Positions 1 to 64,000 of a stretch of 64,000 nt of DNA are shown here, in pieces. Under the pieces are notes generated by a model. The model did not search any database. It had not been told where the DNA came from and was given only the letters and a program-made list of their open reading frames with translations. The position numbers and the translations under genes are program-made. Each line of letters starts with the position of its first letter. The stretch's first letter is position 1. The stretch is taken from the sequence record PV764603.1. One strand, given 5' to 3'.

Positions 1-42
1 GCCATCTGCTGGTCCGAAACCTACTGCCATCTTGTCACCTAC

Positions 43-222
43 TTAGAAGCCGTGGTAGTCGTCACGCTTCACTGCGTTCTCGGGATGCTGTGCCGCAGTG
101 GAGCTAAACCACGATACACCCTTCATCTTGTCCGGGCCCATCGTGGTCATTTGCTGCTCAAACGCCGCCGCCAGATTGGCAGTCAGCGTAGGCCGAAGTT
201 GATTGAATTGCTCAGTCGTCAT
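43..222 (-). CDS. small hypothetical protein (about 59 aa)
   Basis: ORF-track 43..234; start moved to ATG at 222 (MTTEQF) behind a GAGGG RBS, overlapping the upstream stop. Confidence 0.55.
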   Translation of the reverse strand: MTTEQFNQLRPTLTANLAAAFEQQMTTMGPDKMKGVSWFSSTAAQHPENAVKRDDYHGF

Positions 223-778
223 TGGTTCCCTCAATTACCTTGGAGAGTTTCGGCTTCACGTATTTCAGATCAGCCAGCTTCTTGATGGTCGCCAGATTGG
301 CGTACTGCTTCAACATGCTGGAGATTGCTTCTGCATGCAGGCCCTTTTCCATCTTGCGGCGCTGTACCGGAGTCAGCAGGCCCTTGCGGAAGAGGGAGTC
401 TGCATCCGAACCGGAGTAGTGACGCTGGAACTGCTCCACCCACTTGACTTCCAGCGCGAACCGAACAGTCTCTGCGTTGGTGGGCCATGCGCCTACCGTC
501 AGCAGCGCCTCAGTCACTTCCGGCGTGAGGTACCGAGCATTGGAGGTGTGCTTGCGAGGAGACAGCAGGAGGATGTTCTCGTTCCTGCCAATGTTCCTTC
601 GGTGGTGGTCAAACTGACTGCTGTAGACAGTGCCCCGAGTACCCACTGCGAACAGACCGCCAGACAGGTTGTAGACGCGAGGACGATCAGGGTGCAGCAC
701 CACTGAGTCCGAAGGGAACGCGCGCATCTGAACGTCAGGCAGGTTGAGTTGCGGGGCAGTAATGATGAGAGCAGTCAT
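212..778 (-). CDS. hypothetical protein (188 aa)
   Basis: ORF in the coupled minus-strand run; no recognisable motif. Confidence 0.7.
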   Translation of the reverse strand: MTALIITAPQLNLPDVQMRAFPSDSVVLHPDRPRVYNLSGGLFAVGTRGTVYSSQFDHHRRNIGRNENILLLSPRKHTSNARYLTPEVTEALLTVGAWPTNAETVRFALEVKWVEQFQRHYSGSDADSLFRKGLLTPVQRRKMEKGLHAEAISSMLKQYANLATIKKLADLKYVKPKLSKVIEGTNDD

Positions 779-790
779 GCTAGGACTTCC

Positions 791-1474
791 TTATGCGTTG
801 ATGGCTATGTAAGCCGAGGTTGGGTTGCACGGTTGCAGGTCGTACCCATTGACGTAGTAGGTACGGGTCCAGAAAGTACGGTCAAGCTGAGGGACAGCAA
901 TCCAGCAGTCAACATCAACTACCGGCTTGGAGAAAGCAACCTCAAACCGTTCACGCTTGATGGTCAAGGTTGGTTGGAGCGGTACGCCCGAAGAGCGAGC
1001 GTATACAGCGAGGTCACGATTGTGTTGAGCCACCAACCGTGAGTACCTGGTACTTGTGAAACGTTGTGCGTGTCCGGGCCCACCGTTGTAGCACACAAGT
1101 GCTCTCTGGCTGTGACCGAAGGTATCGACACACTCACGTAGATAAAGAGCAGCTACTCGCAACCCCAATTCAGTGTCGTTGCGTAGACGGGCTGGCGTTA
1201 TCGTCCCGAGTTCTGGATGCCGCGTAGCGACATACTTTGCCGTAGCAAGGTTTACGTGCCCGACGCCGAAGTGCTTGCCTCCTGCGTCTGTCGTTACCCT
1301 GCCCAGCGAGGACTCTCGGAAGACGAGTCCGGGCAGCATGTCCGAAACTCCATACTCCGCGCCAATCTGTGCAGACAGGTGCAGTACGGTTTGCTGTTTC
1401 GGGGTAAGCTTTAGTGCCATCGCCTCTGACGCGAACGGCACAAACATAAGAAGCATAGCGAGAATGAAGCGCAT
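791..1474 (-). CDS. SLT-family lytic transglycosylase with N-terminal signal peptide
   Basis: Motifs LVFRESS (catalytic Glu), FGVGHVN, AALYLREC, ALVCYNGGPG; start MRFILAMLLMFVPFASEAMA at 1474 after a GAGG RBS. Confidence 0.85.
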   Translation of the reverse strand: MRFILAMLLMFVPFASEAMALKLTPKQQTVLHLSAQIGAEYGVSDMLPGLVFRESSLGRVTTDAGGKHFGVGHVNLATAKYVATRHPELGTITPARLRNDTELGLRVAALYLRECVDTFGHSQRALVCYNGGPGHAQRFTSTRYSRLVAQHNRDLAVYARSSGVPLQPTLTIKRERFEVAFSKPVVDVDCWIAVPQLDRTFWTRTYYVNGYDLQPCNPTSAYIAINA

Positions 1475-1577
1475 GTTAACCTCATGGGTGCGGTGGCCCT
1501 GACTGTCCTTTATGTCCGGGTCACATTGTCTACTCAAGCTCCGCCGGTGTACGGCTGTAGAGGATTAATGGGAAGGG

Positions 1578-1910
1578 TTAGAAGATGGTTACAGCAAGAA
1601 CGGCCCACATGACTTTACACAACACATGCAAACCTTGATCCACGTTGATTCCGATTAAGCGTTCGCTCTTGAGAAAATCAATTGCGAAGTGACACGCAGT
1701 TTCCAGTACACCCAGCAGTGCGGAGCCTGTTATGAGAGCAACCGCACCACCATGAATCATGGCGTGTGCAGTCAGCGCATGCCACCAAGGCACGTGCTTG
1801 TCTCCAGTACGTCTACACTTGTTTGCTGCGATGAATGGTCCCTGTAATGGATAGTCGGCCAAGGCATGACCAACTATCAGGAAGAACAGAATGGATAGGA
1901 ACTCGGTCAA
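1578..1910 (-). CDS. DUF3307-like membrane protein
   Basis: GHALADYPLQ...LTAHAMIHGG...HFAIDFLK pattern, hydrophobic. Confidence 0.8.
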   Translation of the reverse strand: MTEFLSILFFLIVGHALADYPLQGPFIAANKCRRTGDKHVPWWHALTAHAMIHGGAVALITGSALLGVLETACHFAIDFLKSERLIGINVDQGLHVLCKVMWAVLAVTIF

Positions 1911-2332
1911 TCGTTGTCCTCGATTTCTTCGTCTTCATCGTCCGGATGAAGCTCCGAGAAGGTTCCGTCGGCGTTCTTGACTTGGGTAGGCAACGCGGTA
2001 AGCAACTTACCTTCGTACCAATCGCCAATGCCCCGCCAGAAGCTGCCACCCTGACCAGTGTAGCTAGTTCCCGAATTCTTGCGGTAGCCCATGAACTCCA
2101 ACACGTAGCTAAAGAAAGCACACAGCAGCGGCCACCAATAGGTAAGGTAGAACTCACCCATCTTGGCTTCGGGCTTCTGCACCTTGTAGACCTTCATCTG
2201 CCAGCGCAAATGGGAGAAGGCGTTGGCCACTCCGATCACAAGAAGCTCAAACAGGAACAACAAAAGCAGGATGCCAAGTAGGCTCCATACCAACACACCT
2301 GTTCCGAAGAACAACGTTTTCATATAGCTCAC
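1907..2332 (-). CDS. hypothetical membrane protein
   Basis: Two hydrophobic segments, acidic tail; 4-bp overlaps with neighbours. Confidence 0.65.
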   Translation of the reverse strand: MSYMKTLFFGTGVLVWSLLGILLLLFLFELLVIGVANAFSHLRWQMKVYKVQKPEAKMGEFYLTYWWPLLCAFFSYVLEFMGYRKNSGTSYTGQGGSFWRGIGDWYEGKLLTALPTQVKNADGTFSELHPDDEDEEIEDND

Positions 2333-2871
2333 TCAACAACCTCCTGATTGGCTGGGTCCGGCGTCATGTCGTACCATTCATGCCCCTCGTAGAACGGAGC
2401 CACTCCGACCACACCGCCAACATCATCATGCAGGGAGGGTGCCACAGTATCTCCGAATTCCTTGGAAGCAACGTACCGCCATTTGCGCGGGAGGCCGGTA
2501 TCGTGTTTGCCGGTAGGGTAGCAAAGCGAACGGCCTTGGTAAAAGAAGAAGCATTGATCGCCAATGCGAACACCGAGCTCGGCATTGTCGTTTACTACCC
2601 ACTTGACTTCGCTGGCGAGGATTGCTTCGCGCGAAGACGGTCCAGCTGCCGAACGCATCATGCTGAGATACGATCGGAAGTCTACGATGTTGGTAACACT
2701 CACGCGCATCACTGAGCCATTAGGCCAGCCCACTAGGGCCTGCGGTGAGAATAGGACCACCTCCACGTAGTCATCGGTCACCGTCCATCCCGTAATGAAG
2801 ATGGGATTAGGCGAACCATTCACTTCCTTGTTGTATGTCCTGATAGCTGCTTCAACTTCCGTTGCTTCCAT
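2329..2871 (-). CDS. hypothetical protein (180 aa)
   Basis: Coupled ORF, no motif recognised. Confidence 0.65.
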   Translation of the reverse strand: MEATEVEAAIRTYNKEVNGSPNPIFITGWTVTDDYVEVVLFSPQALVGWPNGSVMRVSVTNIVDFRSYLSMMRSAAGPSSREAILASEVKWVVNDNAELGVRIGDQCFFFYQGRSLCYPTGKHDTGLPRKWRYVASKEFGDTVAPSLHDDVGGVVGVAPFYEGHEWYDMTPDPANQEVVE

Positions 2872-2879
2872 ATCGCACC

Positions 2880-3152
2880 TTACAAAGTCCCTAGTTCTTT
2901 CCGACGCCGCAGTGCCCTACGTAGGTCTGCAACGTTTCCGTATTCTGCCGAATCTTCAATCATGCCGCTGACTTCGCGCAGCAGCGTGTAACGCTGTGCA
3001 ATCACGTCTGAGCGCACAAACCATCCGTTACTCAGAGTGAGCATGTTGTTCGTAACCGGGATGGCCGCTGCGTCCACGCCAAGGGTAGTGGCGAGCTTGC
3101 TGCGTACAATCTCAAGATCGGCCTCAAAGGTCTTGTTCGTGTTTGCTGCCAT
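2880..3152 (-). CDS. hypothetical protein (about 90 aa)
   Basis: ATG at 3152 after a GGAGGA RBS. Confidence 0.65.
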   Translation of the reverse strand: MAANTNKTFEADLEIVRSKLATTLGVDAAAIPVTNNMLTLSNGWFVRSDVIAQRYTLLREVSGMIEDSAEYGNVADLRRALRRRKELGTL

Positions 3153-3165
3153 TTGATCCTCCAAG

Positions 3166-3194
3166 AAAAAACTGAAAGGGCCCTCCGTGGCCCT
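3166..3194 (-). terminator. intrinsic terminator downstream of csrA
   Basis: Minus strand AGGGCC-ACGGAG-GGCCCT followed by TTCAGTTTTTT. Confidence 0.65.
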
Positions 3195-3203
3195 ATCGGT
3201 GTA

Positions 3204-3440
3204 TCAGGTTGCTTCGCTTTCCGCACCCGAAGTGACTTCGGTTGGGCTAGTTGACTTGGCAAACGGCACGCCGCGCTGGATGCGTTCGTGGACTTCCTGA
3301 CGATTGACCGGGGTTTCCTTCGGTGCGTCAATACCGATTTTCACTTGATTGCCCTTGACACCAAGGATACGCACCGTAGACATATTCGAGCCGGTGCCAA
3401 TCATGACTGCTTCACCAATGCGGCGAGTAAGAAGCAACAT
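3204..3440 (-). CDS. csrA: CsrA/RsmA family carbon storage regulator (RNA-binding translational regulator)
   Basis: [15 protein letters not shown]...[32 protein letters not shown] closely matches the CsrA consensus MLILTRRVGE...[30 protein letters not shown]. Confidence 0.95.
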
Positions 3441-3530
3441 TTTTTGTTTCTCCGTGAAAGTAGTGGGCGACTTTCTTGGTCAGCCCTAGTGAATTGAAAA
3501 ACGAATGAGACGTTCCGTGTTAGACCTAAC

Positions 3531-3638
3531 CACGCATTCGATTGCTGTGTCCCTAGGTGGTGCTGCGCATAGGGCGCAGCTTGTCAGAGCGCATATCCAA
3601 CAAGCTGCGAGCGTCAGAGGGCTCCAATCGGATGCGTG
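3531..3638. ncRNA. putative structured RNA (multi-branch fold) in the gap upstream of csrA
   Basis: 14-bp outer stem 3531-3544/3625-3638 enclosing three hairpins, including 10-bp CGCAGCTTGT/ACAAGCTGCG; family not recognised. Confidence 0.45.
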
Positions 3639-3698
3639 TAGATCGTTAATCCTTACGTGTTTGAGTGGTTGCTTGCGCGTGATTCAATCAAGGTGCTG

Positions 3699-4058
3699 CT
3701 ATACCTTATTTACAGTATCCGAGCTACCCATTTGAGCGAAAGCGGAACGCCAACTATCCATGCGTGCCTGCTTTTCTGGATCAAGGGGCAGGCTGTGATA
3801 GAAGGGGTCATGGTCCTTGACCGTCCTCCCCGTGATGGTCAGCATGGTCACGTCGTTCGACCGCACCGCACAAGAGCGCAGGCAACCGGGACATATGTGA
3901 ACGTACTCCTGCCCGTGAGGCACATACAGCATCATCGGCGGTTCATGCTCAGGATGCTGGCACGGCTTCCACGCTTCCTGCACGGGGCGCATGTGGGATT
4001 GGATTTTCTCTTCCAGTTCAGAGAAGTCCGTCTTGATGGTAAGCTGTTGCTTGTTCAT
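3699..4058 (-). CDS. hypothetical protein with Cys motifs (CxH...CxxC)
   Basis: Start MNKQQL at 4058 in ATGA overlap with upstream stop; PCQHPEH and CPGC motifs. Confidence 0.65.
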   Translation of the reverse strand: MNKQQLTIKTDFSELEEKIQSHMRPVQEAWKPCQHPEHEPPMMLYVPHGQEYVHICPGCLRSCAVRSNDVTMLTITGRTVKDHDPFYHSLPLDPEKQARMDSWRSAFAQMGSSDTVNKV

Positions 4059-4261
4059 TGCTCGATCATCCCAAGTTCTTGGGCCCGAAGAAGAGCCACG
4101 TGTTTCGTGTTGGCTTCCCACAGGATCGAATCGGTCCGATGCTTGGCCACGTCGGGGTCATGGTTGAACTCGTTCATCAACGCCTGACCATAGCGCTGAT
4201 GCTGCGGCTTGGTGCCGAAGAACTTCTTGTCGAAAGCGACCAGTGCGTTTGCGGAAATCAC
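4055..4261 (-). CDS. small hypothetical protein
   Basis: GTG start at 4261 in GTGA overlap, GGAGG RBS. Confidence 0.6.
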   Translation of the reverse strand: MISANALVAFDKKFFGTKPQHQRYGQALMNEFNHDPDVAKHRTDSILWEANTKHVALLRAQELGMIEQ

Positions 4262-4620
4262 TTTGCCTCCATAGCATCGGCGAGGGTCAGGGTTGCGACA
4301 TAGGGGACCGCAACCGTGGACATTGCGATGAACTCCCAATCACCCATCGGATCAGGCGGTACGAAATGCGCGTCCTTGACCTGAACTCCCTTGCTTTCCA
4401 GATAGCGGAGCACTTCGTTGCGCCAGTCTTCATTTGCCATCCACTCCCACCCACCTAGGTCCGTATTGCGACGGGGCAGGCGATAGAAGCGTACCACGCG
4501 ATCCTGCTGTGCAGCTTCGGCAACCAGCGAGACGAAACGCTCGGCTGCCTCGAAGCCAGTCTCAGTAGGCACAGCACGGCCGATGATGGGAAGGGAGCGA
4601 AGGGTGGCGATCAGTTTCAT
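4258..4620 (-). CDS. hypothetical protein (120 aa)
   Basis: Coupled ORF with GGAGA RBS. Confidence 0.65.
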   Translation of the reverse strand: MKLIATLRSLPIIGRAVPTETGFEAAERFVSLVAEAAQQDRVVRFYRLPRRNTDLGGWEWMANEDWRNEVLRYLESKGVQVKDAHFVPPDPMGDWEFIAMSTVAVPYVATLTLADAMEAK

Positions 4621-4825
4621 TCGGTTCTCCTTGATCGGGCTCAGGGCCCGACAATTCCTGAGTCAGTAGATTGGCCAGCGCGGCCATGTGTTGTTGAATG
4701 ATGCTTTGTTGCTCACGTTTCTGCTCGGTAGGAGAAAGAGCGGACAACTCGATCCGCTTCTTCCAGAGCGCCGCGTTACACTCACGTGCAACTCGACCAA
4801 CGTGTTCCCGCGTTTTCTTATTCAC
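4562..4825 (-). CDS. hypothetical protein (87 aa)
   Basis: GTG start in GTGA overlap; 3-prime end overlaps the next gene by about 60 nt. Confidence 0.5.
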   Translation of the reverse strand: MNKKTREHVGRVARECNAALWKKRIELSALSPTEQKREQQSIIQQHMAALANLLTQELSGPEPDQGEPNETDRHPSLPSHHRPCCAY

Positions 4826-5076
4826 TTTGCGCGTCTGCGCCTCCGTGCTAGCCGGGCATTCCTATAGTGCTGATAACCCGGAATCAAAACAAAGGGTATT
4901 GCGACGATGAAGCCTCCCGCCAGAAGCAGCAGGAGGGCAACACCTAGGACCGTGATGTGGCCCTTCATGCCAGTGGCGATCCACATTCCTACCAACCCAA
5001 TACCAAGGAAGGCGTACAACGTGACGAGGCTGTTAACCCCGCGTGCTTCATGCAACAACAGGAATCGCAGGAACAT
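4822..5076 (-). CDS. small two-TM membrane protein with basic tail
   Basis: Two hydrophobic helices, C-terminal RRRRAK. Confidence 0.6.
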   Translation of the reverse strand: MFLRFLLLHEARGVNSLVTLYAFLGIGLVGMWIATGMKGHITVLGVALLLLLAGGFIVAIPFVLIPGYQHYRNARLARRRRRAK

Positions 5077-5085
5077 AACCGCTCC

Positions 5086-5361
5086 TTACATTTGAATGGT
5101 GGCCTCGCCGTAGTGGCGACCACGCACCGGGAAATTACTGACGCCAGTGACGCCAATACTCTTGAGGACAACGCTGATGCGTCCCGCTTCTGCCGGGGTC
5201 AGCTTGGTAGCTGCCAGCAGCTTAGTCATTTCCGGCGACTGGAAATGGTGACTCAGGCCATACTTCGGATCGTCACGCAACGCGATGGCTGCACGTTGCA
5301 GACTGAGGGCGTTGGCTTTGTGCAGGGGATTGATACCCACCGCGTTGACGGTCTTGCTCAT
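5086..5361 (-). CDS. hypothetical protein (about 91 aa)
   Basis: ATG at 5361 (MSKTVN) after a GGAG RBS. Confidence 0.6.
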   Translation of the reverse strand: MSKTVNAVGINPLHKANALSLQRAAIALRDDPKYGLSHHFQSPEMTKLLAATKLTPAEAGRISVVLKSIGVTGVSNFPVRGRHYGEATIQM

Positions 5362-5378
5362 TCGTCGAACTACTCCGG

Positions 5379-5894
5379 TTAGTTGAGCGCGAGGTCGCGT
5401 TCTTTGGTCTTGTATGCGCACATGATTGCACGCGTGTTCATGTAGTCAGGATCGGACATCTGCTCACCAGTCGTCTGACCGTTCCACATAATGTCGAAGA
5501 TGCAGCCGCAGAAGATGTTCGGCATCGTGCGAGCTTCTACCAGCACTTCCTCATCATCGAAGCCCATGCCTTCCGACGCCTTCAAGTCAGGGACGCACTG
5601 TGCAATGAAGTGCGCCCGACGTTCGTCTTTCGACGGTGCCACGAACTCGGGCAGCGGCTTGCGCGGCGTACCTTCTTGGATGGATTTCTCAATGTCCTCC
5701 ATGAGGACTTCGGAGGTCGTCTTCTCCGTGACCCCTTGCGGCGGCTTGGACTCGATGGTCGGAGGGGCGGAAGGGATGGCGCTGGCGGACGGAGGCTGCG
5801 GCCCGAAGAAGTACAGGGCAGCCAGCACGATGACAGCGATCAGGGGAGGGTAAACGAGCCAGCCCGGCGGCTGGAACTTGGACTTCTTTTCCAT
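5379..5894 (-). CDS. membrane-anchored exported protein
   Basis: N-terminal TM helix, Pro-rich linker, Cys-containing C-terminal domain. Confidence 0.65.
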   Translation of the reverse strand: MEKKSKFQPPGWLVYPPLIAVIVLAALYFFGPQPPSASAIPSAPPTIESKPPQGVTEKTTSEVLMEDIEKSIQEGTPRKPLPEFVAPSKDERRAHFIAQCVPDLKASEGMGFDDEEVLVEARTMPNIFCGCIFDIMWNGQTTGEQMSDPDYMNTRAIMCAYKTKERDLALN

Positions 5895-5934
5895 GACAGA
5901 TTCCTTTTGGTTGGCGACCTATGAAATTAGGTCA

Positions 5935-6420
5935 TTACGTGATTTCGAGGCCAAGGCAAGCGAAGGTCAACTCACCGATGAATTTACCGCCTGCACACTC
6001 CAGTCGGACGAAAGAGCCTAGCGGCACCATCTTGGACCGAGCGTATGCCTTCTGTTCAGCGAGATACAGGACACCAACGACACCGTTCTTGTAGTCCGAA
6101 CGGGCGGAGGAAGACAGATCGGAAATGTAGAACGTGGTGCTACCGTCCTTGTTATCGGTGACGCGATCCAGCACGCCTGCGATCACCAGCTGCTGGTTCT
6201 CGAATTCGCCGAGGCGGTGGGGTTCATACACCCGAGCTTGGTAGATGCCAAGCGGCAGGGTTTCCTTGAACCCCTTGGCATTCCATTCGGCCCTGCTGAT
6301 GATGGTGTTGACCTCGTTGTCATTGGAAGCGGCTTGGCCACTCCCCGAACACGCCGCGAACAGCGCGGTCATGGAGGCGATGACGACGGCACGGAACGAA
6401 GCGCTCAGATACTTGTGCAT
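5935..6420 (-). CDS. lipoprotein, possibly OB-fold (tRNA_anti-like)
   Basis: Start MHKYLS at 6420; lipobox LFAAC; beta-rich body. Confidence 0.65.
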   Translation of the reverse strand: MHKYLSASFRAVVIASMTALFAACSGSGQAASNDNEVNTIISRAEWNAKGFKETLPLGIYQARVYEPHRLGEFENQQLVIAGVLDRVTDNKDGSTTFYISDLSSSARSDYKNGVVGVLYLAEQKAYARSKMVPLGSFVRLECAGGKFIGELTFACLGLEIT

Positions 6421-6443
6421 GGTGAACTTCCTTGATGATTGAG

Positions 6444-6845
6444 TTAGTGCTTGCAAGAACAGGAGTTGTTGTGTCGGTGTACGTGCCACGCACGCATGTT
6501 GACGATGTGCGCAATGATGAGTGCTACACCGAACACTACCATTGGGATCGCGTGCAGCCATTCGGACTGGTCAAACCAGTCGTGCCAGATGATTGAGGCA
6601 CTCATGGCAACCGCAGCGAGGAACATCCACTTCCACGAATGCGGATCACGATGACGCCATGTGCCAATCGCTAGCGTGGCGGCAGCGAACGCAAACGTAC
6701 CGAGCAGCAGGTAGGTGTGGATGATTTCTTCGCCTTGGACGAATCCAAAGAAGGAAACGCCGAAGAACGCGAGGACAGGAACAGCGGCGCAGTGCACAGC
6801 GCACAGAGCCGATGCAGAGATACCGAGGCGGTCAAGAATTTTCAT
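6444..6845 (-). CDS. MerC-family membrane protein (metal-transporter-like)
   Basis: LDRLGISASALCAVHC motif, four TM segments, His/Cys-rich C-terminus HVHRHNNSCSCKH. Confidence 0.8.
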   Translation of the reverse strand: MKILDRLGISASALCAVHCAAVPVLAFFGVSFFGFVQGEEIIHTYLLLGTFAFAAATLAIGTWRHRDPHSWKWMFLAAVAMSASIIWHDWFDQSEWLHAIPMVVFGVALIIAHIVNMRAWHVHRHNNSCSCKH

Positions 6846-6846
6846 G

Positions 6847-7242
6847 TTAGGCCCTCAGAGCGAAGTTGTCGTCGTGAGCGCAGTCACCGATTTCTTCCTC
6901 GTAGAAGCGAAGGCCCTTGGCAGTCAGCTTGTAGTACACGTCGGTACCACGGCGAGTCTCGATCAGCACCGAACGGAACAGGCCCTGACGAAGTGCCCAC
7001 GCCATCGTGTCGGTGTTGATCGCGTCGCCAACATTGAGGATACGTGTGGGCCGACCATCTTCCAGCATGCCGATGCGGTAGCTGTAGATCGGACGTTCAA
7101 TGGGCCAGCCGCCCTTGGTGTGACCAATCACCTCGTTGCGTTCCAGCTGCGGGAACAGGATGCGTTGCGCAGTGTTGACCATGATGGAAGACAGCACAGC
7201 GGTGATGGCGGCGGTGGATTCTGCGGCAGTGCGACGATTCAT
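6847..7242 (-). CDS. hypothetical protein, possibly winged-helix-like C-terminus
   Basis: ORF; ending YYKLTAKGLRFYEE resembles a wHTH wing/helix (weak). Confidence 0.55.
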   Translation of the reverse strand: MNRRTAAESTAAITAVLSSIMVNTAQRILFPQLERNEVIGHTKGGWPIERPIYSYRIGMLEDGRPTRILNVGDAINTDTMAWALRQGLFRSVLIETRRGTDVYYKLTAKGLRFYEEEIGDCAHDDNFALRA

Positions 7243-7284
7243 TTCCAGCTTCCTTGGTTGAAGATATTGAGATACAGGCGCTAC

Positions 7285-7605
7285 TCACTCGGAGTAGATG
7301 GTAGGGCGTTTGGTTTGCTTGCTCTTGAGTTCGCCAGTGAGGGAGCGAAGACGCTCCCACGTGATCGGTCCAGCCATGCCCTTCGCTTTCTTGAAAGCAG
7401 TACGCACGAATCGGTCTTCGCAGTCGAGGCGTTGAGCCATATCGGCGTAGCTGACGTTCTCGCCCTCGATCAAGTAACGATCAATCTTGACCGGGCGCTT
7501 CTTGGCAAAGTCACGCTGCGTTGCAATGTGGAAGCCTTGCATCGTAGGTGCTTTGTCGGGTTTGCTAAGGGGATCGTATGATCCCCGTTTGATGAGGTGA
7601 CTCAC
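7285..7605 (-). CDS. hypothetical protein, possible HTH
   Basis: GTG at 7605 in GTGA overlap; SYADMAQRLDCEDRFVRTA is HTH-like. Confidence 0.55.
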   Translation of the reverse strand: MSHLIKRGSYDPLSKPDKAPTMQGFHIATQRDFAKKRPVKIDRYLIEGENVSYADMAQRLDCEDRFVRTAFKKAKGMAGPITWERLRSLTGELKSKQTKRPTIYSE

Positions 7606-8414
7606 AGCTTTTTCCATTCCTCGTAGGTCATGACTTGCGTGACGTAGCCCGGCCACGTCTTTTCAGTGGCGACGTTGAGGGCAGTTTCGTGCAAGTCGAA
7701 CAACCACGGCTCAACATCGCCGAAGTCCTTACCGAAGTGTTCGATCTGGCCATAGGTGCCCGCGTATCGACCCGGCTCCCCATTCTCCAGTGCGACACGA
7801 CGGATGATGCACCAGCGCGTAGGTTCGATGAAGGGTATACCCTCAGCTTCGGCCATGCCCTTCGCTTCTTCGACCGCTTCCTTAGCGGTGGCGTAACTGC
7901 CGAACCCGGTGTTGAACGGTTCATGCAGTCCCTCTTCATTTACAATGATGATGACGGCGAAGAAGCCCCGAATGCCGTGCGTCACAGTTGCATATGCAGT
8001 GATGGGCGGTTCGTAGTCCGGGTAGTGCTCCTTCAACGCCTCAGCAATCGTGGCTTCGGTGTCGAACGTGTTGCTCAGTTCCTTCGGCAGTTCGTAGAAC
8101 GTGGAGTAATCATGGTCATCCATGAAGCCCCCGAACTCGCGCGCATGGTCATCGTTGAGGATGATGAAGCGACCGACCAGTTCGTACTTGAGCTTGAGGA
8201 CAGTGTGCACACCATTCTCAGCGTATTGCGATCGGACAGTGCTTGCACCCTTTCGCTCACGATCGGCTTGTTCTTCCGCAGCTTTGGCCGTGCGATACAG
8301 GCCCGAGCAGTAGTCCTCGTAGTTGCAGCAGGTGCAGCCGGTGCCGTGGTGGATGGTGCAGCCGGTGCCGTGGTGGATGGTGTAGCAGAAACCGATGGGT
8401 GCATGCTTGCTCAT
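7602..8414 (-). CDS. hypothetical protein (270 aa) with N-terminal duplicated Cys/His peptide
   Basis: Long ORF with the same codon bias as its neighbours; TIHHGTGC twice. Confidence 0.75.
   Translation of the reverse strand: MSKHAPIGFCYTIHHGTGCTIHHGTGCTCCNYEDYCSGLYRTAKAAEEQADRERKGASTVRSQYAENGVHTVLKLKYELVGRFIILNDDHAREFGGFMDDHDYSTFYELPKELSNTFDTEATIAEALKEHYPDYEPPITAYATVTHGIRGFFAVIIIVNEEGLHEPFNTGFGSYATAKEAVEEAKGMAEAEGIPFIEPTRWCIIRRVALENGEPGRYAGTYGQIEHFGKDFGDVEPWLFDLHETALNVATEKTWPGYVTQVMTYEEWKKL
8331..8382. repeat. exact 24-bp tandem duplication
   Basis: GGTGCAGCCGGTGCCGTGGTGGAT at 8331-8354 and 8355-8378, plus partial GGTG. Confidence 0.95.
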
Positions 8415-8722
8415 GTTTCATCCTCAGTGCTGTAGGTGCGCCATGCGCTTTCGCGGGCGGGTGCGTAACGCAGATGCTTGACGGCGTAACGGTTTCCGTA
8501 GTGATCCGTCTTCCACTCATCGGTGAACCCGATTTCACGAACCGCTGCTTGGTAGGTGTCCGGATCGTCCTCGTAGTAACCGTTGGTGTTGTCGATGCTG
8601 TGCCAGTGGGCAAACTTGCCACCGCACACGTTGCACTTGTTGGGATAGCTCGCGTTGTGCGTGTCCCAAATCATGTGGTGCCCGTTTTCGCACAGGCGTT
8701 CTTCACTTCCTCGATAGCCCAC
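8411..8722 (-). CDS. small Zn-ribbon-like hypothetical protein
   Basis: CENGH...CNVCGG motifs; coupled to neighbours. Confidence 0.65.
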   Translation of the reverse strand: MGYRGSEERLCENGHHMIWDTHNASYPNKCNVCGGKFAHWHSIDNTNGYYEDDPDTYQAAVREIGFTDEWKTDHYGNRYAVKHLRYAPARESAWRTYSTEDET

Positions 8723-8723
8723 G

Positions 8724-9293
8724 TCACTTCCTCTTGGCGTAGTAGCGATGCCCCTTGTGGGGGAATGCGTTGTGGCCGAACGGATGGATGGTGTCCAACT
8801 CGTAGCCGGAACTATGGCGATAGATGCGCGTCGTTTCGTGTGTCGAAGTGGTTTTCGTTACGCGGTCCACATACACACGTTGATCGTCCATCAATGCCTC
8901 GCGCACGATCTGGCGCACTTGACGCAACGTGCGAACCTTGCGGTCGATGAGGATTTCACCGAAGACTTCATACACGCGACGGCGCTTGTACTTCGGACGG
9001 TTTCGGCTGAACGATACTGCTTCCTTGAACGCTGCTTTCAACAGCGCGACCGAATCGCCGTGATGCTCCTGCGGCGACCAAAACTCAATGAAGCACCACC
9101 CGCCCTTCTCATCATAGCTTTGCAGGAAGGCGTGCGACTTTCGGTGCGCCTTGTAGTGAGGGCTCTCAATCCAGTTGTCCGTGACACTGGAACGAAGGGC
9201 AACCATTTGCTCCGGCGTGCCGTTCTCAACGACGACGCCCCAATTCTTGTCAGCGAACGGCTTGCAGTAGGTGAAGGTCGGGCGACGGCTCAT
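8724..9293 (-). CDS. hypothetical protein (about 189 aa)
   Basis: Start MSRRPT at 9293 in ATGA overlap, AGGAG RBS. Confidence 0.65.
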   Translation of the reverse strand: MSRRPTFTYCKPFADKNWGVVVENGTPEQMVALRSSVTDNWIESPHYKAHRKSHAFLQSYDEKGGWCFIEFWSPQEHHGDSVALLKAAFKEAVSFSRNRPKYKRRRVYEVFGEILIDRKVRTLRQVRQIVREALMDDQRVYVDRVTKTTSTHETTRIYRHSSGYELDTIHPFGHNAFPHKGHRYYAKRK

Positions 9294-9514
9294 CCTGTGA
9301 AACTCCTTTTCATCAAATCGCGTGGGTTCGGATACTGCTGTTTCAACTTGTGCGTTCGCATAGCATCCCGATCCTGCCGGATGAGTTGCTTCGCTTTGTC
9401 TTTCACCGTCAGCTGCCAATCGCCCGCCGCACGCAACCCACCTTTCACGCTCAGGGATCGCAGCAGGGATTGTGTGGCGTTGGTGTTGGTGATTGCAACG
9501 ATGGGGAGGATCAT
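9290..9514 (-). CDS. small hypothetical protein
   Basis: ATG at 9514 in ATGA overlap. Confidence 0.55.
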   Translation of the reverse strand: MILPIVAITNTNATQSLLRSLSVKGGLRAAGDWQLTVKDKAKQLIRQDRDAMRTHKLKQQYPNPRDLMKRSFTG

Positions 9515-9894
9515 TTTGTATCCCTCGGATAGTGGTAACCGAAGAACCACACCGGGTAGCCATTGGACTGGTTGGTGTAGTGAGTGATCTTGGTCAGTAC
9601 GAGTTCGGGCTGATCGAAATACAACCGCAGGAACTCTTCGATTTGGGCCGGAGTGCGCTGAGGGCTATAGAAATACTGACCCGAGTTGCCCCACACTTTC
9701 TTAGCGCAGCGGTCGAATTTGCTGCTATCCCACGAGAACATGCGGTCACTATATGCGCCGCTGTTGATGTGGGTTTCCAAAACGTCCACATGATTCTGGA
9801 ATTGAACACGACCACCGAATTCATCGGTAAGCTCTTGGAACTGACCACCTACGAAGACGAAGGTGTGGTGACCGAACTGATTATCCAGCGACAT
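9511..9894 (-). CDS. hypothetical protein (127 aa)
   Basis: Coupled ORF. Confidence 0.65.
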   Translation of the reverse strand: MSLDNQFGHHTFVFVGGQFQELTDEFGGRVQFQNHVDVLETHINSGAYSDRMFSWDSSKFDRCAKKVWGNSGQYFYSPQRTPAQIEEFLRLYFDQPELVLTKITHYTNQSNGYPVWFFGYHYPRDTK

Positions 9895-10159
9895 AGTGCT
9901 TCCCCTTTAGGGCCTTGAATACGTATTCGTTGATGTGAACGAACTGGAAACAAGCAGCGACGCACGCAGCGACGAGGAAACACAGGGCTAACAAAAGCTC
10001 GCCCTTGCCGGCCAACGTCACACACCAGCACGCATAGGTCAACACAGTTACGATATTGAGATTTACCTCCACCCTATCTCGTTGGTAGCACCAGCCAAAG
10101 TAAAGCAGAACGTCCCACATGTTGTAGAAGAGGTACGCCCGGTCACCGTGGATATACAT
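9881..10159 (-). CDS. small membrane protein
   Basis: Hydrophobic segments; ATG at 10159 after GGAG. Confidence 0.55.
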   Translation of the reverse strand: MYIHGDRAYLFYNMWDVLLYFGWCYQRDRVEVNLNIVTVLTYACWCVTLAGKGELLLALCFLVAACVAACFQFVHINEYVFKALKGKHYVAG

Positions 10160-10163
10160 GCGA

Positions 10164-10448
10164 TCACTCCATCGCATCAAGTGCGGTGCGAACGAATTCG
10201 CGGAAGTCTTGATCGCTCAGGTTGTTGATGTTGGCGCGCACCTGCTCGACGAAGTGCTCCGCTTTCAAGGGGACGCGGTTGGTAACTAGATTACCCCGAG
10301 TGTGCTTTTCACACACGGCGCAGAAGTCCCTGTAACTCGCCCTGCGCACGTGATGCGCGGGTGTACTGTCAGGCGTGCAATCGTCGCACAGGTAAGAGGT
10401 CTTGACCTGCACGCGCACCGAAAGATGCTTAGACTGAACTTGGTTCAT
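10164..10448 (-). CDS. Zn-ribbon-like hypothetical protein
   Basis: Two CxxC pairs (CDDC, CAVC). Confidence 0.65.
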   Translation of the reverse strand: MNQVQSKHLSVRVQVKTSYLCDDCTPDSTPAHHVRRASYRDFCAVCEKHTRGNLVTNRVPLKAEHFVEQVRANINNLSDQDFREFVRTALDAME

Positions 10449-10660
10449 TTACCCAACTCCTTGTAGAAAGCAATGTCCAACCGCCATGTGGCGAAGACGA
10501 TCAGGGCGACCAGCAGGTTGATTGATCCGAGGATCGAGAACGCAAGCCCTAACGATTTGAAGAAGGCTGGCAACGCGCACATGATGCTGCCAATGAGGGT
10601 GCCCACAATGAGGTTCTTGCCCTTGTGGCGCTTGAACCACGGAATGAATCGCATATCCAT
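10445..10660 (-). CDS. small two-TM membrane protein
   Basis: Start at 10660 in TAATG overlap; two hydrophobic helices. Confidence 0.6.
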   Translation of the reverse strand: MDMRFIPWFKRHKGKNLIVGTLIGSIMCALPAFFKSLGLAFSILGSINLLVALIVFATWRLDIAFYKELGK

Positions 10661-10893
10661 TAGCGCTTTCCCGGCTTGGTCTTTGGCATGCCGATGGCGC
10701 TTGAAGCAGCCCGGCGATCCTTGGATGATTTGATCTTGAGTGCAGCGTCGGCGTGGCACTTGGCCGTGTAGATGTTGAACGTCTCTCCGGTACGCTCGCT
10801 GCGTACCTTGCTTTCCAGTGCGCCATACTCGATGACTTTGTGAATGCCATCGCGGCCTTCGACGCGGCAGAACTTGTCCCAAGACTGGATCAT
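10660..10893 (-). CDS. small basic hypothetical protein
   Basis: ORF coupled to downstream gene. Confidence 0.55.
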   Translation of the reverse strand: MIQSWDKFCRVEGRDGIHKVIEYGALESKVRSERTGETFNIYTAKCHADAALKIKSSKDRRAASSAIGMPKTKPGKR

Positions 10894-10935
10894 TGCGTTA
10901 CCCCTTGTGGTGAATGGTCAGGCGATGCCCGTGCG

Positions 10936-11280
10936 TTACTTGATGATGAGCTTTTGATTGGAGCAGCAGTCCAACAATTGCTCGTACACTTCCGGTGTTA
11001 CGTTGACACAGCCAGCGGTAATGCCTCGGCGGTCAGCAGGGTTGTCTGACTGGATGCGACGTTCCCGATGCTGTGCGTTGCCGAGTGTGTAGGTGCGGTG
11101 GATAGCAGACACGCCCTTGGCAGTGTGCCTGAACATGAGAACGTCGCCGCCGTATCCCGGCCAGTCCGTCTCAGCGTGCGTCATCTGAAACTCGCCGCGC
11201 GGAGTATCGGTTCCTACTAAAGCAGGATGGCACTGACCCGCAAAGCAAATCAGCGCCAACGTCACGTCTACGATTACCAT
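10936..11280 (-). CDS. L,D-transpeptidase (YkuD)-like protein
   Basis: TPRGEF, AIHR...ITAGCVNV matches the YkuD Hx(n)[ST]xGC[IV]N catalytic pattern. Confidence 0.75.
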   Translation of the reverse strand: MVIVDVTLALICFAGQCHPALVGTDTPRGEFQMTHAETDWPGYGGDVLMFRHTAKGVSAIHRTYTLGNAQHRERRIQSDNPADRRGITAGCVNVTPEVYEQLLDCCSNQKLIIK

Positions 11281-11328
11281 GATCCTTTCCTTGAAAGGAG
11301 GGGCAGCCTAAGCCACCCCTCCGGTGAA

Positions 11329-12702
11329 TCAACCTTCGATCTTGCTGCGGATGATGTACTGCACCGGCTTCACTTCCTGCGGCAGTTCGCACAGGCGAAG
11401 CTGGATGGTAGTGACCATGCGCTGATTGGCGCTCGACGTGCCCATGCCAGCCTGACCCCATTCCTGACTGCGACCACCGCCGCCCAGCGCAACGTTGCGG
11501 TTACCCGAAACGCCAACCACCGTGGTGAACATGGTGACCTGATGCCCGTAGTAGCGCGGGCCAGTCGGACCTTCAAAGGTCAGGTACGGCACCAAGTTAC
11601 CATTGGCATCGGTGTAGGGCACCAGTTCCTGGGTGATGCCTTGGTCGATGCTCGACTTGATGAACAGGCCGTGGAAGGTTCCGTTGACTCGCTCAGTCAC
11701 AACCTTTTGCAGCGGACCACAGGCCGACGTTTCCTTGATGATGTTGCCAGTGGCGACATACGAGGAAGGAGTCAGCGGCACGACAGCCGGGATGCTCAGT
11801 GCCAGTGCGCGGTAGCTCGAATTGTTGGAAGCGTCAACGTGCGTGCTGCTGTTGCCACTGCCGTCATTCGACATGCTACTCGACTGCCCACCAACCTTGG
11901 TGCTGGTCGATTGGCCACCGACGTTGGTGGACTGACCCACCGCGTTGGTGTTGGCGCTGCTCTGGCCCTGCGAGGCCGAGTTCGCATTCTTGTTGCTGCT
12001 GTTGCCACTGCCGTCATTCGACAGGCCGTTGATGCTGCTCTGGCCCAGCGCGTTGGTATTGTTGCCCGTGGTTGCCGAGTTGTTACCTCCGGTCAGCGCG
12101 TTCGCGTTGCCATTGGTATTGCTGCTCGACTGGCCTTGACCCTGCCATGCGGAACCGCCCTGACCGCCCGCACCACCTGCACCACCAGCGCCGCCGTTGG
12201 CAGTGGTCGTGTTGTTCGACCCGTTGCCATTGCCCATGTTGCTGTTGGAACTGTTGCCGCCGTTGATGGCGTTGGCGTTGGAGGAATTGCCGCCCGTCAT
12301 ATCGCCCGTGCGGTTGCCACCATTCGACAGGGAGTTTCCGCCGCTGCTGCTCGACGTGTTGCCAACCGAGGAACGGTTGTCGTTGTCGTTGTTGCTCAGG
12401 TTGCCGGTGGCCGAACCACCTGCGCCGCCCTGAGCATGACCACCCTGCACCGTGTTGCCACTTTGGTCAACCGTGTTGCCGCTCTGCTGGAGGTTGTTCT
12501 CACCAGTGTTGCTGTTGCCCGATTGGTTCGATGCAGTCGAGTTGCCGATCTGCGTGGAGTTGGAATTGGTGTTGTCCGCCGTGGTGGACGTGTCACCCAT
12601 GTTCTGATTGGAGCAGTTGACCGTACCTTCGGGGCACGGCGGGTTCTGCGCCAGTGCGGAGAACGACAGGGACAGGGCCAATGCGAGAATGAGCTTGTTC
12701 AT
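11329..12702 (-). CDS. secreted Asn/Gly/Ser/Gln-rich low-complexity protein (457 aa)
   Basis: Signal peptide MNKLILALALSLSFSALA; about 260-aa N/G/S/Q/T-rich repeat tract; beta-rich C-terminal domain. Confidence 0.85.
   Translation of the reverse strand: MNKLILALALSLSFSALAQNPPCPEGTVNCSNQNMGDTSTTADNTNSNSTQIGNSTASNQSGNSNTGENNLQQSGNTVDQSGNTVQGGHAQGGAGGSATGNLSNNDNDNRSSVGNTSSSSGGNSLSNGGNRTGDMTGGNSSNANAINGGNSSNSNMGNGNGSNNTTTANGGAGGAGGAGGQGGSAWQGQGQSSSNTNGNANALTGGNNSATTGNNTNALGQSSINGLSNDGSGNSSNKNANSASQGQSSANTNAVGQSTNVGGQSTSTKVGGQSSSMSNDGSGNSSTHVDASNNSSYRALALSIPAVVPLTPSSYVATGNIIKETSACGPLQKVVTERVNGTFHGLFIKSSIDQGITQELVPYTDANGNLVPYLTFEGPTGPRYYGHQVTMFTTVVGVSGNRNVALGGGGRSQEWGQAGMGTSSANQRMVTTIQLRLCELPQEVKPVQYIIRSKIEG
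11845..12023. repeat. exact 29-bp direct repeat inside the N-rich gene
   Basis: GCTGCTGTTGCCACTGCCGTCATTCGACA at 11845-11873 and 11995-12023 (encodes SNDGSGNSS). Confidence 0.9.
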
Positions 12703-12810
12703 AGATTCCTTTTTAAGGACGCCTTCGCTTTAATCGTAACCCTGCGCCTCGGGTTACCGCGCTAATGTGAAGCAGGGATACACCATGTATCCCTGCCCTA
12801 CTACCGAAGA

Positions 12811-13449
12811 TTACTCTTCGTCTTCCTCGTCGTCGCCGTTGTCATCCGGGTCTTCCGTGATGGCTTCCTGCGCGGCGCGTGCTGCCTTCTTTTCCGCACG
12901 CTTGCGTTCCTGGGCTGCCTCTTCCTCCGCTTCGCGTGCAGCACGCTCTGCATCGGCGACGGCCTGACGTGCCTGGAACACTTGTTCCATCGACTCACCC
13001 AGCGCGCCGTCCAGCAGTTCTTCCAGCAGCTTGTCCGCGCTCAGTTCGCCTTCGGCCGTCGCATCCTTGTTCGCCAGAAGGGCCGCAGCCTTCTTCTTGA
13101 GAACCTTGATGTGCGGCATGACGTTGACCTCGTAGTTCTCGGCCAGTTCCTTGGTGGTGAACAGCTTCCCGTCCTTCGCCTTGTAACGCGTCACCTTGAC
13201 CGCGCCAGTGGAACCGGCTTCGACCGTGAAGCTGCCGTCAGCGTGTGCCTTGATCGCGTTGCGGTAGTCTGCGATCAGGCCGCCGATTTCCCCTTCGATC
13301 AGTTCACGGAACATGTTGGCCTTGCGATCCTGCGCGCCTTCCAGTGCAGTCTGGATCAGACCACGCATCTGTGCGAGGCAGACGGCCTCTTCCGACTGGA
13401 ACAAGGTGTTGGTGCCATCGGCGATCCAGCGAGCGACTTTCTTTGCCAT
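12811..13449 (-). CDS. hypothetical protein with internal two-fold repeat and acidic tail
   Basis: KVARWIADGTNTLF vs KVTRYKAKDGKLF, each followed by an ELxxGxxG helix. Confidence 0.75.
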   Translation of the reverse strand: MAKKVARWIADGTNTLFQSEEAVCLAQMRGLIQTALEGAQDRKANMFRELIEGEIGGLIADYRNAIKAHADGSFTVEAGSTGAVKVTRYKAKDGKLFTTKELAENYEVNVMPHIKVLKKKAAALLANKDATAEGELSADKLLEELLDGALGESMEQVFQARQAVADAERAAREAEEEAAQERKRAEKKAARAAQEAITEDPDDNGDDEEDEE

Positions 13450-13488
13450 GATGCTACTTCCTTCTTTGAGTGATGTTGCGAGTGGGTG

Positions 13489-13998
13489 TTACGGAGTGGT
13501 GGGTTCTTGCTCGATTTCTTGGACAGCAGCGAGCACTTCTGCTTCGGGAATCTCGATGTAGTTGGATTCCCAATCCAACTTGCCGAACGGCAGCATGAGG
13601 CATTCATCCGGTTCCATTACAATTGGCACGTCGTTGTTATGTGCCATGAGGCGTGCAATTGCCTCCTTGAGGGTCGGCGCCATCACCGACTTATCGTAGA
13701 TGAAAATGTCGTTCTGTTCTTTTTCGTGATCTTCCTTGAAGGTGTAGTAGAGACGGTACTTGTTGTTGGGAAGTCGAGGCTCCATAACCTCTTCTTCATC
13801 ATCGACATAATCGTCCGAAGAATCCGTGGCGACTTTGCCATAGGACTCACGGTACAGTTCACCCATGCGGCTGAGGTCGTCAGGAAGTGACGCAGTGACC
13901 GAGAGTGCTCCGTTGCAGTAGCGAACAACGAAAACCTCTTGCTCGCCGCCGTCAACGTCAATGACAAGGGTATCCCCTTCCGCGATTACGATACGCAT
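13489..13998 (-). CDS. acidic hypothetical protein (169 aa)
   Basis: Coupled ORF. Confidence 0.7.
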   Translation of the reverse strand: MRIVIAEGDTLVIDVDGGEQEVFVVRYCNGALSVTASLPDDLSRMGELYRESYGKVATDSSDDYVDDEEEVMEPRLPNNKYRLYYTFKEDHEKEQNDIFIYDKSVMAPTLKEAIARLMAHNNDVPIVMEPDECLMLPFGKLDWESNYIEIPEAEVLAAVQEIEQEPTTP

Positions 13999-14393
13999 TA
14001 AAGCTCCCCGAGCTCTTGCTCGATCAGGTTGAGATTGATTTCAAGTTTACGCGCCTGCTCCGTAAACTCATTGGCTTCGACATGGAGCCGCCGAATATCC
14101 GAGGGTAGCGACCACAGCACTTGATGCGCAACCACGACACACCCGAAGATCAGCGCCACGATGGGAATTGCTATCATCGGGATGTTGTTCGCAACGATGG
14201 ACAGTACAATAAGCGCCACCAGCATCACTGCTGCACCCAGCAACCCGAACATACGCACGCGGCGCAGTTTCTTGATCGCCTCGAACTTGATGCGTCGCAT
14301 CGCGTACAGGTGCCCGATGTGCGACACCAAATCATCCTTGGCGTCCGTGAGCACCTGTATCCGCATCTTGTTCCGCCAATTATCCGTAATCAT
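13998..14393 (-). CDS. two-TM membrane protein
   Basis: Paired hydrophobic helices flanked by coiled-coil-like ends. Confidence 0.65.
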   Translation of the reverse strand: MITDNWRNKMRIQVLTDAKDDLVSHIGHLYAMRRIKFEAIKKLRRVRMFGLLGAAVMLVALIVLSIVANNIPMIAIPIVALIFGCVVVAHQVLWSLPSDIRRLHVEANEFTEQARKLEINLNLIEQELGEL

Positions 14394-14647
14394 TCAGTAC
14401 CTACCTGCGAGGAAGAGTAGAAGGCCGCTTGCTCCTGTTTCAGTTCGGCCTTGCGGTGGAAGAACGTGGCCCGACGCCACATGAGGACAATGTAAGCAAC
14501 CACTGCGATCAACCCGATCGTCCAGTGGATGAAGACCGCCAGAGCGATCCCGACGATCAGTACGAGGTACATGATCGTCGTGTGTTTCTGGATCGCATCC
14601 CTGCACCTGCCCAAGTCTGCGATCACGTCCGAGTAAGTGCGGCTCAT
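14390..14647 (-). CDS. small two-TM membrane protein
   Basis: Paired hydrophobic helices; ATGA overlaps. Confidence 0.65.
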   Translation of the reverse strand: MSRTYSDVIADLGRCRDAIQKHTTIMYLVLIVGIALAVFIHWTIGLIAVVAYIVLMWRRATFFHRKAELKQEQAAFYSSSQVGTE

Positions 14648-15189
14648 GGCAGAATCTCCAGTTCATCGAACGAAGGCACGCCATGTACCCGAGACTCGCC
14701 GCGCTTTACGTAAGCCTTGCCCGGCACCGTGGGGCGATACCCCCATGCGTAGCTGGCCAGAGCGCCTTCCCCTTCGGTCTTCATGATGAGGTTCTCCGGC
14801 TTGAAGTGCGGCGATGCCTTGATGGCATCGAGTTCCGCTTGGTCCCACACCGGGAAACGCCAGTCGTGGTTGACGTTATCCACTGTCGTGATTAAGCCGT
14901 TCAGACGGCCCGGCGTCAACCACTGTTTCGTTGCAAGATCATATGCCAGCGTGCGGCACATGCTGCCCGTGCACTCGAAACCCGAGTGGTTTATCAGGCG
15001 CACCTCGTCAGTGACTGGCTCCACGATCCAACCGCGTGGATGGGTGCCAAGCTTGCCAACGATCATGAACTCCGTATCCTCGTCAAGAGCCATGCCCTCG
15101 GCGGCGCGGGCGAGCACAAGAATCTGATTGCCCACTCGGGTGGAGAAATTGTTGCGGCGGTTGTCACGAACAAAGATGAGGTTCTTCAT
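14644..15189 (-). CDS. hypothetical protein (about 181 aa)
   Basis: Start MKNLIF at 15189 after GAGGA. Confidence 0.7.
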   Translation of the reverse strand: MKNLIFVRDNRRNNFSTRVGNQILVLARAAEGMALDEDTEFMIVGKLGTHPRGWIVEPVTDEVRLINHSGFECTGSMCRTLAYDLATKQWLTPGRLNGLITTVDNVNHDWRFPVWDQAELDAIKASPHFKPENLIMKTEGEGALASYAWGYRPTVPGKAYVKRGESRVHGVPSFDELEILP

Positions 15190-15208
15190 TGATCCGTCCT
15201 CGGATGCG

Positions 15209-15469
15209 TTAGAGTTTGAGCTTGATGACAGTGGCGTGGTCCCACTCTTCCGGCTTGCGCGCATCGTTGTCGTACTTGACCATGCGCGCTTGATGCAACC
15301 ACTCTTCGAGTGTGCACCAGTTGAGGTGCAGGATTGGAACGCTGGATTCGATAGCGTGATCCTGATCCTCCCCGATGAAGTAGTGATAGCCTTCACCCTT
15401 CACCAGTTCCAGCTTCATGCCCTCCGCTGCGATAGCGGCGTTTACTTTCTTGTAGGTCAGACGTGCCAT
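15209..15469 (-). CDS. small hypothetical protein
   Basis: Start MARLTY at 15469 after GAGGA. Confidence 0.65.
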   Translation of the reverse strand: MARLTYKKVNAAIAAEGMKLELVKGEGYHYFIGEDQDHAIESSVPILHLNWCTLEEWLHQARMVKYDNDARKPEEWDHATVIKLKL

Positions 15470-15479
15470 GATCCGATCC

Positions 15480-15908
15480 TCAGTAGGAAGCGACGTTGAC
15501 CGAAATGCGATCAACGATGTTGCGCTGCGCGACTTCATCACACACAAGCATGACCGAAGCCTTGTCGTCTTCCGTAGGGCGATGACCCTGCAACTTCCAC
15601 TTGGCCCGAACGTCAACCACGCAACCGCACAGCACGTCAGCGCTAACGTCGTAGCCCGAAGAGTAGCCCAGCAGCGGAGCAACTACACTCCGGCACTGGC
15701 GCATATCAGCCAAGGCTGCATCGTTCAGGGTGGGCTCCGATCCCATCACAGCCTTGACGCTATTGACGATGCGCGCGGGCAGCTTGCTCGTCTCTTCCGA
15801 GAAGAGCTTGCCCGGATTGACGTGGACAAAGGCGGCGAGTGCGAGCATCCCGCAAACAACCTTGGCAGCGGCGGCGATGAATTCGTTGGTGGTCGGGGCA
15901 GTGTTCAT
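15480..15908 (-). CDS. exported/membrane-anchored Cys-containing protein
   Basis: Start MNTAPT at 15908 after GGAG; N-terminal hydrophobic helix. Confidence 0.6.
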   Translation of the reverse strand: MNTAPTTNEFIAAAAKVVCGMLALAAFVHVNPGKLFSEETSKLPARIVNSVKAVMGSEPTLNDAALADMRQCRSVVAPLLGYSSGYDVSADVLCGCVVDVRAKWKLQGHRPTEDDKASVMLVCDEVAQRNIVDRISVNVASY

Positions 15909-15988
15909 TGCATTATCTCCGATGAGTGCGTTATTTTCAAAGTGTGTTTGGCGTGCTGCATACGACAGGCACACTACTCCACACGTAC

Positions 15989-15997
15989 ATTATAGCA
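15989..15997 (-). promoter_or_regulatory. sigma70-type extended -10 promoter heading the leftward early gene run
   Basis: Minus strand TG-C-TATAAT about 80 nt upstream of the 15908 start; -35 box poor. Confidence 0.6.
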
Positions 15998-16099
15998 CAA
16001 GTAAATCGGGGTGCACGCCACCCCTGATTCCCGTTAAGCTGCCGTTCAGGTTCAGTTCGAGCACCCTTTGAAAAATCGAGGGGTCGGAACACCCTCGTT

Positions 16100-17989
16100 T
16101 CAGGGCCTATCCTTTAGCCCTTTCTTCATCTTCTGGAGCTTGGCGTCTAGCTCTTTCATTTCCTTGCCTATCGTCTTATCAGCTGGGTTGAGTTTCAGCT
16201 TGCGCTTTAGGTAGACGATGCGATTACTCATCTTGCGGAGTTCCTCTGGCATGGAAGCCCTGTACTTGGCCACCCGGCTTGCGGTCTGCGTGCGAATCTT
16301 GTGCATGTATTCTTCGGGCGTGCCTCGAATTTCCTTGGCTTCCTCAGAACGTGCATTGTTGACGCTCCACTCTGCATAGTTGCCCAGCGTCTCCATCGTT
16401 TCGTGATCCAGAATCGGGAAGTGATTCATTCTCTTGTGGATCATCTTGGCTAGACCCAGCGTTGGCACGATGGCGAGCATGGCATCCTTGCTTTCGTGAT
16501 TGCGCATATTGCCACGCCCCAAACTCTGGATCGTCTTGGCCACCACGTAATCCTGCTGCGGATCATACTCCGGCATGTACGCCTGCATCAGCGAGCGCAT
16601 TACAGGATCAGGATTCACGCCTGCCAAGAACACGACAGCGTTCGTACCGATGAAATCGTTGCGCCCTTCCACACGTCCAGTAGAGAACTTACGGAACAGC
16701 TTCTCGTTTACCTCCACGTCTTCCAGCGGTCCCTTGTTCATCAGCAGGAGCGCCTTGTCCTTACACTTGTGTAGCTTACGGAATCTACTGACAAGCTTCT
16801 CTGACATTTCTAGCTGCCATGCAAGCGGGTCCAGCTTGAAGTTGGCTTCCTTCAACTTCTTGTGCAGGCGTTGCAGCTTAGGCCCTGCCTTGGCGCGGTT
16901 GTTCTTGCCCGGATTGCGTAGGAATTCTGAGAAGGTCTTCAAATCCCGAGACGTTAGGTTCTGTGCGTCTAGCTCGGCCTTGATCGAAGTAATGTGTTCG
17001 CGTGGCACCAACAGGTTGTTGGTATTCATCGACTTGGACGGCATCGAGCTTGTGTTGAGCAACGGCACGATGGTGACCCGAGAGTAGTTCTCTAGAATCT
17101 TGGCGTTGGCGTTGGCATAGAAGCCTGTACCCAGCTGGTCGTCGATGAAAGGAATGGTGACGTTGCGCACCGTGCCCGCTGCTTCCTTTTCCATCAGGTA
17201 GAACATTTGACTGTCCTCGAAATCCGCTGACAGAATGTACACCGACTTGAAGCCTTGGAAGGGATACGACGGCAGGGTGATACGCATGAACTGGCGCTTA
17301 CCCTTCGCTCCCGTCTTCATAGCGCCAAACACCTTCATACGTCCATTAGCCCTTTCGGGGTCAATGTCATGCAGAAGCTGCTTGACTTGTAGAACGTATT
17401 TCTTTGGACCCATTGCCTTGATGAGAGCCTTGCGCTCCGAGGGCTTCACTTCCTCGTTGACTGCCACCTCAAAAATGTTGGTTCCGTTGAGGCGTCTAGT
17501 GACAAACAGCTTGTCTAGCAAATGCTTGACCGTTGCATTGAACTCGATCTTGTCGGTCATAGTCACCCACTTGCGCGCCTCGTCAAACAGCACAGTGGTA
17601 TGCTCAAAAGTTGGATGGGATCGTAGTTGCAGGAAGGTGGCGTGCGTGATGAACATGATGCTACCGTGCTTGTACGGATTCCCTACGTACAAGCCATTGC
17701 CCTTCTTCCAGTTCAGCACCGAATTGACGATACTCATCACATTGTCGTTGGTACTGGAATCGCTACCACTGGCAATGTAGTGCAGGAAGGAATGCTGGGA
17801 TTCTGGCAGCACTCGCTGCACACTTTTGACCGTCTGCTCCAGCAATTTCTTGGTGGGGGCGACGTACAGAATGTATCCGGGTTTCTTTTTCGCGTGGCCT
17901 GCCTCTACATGCTTCCGCATGAACTCCACAGCAGCCCTAGTTTTGCCCAATCCCGGAGGGGCAGACACAAAGTTGACAGTCAGGGTCAT
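16100..17989 (-). CDS. SF2 helicase-like protein (possible origin-binding protein)
   Basis: Walker A SAPPGLGKT, FITHATF, Walker B LFDEARK, ILSAD (motif III), EGRNDF (V), QSLGRGNMR (VI). Confidence 0.8.
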   Translation of the reverse strand: MTLTVNFVSAPPGLGKTRAAVEFMRKHVEAGHAKKKPGYILYVAPTKKLLEQTVKSVQRVLPESQHSFLHYIASGSDSSTNDNVMSIVNSVLNWKKGNGLYVGNPYKHGSIMFITHATFLQLRSHPTFEHTTVLFDEARKWVTMTDKIEFNATVKHLLDKLFVTRRLNGTNIFEVAVNEEVKPSERKALIKAMGPKKYVLQVKQLLHDIDPERANGRMKVFGAMKTGAKGKRQFMRITLPSYPFQGFKSVYILSADFEDSQMFYLMEKEAAGTVRNVTIPFIDDQLGTGFYANANAKILENYSRVTIVPLLNTSSMPSKSMNTNNLLVPREHITSIKAELDAQNLTSRDLKTFSEFLRNPGKNNRAKAGPKLQRLHKKLKEANFKLDPLAWQLEMSEKLVSRFRKLHKCKDKALLLMNKGPLEDVEVNEKLFRKFSTGRVEGRNDFIGTNAVVFLAGVNPDPVMRSLMQAYMPEYDPQQDYVVAKTIQSLGRGNMRNHESKDAMLAIVPTLGLAKMIHKRMNHFPILDHETMETLGNYAEWSVNNARSEEAKEIRGTPEEYMHKIRTQTASRVAKYRASMPEELRKMSNRIVYLKRKLKLNPADKTIGKEMKELDAKLQKMKKGLKDRP

Positions 17990-18003
17990 AGTGCGTATTT
18001 ACG

Positions 18004-18530
18004 CTGTAACGTTACAGTACCTTTACAGGATGCCAAAATGGGGCGTTTCGGTAAAAACACTTCCGCCTTTAGACACGCCTGCGTTACAGTAAAATCTGAG
18101 CGGTCTGAGGGGAAACCGCCGCAGGGGTCGAAAACGCAGAAACGCGGATCCTTCAATCCCCAGCAATAAAAAACGCGGAGACTTGATGTTTTGACAGAAA
18201 TTTTATGTAACGTACCCTCCCCTAGAGATATTAGACACGCCACCGTTACAGTAAAATCGTCTTTTCAGGTGAAAACCCCACCCCAAAGGGGCCAGCCTTT
18301 GGGGTGGGGTTTCGTACCCAGGTACACATCAGGAATCTCTAGCTCTACGTTTCTATGAAATCCCCACTAAGGCACAAACCTAGGAATGGCTCCGGCCTCC
18401 GGCCTTCTCCATTCGTACAGGTTGTTCTTAGGGGGAATGCCTTTTCGCTTACGCGATCCTTCCTGATTCACCCTCTAGGGCACGAAACCCTCTAAAATCA
18501 CCGCGTTTTTCGCAGTTTACCCTGTAACCA
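18004..18530. repeat. non-coding repeat/palindrome cluster (candidate replication origin)
   Basis: 14-bp palindrome CTGTAACGTTACAG 18004-18017; 28-bp direct repeats TTAGACACGCC-NNC-GTTACAGTAAAATC at 18069 and 18231; 17-bp perfect inverted repeat 18273-18289/18296-18312. Confidence 0.7.
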
Positions 18531-18867
18531 ATAGGTCGGGGACGTCAACCCCGGTAGTTTAGGGCCCAACCTCTATGAAAGGGTTCCAGAACCACCACTT
18601 TCCCTGTCTCCCGTTCCGGCAGTTCTGCCCTTACGGAACCACCTCGCACGGGTCAGGATCGACCCAGGAGGGTCAGAATGGGTCCAGAAGGCCAAAATCG
18701 CCTAGGATCGAGCGTATCTACGCTGGATGCACGCTGTTTTCTCGCAATTTGAGTGTACGAGGGCGATAGAACCCCTCAGCCTACCATCACCTGCTCTGGC
18801 GTTGTCCGGGTTGGGGTGGAAATTGTGTCATAACAACTTACGGACAACTTCAACTGAGGAACACGTT

Positions 18868-20718
18868 GTGAATCTCATTCCAACTGTTTTTGCTTCACAG
18901 AAGCCGTCCCTTCCCAGCGCTGAGGTTGCTTTCGCTTCCTTTGGCTGCGAAGGCTGCGGCAACCACTTCTCGGTGCAGGCCAGCATGAGCACTCCGTTCT
19001 GCGTTCTGTGTGGTTGCGACAATACCACTCGATTGCAGGACAGCGTTACTGCCTCCGCTCTGGATCCGATCACTGAAGAAGCCAATTGCGCAGTAGTGGA
19101 ATGCTCCTGCTGCAATCAGCACCTCGTCATGAGTTCCGCGGTCGAAGACAACGGCGTTGTTTTCTGTTCGGTCTGCGGCACTGACAATCATTTCGTTTCG
19201 GAAGCTGCTTCTGACGACGATGATGAGGACGAGGACGAAGAGGACGCTTGCGTCAAGATTGGTCGGGAAAGCCAAGGCCGTACTGAAATCGAACTGGAAG
19301 CGGACAAGGTTGCTGATCCGCAGACGTTCGTGGATGCCAACGAGCCGCCGCACTACCGCGAGTCGAACCCGGCCGCTGCGAAGCGCGACAAGAACAACGA
19401 AGAAAAGGCCGCTGCCAAGTGTGCATCCGATAAGGATGACAAGGAAGAAGCCAAGAAGGAAGACCCGGGTCTTGCTCATGAGCGTGAACGCCACGGCATG
19501 CTGAAGAAGGATAAGGAAGAGGATGCGGGCTGCGACGAATTCAAGGTCGGTGATCCGCAGACGTTCGTGAACAACCACGAACCGGAAGGCCATCGTGATT
19601 CCAATCCGGCTGACGCCCATAGGAACAACGAGAACGAAGAAGTGAAGGCAACTAAGGGCGATGCCCCTATCGAAACCATCGCTGCCCGTAAGGGCCGCAC
19701 CACCGATCTGGACAAGGTTGATCGCTCTGAACTGAGTTCGGTTCCGGGCGCTGATGGCCGTCTGCCTGAGTTCAAGTTCCCCTCGGAAGAGGAGGTCTAC
19801 AAGAACAGCGTGGCTAAGGATAAGCTGGATCAGAAGAGCGTGCAGCCGGACGGCACGGACAACTGCGTGAACGAAGACGCCTTCAAGGGCGAGCAGTTCA
19901 AGGCAGTTCCGCTGCTGGACATTGTGCGTACCTCGCAGCCGGGAAATCCGCCGATTCGCTTTGGCCGTGTCGAAGCCTCCATCGTTGCATACGTCGGTCC
20001 GTACACCGTCGCTGTGCTGGAAGAGGCGAACGTCAACGCCAACGTGCGTGAGCACTTCAAGACTCAGGCGTATCTGGAAGCCATCGCCAACAGCGTTGAG
20101 ATTTCCGGCTTCGATGAGACTCTGGCCTCCTTCGGCTTCGAGCACCTGACCATCAAGAGCAACGATACGGCCATCGCCGCCCTTGCTAATGATCGTGTCG
20201 AAGCTCGCGCTGCCGAACTGGCTTCTGCCAAGAATCAGGCTTCGCTGGACGAAGTGCAGGCGTGCCTCGCTATCGCCAGCACCGGCATCACCAAGCAGTT
20301 CTTCGATGCGGGCAACCCCATCCGAGACGCGCTGGTTGCTTCTCTGGAGAATGCGGGCCTGCGCAATCCCCACCGTATTGTCGATGAGGCTCTGGCTTCT
20401 TCGCAGGACGGGTACAACAAGGCTCTGATCGCTGAGGCGTTCAACCTGCTGTCTATGCCGGTCGAGGCGCGCAACGCCATTGCCAAGACCGTCGTCGGTT
20501 CGCGTCACGTTTACGAACGTGCCAACGCGGGCGTCCACGAAACCACCAGCACCGTCGTTGCTTCGCTGCGTCAGCCTATGGTCGGCGTCAACGAAGAAGT
20601 GACTGCTAGTGTTCCGCGCCAGAGCGGAGTCGGTAGCAATGCGCGCGGCAATGCCGTTCACCGCACTGTTACGCAATTGAGGTCGGAAGTGGGTAAGGGT
20701 CGCCTGTTCGGCGGCTGA
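18868..20718 (+). CDS. prohead scaffold/core-like protein with N-terminal Zn-ribbons
   Basis: GTG at 18868 after GAGGA; four CxxC pairs, acidic middle with two 33-aa repeats, Ala-rich helical C-half; two genes upstream of the capsid gene. Confidence 0.6.
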   Translation: MNLIPTVFASQKPSLPSAEVAFASFGCEGCGNHFSVQASMSTPFCVLCGCDNTTRLQDSVTASALDPITEEANCAVVECSCCNQHLVMSSAVEDNGVVFCSVCGTDNHFVSEAASDDDDEDEDEEDACVKIGRESQGRTEIELEADKVADPQTFVDANEPPHYRESNPAAAKRDKNNEEKAAAKCASDKDDKEEAKKEDPGLAHERERHGMLKKDKEEDAGCDEFKVGDPQTFVNNHEPEGHRDSNPADAHRNNENEEVKATKGDAPIETIAARKGRTTDLDKVDRSELSSVPGADGRLPEFKFPSEEEVYKNSVAKDKLDQKSVQPDGTDNCVNEDAFKGEQFKAVPLLDIVRTSQPGNPPIRFGRVEASIVAYVGPYTVAVLEEANVNANVREHFKTQAYLEAIANSVEISGFDETLASFGFEHLTIKSNDTAIAALANDRVEARAAELASAKNQASLDEVQACLAIASTGITKQFFDAGNPIRDALVASLENAGLRNPHRIVDEALASSQDGYNKALIAEAFNLLSMPVEARNAIAKTVVGSRHVYERANAGVHETTSTVVASLRQPMVGVNEEVTASVPRQSGVGSNARGNAVHRTVTQLRSEVGKGRLFGG

Positions 20719-20758
20719 TCCTCTTCAATCAATCATTTCACTACTGAGGTAAAATCCC

Positions 20759-21472
20759 ATGTTGGACTTTTCGCAGACCCGTCTCCGTTCGAGCACCTCT
20801 CGCAAGACCGGTACCCCGTTCCTCGTCAATGAAGAAGGCCTGGCCCTCGTCGCTGACACCAACGTTCAGGACGGCGTGACCGTTTCGACCGGCGCTGCCG
20901 GTGAACAGTTCGTCGGCCTGTCGATCACCACTCAGCTGGATCCGGTTTCGGTTCCGCAGGTTGTGGAAGTCGTGGTCGGTGCCAACGGTCAGTTCAAGCT
21001 GCCGGCCGTGCCGTACACCGGCGCTGCTCTGTTCGTCAAGAATCAGACCAGCAACGAAGCCCTGACCGCTGTGGCCGTTGGTGCTACCCCGACCGCCGCT
21101 CAGTACGCTCCGACCGCTGACGCTCAGGTCTTCGCCACCGCCACTGCTTCGGCTGGCAACACCATCCTCGTCGCCTACCGCGTCGCTGCCACTGTCGAAC
21201 TGGTCCGTTGGATTCAGGGTGACCAGCTGCCGGGCCACAACGTCGCCGCTACCCTGAACACCGTCGGCGTGTTCACCAGTGGTGATATCCGTACCTCCTG
21301 CTTCGATACCGGCGCTGACTGGACTGCCGCCGCCCTGTACGTGAAGCTGGGTCCGAACGGCCTGTTCACTGCCACCACCAACATCGCTGAAGCCATTCCG
21401 GGCGTTCGCGTCCTGAGCCGTCCGTCCACTGGTTCGGCTTGGCTGGGCCTGAGCGTCGGCTTCAACGGTTAA
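20759..21472 (+). CDS. putative head decoration/cement protein
   Basis: Strong high-expression codon bias, Ala/Thr/Val-rich, immediately before the MCP. Confidence 0.6.
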   Translation: MLDFSQTRLRSSTSRKTGTPFLVNEEGLALVADTNVQDGVTVSTGAAGEQFVGLSITTQLDPVSVPQVVEVVVGANGQFKLPAVPYTGAALFVKNQTSNEALTAVAVGATPTAAQYAPTADAQVFATATASAGNTILVAYRVAATVELVRWIQGDQLPGHNVAATLNTVGVFTSGDIRTSCFDTGADWTAAALYVKLGPNGLFTATTNIAEAIPGVRVLSRPSTGSAWLGLSVGFNG

Positions 21473-21502
21473 TTCATTGACACACCTCTGAGGAACATTC
21501 AA

Positions 21503-22600
21503 ATGTCGAACATTCAGTTTTCTTCGCAGCGCCGCCCGGTGCGCTCGGCTGTCGCTACTGACTTCCGCTTGTCCGGTCGCAGTGAACGCCTTGTCGGTCA
21601 GGACGGCCACATCAACGCAAGCTCCAAGGCGGACGCACTGAAGACCCTGGCCGCTCTGGCCCAGGAAGTTGCCAGCGGCACCCACGTGGTGACCGAAGAG
21701 GCCGCCGCGACTGCGGAGACTATGGCCAAGGCCCACCGCGAAATGGTGCAGGCCGCTTTCGATGATCCGAAGGAACACGAAGCTCTGGGCGCCGTGCTGA
21801 CCGACGAAATCAACTTCGCCGCCAACAAGCAGGGCTTCGCTCGTAAGCTTCTGAAGCGTCAGGAACTCCAGCAGGGCCAGTACCCCCAGACCCTGCTGCC
21901 GTTCCAGAACGTCATGGGCGTAGTGGCTACCGGTCCGGTCAAGTGTGAAACTCAGCTGATCCGCAACCGTCGCTTCTGGCCGCAGGAGTTCTTCATCGAG
22001 GCTCGCCCGTACATCGAGCAGCGCGAAATCGATCAGACCAACACGGACATCCTTCAGGACAAGTACCTGGAAGCTCTGGAAGGCATCATGGTGCAGGAAG
22101 ATCGCACTTGGCGTGCGATGGCCCTCCAGTCGGTCGGTATCGTGAACCCGTCCACCACCATCGTGGGCGACCTGACCCCGCAGGGTCTGGCCCAGGTTCG
22201 CACCCAGCTGATCTCGAACCGCATCGGCGCGACCAACCTGGTCATGGCCGCTGACCTGTGGAACGACATTATCGGCTCGCAGCAGTTTATGAGCGGCGTC
22301 GATCCGGTCACCCGTCACGAAATCGTTCTGACTGGTGAAATCGGTCGCCTGCTGGGCATGACCATCACCACTGACGCCTACCGTCACCCGTACCACCACG
22401 TTCTGCCGAAGGGCGAGTTCTGGGTGGTGTCGGATCCGAACTACCACGGTAACTTCACTGATCGCGGTGGCGTCGTCGCCGAGCCGATCGGTATCGCTAC
22501 CGAGGGCGTCCCGGGCCGTGGTTGGGCGATGTTCGAGACCGTTTCGATGGTCATCGCCAACGCCGCTTCGATTGCTCTGGCGCGTCGCGTCGGTTCGTAA
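21503..22600 (+). CDS. major capsid protein (HK97-fold inferred)
   Basis: 365 aa, strongest codon bias, features such as FARKLL...ELQQG, TGEIGRLLGMTITTD; followed by a strong terminator. Confidence 0.85.
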   Translation: MSNIQFSSQRRPVRSAVATDFRLSGRSERLVGQDGHINASSKADALKTLAALAQEVASGTHVVTEEAAATAETMAKAHREMVQAAFDDPKEHEALGAVLTDEINFAANKQGFARKLLKRQELQQGQYPQTLLPFQNVMGVVATGPVKCETQLIRNRRFWPQEFFIEARPYIEQREIDQTNTDILQDKYLEALEGIMVQEDRTWRAMALQSVGIVNPSTTIVGDLTPQGLAQVRTQLISNRIGATNLVMAADLWNDIIGSQQFMSGVDPVTRHEIVLTGEIGRLLGMTITTDAYRHPYHHVLPKGEFWVVSDPNYHGNFTDRGGVVAEPIGIATEGVPGRGWAMFETVSMVIANAASIALARRVGS

Positions 22601-22617
22601 TTCCCCCGACAGGGATA

Positions 22618-22648
22618 GGGAGTGGGAGCTTCGGCTCCCCTCCCTTTT
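22618..22648 (+). terminator. intrinsic terminator after MCP
   Basis: GGGAGTGGGAGC-TTCG-GCTCCCCTCCC-TTTT. Confidence 0.85.
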
Positions 22649-22762
22649 GAATGTACTAACGAGACGATTCACCAGTCCTTGTATGAACCAAAAGATGGGC
22701 CGATTAGGCTATCAAGGATGGCGTAAGGCTGTTGGTGTTTCGTCCCTTTAGTACATTTACTT

Positions 22763-22838
22763 GGACATGTAGCTCAGCTGGTAGAGCACCGGACTGTTAA
22801 TCCGGCCGTCGCAGGTTCGACCCCTGCCTTGTCCGCCA
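22763..22838 (+). tRNA. tRNA-Asn (GTT), CCA encoded
   Basis: 76-nt cloverleaf: D-arm GCTC/GAGC, anticodon arm CCGGA-CTGTTAA-TCCGG, T-arm GCAGG-TTCGACC-CCTGC, G73, CCA; U6-U67 mismatch. Confidence 0.97.
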
Positions 22839-22885
22839 AAATCTGCACTGGTGTGCGCGCCCGACGTCGCCACTGGCAAATCCTC

Positions 22886-22914
22886 GGGCTACCTCGAAAG
22901 GGGTAGCCCTTTTT
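22886..22914 (+). terminator. intrinsic terminator after the tRNA
   Basis: GGGCTACCTC-GAAA-GGGGTAGCCC-TTTTT. Confidence 0.85.
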
Positions 22915-22940
22915 CATTTCTGCACTCCGAGGACAACGCT

Positions 22941-23396
22941 ATGCTGGAGACGGCGAGTGACAAGAAAAAGAAGGAAGAGCAAAAACTGCATAAGGACGTG
23001 ACGGAAATCATTAAGCACGAACGCCTTGGTGCTCAGAAGGGCCGAGAGGTTGAATTGCTTCAAGCGCATCAAAATAGATTGAGACACGCAGGGCGCTCCA
23101 TGCAGGCCGAGAGTCTGAGCCCCCACATTCGCATCAATTCAGTTGAATCCCAAGATCATAGAGAAGCAGCACAGAAGCTCACTCATCGACTCAAGGAAAA
23201 GGTGGCCTTCCTAAAAGAAAGTGGCCGCGCCGACAAGGGCAAGGAGTTGCACACGCAGCTTGCCGAACAATACAAACACTTGCACTATTGGGCCAACGCA
23301 GGCCACACCCGCAACAAAAGTCCGACCCTGCTGCGAGCACGCGACGATTTCTACAATCGTCACATGGAGCATCAGCGGCTTGCGCTGAAACAATAA
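22941..23396 (+). CDS. His/Lys-rich basic virion (internal head?) protein
   Basis: ATG at 22941 after GAGGA; 13 His in 151 aa. Confidence 0.7.
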   Translation: MLETASDKKKKEEQKLHKDVTEIIKHERLGAQKGREVELLQAHQNRLRHAGRSMQAESLSPHIRINSVESQDHREAAQKLTHRLKEKVAFLKESGRADKGKELHTQLAEQYKHLHYWANAGHTRNKSPTLLRARDDFYNRHMEHQRLALKQ

Positions 23397-23408
23397 CTGG
23401 AGGCATTC

Positions 23409-25034
23409 ATGCAATACAACAAGGCACGCGACCTTCTGTTGGTCGCCATGACTCATCCGGACACTGGGGAGGCACTCGCAGCCCTCCTTAGTGCCCGTTC
23501 GGCTCAAGGCTTTGAGTCACTGCATCATGAACTAGAAGCTACTAGCGCGGCAGAATACGCAGCGCTGGAAAGTGAGTTCGATACGGTGTACGCAGGCCGT
23601 ACCGACAACGCCGATGGTACTGACGGCAACTACCCACACATGCCGGGCAAGTACGATCACAGTTCTAACGGCCGCGCAAACCCTGACGACATTCTGAAGG
23701 GCAACGGCCTCGACCAGTACCCAGGTACAAAGGTAACCTTCCTTATGGACGGCAAGATTGGCAACTCGGGTGATAGCCCGAACGACCCTGCGCTCTCTAA
23801 CATGCAGGACGCAGAAACTGTTCGACAGTCCAATCCCGAAGACGTTGAGCTTGACGACATTATTGGTGACGGTGATCCTATCGTTTCCACTGCGCCGGGT
23901 GAGTTCAATTACGCGCTGGATGGTGAGCACAACAACAACTTTGACGTGAGTGATTTCACTCGCGCCAACAATGATCCGAACGATCAAGACACTGTGCGTG
24001 GCATCGACGACGTTCTGGATGATGAAAGCAACGAAGCTGATCCGCAGCTGCAAGACATTCCGTTTGATGATGACGGTGAAGACGTAGATACGGAATCAGA
24101 GCAGAATTCTTCCGCCGACGATGACGGCGATGCATCGGATGATCCCACCTTGGAAAAGCAAAAGAACCCCTCTTGGACTGACCTCGAAGGTCGGGACGAC
24201 GATGAAATGGTGAACCCGCAGCTGGCCGACGTGGACGATTCGTGCTTGGTTGTTAAGCATCTCGATTCGGTCGTCAAGAGCCTTGGCGATCACCTCAAGT
24301 ATCGACATGACTCGGAAGACAATGGTGCTGGCTACGGTACCAGCTACGAACATTCGTCCGCCGATGACGATGATGACGTAGACGATGAAGATGACGATAT
24401 TCTCGATACCGACAATGAGGATTTCACCATCTTTGATGACGATCCGCTGTATGATCCGAACGATGACGATGAGGATGAAGAGAACGAGCAGGATGACGAT
24501 GACGAAGATCACAACGATGGGGACTATGTTCCAGCATCGGTTGATCTGCCTAACGCCAGCCAGTACCCTGTGCAATCCGCTGAGGACATGCCGGTAAAGA
24601 TTTGGGATCGTGGTGAGCAGGTATCGGACGTGGAGAATGATGGCGACGATGACGTGCGCCTGAATCAAGTGCAGTTGGCAGACACCGACACCAACGGTGA
24701 GGAGGATCAACTTGACATTTACCCGCCGGACGTTAATTGCACCATCACCATCGAAGGACTGGTTCCGGGTGAGTATTGGTACAAGCATCGGGCTGTAGAA
24801 GACGCTGCCTACCACTTGCAGGAGCAGGATCGTTTCGAGAAGGCCGCATCGGCATTCACCACCCTGCACATGGATGCGAAGCGCACAGGCAACACTGAAG
24901 ACGCCCGCAACTTCCATAAGCAGTTTGAGCACGCAAAGCGCTGGGCGGGTCTGCACGGCACTCGCGCTCAGGAACTTCTGAGGCTGCCTGCTGTACGACG
25001 CAAGCCGCTGCCGGAACCACACGGCCTGTCGTAA
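23409..25034 (+). CDS. very acidic (Asp-rich) putative internal head protein
   Basis: 541 aa with long D/E tracts; basic His-rich C-terminal helix. Confidence 0.8.
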   Translation: MQYNKARDLLLVAMTHPDTGEALAALLSARSAQGFESLHHELEATSAAEYAALESEFDTVYAGRTDNADGTDGNYPHMPGKYDHSSNGRANPDDILKGNGLDQYPGTKVTFLMDGKIGNSGDSPNDPALSNMQDAETVRQSNPEDVELDDIIGDGDPIVSTAPGEFNYALDGEHNNNFDVSDFTRANNDPNDQDTVRGIDDVLDDESNEADPQLQDIPFDDDGEDVDTESEQNSSADDDGDASDDPTLEKQKNPSWTDLEGRDDDEMVNPQLADVDDSCLVVKHLDSVVKSLGDHLKYRHDSEDNGAGYGTSYEHSSADDDDDVDDEDDDILDTDNEDFTIFDDDPLYDPNDDDEDEENEQDDDDEDHNDGDYVPASVDLPNASQYPVQSAEDMPVKIWDRGEQVSDVENDGDDDVRLNQVQLADTDTNGEEDQLDIYPPDVNCTITIEGLVPGEYWYKHRAVEDAAYHLQEQDRFEKAASAFTTLHMDAKRTGNTEDARNFHKQFEHAKRWAGLHGTRAQELLRLPAVRRKPLPEPHGLS

Positions 25035-25076
25035 CAGAGAAGGGGCGCAGGAATCCTGCGCCCCTACAGGTGATCT

Positions 25077-25760
25077 ATGAAACCCCAGCGAGCACTGATT
25101 ACGCAGTTGATTCACTCGGTCGGTACTAAGCTCTCTATGGCGTTCCACCTTCCGGCTCCTGTTGTTACTACAGGTAATAACCCCGTGCAGGAATTCCTGC
25201 GTAGGGCTAACGGCCAGAAGGATACTCCGGAAACTCAGTATCCCTTCTTCTACTTGAAGCCACGTGCGTTCAATCTGAATCGCCAAAGCTACAATCCACA
25301 TCGGATGGCAAAGAGTCCTCTAGCGTCTCAACTCGGGCGCTTGGATGATGGTACCTTCATCCAGATGAGGTTGGTTCCAACGTTGGTCACTATTGAAGTT
25401 GGGTATGTGACTAACGACAGTCTTGAATACGAGGTATGGGCAGCTAATTGGATCGCGCTGGCGGCTTCGGGTAGGATAGACTTTGACTTCAAGTACAACG
25501 GTATCAAGATGGGTGTCTTCGTTGAGTTGGCCGATCAGATTGAAATCCCTGAAATCGACCAAGGTGAGGACATAAACCAAATAGTGGGCACTACTACCCT
25601 GACCCTCCACGGTTACGTAGAAATGCCCGGCCGTCCCACTGAGGAAATCGGCACGGTGTCCCCGAAGCTTAGTTTTTCCACCACAACGGCCACGGCTGAC
25701 CCTGAACGCTTCACGACCTACGCAAAGGTTGGTCCTAAAACCACTGTGAGAGACCGATAA
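25077..25760 (+). CDS. neck / tail-terminator-like protein
   Basis: Position before the sheath; YPFFY...LVPTLVTIEVGYVTND...TLTLHGY pattern resembling the T4 gp15/gp3 class. Confidence 0.55.
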   Translation: MKPQRALITQLIHSVGTKLSMAFHLPAPVVTTGNNPVQEFLRRANGQKDTPETQYPFFYLKPRAFNLNRQSYNPHRMAKSPLASQLGRLDDGTFIQMRLVPTLVTIEVGYVTNDSLEYEVWAANWIALAASGRIDFDFKYNGIKMGVFVELADQIEIPEIDQGEDINQIVGTTTLTLHGYVEMPGRPTEEIGTVSPKLSFSTTTATADPERFTTYAKVGPKTTVRDR

Positions 25761-26218
25761 TGGCATCTGGCAATTTTATCCCATACGATAATTTCATCAA
25801 GGAAGTGTTCAGCGGCGCGCTGAACTACTCCACTGATAACATCCAAGCAATGCTGCTTGGTAACAACTACGTTCCGGACCGGTCCTCGCACAAGTTCCTG
25901 TCGGATGTTGTAACCTACGAGGTTCCTGCTACGGGCGGTTATGCACGACAGGTTCTGAGCAACAAGAAGGTGGAACTTCTGTCTCCATCTGGCTTCACCA
26001 AGATCACCGCAGATAACATCCTGTTCGGTGAGAACGTAACCATTCGAGCGCGTTACCTTGTGCTGTTCAACGCTACCCCGACTGGTACCAACGCCCAGCA
26101 ACTGATGTTCTACGTCGATCTGAACAGTGGTGGTACGGAAGCGGTGCAGTCCGCCAACAGTACCTTTGCTCTGGACATTTCGCCGAACGGCATCTATCAG
26201 ATTGATCCCATCCAGTGA
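25760..26218 (+). CDS. virion structural protein
   Basis: TDNIQAMLLGNNYVPD...HKFLSDV..EV..TGGY pattern common in phage tail genes. Confidence 0.7.
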   Translation: MASGNFIPYDNFIKEVFSGALNYSTDNIQAMLLGNNYVPDRSSHKFLSDVVTYEVPATGGYARQVLSNKKVELLSPSGFTKITADNILFGENVTIRARYLVLFNATPTGTNAQQLMFYVDLNSGGTEAVQSANSTFALDISPNGIYQIDPIQ

Positions 26219-26559
26219 AGACTCTGATCGCTGGGTTGAACATTCAGACGGCAGATGACTACATCAAGAAGACGGCACTTCGCACAATCATCGGAGTGCC
26301 TCTCCCAAAAGAAATCGTCGTCTCTCAGACGTTGGCATTGAACAACAATGTTCCCGTCACCATAACGGGAAGGGATGATTCAGTCGTTACGATCATTTCT
26401 CCCGCCAAGCCGGTCAAGGTTACGGCACGTATCGGTAATACCCCTGTGGAGTTCCCCGAGAGCATCACGCCTCTCATTCTTCCGGGCAAGGTTACCAATA
26501 TCGTGGTCACCTCCTTGAATGTTGATCCGGTGAATGTTTTCATCCTTCAAGGAGCATGA
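26215..26559 (+). CDS. small beta-rich structural protein
   Basis: GTGA overlap; Val/Ile/Thr-rich. Confidence 0.65.
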   Translation: MKTLIAGLNIQTADDYIKKTALRTIIGVPLPKEIVVSQTLALNNNVPVTITGRDDSVVTIISPAKPVKVTARIGNTPVEFPESITPLILPGKVTNIVVTSLNVDPVNVFILQGA

Positions 26560-26560
26560 C

Positions 26561-26827
26561 ATGAGTAATCGTATCCTTAGCACTTCTACCATCAGCCGCG
26601 CCGTCCGCATCCTGAATCCGACCACCGGCGACGTGCAGGAAATTCAGGTACAGCGTGGTCAGTACGAACTGCCGGAAGGTTACAGTATCGCTGCCGCTGA
26701 CCTTGCCCTGTATTCCCCGTTCCTTTCGCAGATTGATGTTGAAGGAAAGGTGATTCCGCTGGCTGGGGTTCAGTCGATCCCTGACACGCCGATTGCGGTG
26801 CCCACTAACGACGCTGACGACAACTAA
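26561..26827 (+). CDS. small structural protein
   Basis: ATG at 26561 after GGAG, just before the sheath gene. Confidence 0.65.
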   Translation: MSNRILSTSTISRAVRILNPTTGDVQEIQVQRGQYELPEGYSIAAADLALYSPFLSQIDVEGKVIPLAGVQSIPDTPIAVPTNDADDN

Positions 26828-26838
26828 GGTAACTTCCA

Positions 26839-28836
26839 ATGGCAAACCCGATTGGTAACAATCAAGCTTCTGACGTTTATGTCAGTGAGCTTAACCTCAG
26901 CACCATCATCACTACGGTAGCAACTTCGGTTGGCGCTATGGTGGGTGCTACTACGCAAGGCAAGCTGGGCCGCCAGTTGGTCAGCGACTACGCCTCGTTC
27001 AAGACGCAGTACGGTCCGAGCAACCCGTCGCAGTCTCGCGTGCACATGGCGGTACGTGATTACTTCACCAAGGGTGGCGAAGGTATCATCTTCAAGCGCG
27101 TCTGTGGTGCCGGTTACAAGTATGCAGGTGTCCTCCTGCAATACACCGGGTCGACTGGTAATCAGACCCTCAAGCTGACGCCGTATGGCATCGGCGGTGA
27201 GAATCCGGCTGACACCATCGACTTCCGCAGCGCCGGTGGCGTGTCGGACTCGAATCAGAACCTGTGCTACATCTACGGTATTGGTCCGGGTACTCGTTAC
27301 AACCAGTACGCGATCAGCATCACCTCCAACAACATCATGCCTCCGGGCAACCTGAGCCTGACGCCTGCCCTTACCGGCGGCATCTTGCAGGGTGGCACGC
27401 AGTACACCTACGGTGTCTCGGCCATGAGTGCCTTGGGTGAAACTCTGACCTCCACCCAGCTGAACATCACGCTGGAGCAGACCACCAGTGGTTCCGTCGT
27501 CATTTCGTGGGACCCGGTCCCCGGTGCCATCGGCTATCGCATCTACGGTCGTTCGACTGGTTCGACTGGCACTGGCACTGTGTCGCTGGGCCTGATTGGT
27601 TCGGTTGGTCAGGGCATCGTGCAGTTCGTGGATACCGGCCGCACTGTTCCCACCACTGTTCCGCCGACTCCGGTCAACTCGAACAGTAACCGCTTCACGT
27701 TCACTGACGTGTTTGCAATCAACGTGTACGATCTGGCTTCCAGCGTCAATGCCCCGGTCGAGACTCACGCTGTCACGCTTGCCCCGAGTGTCAACGGTAT
27801 GCAGCAGCAGCAGGAAATCGAGACGGTCATCAACACGCAGTCGCAGTACATTCGCGTGGTGAGTAACTACCCGAACATGACTGTGGCTCCTCCGACCATC
27901 TTCACGTTGCAGGCTGTCACGATGAACGGCGGCGCTAACGGCGCAGCTGTGACCTCGGCGGACCTCATCAACGGTTGGCAGGCTTTCGCTGACAAGGACA
28001 CCGTGCAGGTTGCCCAACTGATTGACGGCGGCTACGCTATCCCGTCGGTCCAGAAGGCTATGCTGTCGATTGCCAAGGATCGTCAGGACTGCGTGGTGTT
28101 CGGTGACGTTCCGTCCGATCAGCAGAACGCGATTGACGCGGTGGCTTACCGCACCCTGACTCTGAATGAAAACAGTGATCGCATCATGCTGTTCACTTCG
28201 GACATTCAGGAAATCGATCCTGACACCAACTCGTTGGTTTGGGTGCCGGGCTCCGGTGCAGCGGCAGGTTCGGCGGCGGCTGTGGACAGTCAGATTGGTT
28301 CGGGTGGCTCCATCGCAGGCCCGACCTACGGTGCGATTACCACTGCGGTCAAGCTGCGCCACAACTACACCAAGGCACAGCGTAACATGCTGGCCGGTTC
28401 GCAGGTTAACTACTGGCGTAGCCGTACCGGCATCGGTACGTACCTCGCCGAGCAGAAGACTTGCTCGACGCCCATTTCGGCCGTCACCTACTACTCTGTG
28501 CGTCGTATCTTCGACGTGATGGAGCAGTCGATTGAACTGGCTCTGACCTACTCGCTGCAAGCTCCGAACACGCAGTTCACTGCGCAGCAGATTGCGAGCA
28601 TGCTGACTCAGTACCTCAACGGACTGGTTTCGGCACAGCGCATCAACGGCTTCAGCGTGCGAGTGGACAACTCTCCGGCAGTGCGTGCTCAGGGCAACCT
28701 GCAAGTGTATGCGGCTATCGAACCGATCCTGCCCATCGACAAGATCGGTCTGCTGACCATCATCACCCCGCAGGGCGCCAACTTCGAGGAAATCCTCGGC
28801 AACGTGGCTCCGGGCGCAACCGTCTCTGCAACCTAA
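26839..28836 (+). CDS. tail sheath protein with an inserted FN3/Ig-like domain
   Basis: SDVYVSELNLS N-terminus, FKTQYGP, QLIDGGY, SVRRIFDVMEQSI, GNLQVYAAIEP sheath motifs. Confidence 0.93.
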   Translation: MANPIGNNQASDVYVSELNLSTIITTVATSVGAMVGATTQGKLGRQLVSDYASFKTQYGPSNPSQSRVHMAVRDYFTKGGEGIIFKRVCGAGYKYAGVLLQYTGSTGNQTLKLTPYGIGGENPADTIDFRSAGGVSDSNQNLCYIYGIGPGTRYNQYAISITSNNIMPPGNLSLTPALTGGILQGGTQYTYGVSAMSALGETLTSTQLNITLEQTTSGSVVISWDPVPGAIGYRIYGRSTGSTGTGTVSLGLIGSVGQGIVQFVDTGRTVPTTVPPTPVNSNSNRFTFTDVFAINVYDLASSVNAPVETHAVTLAPSVNGMQQQQEIETVINTQSQYIRVVSNYPNMTVAPPTIFTLQAVTMNGGANGAAVTSADLINGWQAFADKDTVQVAQLIDGGYAIPSVQKAMLSIAKDRQDCVVFGDVPSDQQNAIDAVAYRTLTLNENSDRIMLFTSDIQEIDPDTNSLVWVPGSGAAAGSAAAVDSQIGSGGSIAGPTYGAITTAVKLRHNYTKAQRNMLAGSQVNYWRSRTGIGTYLAEQKTCSTPISAVTYYSVRRIFDVMEQSIELALTYSLQAPNTQFTAQQIASMLTQYLNGLVSAQRINGFSVRVDNSPAVRAQGNLQVYAAIEPILPIDKIGLLTIITPQGANFEEILGNVAPGATVSAT

Positions 28837-28837
28837 T

Positions 28838-28864
28838 GGATGGGGCTTCGGCCCCATTCCCTTT
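28838..28864 (+). terminator. hairpin/terminator after sheath
   Basis: GGATGGGGC-TTCG-GCCCCATTCC-CTTT. Confidence 0.65.
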
Positions 28865-28886
28865 CACCATCAAGAGGTAATTCTAC

Positions 28887-29402
28887 ATGGCCCGTACTTG
28901 GGTACTTCAAGACCTCGCCGGATTGCCGGATCCGCTTCAGCCGTACAACTTCGACCTGTCCATCCCCAACGTACCGGGTGGTGGTAATGGTTACCAGTTG
29001 ATGCTGCGCTGCGCGTCCGCCACCCTGCCGGGTCACGCTAACGAGGATGGTATCCTGCCACTGCGTGGTTCGGAAATCACCTACGCTGGTCGTCCGCTGT
29101 GGGAACACGCGTTTAACCCCACGTTCTCTGAACACCGCGATATGGTTTCCCGTCAGTCGCTGCTGAACTGGATTCTGTACGCACGCGACAACCGCACCAG
29201 CCCGACTGCTGGTGCGTACATGACGAACTATAAGACCATTGGCGACCTCATCATCTACGATGACATTGGTAAAGAAATTCGTCGTATCCGACTCCACGGT
29301 CTGTGGTGTCAGAGCTTGCAGGAAGCGCAGCTTGAATCGCAGGGTAGCGGCCCGGTGATGCTCGGCGCTTCGTTCCGTTACGATTGGTTTGAAGACCTGT
29401 AA
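28887..29402 (+). CDS. tail tube protein (T4 gp19-like)
   Basis: 171 aa directly after the sheath; PLQPYNFDLSIP, ITYAGRP, LHGLWC, ASFRYDWF. Confidence 0.85.
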   Translation: MARTWVLQDLAGLPDPLQPYNFDLSIPNVPGGGNGYQLMLRCASATLPGHANEDGILPLRGSEITYAGRPLWEHAFNPTFSEHRDMVSRQSLLNWILYARDNRTSPTAGAYMTNYKTIGDLIIYDDIGKEIRRIRLHGLWCQSLQEAQLESQGSGPVMLGASFRYDWFEDL

Positions 29403-29418
29403 CCAATCAGGCACGTCG

Positions 29419-29450
29419 AAGGGGCCGTAGGTAACACTACGGCCCTTTTC
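29419..29450 (+). terminator. intrinsic terminator after tube
   Basis: AAGGGGCCGTAG-GTAACA-CTACGGCCCTTTT. Confidence 0.7.
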
Positions 29451-29484
29451 TGATTCAGGCACTCCAAACCACTGAGGTAACAGC

Positions 29485-30339
29485 ATGGCGTTCTCTCTAA
29501 AGCTACCGGGTGTGGAAGCACTCGGAAAACAAGTTGCTGGCTTCGCTGGTGGTGTCGCCAAGCAGATCGGTGGCAATCTTCTCGCTCCAATCGCTAACCT
29601 TACTTCCGGCAACGGTGGTTACTCAAAGGTTCCTTCGGGCGGCCAGATCGGTGACTACGTTGGTGGCCTGCTTAGTAACGCAGCCAAGAACAAGTATCGT
29701 GAAGTAACTGGAGACTTGGTTAACAAGATCGGTAGTAAGGTAGGCAAGCAGCTTGCAGGTGCGTTGTTCTCTAACGTGTTGTCTACCGGCTATGGAACTG
29801 GTCAGTTGAAGGAGCTTGTAGCCCGAGGTGATCCGCACCTTCTCATCGACTGGTCCATCATCATGCCTAGCCTCAAAGGTGCGAATGGTCTGTCGGATTC
29901 CTTGGTTGAGTCGATTGACTTTAGTGCTCCTAGCTATGGCACACGCCGCATCCAGTTGGGCACCACTCACGTGAACTATCCTGGGTATAAGGAAAATTCA
30001 CCAATCAACATTGTCTTTGCGGAAGACACTGACCACACGGTATCACAGTACCTTAATTGGTGGCGGTCGTGTATTCGTGACGTTGACGGCACTTACTCCT
30101 ATCCGCAGTCGTACAAAGCGGACATCAACGTCCTAGCTCTAACTCCAGATGGCAAGGTCGCAGCGATGATGACTTTGCTCGGTTGTTACCCCGACGGTCC
30201 CTTGTCTTATCCGTATGCCTCGGGCACATCTGAATACCTCCGGTTGCATCAGTCGTTCGCATGCGACCATGTTGCCTTCTCGTACCCCAACTCGGGTACG
30301 GTGAGTGTAGGTAATGCACAGACGATTCCCAGTACCTGA
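29485..30339 (+). CDS. tube-initiator-like protein (tube paralogue, gp54/gp48 class)
   Basis: C-terminal half has tube-fold pattern (INIVFAEDTD..VSQYLNWW, LLGCYP); amphipathic Gly-rich N-terminus. Confidence 0.65.
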   Translation: MAFSLKLPGVEALGKQVAGFAGGVAKQIGGNLLAPIANLTSGNGGYSKVPSGGQIGDYVGGLLSNAAKNKYREVTGDLVNKIGSKVGKQLAGALFSNVLSTGYGTGQLKELVARGDPHLLIDWSIIMPSLKGANGLSDSLVESIDFSAPSYGTRRIQLGTTHVNYPGYKENSPINIVFAEDTDHTVSQYLNWWRSCIRDVDGTYSYPQSYKADINVLALTPDGKVAAMMTLLGCYPDGPLSYPYASGTSEYLRLHQSFACDHVAFSYPNSGTVSVGNAQTIPST

Positions 30340-30390
30340 GCATCCTCAAGCAAATAACCACCACATAAGGAACCAAGAAAGGTAACGATT

Positions 30391-30771
30391 ATGCGTGAGA
30401 TTGCAGCACTCAGCAAAGAGACTTTTCGTAACTGGCCCATCGAGCGTCGGGAAGCCTATCTAAAGGCTCACCCGAACAGCAAGTTCCACTACCATGAACT
30501 GATTGAGCGCAAGGGCGTCAAGCTCCCCGCGACCACCCCTAAGCTTGGTACAAACTGGGCTGAGCACGCACGCTATCCAGACCCGGATCACCATCGCCGC
30601 CACGCGAAGGCACACGCTATCGCGGCGGAGCATATCAAGGAACAGGCAAAGAAGCACCGGGCTCATACCCCTGCCTACCATGATTTGCTGGAGCAGGCAT
30701 CCCTGCGCCTCAAATGGAAGGAACGGCACGAAAAGCTCTACAAGAAGCTGGCCGACGATCTACTGAAGTAA
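30391..30771 (+). CDS. His-rich basic protein (internal head?)
   Basis: 13 His in 126 aa; REAYLKAHPNSKF motif. Confidence 0.7.
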   Translation: MREIAALSKETFRNWPIERREAYLKAHPNSKFHYHELIERKGVKLPATTPKLGTNWAEHARYPDPDHHRRHAKAHAIAAEHIKEQAKKHRAHTPAYHDLLEQASLRLKWKERHEKLYKKLADDLLK

Positions 30772-30800
30772 CACTCACTTGATTTCCTGGACTACAACCC

Positions 30801-31874
30801 ATGACCTCCAAGAACGAACTGCCTGCACGTAAGCGCAAACTTGCGTTCACTGTTACCACCAAGACGGCTGAAGGCGAGACTATTGCCGAAAGCCGTCCTC
30901 GCCAAGACCCTCCGAAACCTGTAGCTGCTCCGCCACCTATGGGCGGTAACTCGGGTGGTCGTATGAAGGTAGCACTGCCTACTGTAGCAGAGGAAGAACG
31001 CGAAGCCACTCTCGCCGATTCGGACTCACGCTATATCGAAATCGACCACCTGCCTAGCGGCGGTGTGTTCTATCCCTTCGAGCGTCTGAGTATTCGCCGC
31101 CTCGGCGTACCCGAGGTACGCAAGGCGTATCAGGCTCACATGACCAAGAGCTTCCGCACCTTCGTGCAGATTCTCACTCCTAGCATCGACCGCGATGCTT
31201 ACTCGTTGACCATTGGTGATTTCTGGTACCTGATGTACTTCCATCAGAGTAACAGCTACCCGAAGTCTCCTGCTACCATGTCGTTTGAGTGTATGGGCAA
31301 GGAGCATCTGGAGAAGGTCAAGAACGGCGAACTTGAGCCCGAAACCCTCCGTCAGAAGATGGAAGTGCGCTACAAGGAATTGAAAGAGCATTCCATCAAC
31401 GAGGAAATCGGTTACCAGCTTGCTGAACTGATTAGTGAAGTACGTGAACGCTTCAACGTTACCCTGTATCCCCCGACGGTTCAGGACACGATTGAAATGG
31501 TTGAAGAAATGGAAGCGCTCGATGAGAAGGCTCTGAACGCCTCGTCTTCGGACAAGCTTGCTACTTCGGCTCTCGACTTCGTGCGCAACAAGAGCGCATA
31601 CGCTGATCTTGAATGGATCAACGAGTACGCCTCCTACCTGCACCCGGCCATACACGGCACTTCCATCAAGCAGCGTAGGGAGTTCCTTGATTCGCTGGAC
31701 AACGACATGCTTGAACTGTTCGATTACATCGACCGCTTCAAGAAGCTGTCCCAGCACGGCATTGTGGAAACTGTCAAAACTAAGTGTACGGTGTGCGCGG
31801 CTGAGAGGATGGTTCCGACCTCCCTCTCGGCCGCCATGTTTCTTCCCGATCTACAGCGAGCAAAGCTTGCTTGA
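30801..31874 (+). CDS. baseplate hub assembly / tail assembly chaperone (T4 gp26-like)
   Basis: LPSGGVFYP..LSIRRLGVPE, LTIGDFWYLM, terminal CTVC Zn motif; precedes the tape measure gene. Confidence 0.75.
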   Translation: MTSKNELPARKRKLAFTVTTKTAEGETIAESRPRQDPPKPVAAPPPMGGNSGGRMKVALPTVAEEEREATLADSDSRYIEIDHLPSGGVFYPFERLSIRRLGVPEVRKAYQAHMTKSFRTFVQILTPSIDRDAYSLTIGDFWYLMYFHQSNSYPKSPATMSFECMGKEHLEKVKNGELEPETLRQKMEVRYKELKEHSINEEIGYQLAELISEVRERFNVTLYPPTVQDTIEMVEEMEALDEKALNASSSDKLATSALDFVRNKSAYADLEWINEYASYLHPAIHGTSIKQRREFLDSLDNDMLELFDYIDRFKKLSQHGIVETVKTKCTVCAAERMVPTSLSAAMFLPDLQRAKLA

Positions 31875-31875
31875 A

Positions 31876-32028
31876 ATGCAGATGCAGATCGAAGCTTACC
31901 TAAACGTGACGATTGACAAGGACATGGAGTTCCGTGCCTTGTATTATCGCTACGCCAAGGTGAAAGAAGAACTGCGGAAGCAAGAGGAAGAAAATAAGCG
32001 CCGCCAGCAATCTAGAGGACAACGGTAA
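31876..32028 (+). CDS. 50-aa chaperone extension (gp51/gpT-like), possibly reached by +1 frameshift
   Basis: +1 frame open from 31558 across the upstream stop; no SD before ATG 31876. Confidence 0.55.
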   Translation: MQMQIEAYLNVTIDKDMEFRALYYRYAKVKEELRKQEEENKRRQQSRGQR

Positions 32029-32030
32029 TC

Positions 32031-34796
32031 ATGGCAAAGCGCCCTCCTAGCAAGCCCATCAAGGGCAAAGTCAAAACCAAGCTGCTGGATCAGCCGCCTG
32101 TACGAAAGGCCATCCCGAAGACTGCCGGTAGGGCCTTGAACAACGACAAGATCAAGGTATCGGCGCAGTTGAAGAAGCCTACCGAAGCTGCGAAGCGTGC
32201 TGCCAAGGCGAACAAGAAGGCAATCGTCAAGCCGGTTCCACCCCCTATCGACCCACGACTGCTAGGTAAGAACGGGCGCCCGCTTGTCGGTGCTGCACTC
32301 AAGATGCGCCTTGACAAGATCAGGGCCACGGGCGCACGCCCTCCTGAATCTCCGCCGCTTGATAAGAACGGGCGTCCACTAGCAGGCAACGCCCTTCGCA
32401 TGTGGCAGATGAAGAAGGACCGGGAGTACGCCGCTGCACGTGAGCACGCAATTCGCAATCTGAAAATCACTGCACCTCAGGAAGAGACCGATCCTATCGG
32501 GGTGGCCGCAGCCGCTTCAATTCAACAGCAGCTGGCAGGCGACCTTGACCCGGAAGAGCAGCATCGACTTCGGCAGATGGAACTGCGTGACCGTATGCGC
32601 ATGGCCAAGTTCAACATCCGAGTACGTGCTCGAAAGGCCGCTGAGAAACAACAGCAGATGGCCGAACAAGCTCAGATGGAAAACACAGCACAGTCTATGC
32701 GTGAACGTGTGGAAGAGTGGCGCATTAATCGAGGGGATAACTACGCAGCCTCGGACTACGAGACGGAAGTAGCAGACACTGCCACTGCTCTCGATAATTG
32801 GACGGGTCCTATTGTCCAGAGTCTTGCTGACATTGAGCATCCCTCTGCACCGTCTTCTGCACCCCGACGTCGTAGTAAGCGAGGCTGGCGTCCTAGCAGC
32901 TGGCAAGCACGTGGTTACCCGAAGCCTTGGGAAGACCCTGAGCAGGTTGCGTTGATGGAAGACGCTGGCGTTCCGCCGGACTCTCCCACTACCAACCCAC
33001 GCCAGCGCGATGAGAAGATCACGCAGAGCGAAATCGAAGCGGCTGAAAAGATTTCCGAAGTCATTGGCGACAAGATCGAGGAAGTCATCGAAACCAAGCG
33101 CTCTAAGCGTAAGGTCGAAGACGCAGAAGCCCCTGACGATCCAGAACACGTCATCATTGAACCGAAGGACAACAAGGAATTGTTCAACGGTCTGGACAAC
33201 ATCGGTAACGTTGGTCAGGACTTGGCAGACACCATGTCCGAACAGTTCAAGCAAGAGGAGCGTAACCGCCGACGCGCTGAACTAGATCGTAAGCGTAAGG
33301 CTAGCCGGGACGATGACTTCGGCATGCCCTCGGGATTCCGCAATGCCGCTGCTATCGCTGCCGCAGGCCCCAAGCAGCTTCTGAGCGAAGTCGGTAACGT
33401 GCTCAAGAGCCTCGTTGGTGTTGGTGGTATCCTCGGAACTCTGTGGGCTGTGCGTGAGAACTTCGACCGCGCTCCCCGAGTGATGAACTCTATCACCAAG
33501 GGTTTTAAGGGATTGATGGCGAGCGCTTACGACTTGGTAGGTATGCACGATGAAGCAGACGCCCTCCGTGCAGAAGCTGACGCGATTCAAGACAAAGACC
33601 TTGCTTCGGGTAAGGACGCTGCTGTCGTTGGTGGTACTGTCGCAGGTGCTTCATTGTTTACGCGTCCGGGACGCTGGCTTGCAGGTAAGCTGATGCGTGG
33701 CGGCTGGCGCGCAGGTGGTAGTCTTCTAGGCCGTGCCGCTACTCTGGCACGTGCTAACCCTTGGGTGGCTGGTGCTATGGCCATGTTCCATACCGAAGAC
33801 CTCGGTGGTCCTGAACGTGCTGATGGTACTCGCTCCGATGAAATGCCGCTCGCTATGCCAATGCGTACTCCGCAGCAGCTAGAAGCCGACTTCAACAGCA
33901 CCGATCCTAAGCGTCGTGAATATGCTGCGCGTGTGCGTGTTGCGCAGAAGTATTGGGATGACAAAAATCGGACGTACACCGTAGACAAGGACGCGTTTGA
34001 CGCAGAAGTAAGGGCGCTCTTGCGAGGCGATGACACTTCGGGGTGGAACTCTGCACGTGCTTCTAGCGGTGCAGGTAACTTCTCTATCTCGCAGGGTCAG
34101 CGTGATCTCATGAGTGGTACGTATCAAGCTTTCCGCAAAGCGGGCCTCTCTCATGAGGGTGCACTTGCCCACACGGCTGAGATTGGACGCGAAGGTGCCT
34201 TCCTTGGCAAGAACGTGTTCGGTAGTCACGTCGATCCTGCTAATGGCGCAACCAACGTTGGCTTCATGAGTTGGCAGGGCTCCCGAGGCAAGGCACTTAT
34301 GGCTCGCTTGCAGTCTAAGGGAATGCTCAACTCCGACGGCAGCATCATCCCAAGTCAGGCAGCGTTGGATGAAATGGCACAGTTCTCCGTTGATGAAATG
34401 GCGAATGGCTCCAAGGATCAGCAGGCAACTCTTGAGTACCTGAAGCGTGACAACATCAGCTCTAACCGGGCGATGGATATGCTTGGCGAGAATCACATCA
34501 AGTGGCGCATCAACGATCCTAAGTACCGTGCTTCGGGTATCCGTAATCGTACTGGCTACTACAACGAAGCCAGTAAGCTCATGGGTCAGGGCACCATGCA
34601 GCAGATTCCTAACGAGGTTACTCCGTTCCAGTCCAAGGAATCGGTGCAGCCCCAGCAAGACTGGAATCAGATGAAGCGTGATATGGGCCTCAGTGCAACG
34701 CCGTTCCCCTCCAACCGTGGCGAAATGCCTAGTCTTAGTTCCAGCTACATTGATGACATGCTGCTTGTTGGCATCAATGGCGGTCTCATCACTTGA
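32031..34796 (+). CDS. tape-measure-like protein with C-terminal phage tail lysozyme domain
   Basis: 921 aa after the chaperone; YQAFRKAGLSHEGALAHTAEIGRE...VGFMSWQGSR is Phage_lysozyme2-like. Confidence 0.75.
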   Translation: MAKRPPSKPIKGKVKTKLLDQPPVRKAIPKTAGRALNNDKIKVSAQLKKPTEAAKRAAKANKKAIVKPVPPPIDPRLLGKNGRPLVGAALKMRLDKIRATGARPPESPPLDKNGRPLAGNALRMWQMKKDREYAAAREHAIRNLKITAPQEETDPIGVAAAASIQQQLAGDLDPEEQHRLRQMELRDRMRMAKFNIRVRARKAAEKQQQMAEQAQMENTAQSMRERVEEWRINRGDNYAASDYETEVADTATALDNWTGPIVQSLADIEHPSAPSSAPRRRSKRGWRPSSWQARGYPKPWEDPEQVALMEDAGVPPDSPTTNPRQRDEKITQSEIEAAEKISEVIGDKIEEVIETKRSKRKVEDAEAPDDPEHVIIEPKDNKELFNGLDNIGNVGQDLADTMSEQFKQEERNRRRAELDRKRKASRDDDFGMPSGFRNAAAIAAAGPKQLLSEVGNVLKSLVGVGGILGTLWAVRENFDRAPRVMNSITKGFKGLMASAYDLVGMHDEADALRAEADAIQDKDLASGKDAAVVGGTVAGASLFTRPGRWLAGKLMRGGWRAGGSLLGRAATLARANPWVAGAMAMFHTEDLGGPERADGTRSDEMPLAMPMRTPQQLEADFNSTDPKRREYAARVRVAQKYWDDKNRTYTVDKDAFDAEVRALLRGDDTSGWNSARASSGAGNFSISQGQRDLMSGTYQAFRKAGLSHEGALAHTAEIGREGAFLGKNVFGSHVDPANGATNVGFMSWQGSRGKALMARLQSKGMLNSDGSIIPSQAALDEMAQFSVDEMANGSKDQQATLEYLKRDNISSNRAMDMLGENHIKWRINDPKYRASGIRNRTGYYNEASKLMGQGTMQQIPNEVTPFQSKESVQPQQDWNQMKRDMGLSATPFPSNRGEMPSLSSSYIDDMLLVGINGGLIT

Positions 34797-34804
34797 GGTA
34801 ACAC

Positions 34805-35869
34805 ATGGGATTTTCTATCGGCGGTTTTGTAAAGTCGGCCTCGACTTCTGTGGCCAACTACGCCACCAACACTGCAAAGGGAGCGATCAACAAAGCTTAC
34901 GGGTCTGTTACTGAAGCACTCAACCGATCCATCGGTATTGGTGGTAGCCCACTTGAGCAGCGCAAGTTGGCAGATCAGAATGCGAGCAGTGAATTGCAGC
35001 AAGCCTACACCCCGAACGCCGCGTATCAGGTTATCTTGAGCGCGGATACGGATAACGGCGAGCCCCTAATCGTCTCCGGCTGGTATGGAGCGGAGACGCT
35101 TAACTTCAGTTTTGGTGGTAGCTATGATGCACCATTTGCTCAGGGCCTCCTGAGCATGATGGGCGGGCCCACTCTGGAAACCATTGCACGCCTGAACGGT
35201 GTGCAGTCGGTTACCAAAGATATGACTGCACAGATTTGGCAGGGTGCTACCCGTATTGCTGTGGACATTCCGTTGGTGATCGCAGCACAGTACGATGGCG
35301 AGCAGGAAATCATGCAGACCATCAACAGCTTGGCCCGCATGGCATTGCCTTCTGAAACTGAGAGTGGCTTCCTGCGTGCTCCGGGTCCGCGTCCAAATCT
35401 GAATCGTGCAGTTGACAACATCGGAGACACCTTCAACAACATTTCCACTGGCTTTAAGGACTTCGCTAAGGAAGCTGCTTCGGGTGGGCTCAACAAGCAG
35501 TCCCTGACGCAGGTTCTTTCCGGCGGTCCCAATAGTCTGCTTGGTGCGAGTGCTGAATTCATTGGCTCGCCCGTGCGTGAAGTGGAGGGCAACATTGCGT
35601 TGAAGATCGGTAACATCCTGCACCTAGAGAGTGTGGTGGTTGAGAGCATCAGTCCGACTATCGAATGGCAGTTGGATGGACGAGGTAAGCCCATGTTTGC
35701 AACCATCAACATTCACGTGAGTACGTTCAAAATTCCTACGGCAGAGGAAATGACCAACATCCTCATGCTCAGTGCTCCCACTCCTAGCCGTGCGCAGAAC
35801 CAGCAGTCTCAGAACTTCGGTTCGATTGACCTGTTTGGCAACAACATGCAAGATTTCATCGGAGGGTAA
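34805..35869 (+). CDS. baseplate / tube-initiator structural protein
   Basis: Position after tape measure; WQLDGRGKPMFATINIHVST pattern. Confidence 0.6.
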   Translation: MGFSIGGFVKSASTSVANYATNTAKGAINKAYGSVTEALNRSIGIGGSPLEQRKLADQNASSELQQAYTPNAAYQVILSADTDNGEPLIVSGWYGAETLNFSFGGSYDAPFAQGLLSMMGGPTLETIARLNGVQSVTKDMTAQIWQGATRIAVDIPLVIAAQYDGEQEIMQTINSLARMALPSETESGFLRAPGPRPNLNRAVDNIGDTFNNISTGFKDFAKEAASGGLNKQSLTQVLSGGPNSLLGASAEFIGSPVREVEGNIALKIGNILHLESVVVESISPTIEWQLDGRGKPMFATINIHVSTFKIPTAEEMTNILMLSAPTPSRAQNQQSQNFGSIDLFGNNMQDFIGG

Positions 35870-35872
35870 CGC

Positions 35873-36262
35873 ATGAACCAGTACAAGCAGCGTACCTATA
35901 TCCCGGTGACGACTGTTCCTGTGGACGTGAAGGGTAGCGAGACTGAGCAGCTGCTGGATTATCTGGCAAGCTCGATGAACAATCCTCAGTTCCGATTGTC
36001 GAAACAGATTCCTGTCAGCACTCCTGAAATGATTACTCCGAAATACGAGTTTTCGCCGGAGATCATGAGCTATGACAAGTACGGTACTGAGTATCTGTGG
36101 TGGGTGCTATGCAGGTACAACGGCATCATCCATCCCCTCCACCCCATCCTCGGCTTCGTCGCTGGTAATTGGGTCAACGTTCCTAGCGCTGCTGACGTTA
36201 CGCAGTGGCTCAAGAACATCGGTCTTGACCAGCAACAAATTTCCCGTCTAGTAAGGGTCTAA
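35873..36262 (+). CDS. baseplate wedge protein (gp53/LysM-like)
   Basis: PEIMSYDKYGTEYLWWVLCRYNGIIHP pattern. Confidence 0.75.
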   Translation: MNQYKQRTYIPVTTVPVDVKGSETEQLLDYLASSMNNPQFRLSKQIPVSTPEMITPKYEFSPEIMSYDKYGTEYLWWVLCRYNGIIHPLHPILGFVAGNWVNVPSAADVTQWLKNIGLDQQQISRLVRV

Positions 36263-36263
36263 C

Positions 36264-37391
36264 ATGCTCAAGTATGACAACGGGCTGGAATTGGACGTTA
36301 CCATTGGTGGCGTCCAGCTTCCTGACAATGAGTTCTCGTTTCACCACCTGTCCCTAGTCAGTGACACTCGGTATTTCTTGCCGATGATGTTCATGCAGTT
36401 CGCTGACCAAGGCGACATTCTTCGGAAGGCTGGCGTTACCCTGTTTGACGCCGTACCCATTGTCATTAGCTTGGGCACTGGCGATCAGAAAAGGAACTAC
36501 GAGTTCCGCCTCCACCGTCCTGAGCAAGTCACCAGCGGCAACCTGACCATCTACAAAATGAGCGGGTATCTAGATGCCCCCAAGTACCTAGCTGAGTCTC
36601 AGAACATTGGCTACACGGGTACTAGCTCTGAAATCATCAGTCAAATCGGTGAACGTAGCGGCCTCACGCCACAGGTTGAGGATACCACCGACAACCAACG
36701 ATGGTGGCAGGCCAACCGCCGCAATGCTGAGTTCGTTCGCTACATGGCCCAGCATGGATACAAGTCAGATGATTCCCTCATGTGTACGGGTGTGCGCTTC
36801 GACCGCTCCTTGCGATACATGGACCTGAACGCCATCGAGCCGCGAGATATGTGGCTGAGTTACACAAAGATGGACCAAAACGTCGTTACAATCGTTGACC
36901 ACCGATTTAACGATCCTATGGGTGGGAATAATTTGATTAGGGGATACAGGAGTCGCACGGTAGATCAGAAGGTCAACACTCCTGACACCAACTACAACGA
37001 CACCACCATCAATCCCCGTGCTTCTACCGTGAGCATGAACCTGGACCTACAATCGCAGATTCAGCGAGGCAAGGTCGAGTTCTCACCGCTGTACGCTCCG
37101 GGTCAGGTGCACGATAACTGGGCCAAGGCCCGCCACCAAAACCTGCGCGGTCGCTACCTCAACAACTCGATCTGCGTTGCGCTGACCACTAACCAATCTA
37201 ATCTGGACCTGTTTGATAGCGTCAAGATCGACAGTAGCTTGTCGATCCGAGACAACACTATCGGTGACGGCCAGAACAACAGCCGGGAAGGTCAGTACAT
37301 CGTGGCAGGCAAGGAAATCATGCTTGTCGGTCGCAACTACGGCGAGAAGATCAAACTGATGCGCGGCGGTATGAACGGAGAGAGTCAATGA
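36264..37391 (+). CDS. baseplate hub protein (gp27/gpD-like)
   Basis: 375 aa between the gp53-like and spike genes; GYTGTSSEIISQI, EGQYIVAG motifs. Confidence 0.7.
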   Translation: MLKYDNGLELDVTIGGVQLPDNEFSFHHLSLVSDTRYFLPMMFMQFADQGDILRKAGVTLFDAVPIVISLGTGDQKRNYEFRLHRPEQVTSGNLTIYKMSGYLDAPKYLAESQNIGYTGTSSEIISQIGERSGLTPQVEDTTDNQRWWQANRRNAEFVRYMAQHGYKSDDSLMCTGVRFDRSLRYMDLNAIEPRDMWLSYTKMDQNVVTIVDHRFNDPMGGNNLIRGYRSRTVDQKVNTPDTNYNDTTINPRASTVSMNLDLQSQIQRGKVEFSPLYAPGQVHDNWAKARHQNLRGRYLNNSICVALTTNQSNLDLFDSVKIDSSLSIRDNTIGDGQNNSREGQYIVAGKEIMLVGRNYGEKIKLMRGGMNGESQ

Positions 37392-38125
37392 GTATCGGTA
37401 TGGGCGTCCGTGAATCGGACAGCTACAAGGGCATTATTTTCTATGGCAAGGTAGTGGACAACAATGACCCCGAACAGCTACGGCGTGTACGTGTCCATAT
37501 CCCCGAGGTCTACGGTGATACCCCTCCCGAGGAATTGCCGTGGGCCTTCCCCAAATGTCCTCCTAGCGGCACTGGCCAAAGTAGCACCTTCGGTAGCTAC
37601 GGTGTGTTGGACGTAGACAGCGAAGTATGGGTGGAGTTCCAGCAAGGCGATCCCCACTTCCCTATGGTGATTGGCGTAGCCTTGCGCGCCGACCTTCGGA
37701 AGCAGACTGAGCTAGTCAACTATCCCCACCGCTACGGCCTTGACGATTCCAAGGGTAACTGGATCATCGTTGACAAGCTGACAGGCGACGTGGAGATTGG
37801 CCACTTCTCTGATACCCGTGTTCGCATCGAGCCTAACGGCAACCTGCACATCACTTCGGTAGCCAATCAAACGATCACGGTTGAACAGAATCAAGAGACC
37901 GAAATCAAGGGCAACGCTACAGTGCAGGTGAAAGGTAACGTCAACGTCACCGTGAACGGCAATGCGGAAATGAAGGTCGATGGGGCTATGAAGGCTAACA
38001 TCGGTCAGAACCTCCAAGCTACTGTGGGTGGTAGTGCCACTGCCCAGGTTACTGGTCCTGCAACTATCAATTCAGCAGTCAAGATTTCGCTCAACGCACC
38101 AACGGTAAGTATCAACGGAGCATAA
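37388..38125 (+). CDS. central spike protein (gp5 OB-fold / gpV-like)
   Basis: GKVVDNNDPEQLRRVRVHIP, VWVEFQQGDPHFP, C-terminal beta-helix repeats (VKGNVNVTVNGN). Confidence 0.9.
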   Translation: MSIGMGVRESDSYKGIIFYGKVVDNNDPEQLRRVRVHIPEVYGDTPPEELPWAFPKCPPSGTGQSSTFGSYGVLDVDSEVWVEFQQGDPHFPMVIGVALRADLRKQTELVNYPHRYGLDDSKGNWIIVDKLTGDVEIGHFSDTRVRIEPNGNLHITSVANQTITVEQNQETEIKGNATVQVKGNVNVTVNGNAEMKVDGAMKANIGQNLQATVGGSATAQVTGPATINSAVKISLNAPTVSINGA

Positions 38126-38126
38126 G

Positions 38127-39059
38127 ATGGGAACGATCACCATTTCAGTGACAGAGCCTTTGCCTACGTTCGACAGTCTGTATCAGGCAATGCTCCCGAA
38201 TCTGACGTTCCCGCCAACCGGGTTCCAGTGGCCTCCCGCCCTCCCCGGCATCCCTACCATGTTCCCTTCTATCAGCTGCCCTAACATGAGTGGCGTCATG
38301 GCAATGGGCCAGCTGATGACCGAACAGCTGCTTACGTCTGCGTTCATGATGATTAAGCCTATCTCGGAATTCCTAGGCTTGGCAATGTCTGCCATTCCCA
38401 AGATTCCCATCCTGAACATTGGCGTAGACCAGCTGCTAACTATGTCGGGTGACGATTTGATCGCGGCAGTAAAAGGCGCAATGCCTTCGCTACCTAATCT
38501 CTATTTCTCTCTCGACATACCGGACATCAACATCGTGCAGTGGCTGACGCAGCTGAAGTCTAGCTATCTAATGTCGCTAGCTGGATACTTGCAAAACATC
38601 ATCAAGCAGGTGACAGACAAGATCAAAATTCCGGGCATGCCCACGTTGCCTACCATCCCCACGATGGAGGACGTGAAGCAAATGCTGATAGATCAGATTC
38701 CTCCTCCGATCAATGACCTTCGCAACGTTGACCTCAACGCGCTGTTGGCCAACATCAGCATCCCAGGCATCCCCTTCGATTTCTCGTTGCCATCGCCTTT
38801 TATCCCCAACATTTCGATGCCTGAGATTGATTTCAACGAAATGATTTCGGGGCTGTACAATAGCATCGTCATGATGCCGATGAAGACAATGCAGGACTTC
38901 ATCATGGACAAACTAAGTAGTGTGATTTCCCTCCAGCTGCCTACGCTGGTTTTGGTCATTCCCACTATTGAAATCCCCATTCCGGAAATCCCCATCCCTG
39001 TTATCCCGCCACTGCCTAGCATCCCGGACCTGCCTCCGCTCACCATTCGAGGCCCTTGA
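38127..39059 (+). CDS. Pro/Ile/Met/Leu-rich hypothetical protein
   Basis: 310 aa with many xP repeats (IPTIEIPIPEIPIPVIPPLPSIPDLPP). Confidence 0.75.
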   Translation: MGTITISVTEPLPTFDSLYQAMLPNLTFPPTGFQWPPALPGIPTMFPSISCPNMSGVMAMGQLMTEQLLTSAFMMIKPISEFLGLAMSAIPKIPILNIGVDQLLTMSGDDLIAAVKGAMPSLPNLYFSLDIPDINIVQWLTQLKSSYLMSLAGYLQNIIKQVTDKIKIPGMPTLPTIPTMEDVKQMLIDQIPPPINDLRNVDLNALLANISIPGIPFDFSLPSPFIPNISMPEIDFNEMISGLYNSIVMMPMKTMQDFIMDKLSSVISLQLPTLVLVIPTIEIPIPEIPIPVIPPLPSIPDLPPLTIRGP

Positions 39060-39060
39060 A

Positions 39061-40002
39061 ATGCCTGTATCTAATCCACCTACCTTGTTGAGTGTCATTG
39101 CAGAGTTCGGAGGCCCTAACAATCTTGGGGCCTATTACCGCAAAGGTCCATACGTACCTGACGGTCCTCCGCAGAATGCCAACATCAGTGATACGCCGGG
39201 CGGTCTTCGTCTCAGTCAGTTTGCGGGTGCGGTCAAGTACAATCTCAGTGCGTCCCTGAATCGCACGACCGCCAACACCAGTGGTAGTGGCAACAGCCAG
39301 TCGGGACGTGTCCTAACTCCACAGCTGATTGTTTACCCCGTTAACGGCAGCGGCAACTACAGCTACTACTGGAACTACACCGCAGGCGTCCCTGTTAGCG
39401 GAAATACCAGTAGTACGTTCCAGCTGTACGCTGATCTCAACAATGGTCAGAACATTTCTGGCAACGGTAACTGCGTGGTTACCGATAACGTCACTGGTCA
39501 GAATGCGATCCCTAGCTTTACGTTCTACCTAAGCTGGACGTATGAACGCCCACCCACCTGTGTTGTCATGGAAGCATACCTGCACGATGGAAAGCAGGCA
39601 GGCATGTACAACTCCAACGATCCTCTGCTGTTGGTCGATCCATACGCAAGGACTTCGGAGACGCTGAACATCGTAGATGCGCAGACCTTCACCCGAGAGT
39701 GTGTGACCTTGGTTACTGCCAATGGCTCACGCCTAACGTGCTCCACCACTGCACCTATTCCAGTCAAAGCCGACTCGGAAACGCTGGTTCGTGCGGTGGA
39801 TGCTCTAGGCCACCACGTTGCTACTACCACACGCCCTAACGACGTGATCCCATCGGTCACTTGGGATAAGGTAGTGCGTGTGCTGCCTGCTGGTGAGCGT
39901 GCTGTCCGCAATATCTACATCTACGACAAGTGCTTCTGGGCTTCGGATGACAATCGTTCGTTCATCCTCCATCACAACACGACTGGTAAGCAGATCATAT
40001 GA
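39061..40002 (+). CDS. short fibre-like virion protein with C-terminal Hint domain
   Basis: N-terminal module shared with 40615; Hint from CVVME (39559) to ILHHN (39978) followed by TTGKQII. Confidence 0.75.
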   Translation: MPVSNPPTLLSVIAEFGGPNNLGAYYRKGPYVPDGPPQNANISDTPGGLRLSQFAGAVKYNLSASLNRTTANTSGSGNSQSGRVLTPQLIVYPVNGSGNYSYYWNYTAGVPVSGNTSSTFQLYADLNNGQNISGNGNCVVTDNVTGQNAIPSFTFYLSWTYERPPTCVVMEAYLHDGKQAGMYNSNDPLLLVDPYARTSETLNIVDAQTFTRECVTLVTANGSRLTCSTTAPIPVKADSETLVRAVDALGHHVATTTRPNDVIPSVTWDKVVRVLPAGERAVRNIYIYDKCFWASDDNRSFILHHNTTGKQII

Positions 40003-40604
40003 TCGTCAACAAAGAACCACGCACCGCTACTCCGATGAATTGGTTGCCTACGTACTACCTCAGTCGGATGTTTAACGCAGAAGAGTGCGCCACCATCATC
40101 AAGGAGTCAGAGGACTCCGGACTGTTTGTGCAAGGCCGCACCATTGGCGACAATAACGTGACTGTAACAGAGCAAGGCCGTCAGGTGGCCATTATCCGAC
40201 TGGCTGGAGGTACGCTGTACGAAATGATGCGCCAACGGATACTGGAACGGCTGCCTGACCTAAACTCCTGCTATCAGTTTGAACTGTTCGGCGCAGATGA
40301 AGTCTTCAAGGAAATCCATATCCTGAAGTACGTGGAAGGTAATTTCCACGGTGAACATTTGGACCTCGCCGGTTACGAGGAAATGTGCAACCGGAAGCTC
40401 AGCCTCATCGTCCAGTTGAATCCGGATTACGAGGGCGGTGAATTAGTCCTCTACAACTCTTACCCCGAGAAACCTCTGACCAATAGCAAGCAGGCTGGCG
40501 ACGCAGTGGTATTCCCCGCATGGATGCCGCACGAAGTAAGACCTGTTGACTACGGGACTAGGTACGTTCTTGTGGTTTGGTTGCGAGGCCCTAAATTTAG
40601 ATAG
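39999..40604 (+). CDS. 2OG-Fe(II) oxygenase (prolyl 4-hydroxylase/PKHD-like)
   Basis: LKYVEGNFHGEHLD (HxD), RKLSLIVQLN, YEGGEL, GDAVVFPAWMPHEVRPV..GTRYVLVVW. Confidence 0.93.
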   Translation: MIVNKEPRTATPMNWLPTYYLSRMFNAEECATIIKESEDSGLFVQGRTIGDNNVTVTEQGRQVAIIRLAGGTLYEMMRQRILERLPDLNSCYQFELFGADEVFKEIHILKYVEGNFHGEHLDLAGYEEMCNRKLSLIVQLNPDYEGGELVLYNSYPEKPLTNSKQAGDAVVFPAWMPHEVRPVDYGTRYVLVVWLRGPKFR

Positions 40605-40614
40605 GGAGGTACTC

Positions 40615-41202
40615 ATGGCCGTATCAAACCCACCAACACTGGTGAGCGTGCGTAACGAATTCGGTGGCAACGGAAATCTCCGTGCCTACACACGAGGCGG
40701 TGGCCTTGTTCCAGATGGGCCTGCGCAGAATGCGAACATCAGCAAAACTCCGGACGGTTTGCGGCTTAGTCAATTTGCAGGAGCAACTAAAATCACTGCA
40801 CAGTTGACCGACATTTATGCGCAGCAGTCCTACTACGGACAATCGGGTCAAGACAACACTGCTTCTGCCACCATCCAGTTTAGTACCGATGGCAACATCT
40901 ACTACACATGGGGTATGGGAGCTTTGCAGACGTACCGATGGTTGGCTGGCGGTAATGCAAGTGATTTTGACGTAGAAGGATTTAATCAGCAGATCGCAGG
41001 TAACGGTCAAACCTCGGGCACGATGAATCGTCAGAATTTGGGTGGTTCTCCCCGATGGTCATGTTCCGCTGCAACCCGATTTGGTTTTGTTGATTCTTCC
41101 ATGTCATTTGGCTGCCGAATCTACCAAGCGGGTACTGGTAACGTTATCGCTACAGCGAATTTCAGTATTTATGCCGCCGCCTCAGATGGTAGCATCGGAT
41201 AG
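40615..41202 (+). CDS. short fibre-like virion protein, paralogue of 39061 N-terminus
   Basis: 44 of the first 59 aa identical to the 39061 protein; Gly/Asn/Ser-rich beta body. Confidence 0.75.
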   Translation: MAVSNPPTLVSVRNEFGGNGNLRAYTRGGGLVPDGPAQNANISKTPDGLRLSQFAGATKITAQLTDIYAQQSYYGQSGQDNTASATIQFSTDGNIYYTWGMGALQTYRWLAGGNASDFDVEGFNQQIAGNGQTSGTMNRQNLGGSPRWSCSAATRFGFVDSSMSFGCRIYQAGTGNVIATANFSIYAAASDGSIG

Positions 41203-41257
41203 CAACTCCATCTTCTAGTAACAACCAAAACGTTTGACACAACAAGGGAGAAGAAAC

Positions 41258-41935
41258 ATGTTCCAAGAAAGGGACCAAACTACAGCCAAATGGAATCCCC
41301 TCTGCCACGAACAGGTCAACTTGATTAACTCTTCGCTGATCGCGCGCCTCAAGGCGAAGGCAGATGAGTATCCGGTTAACCCTTACGGTTGTGGATGGGA
41401 TAGTGGCGTTCCACTGGACCTGACTGCACCGACGGCCAGTGACGCGTCGCCAGAAGCTGTGTTGATTCACGATACCCGAACGCTCATCGCAGAATGCGTC
41501 CATCGCCTATCGGGCTTCTATCCATTCGATTTGTATTTCAAGGATGCGGCCTTTGTTGTTCCTGCACCGCAACCTGCTTCGGTACGCTTGGTGCGACTCG
41601 CTATGGGTGCGAAGCTTAATCCGCCCCACGCTGGTACGGCGGTTGCTCCCGGCGCCACGAATCGCATTGATCTGAATACGCATAGTCAGGCTCATCAGAA
41701 GATTCATATGATGATCCCGCTCTCTGCTTACGAAGGTAACGACGTGTTCTTCCCCTTCTTCGATCCGAACTTGCAGGAATGGAAAGACGTGTCGCCCACC
41801 ATCACTAACGCACGGGCTGACTGGACAGGCATCACGTTGTCATGGCCTGCGTGGCGGTTGTGTAGGTTCAGTCCCGTCGAGGACGGCGAAGCCTACCTCC
41901 TGCTAGTCACGTTGTACGGACCTCGCTTCCAGTAA
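41258..41935 (+). CDS. putative Asp/Asn beta-hydroxylase-like (DSBH) protein
   Basis: VRLVRLAMGAKLNPPH...KIHMMIPL resembles the R.L.pG..I.PH...R.H.PL pattern of that family; second iron ligand unclear. Confidence 0.45.
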   Translation: MFQERDQTTAKWNPLCHEQVNLINSSLIARLKAKADEYPVNPYGCGWDSGVPLDLTAPTASDASPEAVLIHDTRTLIAECVHRLSGFYPFDLYFKDAAFVVPAPQPASVRLVRLAMGAKLNPPHAGTAVAPGATNRIDLNTHSQAHQKIHMMIPLSAYEGNDVFFPFFDPNLQEWKDVSPTITNARADWTGITLSWPAWRLCRFSPVEDGEAYLLLVTLYGPRFQ

Positions 41936-41961
41936 GTGCCCACATCTAATTCGGAACCAAC

Positions 41962-42366
41962 ATGGCAACCACCAACAACATCCTGTTTAGTGACTTCAAC
42001 ACGCTAGTCGGGTTGAATAACAAGCAAGCCATCGTCATCAATGATGATGCAGTTGCCAATGTGGTGCTCAACATTGTTCTGATCCAGAAGCGCAGCCGTA
42101 AGTTTCGGATTGGGTATGGAGCATCAAGTCACTTCTTCCTGCAAAAGCAGGTGACTGCTGAGAACGCGGAGAAGTACAGGATGACCCTCTACCAAGACCT
42201 GACCAAATGGGCCGGGTCTGTAGCCAAGTTTGATATGGCGGGCATCCAAGTGAAGCCTCTCCAGAATTACGACGGTTACGGAGTGGTCATCCTGTACAAG
42301 TCCAACCTTTCGGGTTACTACAATCAGGTTTCAGTCCAGCTGCCGTCCACCTCGGTGGCACGCTAA
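41962..42366 (+). CDS. baseplate wedge protein (gp25-like)
   Basis: AIVINDDAVANVVLNIVLIQKRSRKFRIGYGA; precedes the gp6-like gene. Confidence 0.75.
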   Translation: MATTNNILFSDFNTLVGLNNKQAIVINDDAVANVVLNIVLIQKRSRKFRIGYGASSHFFLQKQVTAENAEKYRMTLYQDLTKWAGSVAKFDMAGIQVKPLQNYDGYGVVILYKSNLSGYYNQVSVQLPSTSVAR

Positions 42367-42549
42367 TACCGAAAATAGGGCCAAAATAGGCCCACAGCAC
42401 CCTACCCACAGGGCGCCAAATTTAGAGGCTCCAGCTTCCATCTACGACCCCAATCCTTGCGTCAAAACGCATAGTTGGGGCGTAGATTTTGGCTACATTT
42501 TCCACTCCCCAACCCTCATTTTCCTATGGCCACTGACCGGAATTCAACC

Positions 42550-44307
42550 ATGACAACTGTAACCGCGTTGTCCAATATCCGCCCTGACTTCGATGACATT
42601 GCAGCACAGCTGGGATCGAGTCTGACGCGCAAGGCGAACTGGGCTCCGCTGCTTCCTACTCAGACTGCAAGCCTCTTGATTGAAGGCGTGGCCGCCGCCA
42701 CTGCGTTCCTGCAAACCGGTGTGCAGAACAGCTTTGAAGAAACGTTCCCTCAGACCGCCCGTATGCCTTCGAGCCTGCGGGCGTCTGCGCGTCGGCTCGG
42801 TGTCCGTCTGACGCGCAAGTCCCCTGCACAGACTCGGGTACGGCTCACGCGAGCCACCGCAGCCACGTCCGTCCTGATCCCTGAGTTCTCGGCCTTCCAA
42901 GCGCCGGGTGTGTCTCTGTTCAACCGCTCTGCCATACTGTTCCCCGTCGGTACCCTCTCCGCTGAATTCGACTTGTACGAAGGCTTTATCACTCAGGTTT
43001 CGTACACGGGTCAAGGTGCTGACAGTCAGATGATCGTTGTATCTGTCCCCGGCTTCACCATCAGCAACATGGACGTGCGGGTCACTGTCAGTGGCCGTCC
43101 GCTGCAAGTGGTGACTGATGGCATCTGGCACTACCCCATCACGAACAGTGGCGATCCTAACTACGTGGTATCGGACAACACGCTGCCTACGGGCGAGCTT
43201 CTGCTTGAGTTCGGTAACACTCAGTTCGGCATGATCCCTCAGCGTGGTGCGCAGATTCTTGTGTCCTATGCTGTGACCAATGGTACCTCCGGCAACAACG
43301 TACAGTTTGAGAATCAGCGCATCACGTACTCGGCCAACGGTGTTGAGTTCACTGGCAGCGCGCTTACTCCACTCACCGGAGGTACTGACGAACTTGACGC
43401 AGAGCAGTACCGCGATAGTCCGTTGATCTACGCGTCCTACGAGCGCGCGGTTGCTATTCCAGACATGCCTGCTATTGCTACGAAGTATCCCGGCGTTGTC
43501 GATGCCATCTTCCTTGGTCAGAAGGACATTGCTCCGAATCTCAAGGAATTCATGAACGTTGTCTACACCTACGTTCTGATGGATACGGGTTCTCAGATTT
43601 CTGCTACGCAGTACACGGACTTCCTCAAGTGGTGGCAGCCTCGCTCGATGCCCCTTGAGTACGTCCGCCAAACCGCCAAGCAAATTGCAGTAGACGTTGC
43701 GGGCACCATCTACATCACTGGTCAGGGCGATCCGGATTCCATCTTGGCCAAGGCGCGCGCAGCAGTTGCCAAACTGTTCACTGCACGCCAAGGTTACTTG
43801 GGTCGCGATCTGTACGTGGACGACCTTATTGACTCCATCCGTACTTCGGACCCTTACGTTGACCACGTTACCCTGACTTCACCCACCGCTGACGTTATCT
43901 GTAAGATCAACGCACCGCAGGCCCCTACTGTTACTCCGGCTACTGGCGGTACGCTCCCCAACGGTACGTACATCTATTCGGTGTCTGCTGTCTCCAATCT
44001 CAGCCCTGTGCAAGAAACGTTCGCTTCGGTGAATGGTGCGGTGACGCTGACGGGAACGAACAACGCCGCACGTATCAAGTGGAATGCAGTGGCAGGTGCT
44101 GTGCAATACAAGGTGTACGGGCGCACTGCTTCCCAAGAAATGTTCCTGCTTGCCACGGTCAGCGCATCTTCTGCGCTTGAATTCTTGGACACGGGTTCTG
44201 TTACTACTGGCGCTGCTGTCAACAAGATCAACACTGCGGGTATCTCTTACGTTACCCTCAACAATACGAACTTGCAGGTGGCGTTCACTGATCGAGTAGG
44301 TGTCTGA
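42550..44307 (+). CDS. baseplate wedge protein (gp6 / baseplate J-like) with FN3-like insertion
   Basis: PDFDDIAAQL, FEETFPQTARMPSSL, LTGGTDE, YERAVAIPD motifs. Confidence 0.88.
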   Translation: MTTVTALSNIRPDFDDIAAQLGSSLTRKANWAPLLPTQTASLLIEGVAAATAFLQTGVQNSFEETFPQTARMPSSLRASARRLGVRLTRKSPAQTRVRLTRATAATSVLIPEFSAFQAPGVSLFNRSAILFPVGTLSAEFDLYEGFITQVSYTGQGADSQMIVVSVPGFTISNMDVRVTVSGRPLQVVTDGIWHYPITNSGDPNYVVSDNTLPTGELLLEFGNTQFGMIPQRGAQILVSYAVTNGTSGNNVQFENQRITYSANGVEFTGSALTPLTGGTDELDAEQYRDSPLIYASYERAVAIPDMPAIATKYPGVVDAIFLGQKDIAPNLKEFMNVVYTYVLMDTGSQISATQYTDFLKWWQPRSMPLEYVRQTAKQIAVDVAGTIYITGQGDPDSILAKARAAVAKLFTARQGYLGRDLYVDDLIDSIRTSDPYVDHVTLTSPTADVICKINAPQAPTVTPATGGTLPNGTYIYSVSAVSNLSPVQETFASVNGAVTLTGTNNAARIKWNAVAGAVQYKVYGRTASQEMFLLATVSASSALEFLDTGSVTTGAAVNKINTAGISYVTLNNTNLQVAFTDRVGV

Positions 44308-45923
44308 TGACTATCTATAACGGCGATGATCCGAATACCTTGTTGCCTAATGCTTCATCCATCAACCCACTAATCACCTACGGCTTCCATCAAGTCTATG
44401 GCAAGATGGACGGGAATGGCGTTGTTGTGGATACGATGGGCATCATGCTGCCAGAAGGTTTCCGTGATCTTGACGTGTGGCGAGACTTCGCTGATAGCGT
44501 CGATGAGGTGATGAACAGCGAGATTGCAACGCAGATCGAAAGCCTGATGAGCACGAACGACCCGTATGCGTCTTCGGTGAATCCTGCTATTGACCGCCGT
44601 ACCCTCCTGTACCTCATTGGTGCAATCGGATTCAAGTACAAGCAAAACGACGTGTTTGACATTGATGATTTGAAGCGGTTCGTTCGTCATACTCCGCAAT
44701 TTTGGGGTGAGAAGGGCAACCGCTTCTTCATTCAGTACATGAGCTATGTCGTTAACGCCCAGCTTCAAATGCAATACCTGTGGACGCAGGACTACAAGGT
44801 GTTCGTCCCCGAGGGTAGTCCGCTGATTGGTCGCCCTGTATGGGAGTCCGCAGTAAATGCCACTGCCAACGTGGTCCCATTCGGTACAGGCGATGGTGCT
44901 CAGACTGTGTTCCCCCTGATGGTGATGAACTCCACCATCGACAGCGTTTCGGGAACCCCTACGATCTACCGCGTTGACTGGGCAGGGCAAACGCGCCTAT
45001 ACAACACGCCACGCACCAACCGCATTAGGCGTAGTGTTGAAATCGGTAGTTCTGCTTGGTACAACGATAATCCCACCAACCTGATTGTGCAGACCACTTC
45101 GGCGTCGGCACCTGACGGTAGCGCGACTGCCAGCGTGCTCAAACCTATGACTACCGGCGCTAACGCAGGCTCGCTTCTTGATGGTAGCGCAGTGACGCCC
45201 GGCCCTGTGACCTGTAGCGTTTATCAATCCTCCGAGGGATTGACCGCAGGACAGAAGGTTCGGTACGCTCTGTGGAGTGTGGACTCAAGCAACGTTATCA
45301 GTCTAGTGGGCCAAACGGATTTGGAATGGACGGGCACTCAGATGCGCGTGGCCGCATACAGTGGTCTTGCCTCCAGTGTCCTGCAATCCTTGGGTGATGG
45401 TTGGTATCGCATTGAGTACACGGGTACGACTGGCGTTGGTGCTCGACTCTCTATCCAGCCCGGCCTAACCCACACCAATCCTGTTACGGTGTGGGGCGCT
45501 CAGTTGGAGCAGGGTAGCTCTGCGACTCGCCTCATCAAGACCTACGGCGTTGAAGTAACCACCACGGATTTCGCCTTTACCAACAATAATCGGAGTATCA
45601 CCCTGTCTTCGCCGCTCCCCGTTGGCGCGAGCCTCAGCTGGAGCGGAACGTACAATCAGGCAGGCACTTGGTATCCAACAAGTCACGTATACATCGTCTA
45701 CGACGTTGATAAGTTCCGAGGCTCAGTCTCGAATAATTTCAATAGTCAAGACAGCTTGGCTGCATTTTTCTACACCATCGCTCCAATTGAACTGGTAATC
45801 CAGTCCTTCGTGCTCAACGTCAACTTTGATCCTACGGTTCTACAGTTGGCAGGTGACGTGCAGATTAGCGTATATACGCCGATGGAAGTGGAAGCTATTA
45901 CTCCGATGAACACTAGGGCTTGA
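44307..45923 (+). CDS. baseplate wedge / tail protein (gp7-like) with carbohydrate-binding-like insertion
   Basis: FWGEKGN..FIQYMSY; inserted RTNRIRRS...GDGWYRI...VWGAQLEQGS jelly-roll-type module. Confidence 0.7.
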   Translation: MTIYNGDDPNTLLPNASSINPLITYGFHQVYGKMDGNGVVVDTMGIMLPEGFRDLDVWRDFADSVDEVMNSEIATQIESLMSTNDPYASSVNPAIDRRTLLYLIGAIGFKYKQNDVFDIDDLKRFVRHTPQFWGEKGNRFFIQYMSYVVNAQLQMQYLWTQDYKVFVPEGSPLIGRPVWESAVNATANVVPFGTGDGAQTVFPLMVMNSTIDSVSGTPTIYRVDWAGQTRLYNTPRTNRIRRSVEIGSSAWYNDNPTNLIVQTTSASAPDGSATASVLKPMTTGANAGSLLDGSAVTPGPVTCSVYQSSEGLTAGQKVRYALWSVDSSNVISLVGQTDLEWTGTQMRVAAYSGLASSVLQSLGDGWYRIEYTGTTGVGARLSIQPGLTHTNPVTVWGAQLEQGSSATRLIKTYGVEVTTTDFAFTNNNRSITLSSPLPVGASLSWSGTYNQAGTWYPTSHVYIVYDVDKFRGSVSNNFNSQDSLAAFFYTIAPIELVIQSFVLNVNFDPTVLQLAGDVQISVYTPMEVEAITPMNTRA

Positions 45924-47068
45924 CCATGACCCAACTTTACATCACTGAGGCAGGCATCGCTGCTGCCAACTCGTCCAGTCCTAACGGACCTATGATCCAA
46001 ATCGTGTCGTTCGCCCTAGGCAGCGATTACGGATACACCCCTCCACCGTCCTCCGTGTACCCGGGCGCCAACAGCGTCGTTACTTCGCAGAGTGCGCTAC
46101 GCGGCACGGTACGCTATCCAGTTGGTACTCAGCGTGCCGTACCCAGTAACTACCACCTCGCCGCTGATGGTATCACAGGCGTGTTCACGCTAGTGGTAGG
46201 TCTGGACGTGGGCGACTTCTCGTTTGGTGAAGTCGCACTCTACATGCCCGGCAACGTCATGTTCGGTATTGCAGTTCTTCCTCAACTGCAAACCAAACTG
46301 ACTACCACACAGAGTCAGACGGGCAACATCATCAACATGACGGTCAGCTTCCAGCTGAACGGTGTCAAGCCCAACATCACTGTGCAGAATGTCACGACCG
46401 CACTGGCTGATATTCGCACGGTCGGTACCGTTGACGTGATGAGTCCCCCTTCGGCCAGCCCTACCAACAACGCCATTTCTTTGCAGGTTGATGAATACAA
46501 CCGCAGCAACTTGATGACGAAGCGTGACACCGACCTGTGGCAGTCCCAGCAGTATGACTGGATTGTACATGAAGGTGTTGTGCAGGTATCGGGCGACAAG
46601 ACTCTGAGTGATGCGACTCTGGCTACGTCGCCTATCTACGTTGCACCGGGCCGCTACATTCTGCAATTCACCAGTGGTGCGTTGAAAGGTCAGGTTCGCC
46701 AAATCACAGCCTTCCCTGTGTGGGCTGCAAGTGTGGTTCGTCGCGTGGGTGACGTTATTCAGCCTACCAACAATCCCAACGTCCTACTTAGGTGTACTAC
46801 CGCTGGCACTTCGGGTACTGCACAGCCAACGTGGAACACTGGCACTTCGGGTGCCACCACTACGGATGGCACGGCGGTGTGGACGTATACGCCCAACAGG
46901 GATTCTCCGAATACCACGCTTTCGTGGGCGGGCTCTACCTCTTCCAATGCGCTGAACGGCGTTACCTACGCTGTGTACCGTGCCGCATCTTTCAGTGGCA
47001 TTCGTCAGTACATCGGCGAATACATGCTAGACGCAATGCCCATCAACTATTACAACCAACACCACTGA
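45920..47068 (+). CDS. tail-collar fibre protein (DUF3751-like) with CBM5/12-like module
   Basis: LYITEAGIAAA, GDFSFGEVALY; WAASVVRRVGD...RCTTAGTSG..QPTW...DGTAVW. Confidence 0.8.
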   Translation: MTMTQLYITEAGIAAANSSSPNGPMIQIVSFALGSDYGYTPPPSSVYPGANSVVTSQSALRGTVRYPVGTQRAVPSNYHLAADGITGVFTLVVGLDVGDFSFGEVALYMPGNVMFGIAVLPQLQTKLTTTQSQTGNIINMTVSFQLNGVKPNITVQNVTTALADIRTVGTVDVMSPPSASPTNNAISLQVDEYNRSNLMTKRDTDLWQSQQYDWIVHEGVVQVSGDKTLSDATLATSPIYVAPGRYILQFTSGALKGQVRQITAFPVWAASVVRRVGDVIQPTNNPNVLLRCTTAGTSGTAQPTWNTGTSGATTTDGTAVWTYTPNRDSPNTTLSWAGSTSSNALNGVTYAVYRAASFSGIRQYIGEYMLDAMPINYYNQHH

Positions 47069-47080
47069 GGATTTCCCAAC

Positions 47081-47428
47081 ATGGCTTTCACTCCTTCCTC
47101 CGGCGTCCTCGGTCAGATCAGGCCCTCAGGCGCAACTGAGACTGTTCTCTACACTTGCCCTGCTGATGCACGTGCCTCTGTCAGCATTACCTGCTGCAAC
47201 ACGGATAGCGGCTCTACCACTGTAACGGTCAAGGTGAGGTCAGGTTCCACGTCCACTGCTCTTGTGAGCGGTGCTCAGTTGGCACCCGCAGGTGAACAGG
47301 GACACTCAATCGACATTCGTGCTCTGATTCTTGGGCCGGGCCAGTCGGTAGCAGTCACTAGCTTCAGTGGTACTGTAGATTTCAGCGCAATCGGGTACAC
47401 GGCGCCTTCCAACGTCGTTGCGTTCTAA
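47081..47428 (+). CDS. small virion structural protein
   Basis: ETVLYTCP...SITCCN beta-sandwich pattern among fibre genes. Confidence 0.65.
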   Translation: MAFTPSSGVLGQIRPSGATETVLYTCPADARASVSITCCNTDSGSTTVTVKVRSGSTSTALVSGAQLAPAGEQGHSIDIRALILGPGQSVAVTSFSGTVDFSAIGYTAPSNVVAF

Positions 47429-47438
47429 GAGGTGACCG

Positions 47439-49724
47439 ATGATTACCCATCAGGATACACTGTTCTCCAACATCCTATACGGAAATAATTGGAGTGCAGC
47501 TACCTACCAAGCCGCAAATCGGTTCACCATCCAAGGTGACAAGCGAACTTCGTATGAGGTAGGTACCCAGGTTCAGATTCTCACGTCCGCCGTAGCTACC
47601 ATGCAGTACAGCTACGTCAGTGCAGTCACATTCGCATCCAACGTCACTACGGTGACAGTCAGCGACGGCCTGTTCGCCTCGGGTCAGAAGATCAATGTTC
47701 GTGCGTCGCCGTTTGGCGCCAACAACATGCCCCTCGGCCGACGCTTCAAAGAAATCAGCGTGTTCGGTGCGAACGGTCTAACGATCTCGAATGCGAGTCC
47801 GAAGTTCACCTTGTTCGTGGAGGGCGTTGGCGCAGGCAAAGTCAACACGTTCACTTTCCAGCCGGGCTCTGACGGTATCTCGTTCAAGGTGGGACGTGAT
47901 GCGATTGGTCTCGATGCCATGCGCATCGACGCCACTTCGACTGCCATCACCAAGGTGACGTTGTTCTCGCCCCTGACCTTTGGCGCGACGTATACGGGCG
48001 CCCTGACTTCGCTGACCGACCTTCTGACGATTGGTCAATACGCACTGACCTATTCGGCTACGGGTTCTTCGACCGGCAGCAATCGTCTGTATATCTCCGG
48101 CCCTAATGGCGGCGAGTTCACCGTTGGTCCTACCAACGATGCTCAGGTATTCCGTCGTATTCGACTGCGTGCTACTGACGTTGTGGTCGAGAACAATCCC
48201 GGCGGTTCCTCGCAAGCAGGCTCGATCTGGCATAGCCTCAACTTCGATCCTGACACCCGTGTTACCAAGGGTCAGAATGGTTCTTGGATGGATTCGGCTT
48301 ACACTGCGATCAACAACCTTAACAACGCTCAGGGGTATTTCAACCAGTGGGCATCGGGCGCCGCACAGGCTCCTGTTGCAGGTTCGACGGGTGTTGTGCA
48401 AACCATGCACAGTGCGGGTGGCAACAACTTTAACCCTGTGGCTGGTGCTTCGCTGGTGCAGACGGCTTATGTCACCAATGGCACCGCACCTGCCCTGTAT
48501 GTGCGACGCAACGTAGGTGCTTCGGGTTGGTCTGCATGGACTAAGCTGTATACCCAAGCAGATTTCTCGCTTGGCGATTACGTCAAGATCGCAGGCGGTG
48601 ATACCATCCAGTCCCCGATCACTGTACGTACTGCCTTGTCCGTTGGCACGACTGCGGATGCAACGTCCACCCTGAACTTCGGTACCTCGGCCAGTCCCAA
48701 CGGTCCTGCTGCTACCATTTCTGTTACGGGCGGCGCAGCGACCACGGGTCGTGGTGCAATGACTATCAACGCGCAGTCCATCGCGCTGCCTGCACTGAAC
48801 GTCAACGGTACGATGAACGTTTCGGGCGCTGCTTCGATGGCGGGCCCACTGACCATCACTACTGGCTCCATACTGCTGGGTAACGGCACGTATGGGGAAT
48901 CGCGTATTAGCAATACCTTCGACGACTGGTATTTGTATTCCAGTCCTACGGGACTTGGCTGGTACAGTATCAGTAAGGGTAGTGCTTTCTCACTGGACAA
49001 GAACAGCAAGGCGTTCACGTTCAATGGTGCGGGTACCATCAACGGTCAGACTACCATCAATGGTGGTCTGAACGTGGCGAGCGGTAGCGGCATCATCACT
49101 TCGGGTAACGTTGTTGGCGCTAACGGCAACTTCTCCAATGACGTGTTTGCCCCGGGTGCTTTCCGTGGCGCTCGCCTGCACATCTATGCAAACTGTATTG
49201 CCTATGGCCAGGGTTTCCTCCCTAGTTGGAACGACTACGGTGATGGCGCAACGGTCCTGACTAACGCACGCGGCGGTGGTACGGGCGGCTTCAAGTTCCG
49301 TCAGATGAACAGTGATGGCGGTGGTCAGGTCTTCCTTGCCTTCATCAACCCGAACGGTACCATCGGTTCGGCGTCGGACGAACGCATGAAGGAATTCGGT
49401 AAGGTACTCGACCTGTCTGACGCTCTTCGGTTCATCCGTGAGCAGCGAGTCAAGCACGTCAAGTGGAAGCACACCGGCGAGGAGGATATTGCGTTTGGTG
49501 CGCAGAGCATCTTCAAGACCACTAGATTCCTAGCCCACTACGACAAGGGTGCTGACTTCTGGCAGCTGTACTACCCGAAGGTAGCTCTGTACCATCACGA
49601 AGCTCTCTTCCATATCCTTGAAGTGCAGAACAATCACGAAGCCGACATTCAGATTCTGATTCGCAAGAACGAAAATCTGGAAGAGGAAGTGAAGCAGCTG
49701 CGCGAACGGTTGGATTCTCTCTAA
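47439..49724 (+). CDS. long tail fibre with knob domain and C-terminal intramolecular chaperone (peptidase S74)
   Basis: SASDERMKE cleavage motif, IAFGAQ, terminal coiled coil LEEEVKQLRERL; knob-like LYVRRN..GWSAW. Confidence 0.9.
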   Translation: MITHQDTLFSNILYGNNWSAATYQAANRFTIQGDKRTSYEVGTQVQILTSAVATMQYSYVSAVTFASNVTTVTVSDGLFASGQKINVRASPFGANNMPLGRRFKEISVFGANGLTISNASPKFTLFVEGVGAGKVNTFTFQPGSDGISFKVGRDAIGLDAMRIDATSTAITKVTLFSPLTFGATYTGALTSLTDLLTIGQYALTYSATGSSTGSNRLYISGPNGGEFTVGPTNDAQVFRRIRLRATDVVVENNPGGSSQAGSIWHSLNFDPDTRVTKGQNGSWMDSAYTAINNLNNAQGYFNQWASGAAQAPVAGSTGVVQTMHSAGGNNFNPVAGASLVQTAYVTNGTAPALYVRRNVGASGWSAWTKLYTQADFSLGDYVKIAGGDTIQSPITVRTALSVGTTADATSTLNFGTSASPNGPAATISVTGGAATTGRGAMTINAQSIALPALNVNGTMNVSGAASMAGPLTITTGSILLGNGTYGESRISNTFDDWYLYSSPTGLGWYSISKGSAFSLDKNSKAFTFNGAGTINGQTTINGGLNVASGSGIITSGNVVGANGNFSNDVFAPGAFRGARLHIYANCIAYGQGFLPSWNDYGDGATVLTNARGGGTGGFKFRQMNSDGGGQVFLAFINPNGTIGSASDERMKEFGKVLDLSDALRFIREQRVKHVKWKHTGEEDIAFGAQSIFKTTRFLAHYDKGADFWQLYYPKVALYHHEALFHILEVQNNHEADIQILIRKNENLEEEVKQLRERLDSL

Positions 49725-49766
49725 GGACATTGGGCACAGGGACGTGCTCCTTTTTAGGTAGAGGCT

Positions 49767-51158
49767 ATGTGGATCACCCCTCAGAATCAAACTCTTGATG
49801 ACACGTTCGATCCATACTTTCCGGGTACAACTCGGTGGTATGGTTACACCGGCATCCTCATCAACAACACGCAAGACACCTACGATCGGTACGCTCCTTT
49901 GCAGTATGGCAGGCAAGCTCCATCCACGGCGATCCTTGCGCAGAATCAGGTAGACCTGAATCAGATTTACGCAGCCCGAGGTACAGCAGGCTACCTGCAA
50001 GGTATCTCTATCCCAAATTGCTACGTGGGCTGCTCTGGCGTTACCATCAACGATCTTCTCGCTGCTCGATGCACCATCATCATCAAGAACGACGGTACGT
50101 GGCAGCAGTGGTTCTATTCCACCAACTACAAGACGGATAGCCCGGGTGCATATGCACCTCCTAATCGTGGCATCCCTCGAACCGAAACCAACTTCAGCAA
50201 CGGACGCATGAACGCCGCCGGTAACTGGGCACAGATTCCGTTCGCTGGTGTGGGTAACAACTACGAGACTTTCTGCCACGCTCCTTGGGCCCCATACGAA
50301 AGCAAGAACCCACCTGATCTAGATTGGGGTACTGCCGATCACTATAATCGGTATGATGCTGCACTCATCAACTATATCTGGCACAACTTTAAGGGCCAAG
50401 GACAGTTCGGTAGTGCTAGTGATCCATACGTGGTGCAGAACACTACACAGAACCCCAACGAAGACATTCCTGACGGTCGGGTATACCGCATCGACCGCGA
50501 CATTCGGTTCACCCTTGGCTTGACTGCACAGGGACGCAACAACGTTCGTTGGAACTACGACGACAACGGCGCTCTGTCATGGTACAACCGAGCCAACTTT
50601 TCGGTGTACATTCAGACACCCGGTGGTGGTCAGCGTGTAGGTGCCACGTGCTTGATGGCCAATGAGATTCGATGGAACGCATGGAATTGGACGGGTGGTA
50701 GCGTCGGCGGCGGTGGTGGCGGTGGTGGCGGTGGTTGCGTTGCTGCTACCAGCTATGTTGACTTCCAAAAGACCGCAGGCACTGTTGAGGCAGGCGACTA
50801 CCTCATGGGTATGACGGATGATCTGCAATTTATGGAGCTACACGTCCTGAGTGTGCGTCGTCAAGTGCAACCGTGTGTCCGACTCTACTCAAAGAGTGGC
50901 GTCACCCTTGTGTGCTCAAAGTCCACGCCGCTGACCCTACAGAACGGAGATTGCGTGCTGGCAGGCGAAGCACGAGCAGGTATCAAGCTTCCGGTACGAT
51001 TCTTCGCGGCTGATCCTGAGTGGGAAACCATCGTCAAGATCGAGGAGGTTGGCAACCGGGAAGTGATGCTCATCAACTGCGGTGGACAGAGCTATGCTGC
51101 CGGTGAGTTGCCGGGCCGCTATATCTACACCCACAACAACAACCAGCAGAAGATGTGA
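49767..51158 (+). CDS. fibre-tip/adhesin-like protein with Gly10 linker and C-terminal Hint domain
   Basis: Trp/Tyr/Asn-rich body; G10 then CVAATS (50736) ... YIYTHN (51137). Confidence 0.8.
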   Translation: MWITPQNQTLDDTFDPYFPGTTRWYGYTGILINNTQDTYDRYAPLQYGRQAPSTAILAQNQVDLNQIYAARGTAGYLQGISIPNCYVGCSGVTINDLLAARCTIIIKNDGTWQQWFYSTNYKTDSPGAYAPPNRGIPRTETNFSNGRMNAAGNWAQIPFAGVGNNYETFCHAPWAPYESKNPPDLDWGTADHYNRYDAALINYIWHNFKGQGQFGSASDPYVVQNTTQNPNEDIPDGRVYRIDRDIRFTLGLTAQGRNNVRWNYDDNGALSWYNRANFSVYIQTPGGGQRVGATCLMANEIRWNAWNWTGGSVGGGGGGGGGGCVAATSYVDFQKTAGTVEAGDYLMGMTDDLQFMELHVLSVRRQVQPCVRLYSKSGVTLVCSKSTPLTLQNGDCVLAGEARAGIKLPVRFFAADPEWETIVKIEEVGNREVMLINCGGQSYAAGELPGRYIYTHNNNQQKM

Positions 51159-51577
51159 TGATTGGTTCTGACCAACTCTCAGAAGTAGGTGTACCTGTCG
51201 GAGAGCTCTCCATTGGGAGGACTCTCGACGTATATGCGGTGGACGATCTACACTCGGTCATCCGCCTGAAAGGAACCGTCTCAAATCGGGTCCTGCGCAG
51301 TGCAGAAGTAGTAACCATCACAACTGCCTCCGGCGCTTCCGTTGTGGTGGCTGCCCAAAGTCGCCTCCCTGTCTATAGCGGACAGACAGCGCTGGCTAAG
51401 AATGTTGGTGCCAACATGATTGCTGTGATGGCCCCTAATGGCGCTTTTCGGTGGGAGCGGGTTGCCACCATCGAGGCTGGTACTGAGGCCGTAGTGGACC
51501 TCAAGTGTGAAGGCTACATAGTAGCCGGTAACGATCCTAAAACCGGGCTAATCTTGGTGTCTGGATCGCTGCCGTGA
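51155..51577 (+). CDS. stand-alone degenerate Hint-like protein
   Basis: Hint-like blocks (VGELSIG, VVTITTASGASVVVAAQSRLP, WERVATIE, VVDLKCE.YIVAG) but no N-terminal Cys/Ser and no terminal HN. Confidence 0.55.
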   Translation: MMIGSDQLSEVGVPVGELSIGRTLDVYAVDDLHSVIRLKGTVSNRVLRSAEVVTITTASGASVVVAAQSRLPVYSGQTALAKNVGANMIAVMAPNGAFRWERVATIEAGTEAVVDLKCEGYIVAGNDPKTGLILVSGSLP

Positions 51578-51656
51578 CAGTCAATTTTACGTAAGGACAT
51601 AAGGCTACGGATAGCAGCCTCACATAAAGACACTTCCCAACAAATAAGGAACGATC

Positions 51657-52334
51657 ATGCAACTCCAGGTTCTTCTCTCCTCTGTCGAAGCTCTCAAGTA
51701 CGTTGCCGGCCTGCGGCTGCCTGCTGTCAAGGCGTTCAAGGTCAGTTCATACCTGCAACGTGCTCAGGTCCATATTGACGCATGGCAGGCAACTGGCCGG
51801 ACTCTGGCCCAGCGCCACTACGGCGAAGACCAGCAGCCGCTGTCTCCCGAAGACGCCGTACAGTTCAAGGCAGCCACTGACGAAGTGCTTGCTTCGGACG
51901 TCGAAGTCGATACCGTCAAGCTCCTGAGCTACCCGGCAGACTTCAAGGAGGAAAGTTTCATCCCCCTGAATATGGCCATCCTGTCTGAGCACTTTGTTGA
52001 CGTTACCAAGCCCGAAGCTACTGGCGTCACCAAGATTAGTCGGGGTAAGCTGATTGGCGCTTACATGTCTCTTCAACAGTTGGGTCAGCAGGAACTGCCG
52101 AAGGCTGTTGGTGAGAATCTGCTGTTCAACCTGATGACGGTCCGAGACCTACTGAATTCGTTCTCGGAGCGCGACGTTGAACTGACTAAGCAGGGCGATG
52201 CGAAGGCTCTGGAGGAATATCGTTCCGAGGAAGTGGAGGTCAACTTCTATCCCATCAACATCAATGCGTTTGGCGATGTTGAAGTGGCTCCGGCACTTCT
52301 CGTAGATGCCGCGTGGCTCATCACTGAGGAATGA
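51657..52334 (+). CDS. tail-fibre assembly-type protein with two tandem helical repeats (DUF1617-like)
   Basis: Two roughly 110-aa units, each ending EVEV(D/N)...P..(M/L)..L. Confidence 0.55.
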   Translation: MQLQVLLSSVEALKYVAGLRLPAVKAFKVSSYLQRAQVHIDAWQATGRTLAQRHYGEDQQPLSPEDAVQFKAATDEVLASDVEVDTVKLLSYPADFKEESFIPLNMAILSEHFVDVTKPEATGVTKISRGKLIGAYMSLQQLGQQELPKAVGENLLFNLMTVRDLLNSFSERDVELTKQGDAKALEEYRSEEVEVNFYPININAFGDVEVAPALLVDAAWLITEE

Positions 52335-52337
52335 TTC

Positions 52338-52883
52338 ATGGCTGAGTTTGACATTGCCTATAGGCAGCAGAACATCGAGTCGGATTTGATTGATGATCCT
52401 ACTGATCCTGGGGCTGTGACAAACTATGGTTGGAACCTTGGCTCCCTCCGCTTGGTGGGAGTCGAGGCCGACTACGAATTCGTCAAGAGTATGACGGCGG
52501 CAACTGCCAAGGAATTATACCGTCAGTATTTCTGGCATCCACTTTGGACCGAACTCAAATGTCAGCAGGCGGCAAACAAGCTGTTTACCCTCGCTGTGAC
52601 AACGTGCGCACCCAACAATTTCAACTTGGCCACTCGCTGTTTGCAGAGGGCCTTGTGGGCATCGGGCGCTTACGTGCATGAGGATGGAAAGCTTACAGAG
52701 GATGTAATAAGCGCAGCTAACGCCGTTGAGTGTTCGGCCCTAAGCTCTGCCATGCGTAGTGAAATGGCTTCCTACTACAGGACGCTTAACGCGGAGTATG
52801 AACTGAGGGTCAAGTACAAGCTGCCTGTAGTGGTCCCCGTGAATCGTTACATTCGCGTGTGGCTTCACAACTCCTATCGCTGA
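52338..52883 (+). CDS. GH108-family lysozyme-like protein (divergent)
   Basis: DDPTDPGAVTNYG, AKELYRQYFW; canonical EGGY replaced by ESDL. Confidence 0.75.
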   Translation: MAEFDIAYRQQNIESDLIDDPTDPGAVTNYGWNLGSLRLVGVEADYEFVKSMTAATAKELYRQYFWHPLWTELKCQQAANKLFTLAVTTCAPNNFNLATRCLQRALWASGAYVHEDGKLTEDVISAANAVECSALSSAMRSEMASYYRTLNAEYELRVKYKLPVVVPVNRYIRVWLHNSYR

Positions 52884-52893
52884 AGAGGATGGC

Positions 52894-53619
52894 ATGACCA
52901 TGAGCACGGAAACCGTTCTGATCGGTCTTGGCTGTCTACCTGATAACGCTCAAGCCCTTGAGGGGGCGTGCATTCGGTACGGCATCGAGACTACGTGGCA
53001 CAAGTCCATTTTCATCGGACAGATCGCTGTAGAAACAGGTGGCTTCCGTGCCACCCGCGAAAGCATGAATTACAGCGTTGAAGGTCTTATCAATGGTTTT
53101 GGCCGTCACCGTATCAGTGTGGCGGACGCTCAGAAATACGGGCGTATTGATAAGGTCGTGAACGGCAAGAAAACTGTTATCCGAGCAGCTAACCAAGTAG
53201 CCATCGCCAACATCCTGTACGGCGGTGAGTGGGGACGCAAGAATTTGGGTAATACCGAGTTGAACGACGGATGGAATTTCAGGGGCGGCGGTGACAAGCA
53301 ATTGACTGGCCGCGCTAATTGGACCAACTACAGCATGGACACCTATGGTGACTTGCGTGTGCTGGAGAATCCTACTCTGATCGAACTCTATCCCGACAAG
53401 AGCTACACTGCTGGTTGGTTCTGGCAACGCAACAAGCTGGGTGACATTGCTTCGCAATATGTGCTCCCTGATGATCCCAAATCTCCGGAGTACGATTCCA
53501 TCCTGCGTTCTACTGTTACGGTAGTTACCAAGAAGGTCAACGGCGGTGACAAGGGTTTGGAGGATCGCATCATGTGGACGAAAAAGGCCCTGCAAGGCTT
53601 CAATCAACTCGTACTGTGA
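52894..53619 (+). CDS. GH19-family endolysin
   Basis: FIGQIAVETGGF, ESMNYS, FRGGGDKQLTGRANW, AGWFW, VTKKVNGG..GLEDR. Confidence 0.93.
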   Translation: MTMSTETVLIGLGCLPDNAQALEGACIRYGIETTWHKSIFIGQIAVETGGFRATRESMNYSVEGLINGFGRHRISVADAQKYGRIDKVVNGKKTVIRAANQVAIANILYGGEWGRKNLGNTELNDGWNFRGGGDKQLTGRANWTNYSMDTYGDLRVLENPTLIELYPDKSYTAGWFWQRNKLGDIASQYVLPDDPKSPEYDSILRSTVTVVTKKVNGGDKGLEDRIMWTKKALQGFNQLVL

Positions 53620-53671
53620 CTAACGTGCTGGGAACATTAGTTCCCAGCATTCTTCGTATAGGCCCCTGACT

Positions 53672-54037
53672 ATGAGAATTTTAGCCAATAGCACCAAGGT
53701 ACGCGAAGGGGATTTCTCCAAGCTTCGTATCCCAAAAGCAAAGCAAGTCAAGGTGCACACGCATGACGCATGGCAGGGCCGAAAGAATCATCACCTGTCC
53801 TACGATTTTACTGCACCTAGCACTAGCATGCATCATCAAGCAGTCGGGAAGGCCATCCATGAGCATCTTGCGTCTCATGGCCTGTCTCCACACAAACGCT
53901 CCAGTTCGGGCAACACGGTTACCATTGAGTACAGGCACCCATCGGGTCACCGCGCCGTTGTCAAGATGAAGCGTACAAAGCTCGCAGGCGATCCCAACCA
54001 TCACGTGGAATTCGCCGTAGAGAAGACCGGTAACTAA
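53672..54037 (+). CDS. His-rich basic protein
   Basis: 14 His in 121 aa; no TM segment. Confidence 0.7.
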   Translation: MRILANSTKVREGDFSKLRIPKAKQVKVHTHDAWQGRKNHHLSYDFTAPSTSMHHQAVGKAIHEHLASHGLSPHKRSSSGNTVTIEYRHPSGHRAVVKMKRTKLAGDPNHHVEFAVEKTGN

Positions 54038-54057
54038 CACTTCAATGAGGTAACGTC

Positions 54058-54399
54058 ATGCCCTTGTGGTTGACTGCATGGTTTGCGAAAATGTGGGCCA
54101 AGTGCTCGCAGTATGTCATTGCCGCTGGCTCCATATTGGCGGCAATTGCTGGTATCTTCCTGTACGGTCGCTTCAAGGGTAAGTCCGCCGCCGATGCAAA
54201 GCATGCGGAGCAGGATGCGAAACGAATTGAGGCTGAAACCAAGATCGTTGAGAAGATCGACCAAGCTCACGAATCTACCCGTGAGCAGGTCGAGGAAAAA
54301 ATCGAGAAAATCCCTGCTCCAACTACGGATCCTAACGAGACAGTTAGGGTGGGGGATGCACCTAAAGATTCGGCCGCAGGCAAATTGAGGGGCTGGTAA
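54058..54399 (+). CDS. inner-membrane spanin (Rz-like)
   Basis: N-terminal TM plus coiled coil; abuts a lipoprotein gene. Confidence 0.75.
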   Translation: MPLWLTAWFAKMWAKCSQYVIAAGSILAAIAGIFLYGRFKGKSAADAKHAEQDAKRIEAETKIVEKIDQAHESTREQVEEKIEKIPAPTTDPNETVRVGDAPKDSAAGKLRGW

Positions 54400-54626
54400 T
54401 GAAAACTCTCCTGATTATCGCCATCGCCTTACTTGCAGGCTGCGCAACTACTCCACAAGTGGTGGCTCAAACCGACATTTGCGCTGGCTGGAAGGCCATC
54501 AAGGTCAACGAAAACGACGAATTCACGGATGGAACTGCCAAGCAGATTCTAGCGCACAATTGTCAAGGCGCAGCCTTGAAGTGCTGGGCCTATCCGAGGA
54601 ATGATCCCCAAATTTGTGAACGCTAA
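54399..54626 (+). CDS. outer-membrane spanin lipoprotein (Rz1-like)
   Basis: Lipobox LLAGC; DICAGW...TAKQILAHN pattern. Confidence 0.8.
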   Translation: MKTLLIIAIALLAGCATTPQVVAQTDICAGWKAIKVNENDEFTDGTAKQILAHNCQGAALKCWAYPRNDPQICER

Positions 54627-54635
54627 GAGGTAACA

Positions 54636-57020
54636 ATGCCGCTGCCCACTTCCATCCAACCCATCATTGAGAATACTCCGGACATTCTCAAAGCATGTGT
54701 TGAAGTCTATCAGTCCATGTCTCTGCTACAGGACCGGGGCTTCATGTTCTTGAACGAGCAGATTGAATTGCTCACGTCTACGGGTCAGGTGGCACACGTC
54801 ACCACTGCGTATGGTACTCAGGTTGAGTTGCCCACGTATCATACTCTGGCAGCCACCTCGAACGCCTCTACGGAATTGGTGCAGCAGTTTCAGCGCCAAA
54901 TCTACGACGTGTTCACTAGCAACAACCCGACGGTAATCATTAGTGACGGTCTTGGTAACGACACTCAGGTGATCGGCTATCAGACCATGAACGACAAGGT
55001 TAACGCTACGTCGGACGTGGCTTCTATCGCCAACACCAACGCGCTCAACGCGCTGGGTAAGGCCACCGAAGCGCTGAACCGTGTTACCAACTCCGAGCTC
55101 AACGCCAACGTGGCTTTGGCGAACGGCACACCACCCACCTATCAGACGCGTTCGGTTCTCGATACTGTTACGACGATGCAACGCAATAGTATCGCCTACG
55201 TGATCGCTGATCCGGTTCCCACCAACAACACCATCTACCAGTACAACGGTACTGCATGGACTCCTCAGTATGATCGGCTGCTGACCGCCCTAGGTAGTCC
55301 GCGTGGCTATCTGGCCCCACTCACGGGCGCTATCTACCGTACCTATCAGAGCAAGCTAGAATCACTGGTTACTCCTGAAGACGTGGGGGCCAAGGGTGAC
55401 GGCACTACTGATGACGGTCCCGCCTTCATCGCCGTCGCTGCGAACGGGCGCCTGATTGTGCTGTCCCCCAACAAGACCTACCGTATCACCTCCAACGCCA
55501 CTGTAGGCAGCATCATGCCTAATGGCTCCAAGATTTCCATCGGTCCGGGCGCTACCCTGACTTTTGATGGCCTGATCGTGGACGATGCTACGGTTGTGTT
55601 TACGGGTGAGGGCAACGCCGTCAGCAGCACTAGCGTCTACAGCGTTGGCTGGTTCGCAGGTGATAGCTTTAACGCCAAGTGGCTCGCCATGAAGCGTGGT
55701 TTCACCCAGCAGGTAGTCAAGTACGTCACGCTGCCGATGCCGCACCGCACCGATCCTGCGGCAACTACCGCAGCTTCGGACGGTCAGGCACGTTGGAAGC
55801 TTACGGACTCTGTGGTCTTCAACAATACGGAATCTAACCTGATCGTCAATGCGCTGGGCGAATTCCTTGTGGACCAGTCCGCCTCGCTGTCGGCAGGTGC
55901 TTTCATCCTTGGCGAGCTGACTGCCCCCTCCAGCATCAACTTCCCGAACGGCTTGCGCGTCCTGTGTAACGGTAGTGCAACTTACGGTCTGCGTGTTCGC
56001 GGCGGTAGCAGCATCAGTTTTGAGGAACTACTGGTTCTGGATAGTGCCACCAACTCCGGTATCCTGTGGGACAACTACAACGGCCCGAGTCACCGAATCA
56101 GCTTCGACCGCGTGCGTATCGACGGCTTTGGTGTGGCAGGCGTAACCATCCAACCGCAAGGTGGCCCGAGCTACCCGAACCAGTCGCCTCCGATCACTTC
56201 GTGTTCGATCAATTCGCTGCAAACGCGAGGCGGTCGTAGCGGCTGCACGAACTTCGTCAAGATCGCGGGTAACGTGGATGGCCTGACCATCACCAACGTC
56301 CTTGAAGATCGTCCGTCGGGTAGCCTGCTGTTCGACTGGAGCGATTCCATGTTCTCGCTGACTAACACTCAGTACGGCACGATTGGTCGCTCCGGTTTGG
56401 AGATTGGTCACATTCAGGCGACCAGCACCCAGCTGCCCATCATCCGTGCGTTCGACAGCACTTCCGCTGCTGACCCTGCGAATGGCAAGATCACGTTCTC
56501 GGTAGAGCACATCTATCAGGCGTATCAGCAGAACATCGTTCCGGTCATCATGGAATACTCGAAGAACTGCACCATCGGACGTATCAACGCAGGACGCCCC
56601 ACCTCTAGTCAGGAAGTGCTTGTCCGTATCTTCCGCGACTGCGAGGGTATTTCTCTGACCGGTACACACTACACCGCTGTTCGTAGTCAGGCCCTGCGTA
56701 CTCAGTTTGACGGACGCTTCGGCATGGTGGACGTGGTGCAGCAGAACTCTGCGATCTTCACGGATCTAAACACTGCGGCACTGACGTTCAAGTTTGACCT
56801 AATCTGCCTCACCTCCGCGTCTACTTACGCTTCGGGTTGGGCAGGCGCCAACGCTCTCGATATTCCCACGTCGCTGACCAAGAATATCAACGTTGCCCAG
56901 GGTCCGCTGGAAGGAACGACCGGCCCTGAAAGCACCATCAGCATCAGTGCTGCGGAAAACAAGTTCTTTGTGGAAAACCGAACCGGACAGAATCAGCTCG
57001 TTGCGGTTCTCATGTCCTAA
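54636..57020 (+). CDS. tailspike / polysaccharide depolymerase (pectate-lyase-like beta-helix)
   Basis: VTPEDVGAKGDGTTDDGPAF motif followed by beta-helix-like sequence. Confidence 0.85.
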   Translation: MPLPTSIQPIIENTPDILKACVEVYQSMSLLQDRGFMFLNEQIELLTSTGQVAHVTTAYGTQVELPTYHTLAATSNASTELVQQFQRQIYDVFTSNNPTVIISDGLGNDTQVIGYQTMNDKVNATSDVASIANTNALNALGKATEALNRVTNSELNANVALANGTPPTYQTRSVLDTVTTMQRNSIAYVIADPVPTNNTIYQYNGTAWTPQYDRLLTALGSPRGYLAPLTGAIYRTYQSKLESLVTPEDVGAKGDGTTDDGPAFIAVAANGRLIVLSPNKTYRITSNATVGSIMPNGSKISIGPGATLTFDGLIVDDATVVFTGEGNAVSSTSVYSVGWFAGDSFNAKWLAMKRGFTQQVVKYVTLPMPHRTDPAATTAASDGQARWKLTDSVVFNNTESNLIVNALGEFLVDQSASLSAGAFILGELTAPSSINFPNGLRVLCNGSATYGLRVRGGSSISFEELLVLDSATNSGILWDNYNGPSHRISFDRVRIDGFGVAGVTIQPQGGPSYPNQSPPITSCSINSLQTRGGRSGCTNFVKIAGNVDGLTITNVLEDRPSGSLLFDWSDSMFSLTNTQYGTIGRSGLEIGHIQATSTQLPIIRAFDSTSAADPANGKITFSVEHIYQAYQQNIVPVIMEYSKNCTIGRINAGRPTSSQEVLVRIFRDCEGISLTGTHYTAVRSQALRTQFDGRFGMVDVVQQNSAIFTDLNTAALTFKFDLICLTSASTYASGWAGANALDIPTSLTKNINVAQGPLEGTTGPESTISISAAENKFFVENRTGQNQLVAVLMS

Positions 57021-57061
57021 CGTGGTGGTCACATGGACGTGACCCTTTCTTGAGGTGCACA

Positions 57062-57205
57062 ATGAAGCTATTGGTATTGATCGGAGTGCTAGCTCTGGCA
57101 GGCTGCAACTCGATGCCTACGCCGTCCAAGCCGCTGAACACTGGGGACGAAACGCAACCTCCTCCGGGTTGTGTGGAACTACGTAAGCAAGGAGGCAAGT
57201 GCTAA
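57062..57205 (+). CDS. 47-aa lipoprotein (not in ORF track)
   Basis: MKLLVLIGVLALAGC-NSMPTPSKPLNTGDETQPPPGCVELRKQGGKC; GAGG RBS; TAATG overlap with next gene. Confidence 0.8.
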   Translation: MKLLVLIGVLALAGCNSMPTPSKPLNTGDETQPPPGCVELRKQGGKC

Positions 57206-57627
57206 TGGCCCTGTCGGTACAAGATTACACGGCACTGCGACGCATCCACTCCAAGGCAATGTCTGCCTTCAAGTATGTGTCGGACAAAACCAAATGGGGA
57301 CTGGTAGAGTATTGGGAACCCGAGGACGTACTGTTCCCCGTAGGTGCTAGGTTTACGGGAGATTGCGAAGAATTCGCTAGAGTGTGCATGCAGGAAAGCA
57401 TCAAGGCCGGTTACAAAGCACGGCTCGTTGCATGCCTTACTGAAGGTGGCGAAGGCCACTGCATCTGTGAGGTGGCGGATGAGGAAGAAACGGGATCGTT
57501 CTTCTTAGACAACCGCAAGACCAACATCGTTACCAAACTGGGATTGACTGGCTACAAGTTCTACAGCGTGTCGCCTTGGAATCCCCAATTTAGCGAGACT
57601 CGGCCGTGGAGGCTGGTCAAGGAGTAA
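57205..57627 (+). CDS. bacterial transglutaminase-like cysteine peptidase (BTLCP/C93-like)
   Basis: EYWEP, GDCEEFA (Cys), GEGHC (His), FLDN (Asp) triad. Confidence 0.88.
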   Translation: MALSVQDYTALRRIHSKAMSAFKYVSDKTKWGLVEYWEPEDVLFPVGARFTGDCEEFARVCMQESIKAGYKARLVACLTEGGEGHCICEVADEEETGSFFLDNRKTNIVTKLGLTGYKFYSVSPWNPQFSETRPWRLVKE

Positions 57628-57630
57628 GGT

Positions 57631-57849
57631 ATGTCGCTGGTTCCAACCAACACACCACGGCAAAAGATCGCTGCCAAATACAATCCTAGAATCACTAGGA
57701 TTCGGAAGCAGAAAGCGCAACTGCGCAAGTCCTTGAAGAACGCCAATACGGCACAGCGCAAGGTCATCGGTAACAAGATTCTGGCCATGAGTAATCAGAT
57801 CGCTTTGCTTACGGTACAGCGCAACCGCGAGTTGCAGCGCCTCCGATAA
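57631..57849 (+). CDS. small basic coiled-coil protein
   Basis: 72 aa, Arg/Lys-rich. Confidence 0.65.
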   Translation: MSLVPTNTPRQKIAAKYNPRITRIRKQKAQLRKSLKNANTAQRKVIGNKILAMSNQIALLTVQRNRELQRLR

Positions 57850-57852
57850 GCC

Positions 57853-57888
57853 AAAAGAAAAGGGCCACCCCTTTCGGAGCGGCCCTTA
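57853..57888 (-). terminator. terminator for the minus-strand block
   Basis: Minus strand AAGGGCCGCTCC-GAAA-GGGGTGGCCCTT then TTCTTTT (two G-U pairs work only on minus). Confidence 0.75.
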
Positions 57889-57930
57889 TGTTGTTGGGTT
57901 GGACTGCAAGGATGCTAGTGTCCAGGAGTT

Positions 57931-57960
57931 AAGGGGAGCACGATGCTCCCCTTCTTTTTT
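57931..57960 (+). terminator. terminator of the late operon
   Basis: AAGGGGAGCA-CGA-TGCTCCCCTT-CTTTTTT. Confidence 0.85.
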
Positions 57961-57961
57961 A

Positions 57962-58663
57962 TCAGCCCTCGTACTCGTCAGCGTCAACCGGAGACGACTG
58001 CTTACGCAGCATCTGGCGTTCAGCCCAGCGGGCCAGCTTATCGAAGTTCTTGATCTTGCTGGCTTCCTCGAAGACATAACGGTAGTCGGCCGCAGACAGA
58101 CGTTCATCGCCACAGTTCTTGATGGACGCGTGCACTGCATCCATGTTCATATCCTTGGCCTGAACCATGATGTTCAAGATGACCGGATTGATCTGATTGG
58201 CGATCACCACGTCGTTCTCTGCATCCGGGTTGCGAATCGGCTTGCGGTTGCGATCACCCAGCGCTGCCGGGGTCTTGCCACTGCCACCGTTCTCAATGCC
58301 CATCGACGCATTGATGACCTCGTTACGGATGTTCTGAATACGTGCATGCTCCGCACGTGCATCGCTGCGCTCCATGAACTTGTTGGCCGCTTCCGGGTCG
58401 ATGATGAGCAGCAGACCGCTGTTGACCGCACGCTTGAACGGAGCCGAATTGACGATCACGTCACGGTCGCCGATTTCAACAAGGTTCTGAGGAATGAAGG
58501 AAGCTTCAATCATCAGTCGGTTGTTGTCGTCGATGTGCAGGGACACGCGCGAGCTATCCGAGTGTGCATTCACCGCCATGCGGTTTACGTTCAGCACCCA
58601 CAGTTCGTCGTGCTCCGAACGAATGGCGTCCATGATGGTGATGGCGTGGTTTTCAAGACTCAT
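57962..58663 (-). CDS. hypothetical protein (233 aa)
   Basis: Long ORF with strong codon bias; no motif recognised. Confidence 0.75.
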   Translation of the reverse strand: MSLENHAITIMDAIRSEHDELWVLNVNRMAVNAHSDSSRVSLHIDDNNRLMIEASFIPQNLVEIGDRDVIVNSAPFKRAVNSGLLLIIDPEAANKFMERSDARAEHARIQNIRNEVINASMGIENGGSGKTPAALGDRNRKPIRNPDAENDVVIANQINPVILNIMVQAKDMNMDAVHASIKNCGDERLSAADYRYVFEEASKIKNFDKLARWAERQMLRKQSSPVDADEYEG

Positions 58664-59163
58664 GAGAAATCTCCGATGGGTTTAAGGATTTGATACTCCG
58701 CCTTTGTCAGGTTCAATACCCTGCGCAGGCGGTGATTGTGGGCATTGAGGAAAGCCAAGTCGCCTTCCTCTAACTTTTTGATTCCCGACAGGAATGCCTT
58801 CCAGTTCTTTCTAGACAAGGCAGCTATGAACTTGCTGACGGACCATTTCGATTGGCTAAACCAAGGCGAAGCTAGTTTGTCTCTGCACAGCTGCTCAATG
58901 TCATCCGGTAGCACTGTCGTGGCATACGGCACGCGCTCTAGGAATGTTGCATACTCATCGAGAATCAGGATGCGGGCTATTCTTAACTTACCTCTCTCCC
59001 GAGAGGTACGCAGGGCAGCTAACGTGATGCCCTTGGTGGTTGCAATGAGCTTCGGGGTAGTAACACCTTTGATGCACATTCCCTGAGCCCAATACATGCA
59101 GGAGAAGTTCCCACATGATCCTGTATAAGAAGTACCGATAAGTGGACAGCGAAGCTTTGTCAC
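58660..59163 (-). CDS. Cys-rich N-terminus plus HTH-like region, possible transcription factor
   Basis: CP...SCGNFSCMY...MC; ITLAALRTSRERG. Confidence 0.6.
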   Translation of the reverse strand: MTKLRCPLIGTSYTGSCGNFSCMYWAQGMCIKGVTTPKLIATTKGITLAALRTSRERGKLRIARILILDEYATFLERVPYATTVLPDDIEQLCRDKLASPWFSQSKWSVSKFIAALSRKNWKAFLSGIKKLEEGDLAFLNAHNHRLRRVLNLTKAEYQILKPIGDFS

Positions 59164-60398
59164 TTTCTCCCTTTCCGACTAATAGCTTTGAGTAGCTTGT
59201 TCAAAGTTGCCTTGGTGAATTGGTAGTGGGGCAGGCTGTAATATAGCTCGGACGCATACACACCAATAAGCATCGCATCAATAACGTGAGGCTCTTGATC
59301 CGTTTGCTTGTATACGTCCTCAAGGTTGAACTTGGCGTTGAATGCGTTTTTCCACTGCGACGCAGGGAATACCACAGTCGGTTCTTTCGTTCGTACCATG
59401 AATGCCCCGATCATTGCGTTCACTGCTTCCATCGTGGTGCCGTTCAAGCCCATGCGATACATGAACCTTTCCGCCGCCCACGCAGAAGCACCGAACTCCT
59501 GACCTAGTGACTCAATCTCATTCAAGAAGCTCAATACTTGCATTCGATGTTCGCTTCCGACCATCGACTTAACTGTGCTGTTGATCTTCCCTGATCCACG
59601 TACTACTGGAAGTTTTCCATACTCCACGTTGAGGCATGCCCATGCACAGTTGGACGTACCTGGGTCGAGACTGAGAATGGTCATCATTGGCCGCTCAACA
59701 CGGCGAATGATTCCCGCAACCCAATCGAACCCTGATCTGAACCACCCTTCGGGAAGCTCATAGGCATTGCGTCCCTTGACCACAAAGACGCGCAGCTTTT
59801 TCTTCTTTCCAGCTTTAGCCAAACTGACGAACTTGTCCCATTCCGAGTACAGCTTGTTTACGCTCACTGCACAGATGGGGGCGCCGTTGGCCATAGCAGA
59901 CGGAACATAGTGGCGGACGATCTTGTCAGTGGTAAAGGCGATGGAATCCCCATCCCTAGCCGCCGTGATCTTGCCACGTATACAATTAGTCGGAAGGCGT
60001 CCTGAGCGATATTTGGCAGGTAGGGCCTTGCATTTGGGGCAGCTGTCGAACTTGGTAGCCGCAGCCCAATTATGTGCCGCCACGAACTGCTTGTTGCACA
60101 CCTTGCACAGGTAACGCCGTCCTTTAGCCTCAATCCGAATGGGTAGCACACGGTCGAATTTCTTGATGACCCGAGCTATCCATTCGGCTTGCTGCTGGCC
60201 TCCTGCATACATGCAAGCCTGACACTTGCCTGCACTCGACAACATAACCCGAGGGCTACGATTGAACGTCTTGCCACACCCCACGCACTTGTGGGCTATG
60301 GCTATGTCCCTGCCTCGATACTTACCCAGCATCAAGTTGGAACCAAATCGCTTAGTCAGCGCCGCAGTGTAGGCCGCTGCCTTAGCCCCTTTTGCCAC
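59160..60398 (-). CDS. Zn-ribbon N-terminal extension fused to RuvC-like Holliday junction resolvase
   Basis: C-terminal 176 aa: ILSLDPGTSN (D), AAERF (E), ASQWKN, HVIDAMLIG (D); N-terminal four CxxC pairs. Confidence 0.8.
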   Translation of the reverse strand: MAKGAKAAAYTAALTKRFGSNLMLGKYRGRDIAIAHKCVGCGKTFNRSPRVMLSSAGKCQACMYAGGQQQAEWIARVIKKFDRVLPIRIEAKGRRYLCKVCNKQFVAAHNWAAATKFDSCPKCKALPAKYRSGRLPTNCIRGKITAARDGDSIAFTTDKIVRHYVPSAMANGAPICAVSVNKLYSEWDKFVSLAKAGKKKKLRVFVVKGRNAYELPEGWFRSGFDWVAGIIRRVERPMMTILSLDPGTSNCAWACLNVEYGKLPVVRGSGKINSTVKSMVGSEHRMQVLSFLNEIESLGQEFGASAWAAERFMYRMGLNGTTMEAVNAMIGAFMVRTKEPTVVFPASQWKNAFNAKFNLEDVYKQTDQEPHVIDAMLIGVYASELYYSLPHYQFTKATLNKLLKAISRKGRK

Positions 60399-60564
60399 AA
60401 ATCCTCCGAAATTGGCGGTTAAACGTGCTATAGCTGGGATTGTCTAGATAGCCCCAGCAGTTAATTTTAGATGACAGGCAAGCTCCCCTTGAACGTAGCG
60501 GGACGCTTCCTACGCCTATTATTTACAGTATTGCCCTGAACCGATTTCCTCATAAGAGTTGCTC

Positions 60565-61797
60565 ATGGCCACTAGAGTTTCACGGCCGAAAAGGCCATAT
60601 CTACCTCCCAAGAATAATCGGTTGGTGAGTGTAGGGCAGCGTAATCTACAAGCCCTGCATCACAACAATCGACAGAACGTAATCAACGCCATCAGCGCTA
60701 CCGGGTACCCCATCACCCTCTACAACACTCTGAGGACGGGCATCAAATGTAGCTGCATGTTCGTACAGCAACCTCCGAACCAACTCCTAGATCAAGAGGG
60801 GAAGCTTTCGGAAAGCAATATGAACGCGCTTCTTGAGCCTAGCTCTGGCCTACTTGATTACGGACAAGACACGCTACCCTCTGAGAACCTGCAATCGGTT
60901 CTTCCGGTGGAGCGAATCGCGCTCAACGATACTTCGCGTCCGATCCTGAATCCATACGAGCGCGCCGAACGCACTCAATTTGACCACATCGACACATCCA
61001 CTGCACAGATGGATCGGATGGTGGACGATTGGGATACGCTCGAAATGGATACGGAGTTTGACGCAGTGCTGACCCCTGAACGCTTCATGGCTAATCAGGG
61101 ACGCGCCTGCGCCGTGTGCTTCGGTACGGGTTACGTGGGTGGGTACGAACTGCTGCATGGCACTCGACTCATCCTGACGCCTCTGCATCCACATGAGCGC
61201 TCGGACACGATTGTACTTGATCGCAACGCCAGTCCTAACACGTTTGACAGCATGACGGAAGGTTGGGTTCGTTTCCAAGTCACGCTGCCGCGAGGCACTG
61301 ACTACGCCCTATTCCCCCGACTGTTCAACAACACGATCCCCATCCCCTACAAGGAATGGAAGCTGTTGGATAACGAGGGCATTCGGATGGACCCTGCACG
61401 TATCAAGGAATTGTGCATTGGTAAACCGATCTTCATTGAGGTACACGTAGGTAAGCTAGTGTTCACCCATCTGGAGATTCTTCTCAGCGGTCGGCCTCAG
61501 AATCAGCCGCTCAAAGCAGACAGTCCTGAAATCCAGACGATCACTGACGTGAACCGAATGGACGCCAAGACGCCTGTTACGTGGATTCTCGGTGGCACCT
61601 ACAATATCTCCAAGCGCGCTGTGGTGATTGACCACTTGCCGGGAATGAGTAGGCACTGGCGAGTCAACGACATTCAAGCCCGTCGGGATAACCTCAACTG
61701 GATTTACGAAGAGACTCTATCGAGTCGATTGGTTGATCTGTACGAAATCACCCAACTCCTACGTCCTGTCCGTTATGAAACGGCCCCACTAGACTAA
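60565..61797 (+). CDS. head-closure/neck-like protein with Zn-binding motif
   Basis: GYPITLY...CSCM...CAVCFGTGYVGGY pattern as seen in large myovirus neck genes (recollection, not searched). Confidence 0.55.
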   Translation: MATRVSRPKRPYLPPKNNRLVSVGQRNLQALHHNNRQNVINAISATGYPITLYNTLRTGIKCSCMFVQQPPNQLLDQEGKLSESNMNALLEPSSGLLDYGQDTLPSENLQSVLPVERIALNDTSRPILNPYERAERTQFDHIDTSTAQMDRMVDDWDTLEMDTEFDAVLTPERFMANQGRACAVCFGTGYVGGYELLHGTRLILTPLHPHERSDTIVLDRNASPNTFDSMTEGWVRFQVTLPRGTDYALFPRLFNNTIPIPYKEWKLLDNEGIRMDPARIKELCIGKPIFIEVHVGKLVFTHLEILLSGRPQNQPLKADSPEIQTITDVNRMDAKTPVTWILGGTYNISKRAVVIDHLPGMSRHWRVNDIQARRDNLNWIYEETLSSRLVDLYEITQLLRPVRYETAPLD

Positions 61798-61805
61798 AAC
61801 AACTT

Positions 61806-63113
61806 ATGAACAAGCTAAAGCGTCTCGGTCAGTCTACGGTGACTGCTCTCACTGATTATCAGTTCCGCACTGTGGGTGAAGTGGAAAAGGTTCTGGCAAG
61901 CATGCCGCTGCCTACGATGGAAACTGCCACGTCCCTGCGTCGTCTCCCCATCTCCGACTCGAAGGAAGAAGTCCCCGTTGAGGACAACAAGCCAGAAGGT
62001 TGGACGCCGGGCCAGCGCCTGTCCACCAACAAGTTCAAGCATACTGGTGTTCCGGGTGAGCCGGTCAAGTTCAATCAGCGTGAATCGCGCGAGATTCGGG
62101 CCCTGACCAACCTGCACCACGACTTGGCGGATCAGGGCGAGAAGATCAACTCTCTCAAGGTCAACGCCCTAAATTCGTTCAAGGGTTCCAAGTTTGAATC
62201 TCAGATGGAACGCGCTCTTGGCCTGTTCGACAAGCGCGAGCGCGAACTGCTGGAACACGAACTGGACGCACACGGTCGCCTGCACGAAATCGCAGAGAAT
62301 GCGATCCCCGAGGACGCCCGTGTCACGTTCAACAAGACGGTCAACCCCATCGTCAAGAATCTGGCAGGCAAGTACAAGTCGCTGACCCGTCGCTACACCG
62401 TGACTCTGCTGCCGTCGGATCAGAATGTGGTGCAGTTCCAGCTGATCGTCTCGCTGGAGAAGCTCAAGAATGACAAGGGCTTTGTTTACCCGCACTTCTA
62501 CATGATTGTCACCTGTATTATCGACAATCGGAATCATTACCACTACTACGTGGACACTTCGACGGCCAAGCCGGTTCCCAATGTGACTCCTATCGAGCAC
62601 GAAAGCCGTGGCTTCTCCTTCACCAAGGCTGATGACGGTCGCCGCCTGCTGCAATCGCACCTGCTGGTGGACGAAAGCATCGACCTGAGTATCCCGACTG
62701 AACTGCCGCGCAGTAAGGAAGAGATTGAGGGCACCAAGTTCCGTAACGACAACATCCGCACGGTCAAGGTCAACGCTGACGATCACACGATCACGTTTAC
62801 CACGGATAAGGATGTTGGTCCTAAGCTGGTGGACAAGGTGGTAAAGGACATTCTCGCCGATCTTGCTGGTCTGTTCCTGAGCAAGAACCTGCATGAGAAG
62901 ATGAAGCACAAGGTAACCAAGCTGAGCACCGGCGGTTACAAGGTGGTGGTGTGGGTTGGTACTCCGACTGCTCGCATCGGTAAGGAGTATCAGGCAGACA
63001 GCCATCGTCTCGACGTGTTGCAGCACGATCTGGGTCTGGATGAAACTCAGGTCAATCAGATTCGCCGCATGCTGCGTGGCCGCTCGCAGATTCGTATTCC
63101 GGATCATGAGTAA
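61806..63113 (+). CDS. putative virion protein (435 aa)
   Basis: Late-type codon bias; no family recognised. Confidence 0.75.
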   Translation: MNKLKRLGQSTVTALTDYQFRTVGEVEKVLASMPLPTMETATSLRRLPISDSKEEVPVEDNKPEGWTPGQRLSTNKFKHTGVPGEPVKFNQRESREIRALTNLHHDLADQGEKINSLKVNALNSFKGSKFESQMERALGLFDKRERELLEHELDAHGRLHEIAENAIPEDARVTFNKTVNPIVKNLAGKYKSLTRRYTVTLLPSDQNVVQFQLIVSLEKLKNDKGFVYPHFYMIVTCIIDNRNHYHYYVDTSTAKPVPNVTPIEHESRGFSFTKADDGRRLLQSHLLVDESIDLSIPTELPRSKEEIEGTKFRNDNIRTVKVNADDHTITFTTDKDVGPKLVDKVVKDILADLAGLFLSKNLHEKMKHKVTKLSTGGYKVVVWVGTPTARIGKEYQADSHRLDVLQHDLGLDETQVNQIRRMLRGRSQIRIPDHE

Positions 63114-63999
63114 GCTTCGGCAGGTGCTGGTAGTGCAGGCGGACAAGGGCAACAACGTAGATGACCCCAACATTACTCAGGACAGCACGGCGCTGGACAA
63201 TCACGAACTGGCAATCTTCGGATTCGGCAAGAAGGCAGCGCATGAACGCAAGCGCACTGCTTTCTACAAGCACCAAGACTCCGAAGTCGAGCACCTGAAA
63301 AATCACGCACGCTCTACCGGCTTCAACGGACACATCATGCGCGGTGGCAAGTTCACCAAACGATACATCGCGCACATCAAGAAAGTGAATGACCCTGCCA
63401 TCGCCCACCGGGTCATTCAATTCCATCACAAGAACCAGCTTGGTGTGAAGCATCGCCTTGGCTATCATCATGGCTTTACTACCGCAGTAGTAGACGCCGG
63501 ACCTGATCCGCACACGGATGACTTCCACGATCTAAACGCGGAGCATTCCATGACTGAGAAGACTGAAAACGCTGCACTGTGGAACGGTGAAGCAACGCAC
63601 ACGATGGGTGACAACCTTGGCGAGATTATGGACGGTCGCCAGTTTGTTGGTACCTTGCTTGACTACGAGTTCAACGAAGTGCCCGTGTGGTATCAGCCGC
63701 GCAACAACACGCACTTCCGAGGTTCCTCCACACTGGTGATCCCTGATCGCACGGTGGCCTACGGTAACTGGAAGGTTCTGTCTACCAACGGCAAATTCCA
63801 CGTGCGCAAGCTGCGTGCTTTCCTCGACAAGCAGCTGCCGCCCGACCGTCGTACGCCTGACTACAAGGCACTCAAGATCGAAATCAATCCGTCGGAGCTG
63901 GTCAAGTCCGTGGACACCACGATCCAGCCCAAGACTCAGGTGGACCTGACGGGTGGCACGATGAAGGTCACTCAGGATCGCCGCCTGTGGGACGATGAA
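63106..63999 (+). CDS. His-rich putative virion protein, truncated by window end (not in ORF track)
   Basis: Open frame from ATG 63106 (MSKLRQVLVVQADKG...) to the end of the window with no stop. Confidence 0.8.
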   Translation, partial: MSKLRQVLVVQADKGNNVDDPNITQDSTALDNHELAIFGFGKKAAHERKRTAFYKHQDSEVEHLKNHARSTGFNGHIMRGGKFTKRYIAHIKKVNDPAIAHRVIQFHHKNQLGVKHRLGYHHGFTTAVVDAGPDPHTDDFHDLNAEHSMTEKTENAALWNGEATHTMGDNLGEIMDGRQFVGTLLDYEFNEVPVWYQPRNNTHFRGSSTLVIPDRTVAYGNWKVLSTNGKFHVRKLRAFLDKQLPPDRRTPDYKALKIEINPSELVKSVDTTIQPKTQVDLTGGTMKVTQDRRLWDDE

Positions 64000-64000
64000 A

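Follow-up and report, generated by a model that had tools for sequence, protein, structure and literature searches.

What a Hint domain might do at the C-terminus of a putative phage tail protein, and what the small gene immediately behind it contributes, are the questions raised by a two-gene locus in the 64,000-nucleotide stretch of record PV764603.1 analysed here (the window), whose sequence matches that of Xanthomonas phage PhiXhv-16, a Xanthomonas jumbo phage, at 100% identity. The first gene, ORF A (positions 49767-51158, + strand), encodes 463 residues and is deposited in GenBank as a "hypothetical protein" (XYR93579.1). It comprises an N-terminal part (residues 1-313; 49767-50705), a linker of ten glycines (Gly314-Gly323; 50706-50735), a Hint domain (Cys324-Asn457; 50736-51137) and a six-residue C-terminal tail, NNQQKM (51138-51155), all on the + strand. 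Immediately upstream lies the gene of a 761-residue fibre-like protein (47439-49724, + strand), which displays an S-D-x-x-x-K motif and has no Pfam match; its orthologue in L016 matches Peptidase_S74.

The N-terminal part of ORF A is rich in aromatic residues, with a Trp plus Tyr content of 11.2%; for 45 long ORFs of the window the median is 3.9% and none exceeds 9.1%. The initial annotation had described it as Trp/Tyr-rich and adhesin-like; the composition stands, whereas nothing adhesin-like emerged, the only match being to phrog_11610 over residues 10-120, a family of no assigned function located just downstream of tail-fibre genes. AF2 predicts no fold for this part (pLDDT below 50), a search of the ESM Atlas gave no lead, and a word-based homologue search retrieved three full-length orthologues and nothing further. 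The linker, predicted to be disordered (pLDDT ~30), is encoded by ten consecutive codons of mixed GGC and GGT usage directly preceding the TGC of Cys324 (50736-50738), which agrees with the original description of ten glycines abutting the Hint cysteine. It is the sole glycine run longer than four in all six frames of the window. The equivalent junction usually contains 5-20 glycines and is conserved in most members of the family despite their unrelated N-terminal parts, which indicates that selection maintains the tract.

The 134 residues that follow the linker are modelled with a pLDDT of 66-92 (residues 322-457) and have a genuine Hint fold. A Foldseek search against the PDB returned 49 matches at E<=1e-3, every one of which is an intein, a BIL or a Hedgehog protein. 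The top match is the gp41-1 intein (E 6e-7; TMt 0.83), and the others include the C. thermocellum BIL (PDB code 2lwy; TMt 0.78), Hedgehog (PDB code 1at0; TMt 0.76) and the BUBL BIL2 domain (PDB code 6y75; TMt 0.69). The gp41-1 intein also ranks first by sequence against the PDB (phmmer E 0.025; hmmsearch E 0.0024). No match of the domain to Pfam or PDB sequences is stronger than E ~1e-3. Pfam scans of ORF A, the Hint domain alone, ORF B and ten relatives identified no Hint family; specifically, PF01079, PF07591 (PT-HINT), PF13403 (Hint_2) and PF14890 did not match the isolated domain at E<=10, nor any of the ten relatives at E<=0.01. A PHROGs search returned nothing for the Hint domain or ORF B. 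The Hint clade to which ORF A belongs is thus invisible to Pfam.

The nucleophile at domain position 1, Cys324, is invariant in the clade and is replaced by Ser in the distant relatives P0022 and P0027. In block B, the S384-K-S-T387 stretch of the S384-x-x-T387-P element aligns with S-E-E-H of gp41-1, such that an invariant Thr387 takes the place of the histidine of the intein Thr-x-x-His motif. This replacement is found throughout the clade, within the motif S-x-S-T-P-L-T-L, and had been absent from the initial annotation. The block-B histidine is normally required for the N-S acyl shift, and its replacement by threonine in the whole clade means that catalytic activity of the domain is not guaranteed. 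At the other end, ORF A terminates in IYTHN-NNQQKM, with Asn457 at 51135-51137 and the TGA stop at 51156-51158. The terminal T/S/H-H-N is conserved in the clade, while the +1 residue is Asn in ORF A and N, M, A, L, V, S or T in its relatives. Since no nucleophile occupies the +1 position of ORF A, classical splicing is not expected, a prediction that had been made from the THN-NNQQKM end and that the variability in relatives upholds. A variable +1 residue and a C-extein of only six residues set the domain apart from true inteins, and the end of the protein six residues past the His-Asn leaves no sterol-recognition region such as that of Hog domains. The combination of Cys1 and a C-terminal His-Asn, with no conserved +1 nucleophile, is instead that of an A-type BIL. 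The penultimate residue of the tail is Lys462, which does not vary within the close clade; across the wider family, almost every tail contains a lysine.

In every case observed the cassette is C-terminal, closing phage tail or baseplate proteins of 283-1825 residues that include Phage-tail_3/Rcc01698, DUF4815+PKD and VrlC types as well as products of genes upstream of gp25-like baseplate genes. The poly-Gly-Cys-Val junction, S-x-S-T-P-L-T-L, YAAG[ED], T-H-N and the tail lysine do not vary among relatives whose N-terminal parts are unrelated. Between the Hint domain of ORF A and that of phage Ep026, 30 codons differ but only one residue does, the mark of purifying selection. The IMG/VR survey was seeded with the pattern GGGGGCV and thus over-represents poly-Gly members. 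Members that lack the glycines are P0022, the second copy in DLP_6 and a second copy in the phage studied here, a Hint-terminated tail-module protein (39061-40002, + strand) with the junction PPT/CVV and the end LHHN-TTGKQII, whose gene overlaps by 4 nt a 2OG-Fe(II) oxygenase gene (39999-40604). Stand-alone Hint-fold proteins of 143-144 residues from phages are also present in BFVD. A literature search retrieved no paper on Hint domains at the C-termini of phage tail proteins; publications on XacN1, LucasX and PhiXhv and a jumbo-phage overview are silent on these genes, and those on phiCbK and CBB concern terminase inteins only.

The second gene, ORF B (51158-51577, + strand; XYR93580.1), encodes a stand-alone protein of 139 residues. 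The overlap between the two genes reads ATGTGATG (51153-51160, + strand), comprising the last sense codon and the stop of ORF A and the start of ORF B; the ATG of ORF B therefore lies at 51158 and shares one nucleotide with the ORF A stop, as had been noticed initially. An alternative GTG start at 51155 would produce a 4-nt overlap, the ATG being the choice made in GenBank. This arrangement suggests that the two genes are translationally coupled.

ORF B is most probably derived from the Hint cassette itself. Profile-profile comparison by hhalign matched ORF B with the Hint domain at 97.3% probability (E 2.4e-11 over 124 columns), a second comparison gave 95.6%, and hmmsearch cross-matches between the two run both ways. 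The ORF B profile pulls true C-terminal Hint cassettes (P0022 and P0027) out of 1.8 billion proteins, and the Hint profile, when run over the phage genome, detects ORF B at E 1e-6 and otherwise only the two C-terminal Hint copies. Feature matches of ORF B to Hint families in the ESM Atlas constitute a lead only. The AF2 model of ORF B is all-beta but of low confidence (pLDDT 41), so its fold assignment rests on the profile comparison. The catalytic positions are lost: Met1 occupies the Cys1 site, the protein ends in GLILV(S/Q) at the THN site, and S-x-S-T-P is not retained. The initial description of a Hint-like protein devoid of C1 and HN thus holds, and the profiles point to ORF B being an ancient, catalytically dead paralogue that spans exactly the Cys1-to-HN core of the cassette.

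The two genes are found together in six diverged lineages: in five of them stop and start overlap, and in the remaining one the ORF B start is adjacent or overlapping. This answers positively the question, posed in the initial annotation, of whether the pair is conserved in related phages. Orthologues of ORF B (137-139 residues, 28-53% identity) are intact in 6/6 lineages, each directly behind an ORF A orthologue, and a reading of ORF B as a decaying remnant was rejected on that account. Fusion of ORF A to ORF B by a -1 frameshift was likewise dropped, because a slippery site is lacking and the length of open frame ahead of ORF B ranges, depending on the lineage, from 4 to 46 codons. A tblastn search with ORF B against 50,697 phage records returned only five near-identical phages, and a word-based homologue search only ORF B itself. 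The distant ORF A homologues of RTH11 and LucasX have no ORF B, and downstream of the cassette in RTH11, LucasX, XacN1, DLP_6 and 26 IMG/VR loci are other genes (a DUF1353 chaperone, gp25-like, 2OG oxygenase and others). The cassette thus does not have ORF B as its partner in general, and selection appears to retain ORF B solely in this lineage of phages.

The explanation that we favour, with a probability of about 0.6, is that ORF A is a tail-fibre-module protein carrying a C-terminal BIL-type Hint autoprocessing cassette that acts in cis between Gly323 and Cys324, and that ORF B is a dead accessory paralogue. Cys324 would attack the carbonyl of Gly323 in an N-S acyl shift, and resolution of the resulting Gly-thioester in cis would free the N-terminal part with an oligo-Gly C-terminus. 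Cyclisation of Asn457 probably operates too, given that the His-Asn and the Lys-bearing tail are conserved. If these steps take place, the outcome would be maturation or release rather than the splicing of two functional exteins, and the Hint domain of ORF A would thus fill the role of the self-cleaving S74 chaperone domain on the neighbouring fibre gene, of which it may be the counterpart. ORF B, for its part, may assist ORF A or the fibre without any catalysis of its own, as an assembly factor, a cap factor or a structural protein.

Comparison with known systems places the cassette closest to several Hint families without coinciding with any of them. The A-type BIL of C. thermocellum (2lwy) shares the Hint fold (TMt 0.78), Cys1, the C-terminal His-Asn and the lack of a +1 nucleophile, and such domains are also hosted by variable, surface-type proteins. 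Their expected chemistry is autocleavage at the N- and C-termini, splicing not being obligatory. The ORF A cassette differs in having S-x-x-T in place of TxxH, an oligo-glycine -1 junction, a location at the extreme C-terminus followed only by a Lys-bearing tail of 4-20 residues, and hosts that are phage tail or baseplate proteins. Hedgehog Hog/Hint (1at0; TMt 0.76) presents the same fold and a Gly-Cys scissile junction, and its C-terminal processing domain frees a functional N-terminal part through a thioester, as predicted for ORF A, whereas the ORF A cassette has a conserved terminal HN and neither the sterol-recognition region nor TxxH. The mini-inteins (gp41-1 and DnaB) provide the best structural and sequence matches, but the domain of ORF A does not interrupt a host protein and has neither a +1 Cys/Ser/Thr nor a functional C-extein. 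The Peptidase S74 chaperones likewise sit at the C-terminus of tail fibre proteins and share a presumed self-removal after assembly; neither their fold nor their chemistry, based on a Ser-Lys dyad in contrast to the Cys/Asn of Hint, is related. Finally, BIL2 of Tetrahymena BUBL (6y75/6tmm) is a Hint fold preceded by an upstream domain ending in glycine, and differs in lying between two ubiquitin-like domains and in retaining the block-B His (H69), while the C-side of ORF A is a hexapeptide only. The reported product of BIL2 is an isopeptide joining a Lys epsilon-amine to the C-terminus (PMC8616854); an equivalent reaction would give the conserved tail lysine a role.

That last parallel supports an unlikely variant of the chemistry, in which an amine attacks the Gly323 thioester instead of plain hydrolysis, an ATP-free, ubiquitin-like conjugation as in BIL2. 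The amine could come from the conserved tail lysine, yielding an isopeptide-branched or aminolysis-spliced product, or from a lysine side chain belonging to ORF B or to a different protein of the virion, candidate acceptors that would become covalently cross-linked. Such capture is consistent with an oligo-Gly C-terminus and Hint Cys resembling the ubiquitin-like-BIL layout (TMt 0.69 to 6y75), with the isopeptide-forming activity reported for BIL2 (PMC8616854), with a long and flexible linker, and with the conservation of HN and of a lysine in a very short tail where the +1 nucleophile is not conserved. However, the spacing from HN to Lys ranges from 2 to ~22 residues, a chance lysine in a tail of 6-20 residues is not improbable in the long-tail clades, and some members are devoid of poly-Gly. 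An extended form of this proposal, in which the poly-Gly/Hint cassette is an ATP-independent ligase-in-cis, is doubtful: the oligo-glycyl thioester on the tail protein would be captured by a Lys amine (of the tail, a virion subunit, ORF B or the host surface) into a covalent isopeptide holding the fibre tip or the baseplate together, a ubiquitin/BUBL-like conjugation that would serve virion assembly, with ORF B acting as docking or acceptor module in this lineage.

Other alternatives concern whether the domain reacts at all and what ORF B does to it. As the block-B His is missing, in the whole clade, the Hint domain might be catalytically inert and stay attached as a structural or capping C-terminal domain, with poly-Gly as a hinge only; phages do contain apparently non-catalytic stand-alone Hint folds (ORF B and the BFVD proteins of 143-144 residues). 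We consider this improbable, as Cys/Ser1 and T-H-N are invariant and the block-B-equivalent S-x-S-T-P is strictly conserved, while these are precisely the positions missing from ORF B, which is the truly inert copy, a contrast which argues that ORF A has kept them for chemistry. The model put forward in the initial annotation, in which a heterodimer of ORF B and the active ORF A Hint would determine when cleavage occurs, is unlikely. The coupling of the genes through the stop/start overlap, their co-occurrence across six lineages and the fold that ORF B and the Hint domain apparently share are in its favour, but the cassette does without ORF B in every other clade. Furthermore, ORF B co-occurs equally with the N-terminal part of ORF A and so could bind that part instead, and to our knowledge mutual regulation of complete Hint folds through dimerisation has not been described, which we count against the model. 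A complex prediction for the Hint region (residues 300-463) with ORF B, with its own alignment for each chain and run without controls, gave an ipSAE of 0.00 and weighs neither way.

The self-removing C-terminal domains so far known from phage fibres are S74 Ser-Lys chaperones; under the autoprocessing reading preferred here, a Hint equivalent would be the second type, with a chemistry of its own. In this clade of Hint domains the "essential" block-B histidine is missing, the oligo-glycine junction is conserved and the tail bears a lysine. The presence side by side of a Cys1/THN copy and a dead copy offers a natural control for which residues matter. The cassette would be a natural source of compact (~134 residues) terminal cleavage or thioester-generating tags. 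If the thioester were captured rather than hydrolysed, a virus would for the first time be seen to conjugate proteins by means of a Hint domain.

ORF A (49767-51158, plus strand; 463 residues) terminates in a domain, Cys324 to Asn457, with the Hedgehog/intein self-processing (Hint) fold. As the initial annotation had proposed, ten Gly codons (50706-50735) lie immediately 5' of Cys324, and across all reading frames of the 64 kb window no Gly run other than the encoded Gly314-Gly323 exceeds four residues. The C-terminus reads IYTHN-NNQQKM, as claimed, with a non-nucleophile at +1, and the N-terminal 313 residues are indeed rich in aromatic residues (Trp plus Tyr 11.2%, against a median of 3.9% for the window's long ORFs). 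Pfam gave no match to the Hint domain, even when it was searched alone at E ≤ 10. The gp41-1 intein ranked first when the domain was compared with the PDB by phmmer (E 0.025), a match that improved to E 0.0024 with a seven-sequence profile. The AF2 model, based on an eight-row alignment, is good for residues 322-457 (pLDDT block means of 66-92) and poor for residues 1-321. Foldseek comparison of the domain with the PDB returned 49 matches at E ≤ 1e-3, exclusively Hint proteins, including the gp41-1 intein (6riz; E 6e-7, TMt 0.83), the NpuDnaB intein (4o1r; E 7.7e-7, TMt 0.76), the C. thermocellum BIL (2lwy; E 3.8e-6, TMt 0.78), Tetrahymena BUBL BIL2 (6y75; E 8.9e-6, TMt 0.69) and Hedgehog (1at0; E 1.5e-5, TMt 0.76). 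Model and matches together settle the fold of the domain.

In the gp41-1 alignment, S384-K-S-T387 of ORF A pairs with the intein block-B S-E-E-H; thus, Thr replaces the block-B His. This Thr, within S-x-S-T-P-L-T-L, is invariant across all relatives. The Hint is under strong purifying selection, 30 codons and one residue having changed relative to phage Ep026. The domain belongs to the Hint fold superfamily and is predicted to work like an A-type BIL domain. It differs from inteins in being no insertion and in lacking a +1 nucleophile, from Hedgehog in having no sterol-recognition region, and its block B has no TxxH.

Over bases 47000-53000 the window matches Xanthomonas phage PhiXhv-16 (PV764603.1), a jumbo myovirus that infects X. 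hortorum pv. vitians and has a genome of 229 kb, at 100% identity, and PhiXhv-12, PhiXhv-15, Ep026 and Ep032 at 96.6-99.7%. The site lies in the tail/baseplate module, where a baseplate protein, a tail-collar-fibre-like protein (45920-47068), a 115-residue fibre-like protein and a 761-residue fibre (47439-49724) are followed by ORF A and ORF B (51158-51577), both annotated as hypothetical proteins, then a 225-residue ORF, a GH108 and a second glycoside hydrolase, and the spanins. The 761-residue fibre ends with S-D-x-x-x-K, a motif characteristic of the self-cleaving S74 chaperone, and has no Pfam match, and its orthologue at locus L016 matches S74 (PF13884); two different self-processing C-terminal modules would therefore occupy adjacent tail genes. 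In the lysis region of a relative (L004, 8881-9720), a 279-residue gene, with no counterpart at the same position in the window, has a weak match to an ADP-ribosyl exotoxin-type family (PF03496). The Hint plus ORF B segment (50706-51577, 873 nt) shows no differences from PhiXhv-15, whose flanking genes differ by 2.2-2.7%, and relative to Ep026 the Hint has diverged by 6.6%, above the 1.2-3.7% of the flanks, a mosaic that suggests recent recombinational exchange between sister phages.

The window encodes a second Hint-terminated tail-module protein (39061-40002), with the junction PPT|CVV, no poly-Gly and the end LHHN-TTGKQII, whose tail holds the conserved Lys. A 2OG-Fe(II) oxygenase gene (39999-40604; PF13640, E 2e-15) starts in a 4-nt overlap with the stop of this ORF and is followed by a paralogous fibre-like ORF without Hint (about 40612-41202) and an ORF at 41234-41935.

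Word searches recovered two full-length ORF A orthologues (57% and 50% identity) and five further proteins whose N-terminal parts are wholly unlike ORF A and which share only oligo-Gly-Cys ... THN-x3-5-[QE]K-x, a cassette of junction, Hint and short tail. Four more cases among isolated phages were identified by tblastn: XacN1 ORF231 (Gly6), RTH11 (Gly19), LucasX (Gly14-D-T-G) and the 1824-residue "VrlC" protein of Stenotrophomonas phage DLP_6 (G4-R-G6). At the left end of the DLP_6 record (L049, about 57-1655), a second, unannotated ORF of at least 532 residues ends in the same domain without poly-Gly (SAGS|CVT ... YSHN-VTKQIP). None of ten cassette members matches Pfam Hint models. Across 50,697 isolated phages the clade is confined to nine records. 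Eight of them come from Xanthomonas or Stenotrophomonas phages; the ninth, Ep032, is listed as an Erwinia phage and is near-identical to Xanthomonas phage Ep026.

Scanning of IMG/VR revealed 26 loci in which the cassette is C-terminal every time, on ORFs of 395-1149 residues, with a tail of 4-31 residues that contains Lys in nearly all. Most have Gly5-Gly14 immediately before Cys-Val, often preceded by a Pro-rich linker, a frequency over-counted because one of the two search patterns was GGGGGCV; among independent members found without that pattern about 7/10 carry the tract, the exceptions being the 39061-40002 copy, the second DLP_6 copy and the homologue P0022. The N-terminal parts include Phage-tail_3/Rcc01698 (gpJ-like), DUF4815+PKD and VrlC, and several cassette genes immediately precede a gp25-like baseplate gene. 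In one metagenomic clade (L031, L033, L034, L036-L041) the Hint-terminated protein, with a Pro-rich linker, Gly6 and a VLHHN end, is encoded directly upstream of a gp25-like baseplate wedge gene, so proteins in baseplate or spike position carry the cassette too. Two IMG/VR contigs (L026, L029) each hold two consecutive genes ending in the cassette; the ORF A/ORF B pair could plausibly have arisen from such a tandem of Hint-terminated tail proteins.

Bases 51153-51160 (ATGTGATG) bear out the overlap noted initially, the ATG of ORF B having one base in common with the ORF A stop. ORF B had been described as a Hint-like protein lacking Cys1 and HN, and both points hold. By BLASTP, ORF B matches the adjacent Hint only weakly (E 0.003, 26% over 74 residues); profile-profile comparison gives a clear match (95.6%, E 1e-8 with small alignments; 97.3%, E 2.4e-11 over 124 columns with 6 versus 13 rows). 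Residue 2 aligns with the Val after Cys1, placing Met1 at the nucleophile position, the block-B motif is lost, and the orthologues end, ...GLILV(S/Q), exactly at the T-H-N position. Searched with the Hint profile, the PhiXhv-16 genome gives three matches: ORF A, the copy at 39559-40002 and, at E 1e-6, ORF B. When the ORF B profile was run through HMMER exhaustively against 1.84 billion representatives, just six of 137-139 residues matched, and ranked below them were the true C-terminal Hint cassettes P0022 and P0027, the latter with Ser1 after G3-Y-G5. Named ESM-Atlas feature neighbours are all Hint families, a lead only, and AF2 gave ORF B an all-beta model of unreliable quality (pLDDT 41).

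ORF B lies directly behind an ORF A orthologue in 6/6 ORF B lineages, and the pair is thus conserved in all six. The overlap is 4 nt in L005, L012, L014 and L016, and 1 nt in the window and L004; L006 duplicates the L005 lineage and has an alternative call. ORF B evolves faster than the adjoining Hint (28-53% versus 49-70% identity for the same genome pairs). In the more distant RTH11 and LucasX, the N-terminal part, poly-Gly and Hint are kept, and a DUF1353 "tail assembly chaperone" gene follows in place of ORF B. ORF B is thus a lineage-specific, long-lived and catalytically dead paralogue, and the system does not generally include it. In the proposal of the initial annotation, ORF B might heterodimerise with the Hint and thereby control timing.

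The chemistry of Hint domains is established from inteins, BIL domains and Hedgehog, and on that basis cis autoprocessing is the most economical reading of the ORF A domain. Gly323|Cys324 would undergo an N-S acyl shift, the thioester would be resolved, and the N-terminal part would be set free with an oligo-Gly end. The conserved HN and Lys-bearing tail, needless for a purely N-cleaving Hedgehog-type domain, suggest a reaction on the C-terminal side as well, in which Asn would cyclise, perhaps together with aminolysis by the tail. In a rival reading, the thioester might instead be captured by a Lys amine, as BUBL BIL2, a structural match of the ORF A Hint, has been reported to form an isopeptide between a Lys epsilon-amine and the upstream C-terminus (PMC8616854). 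The main reason for caution about autoprocessing is the absence of the block-B His. Against this stands the contrast with ORF B: what it has lost is exactly Cys1, S-x-S-T-P and THN, an argument for catalysis as the reason why ORF A retains them. The papers searched gave no account of Hint domains at the C-termini of phage tail proteins. Fold, conserved nucleophile, conserved terminal His-Asn, non-nucleophilic +1, flexible junction and constant C-terminal placement on tail proteins are all shown for the cassette, whose reading as a putative autoprocessing module is well supported bioinformatically.
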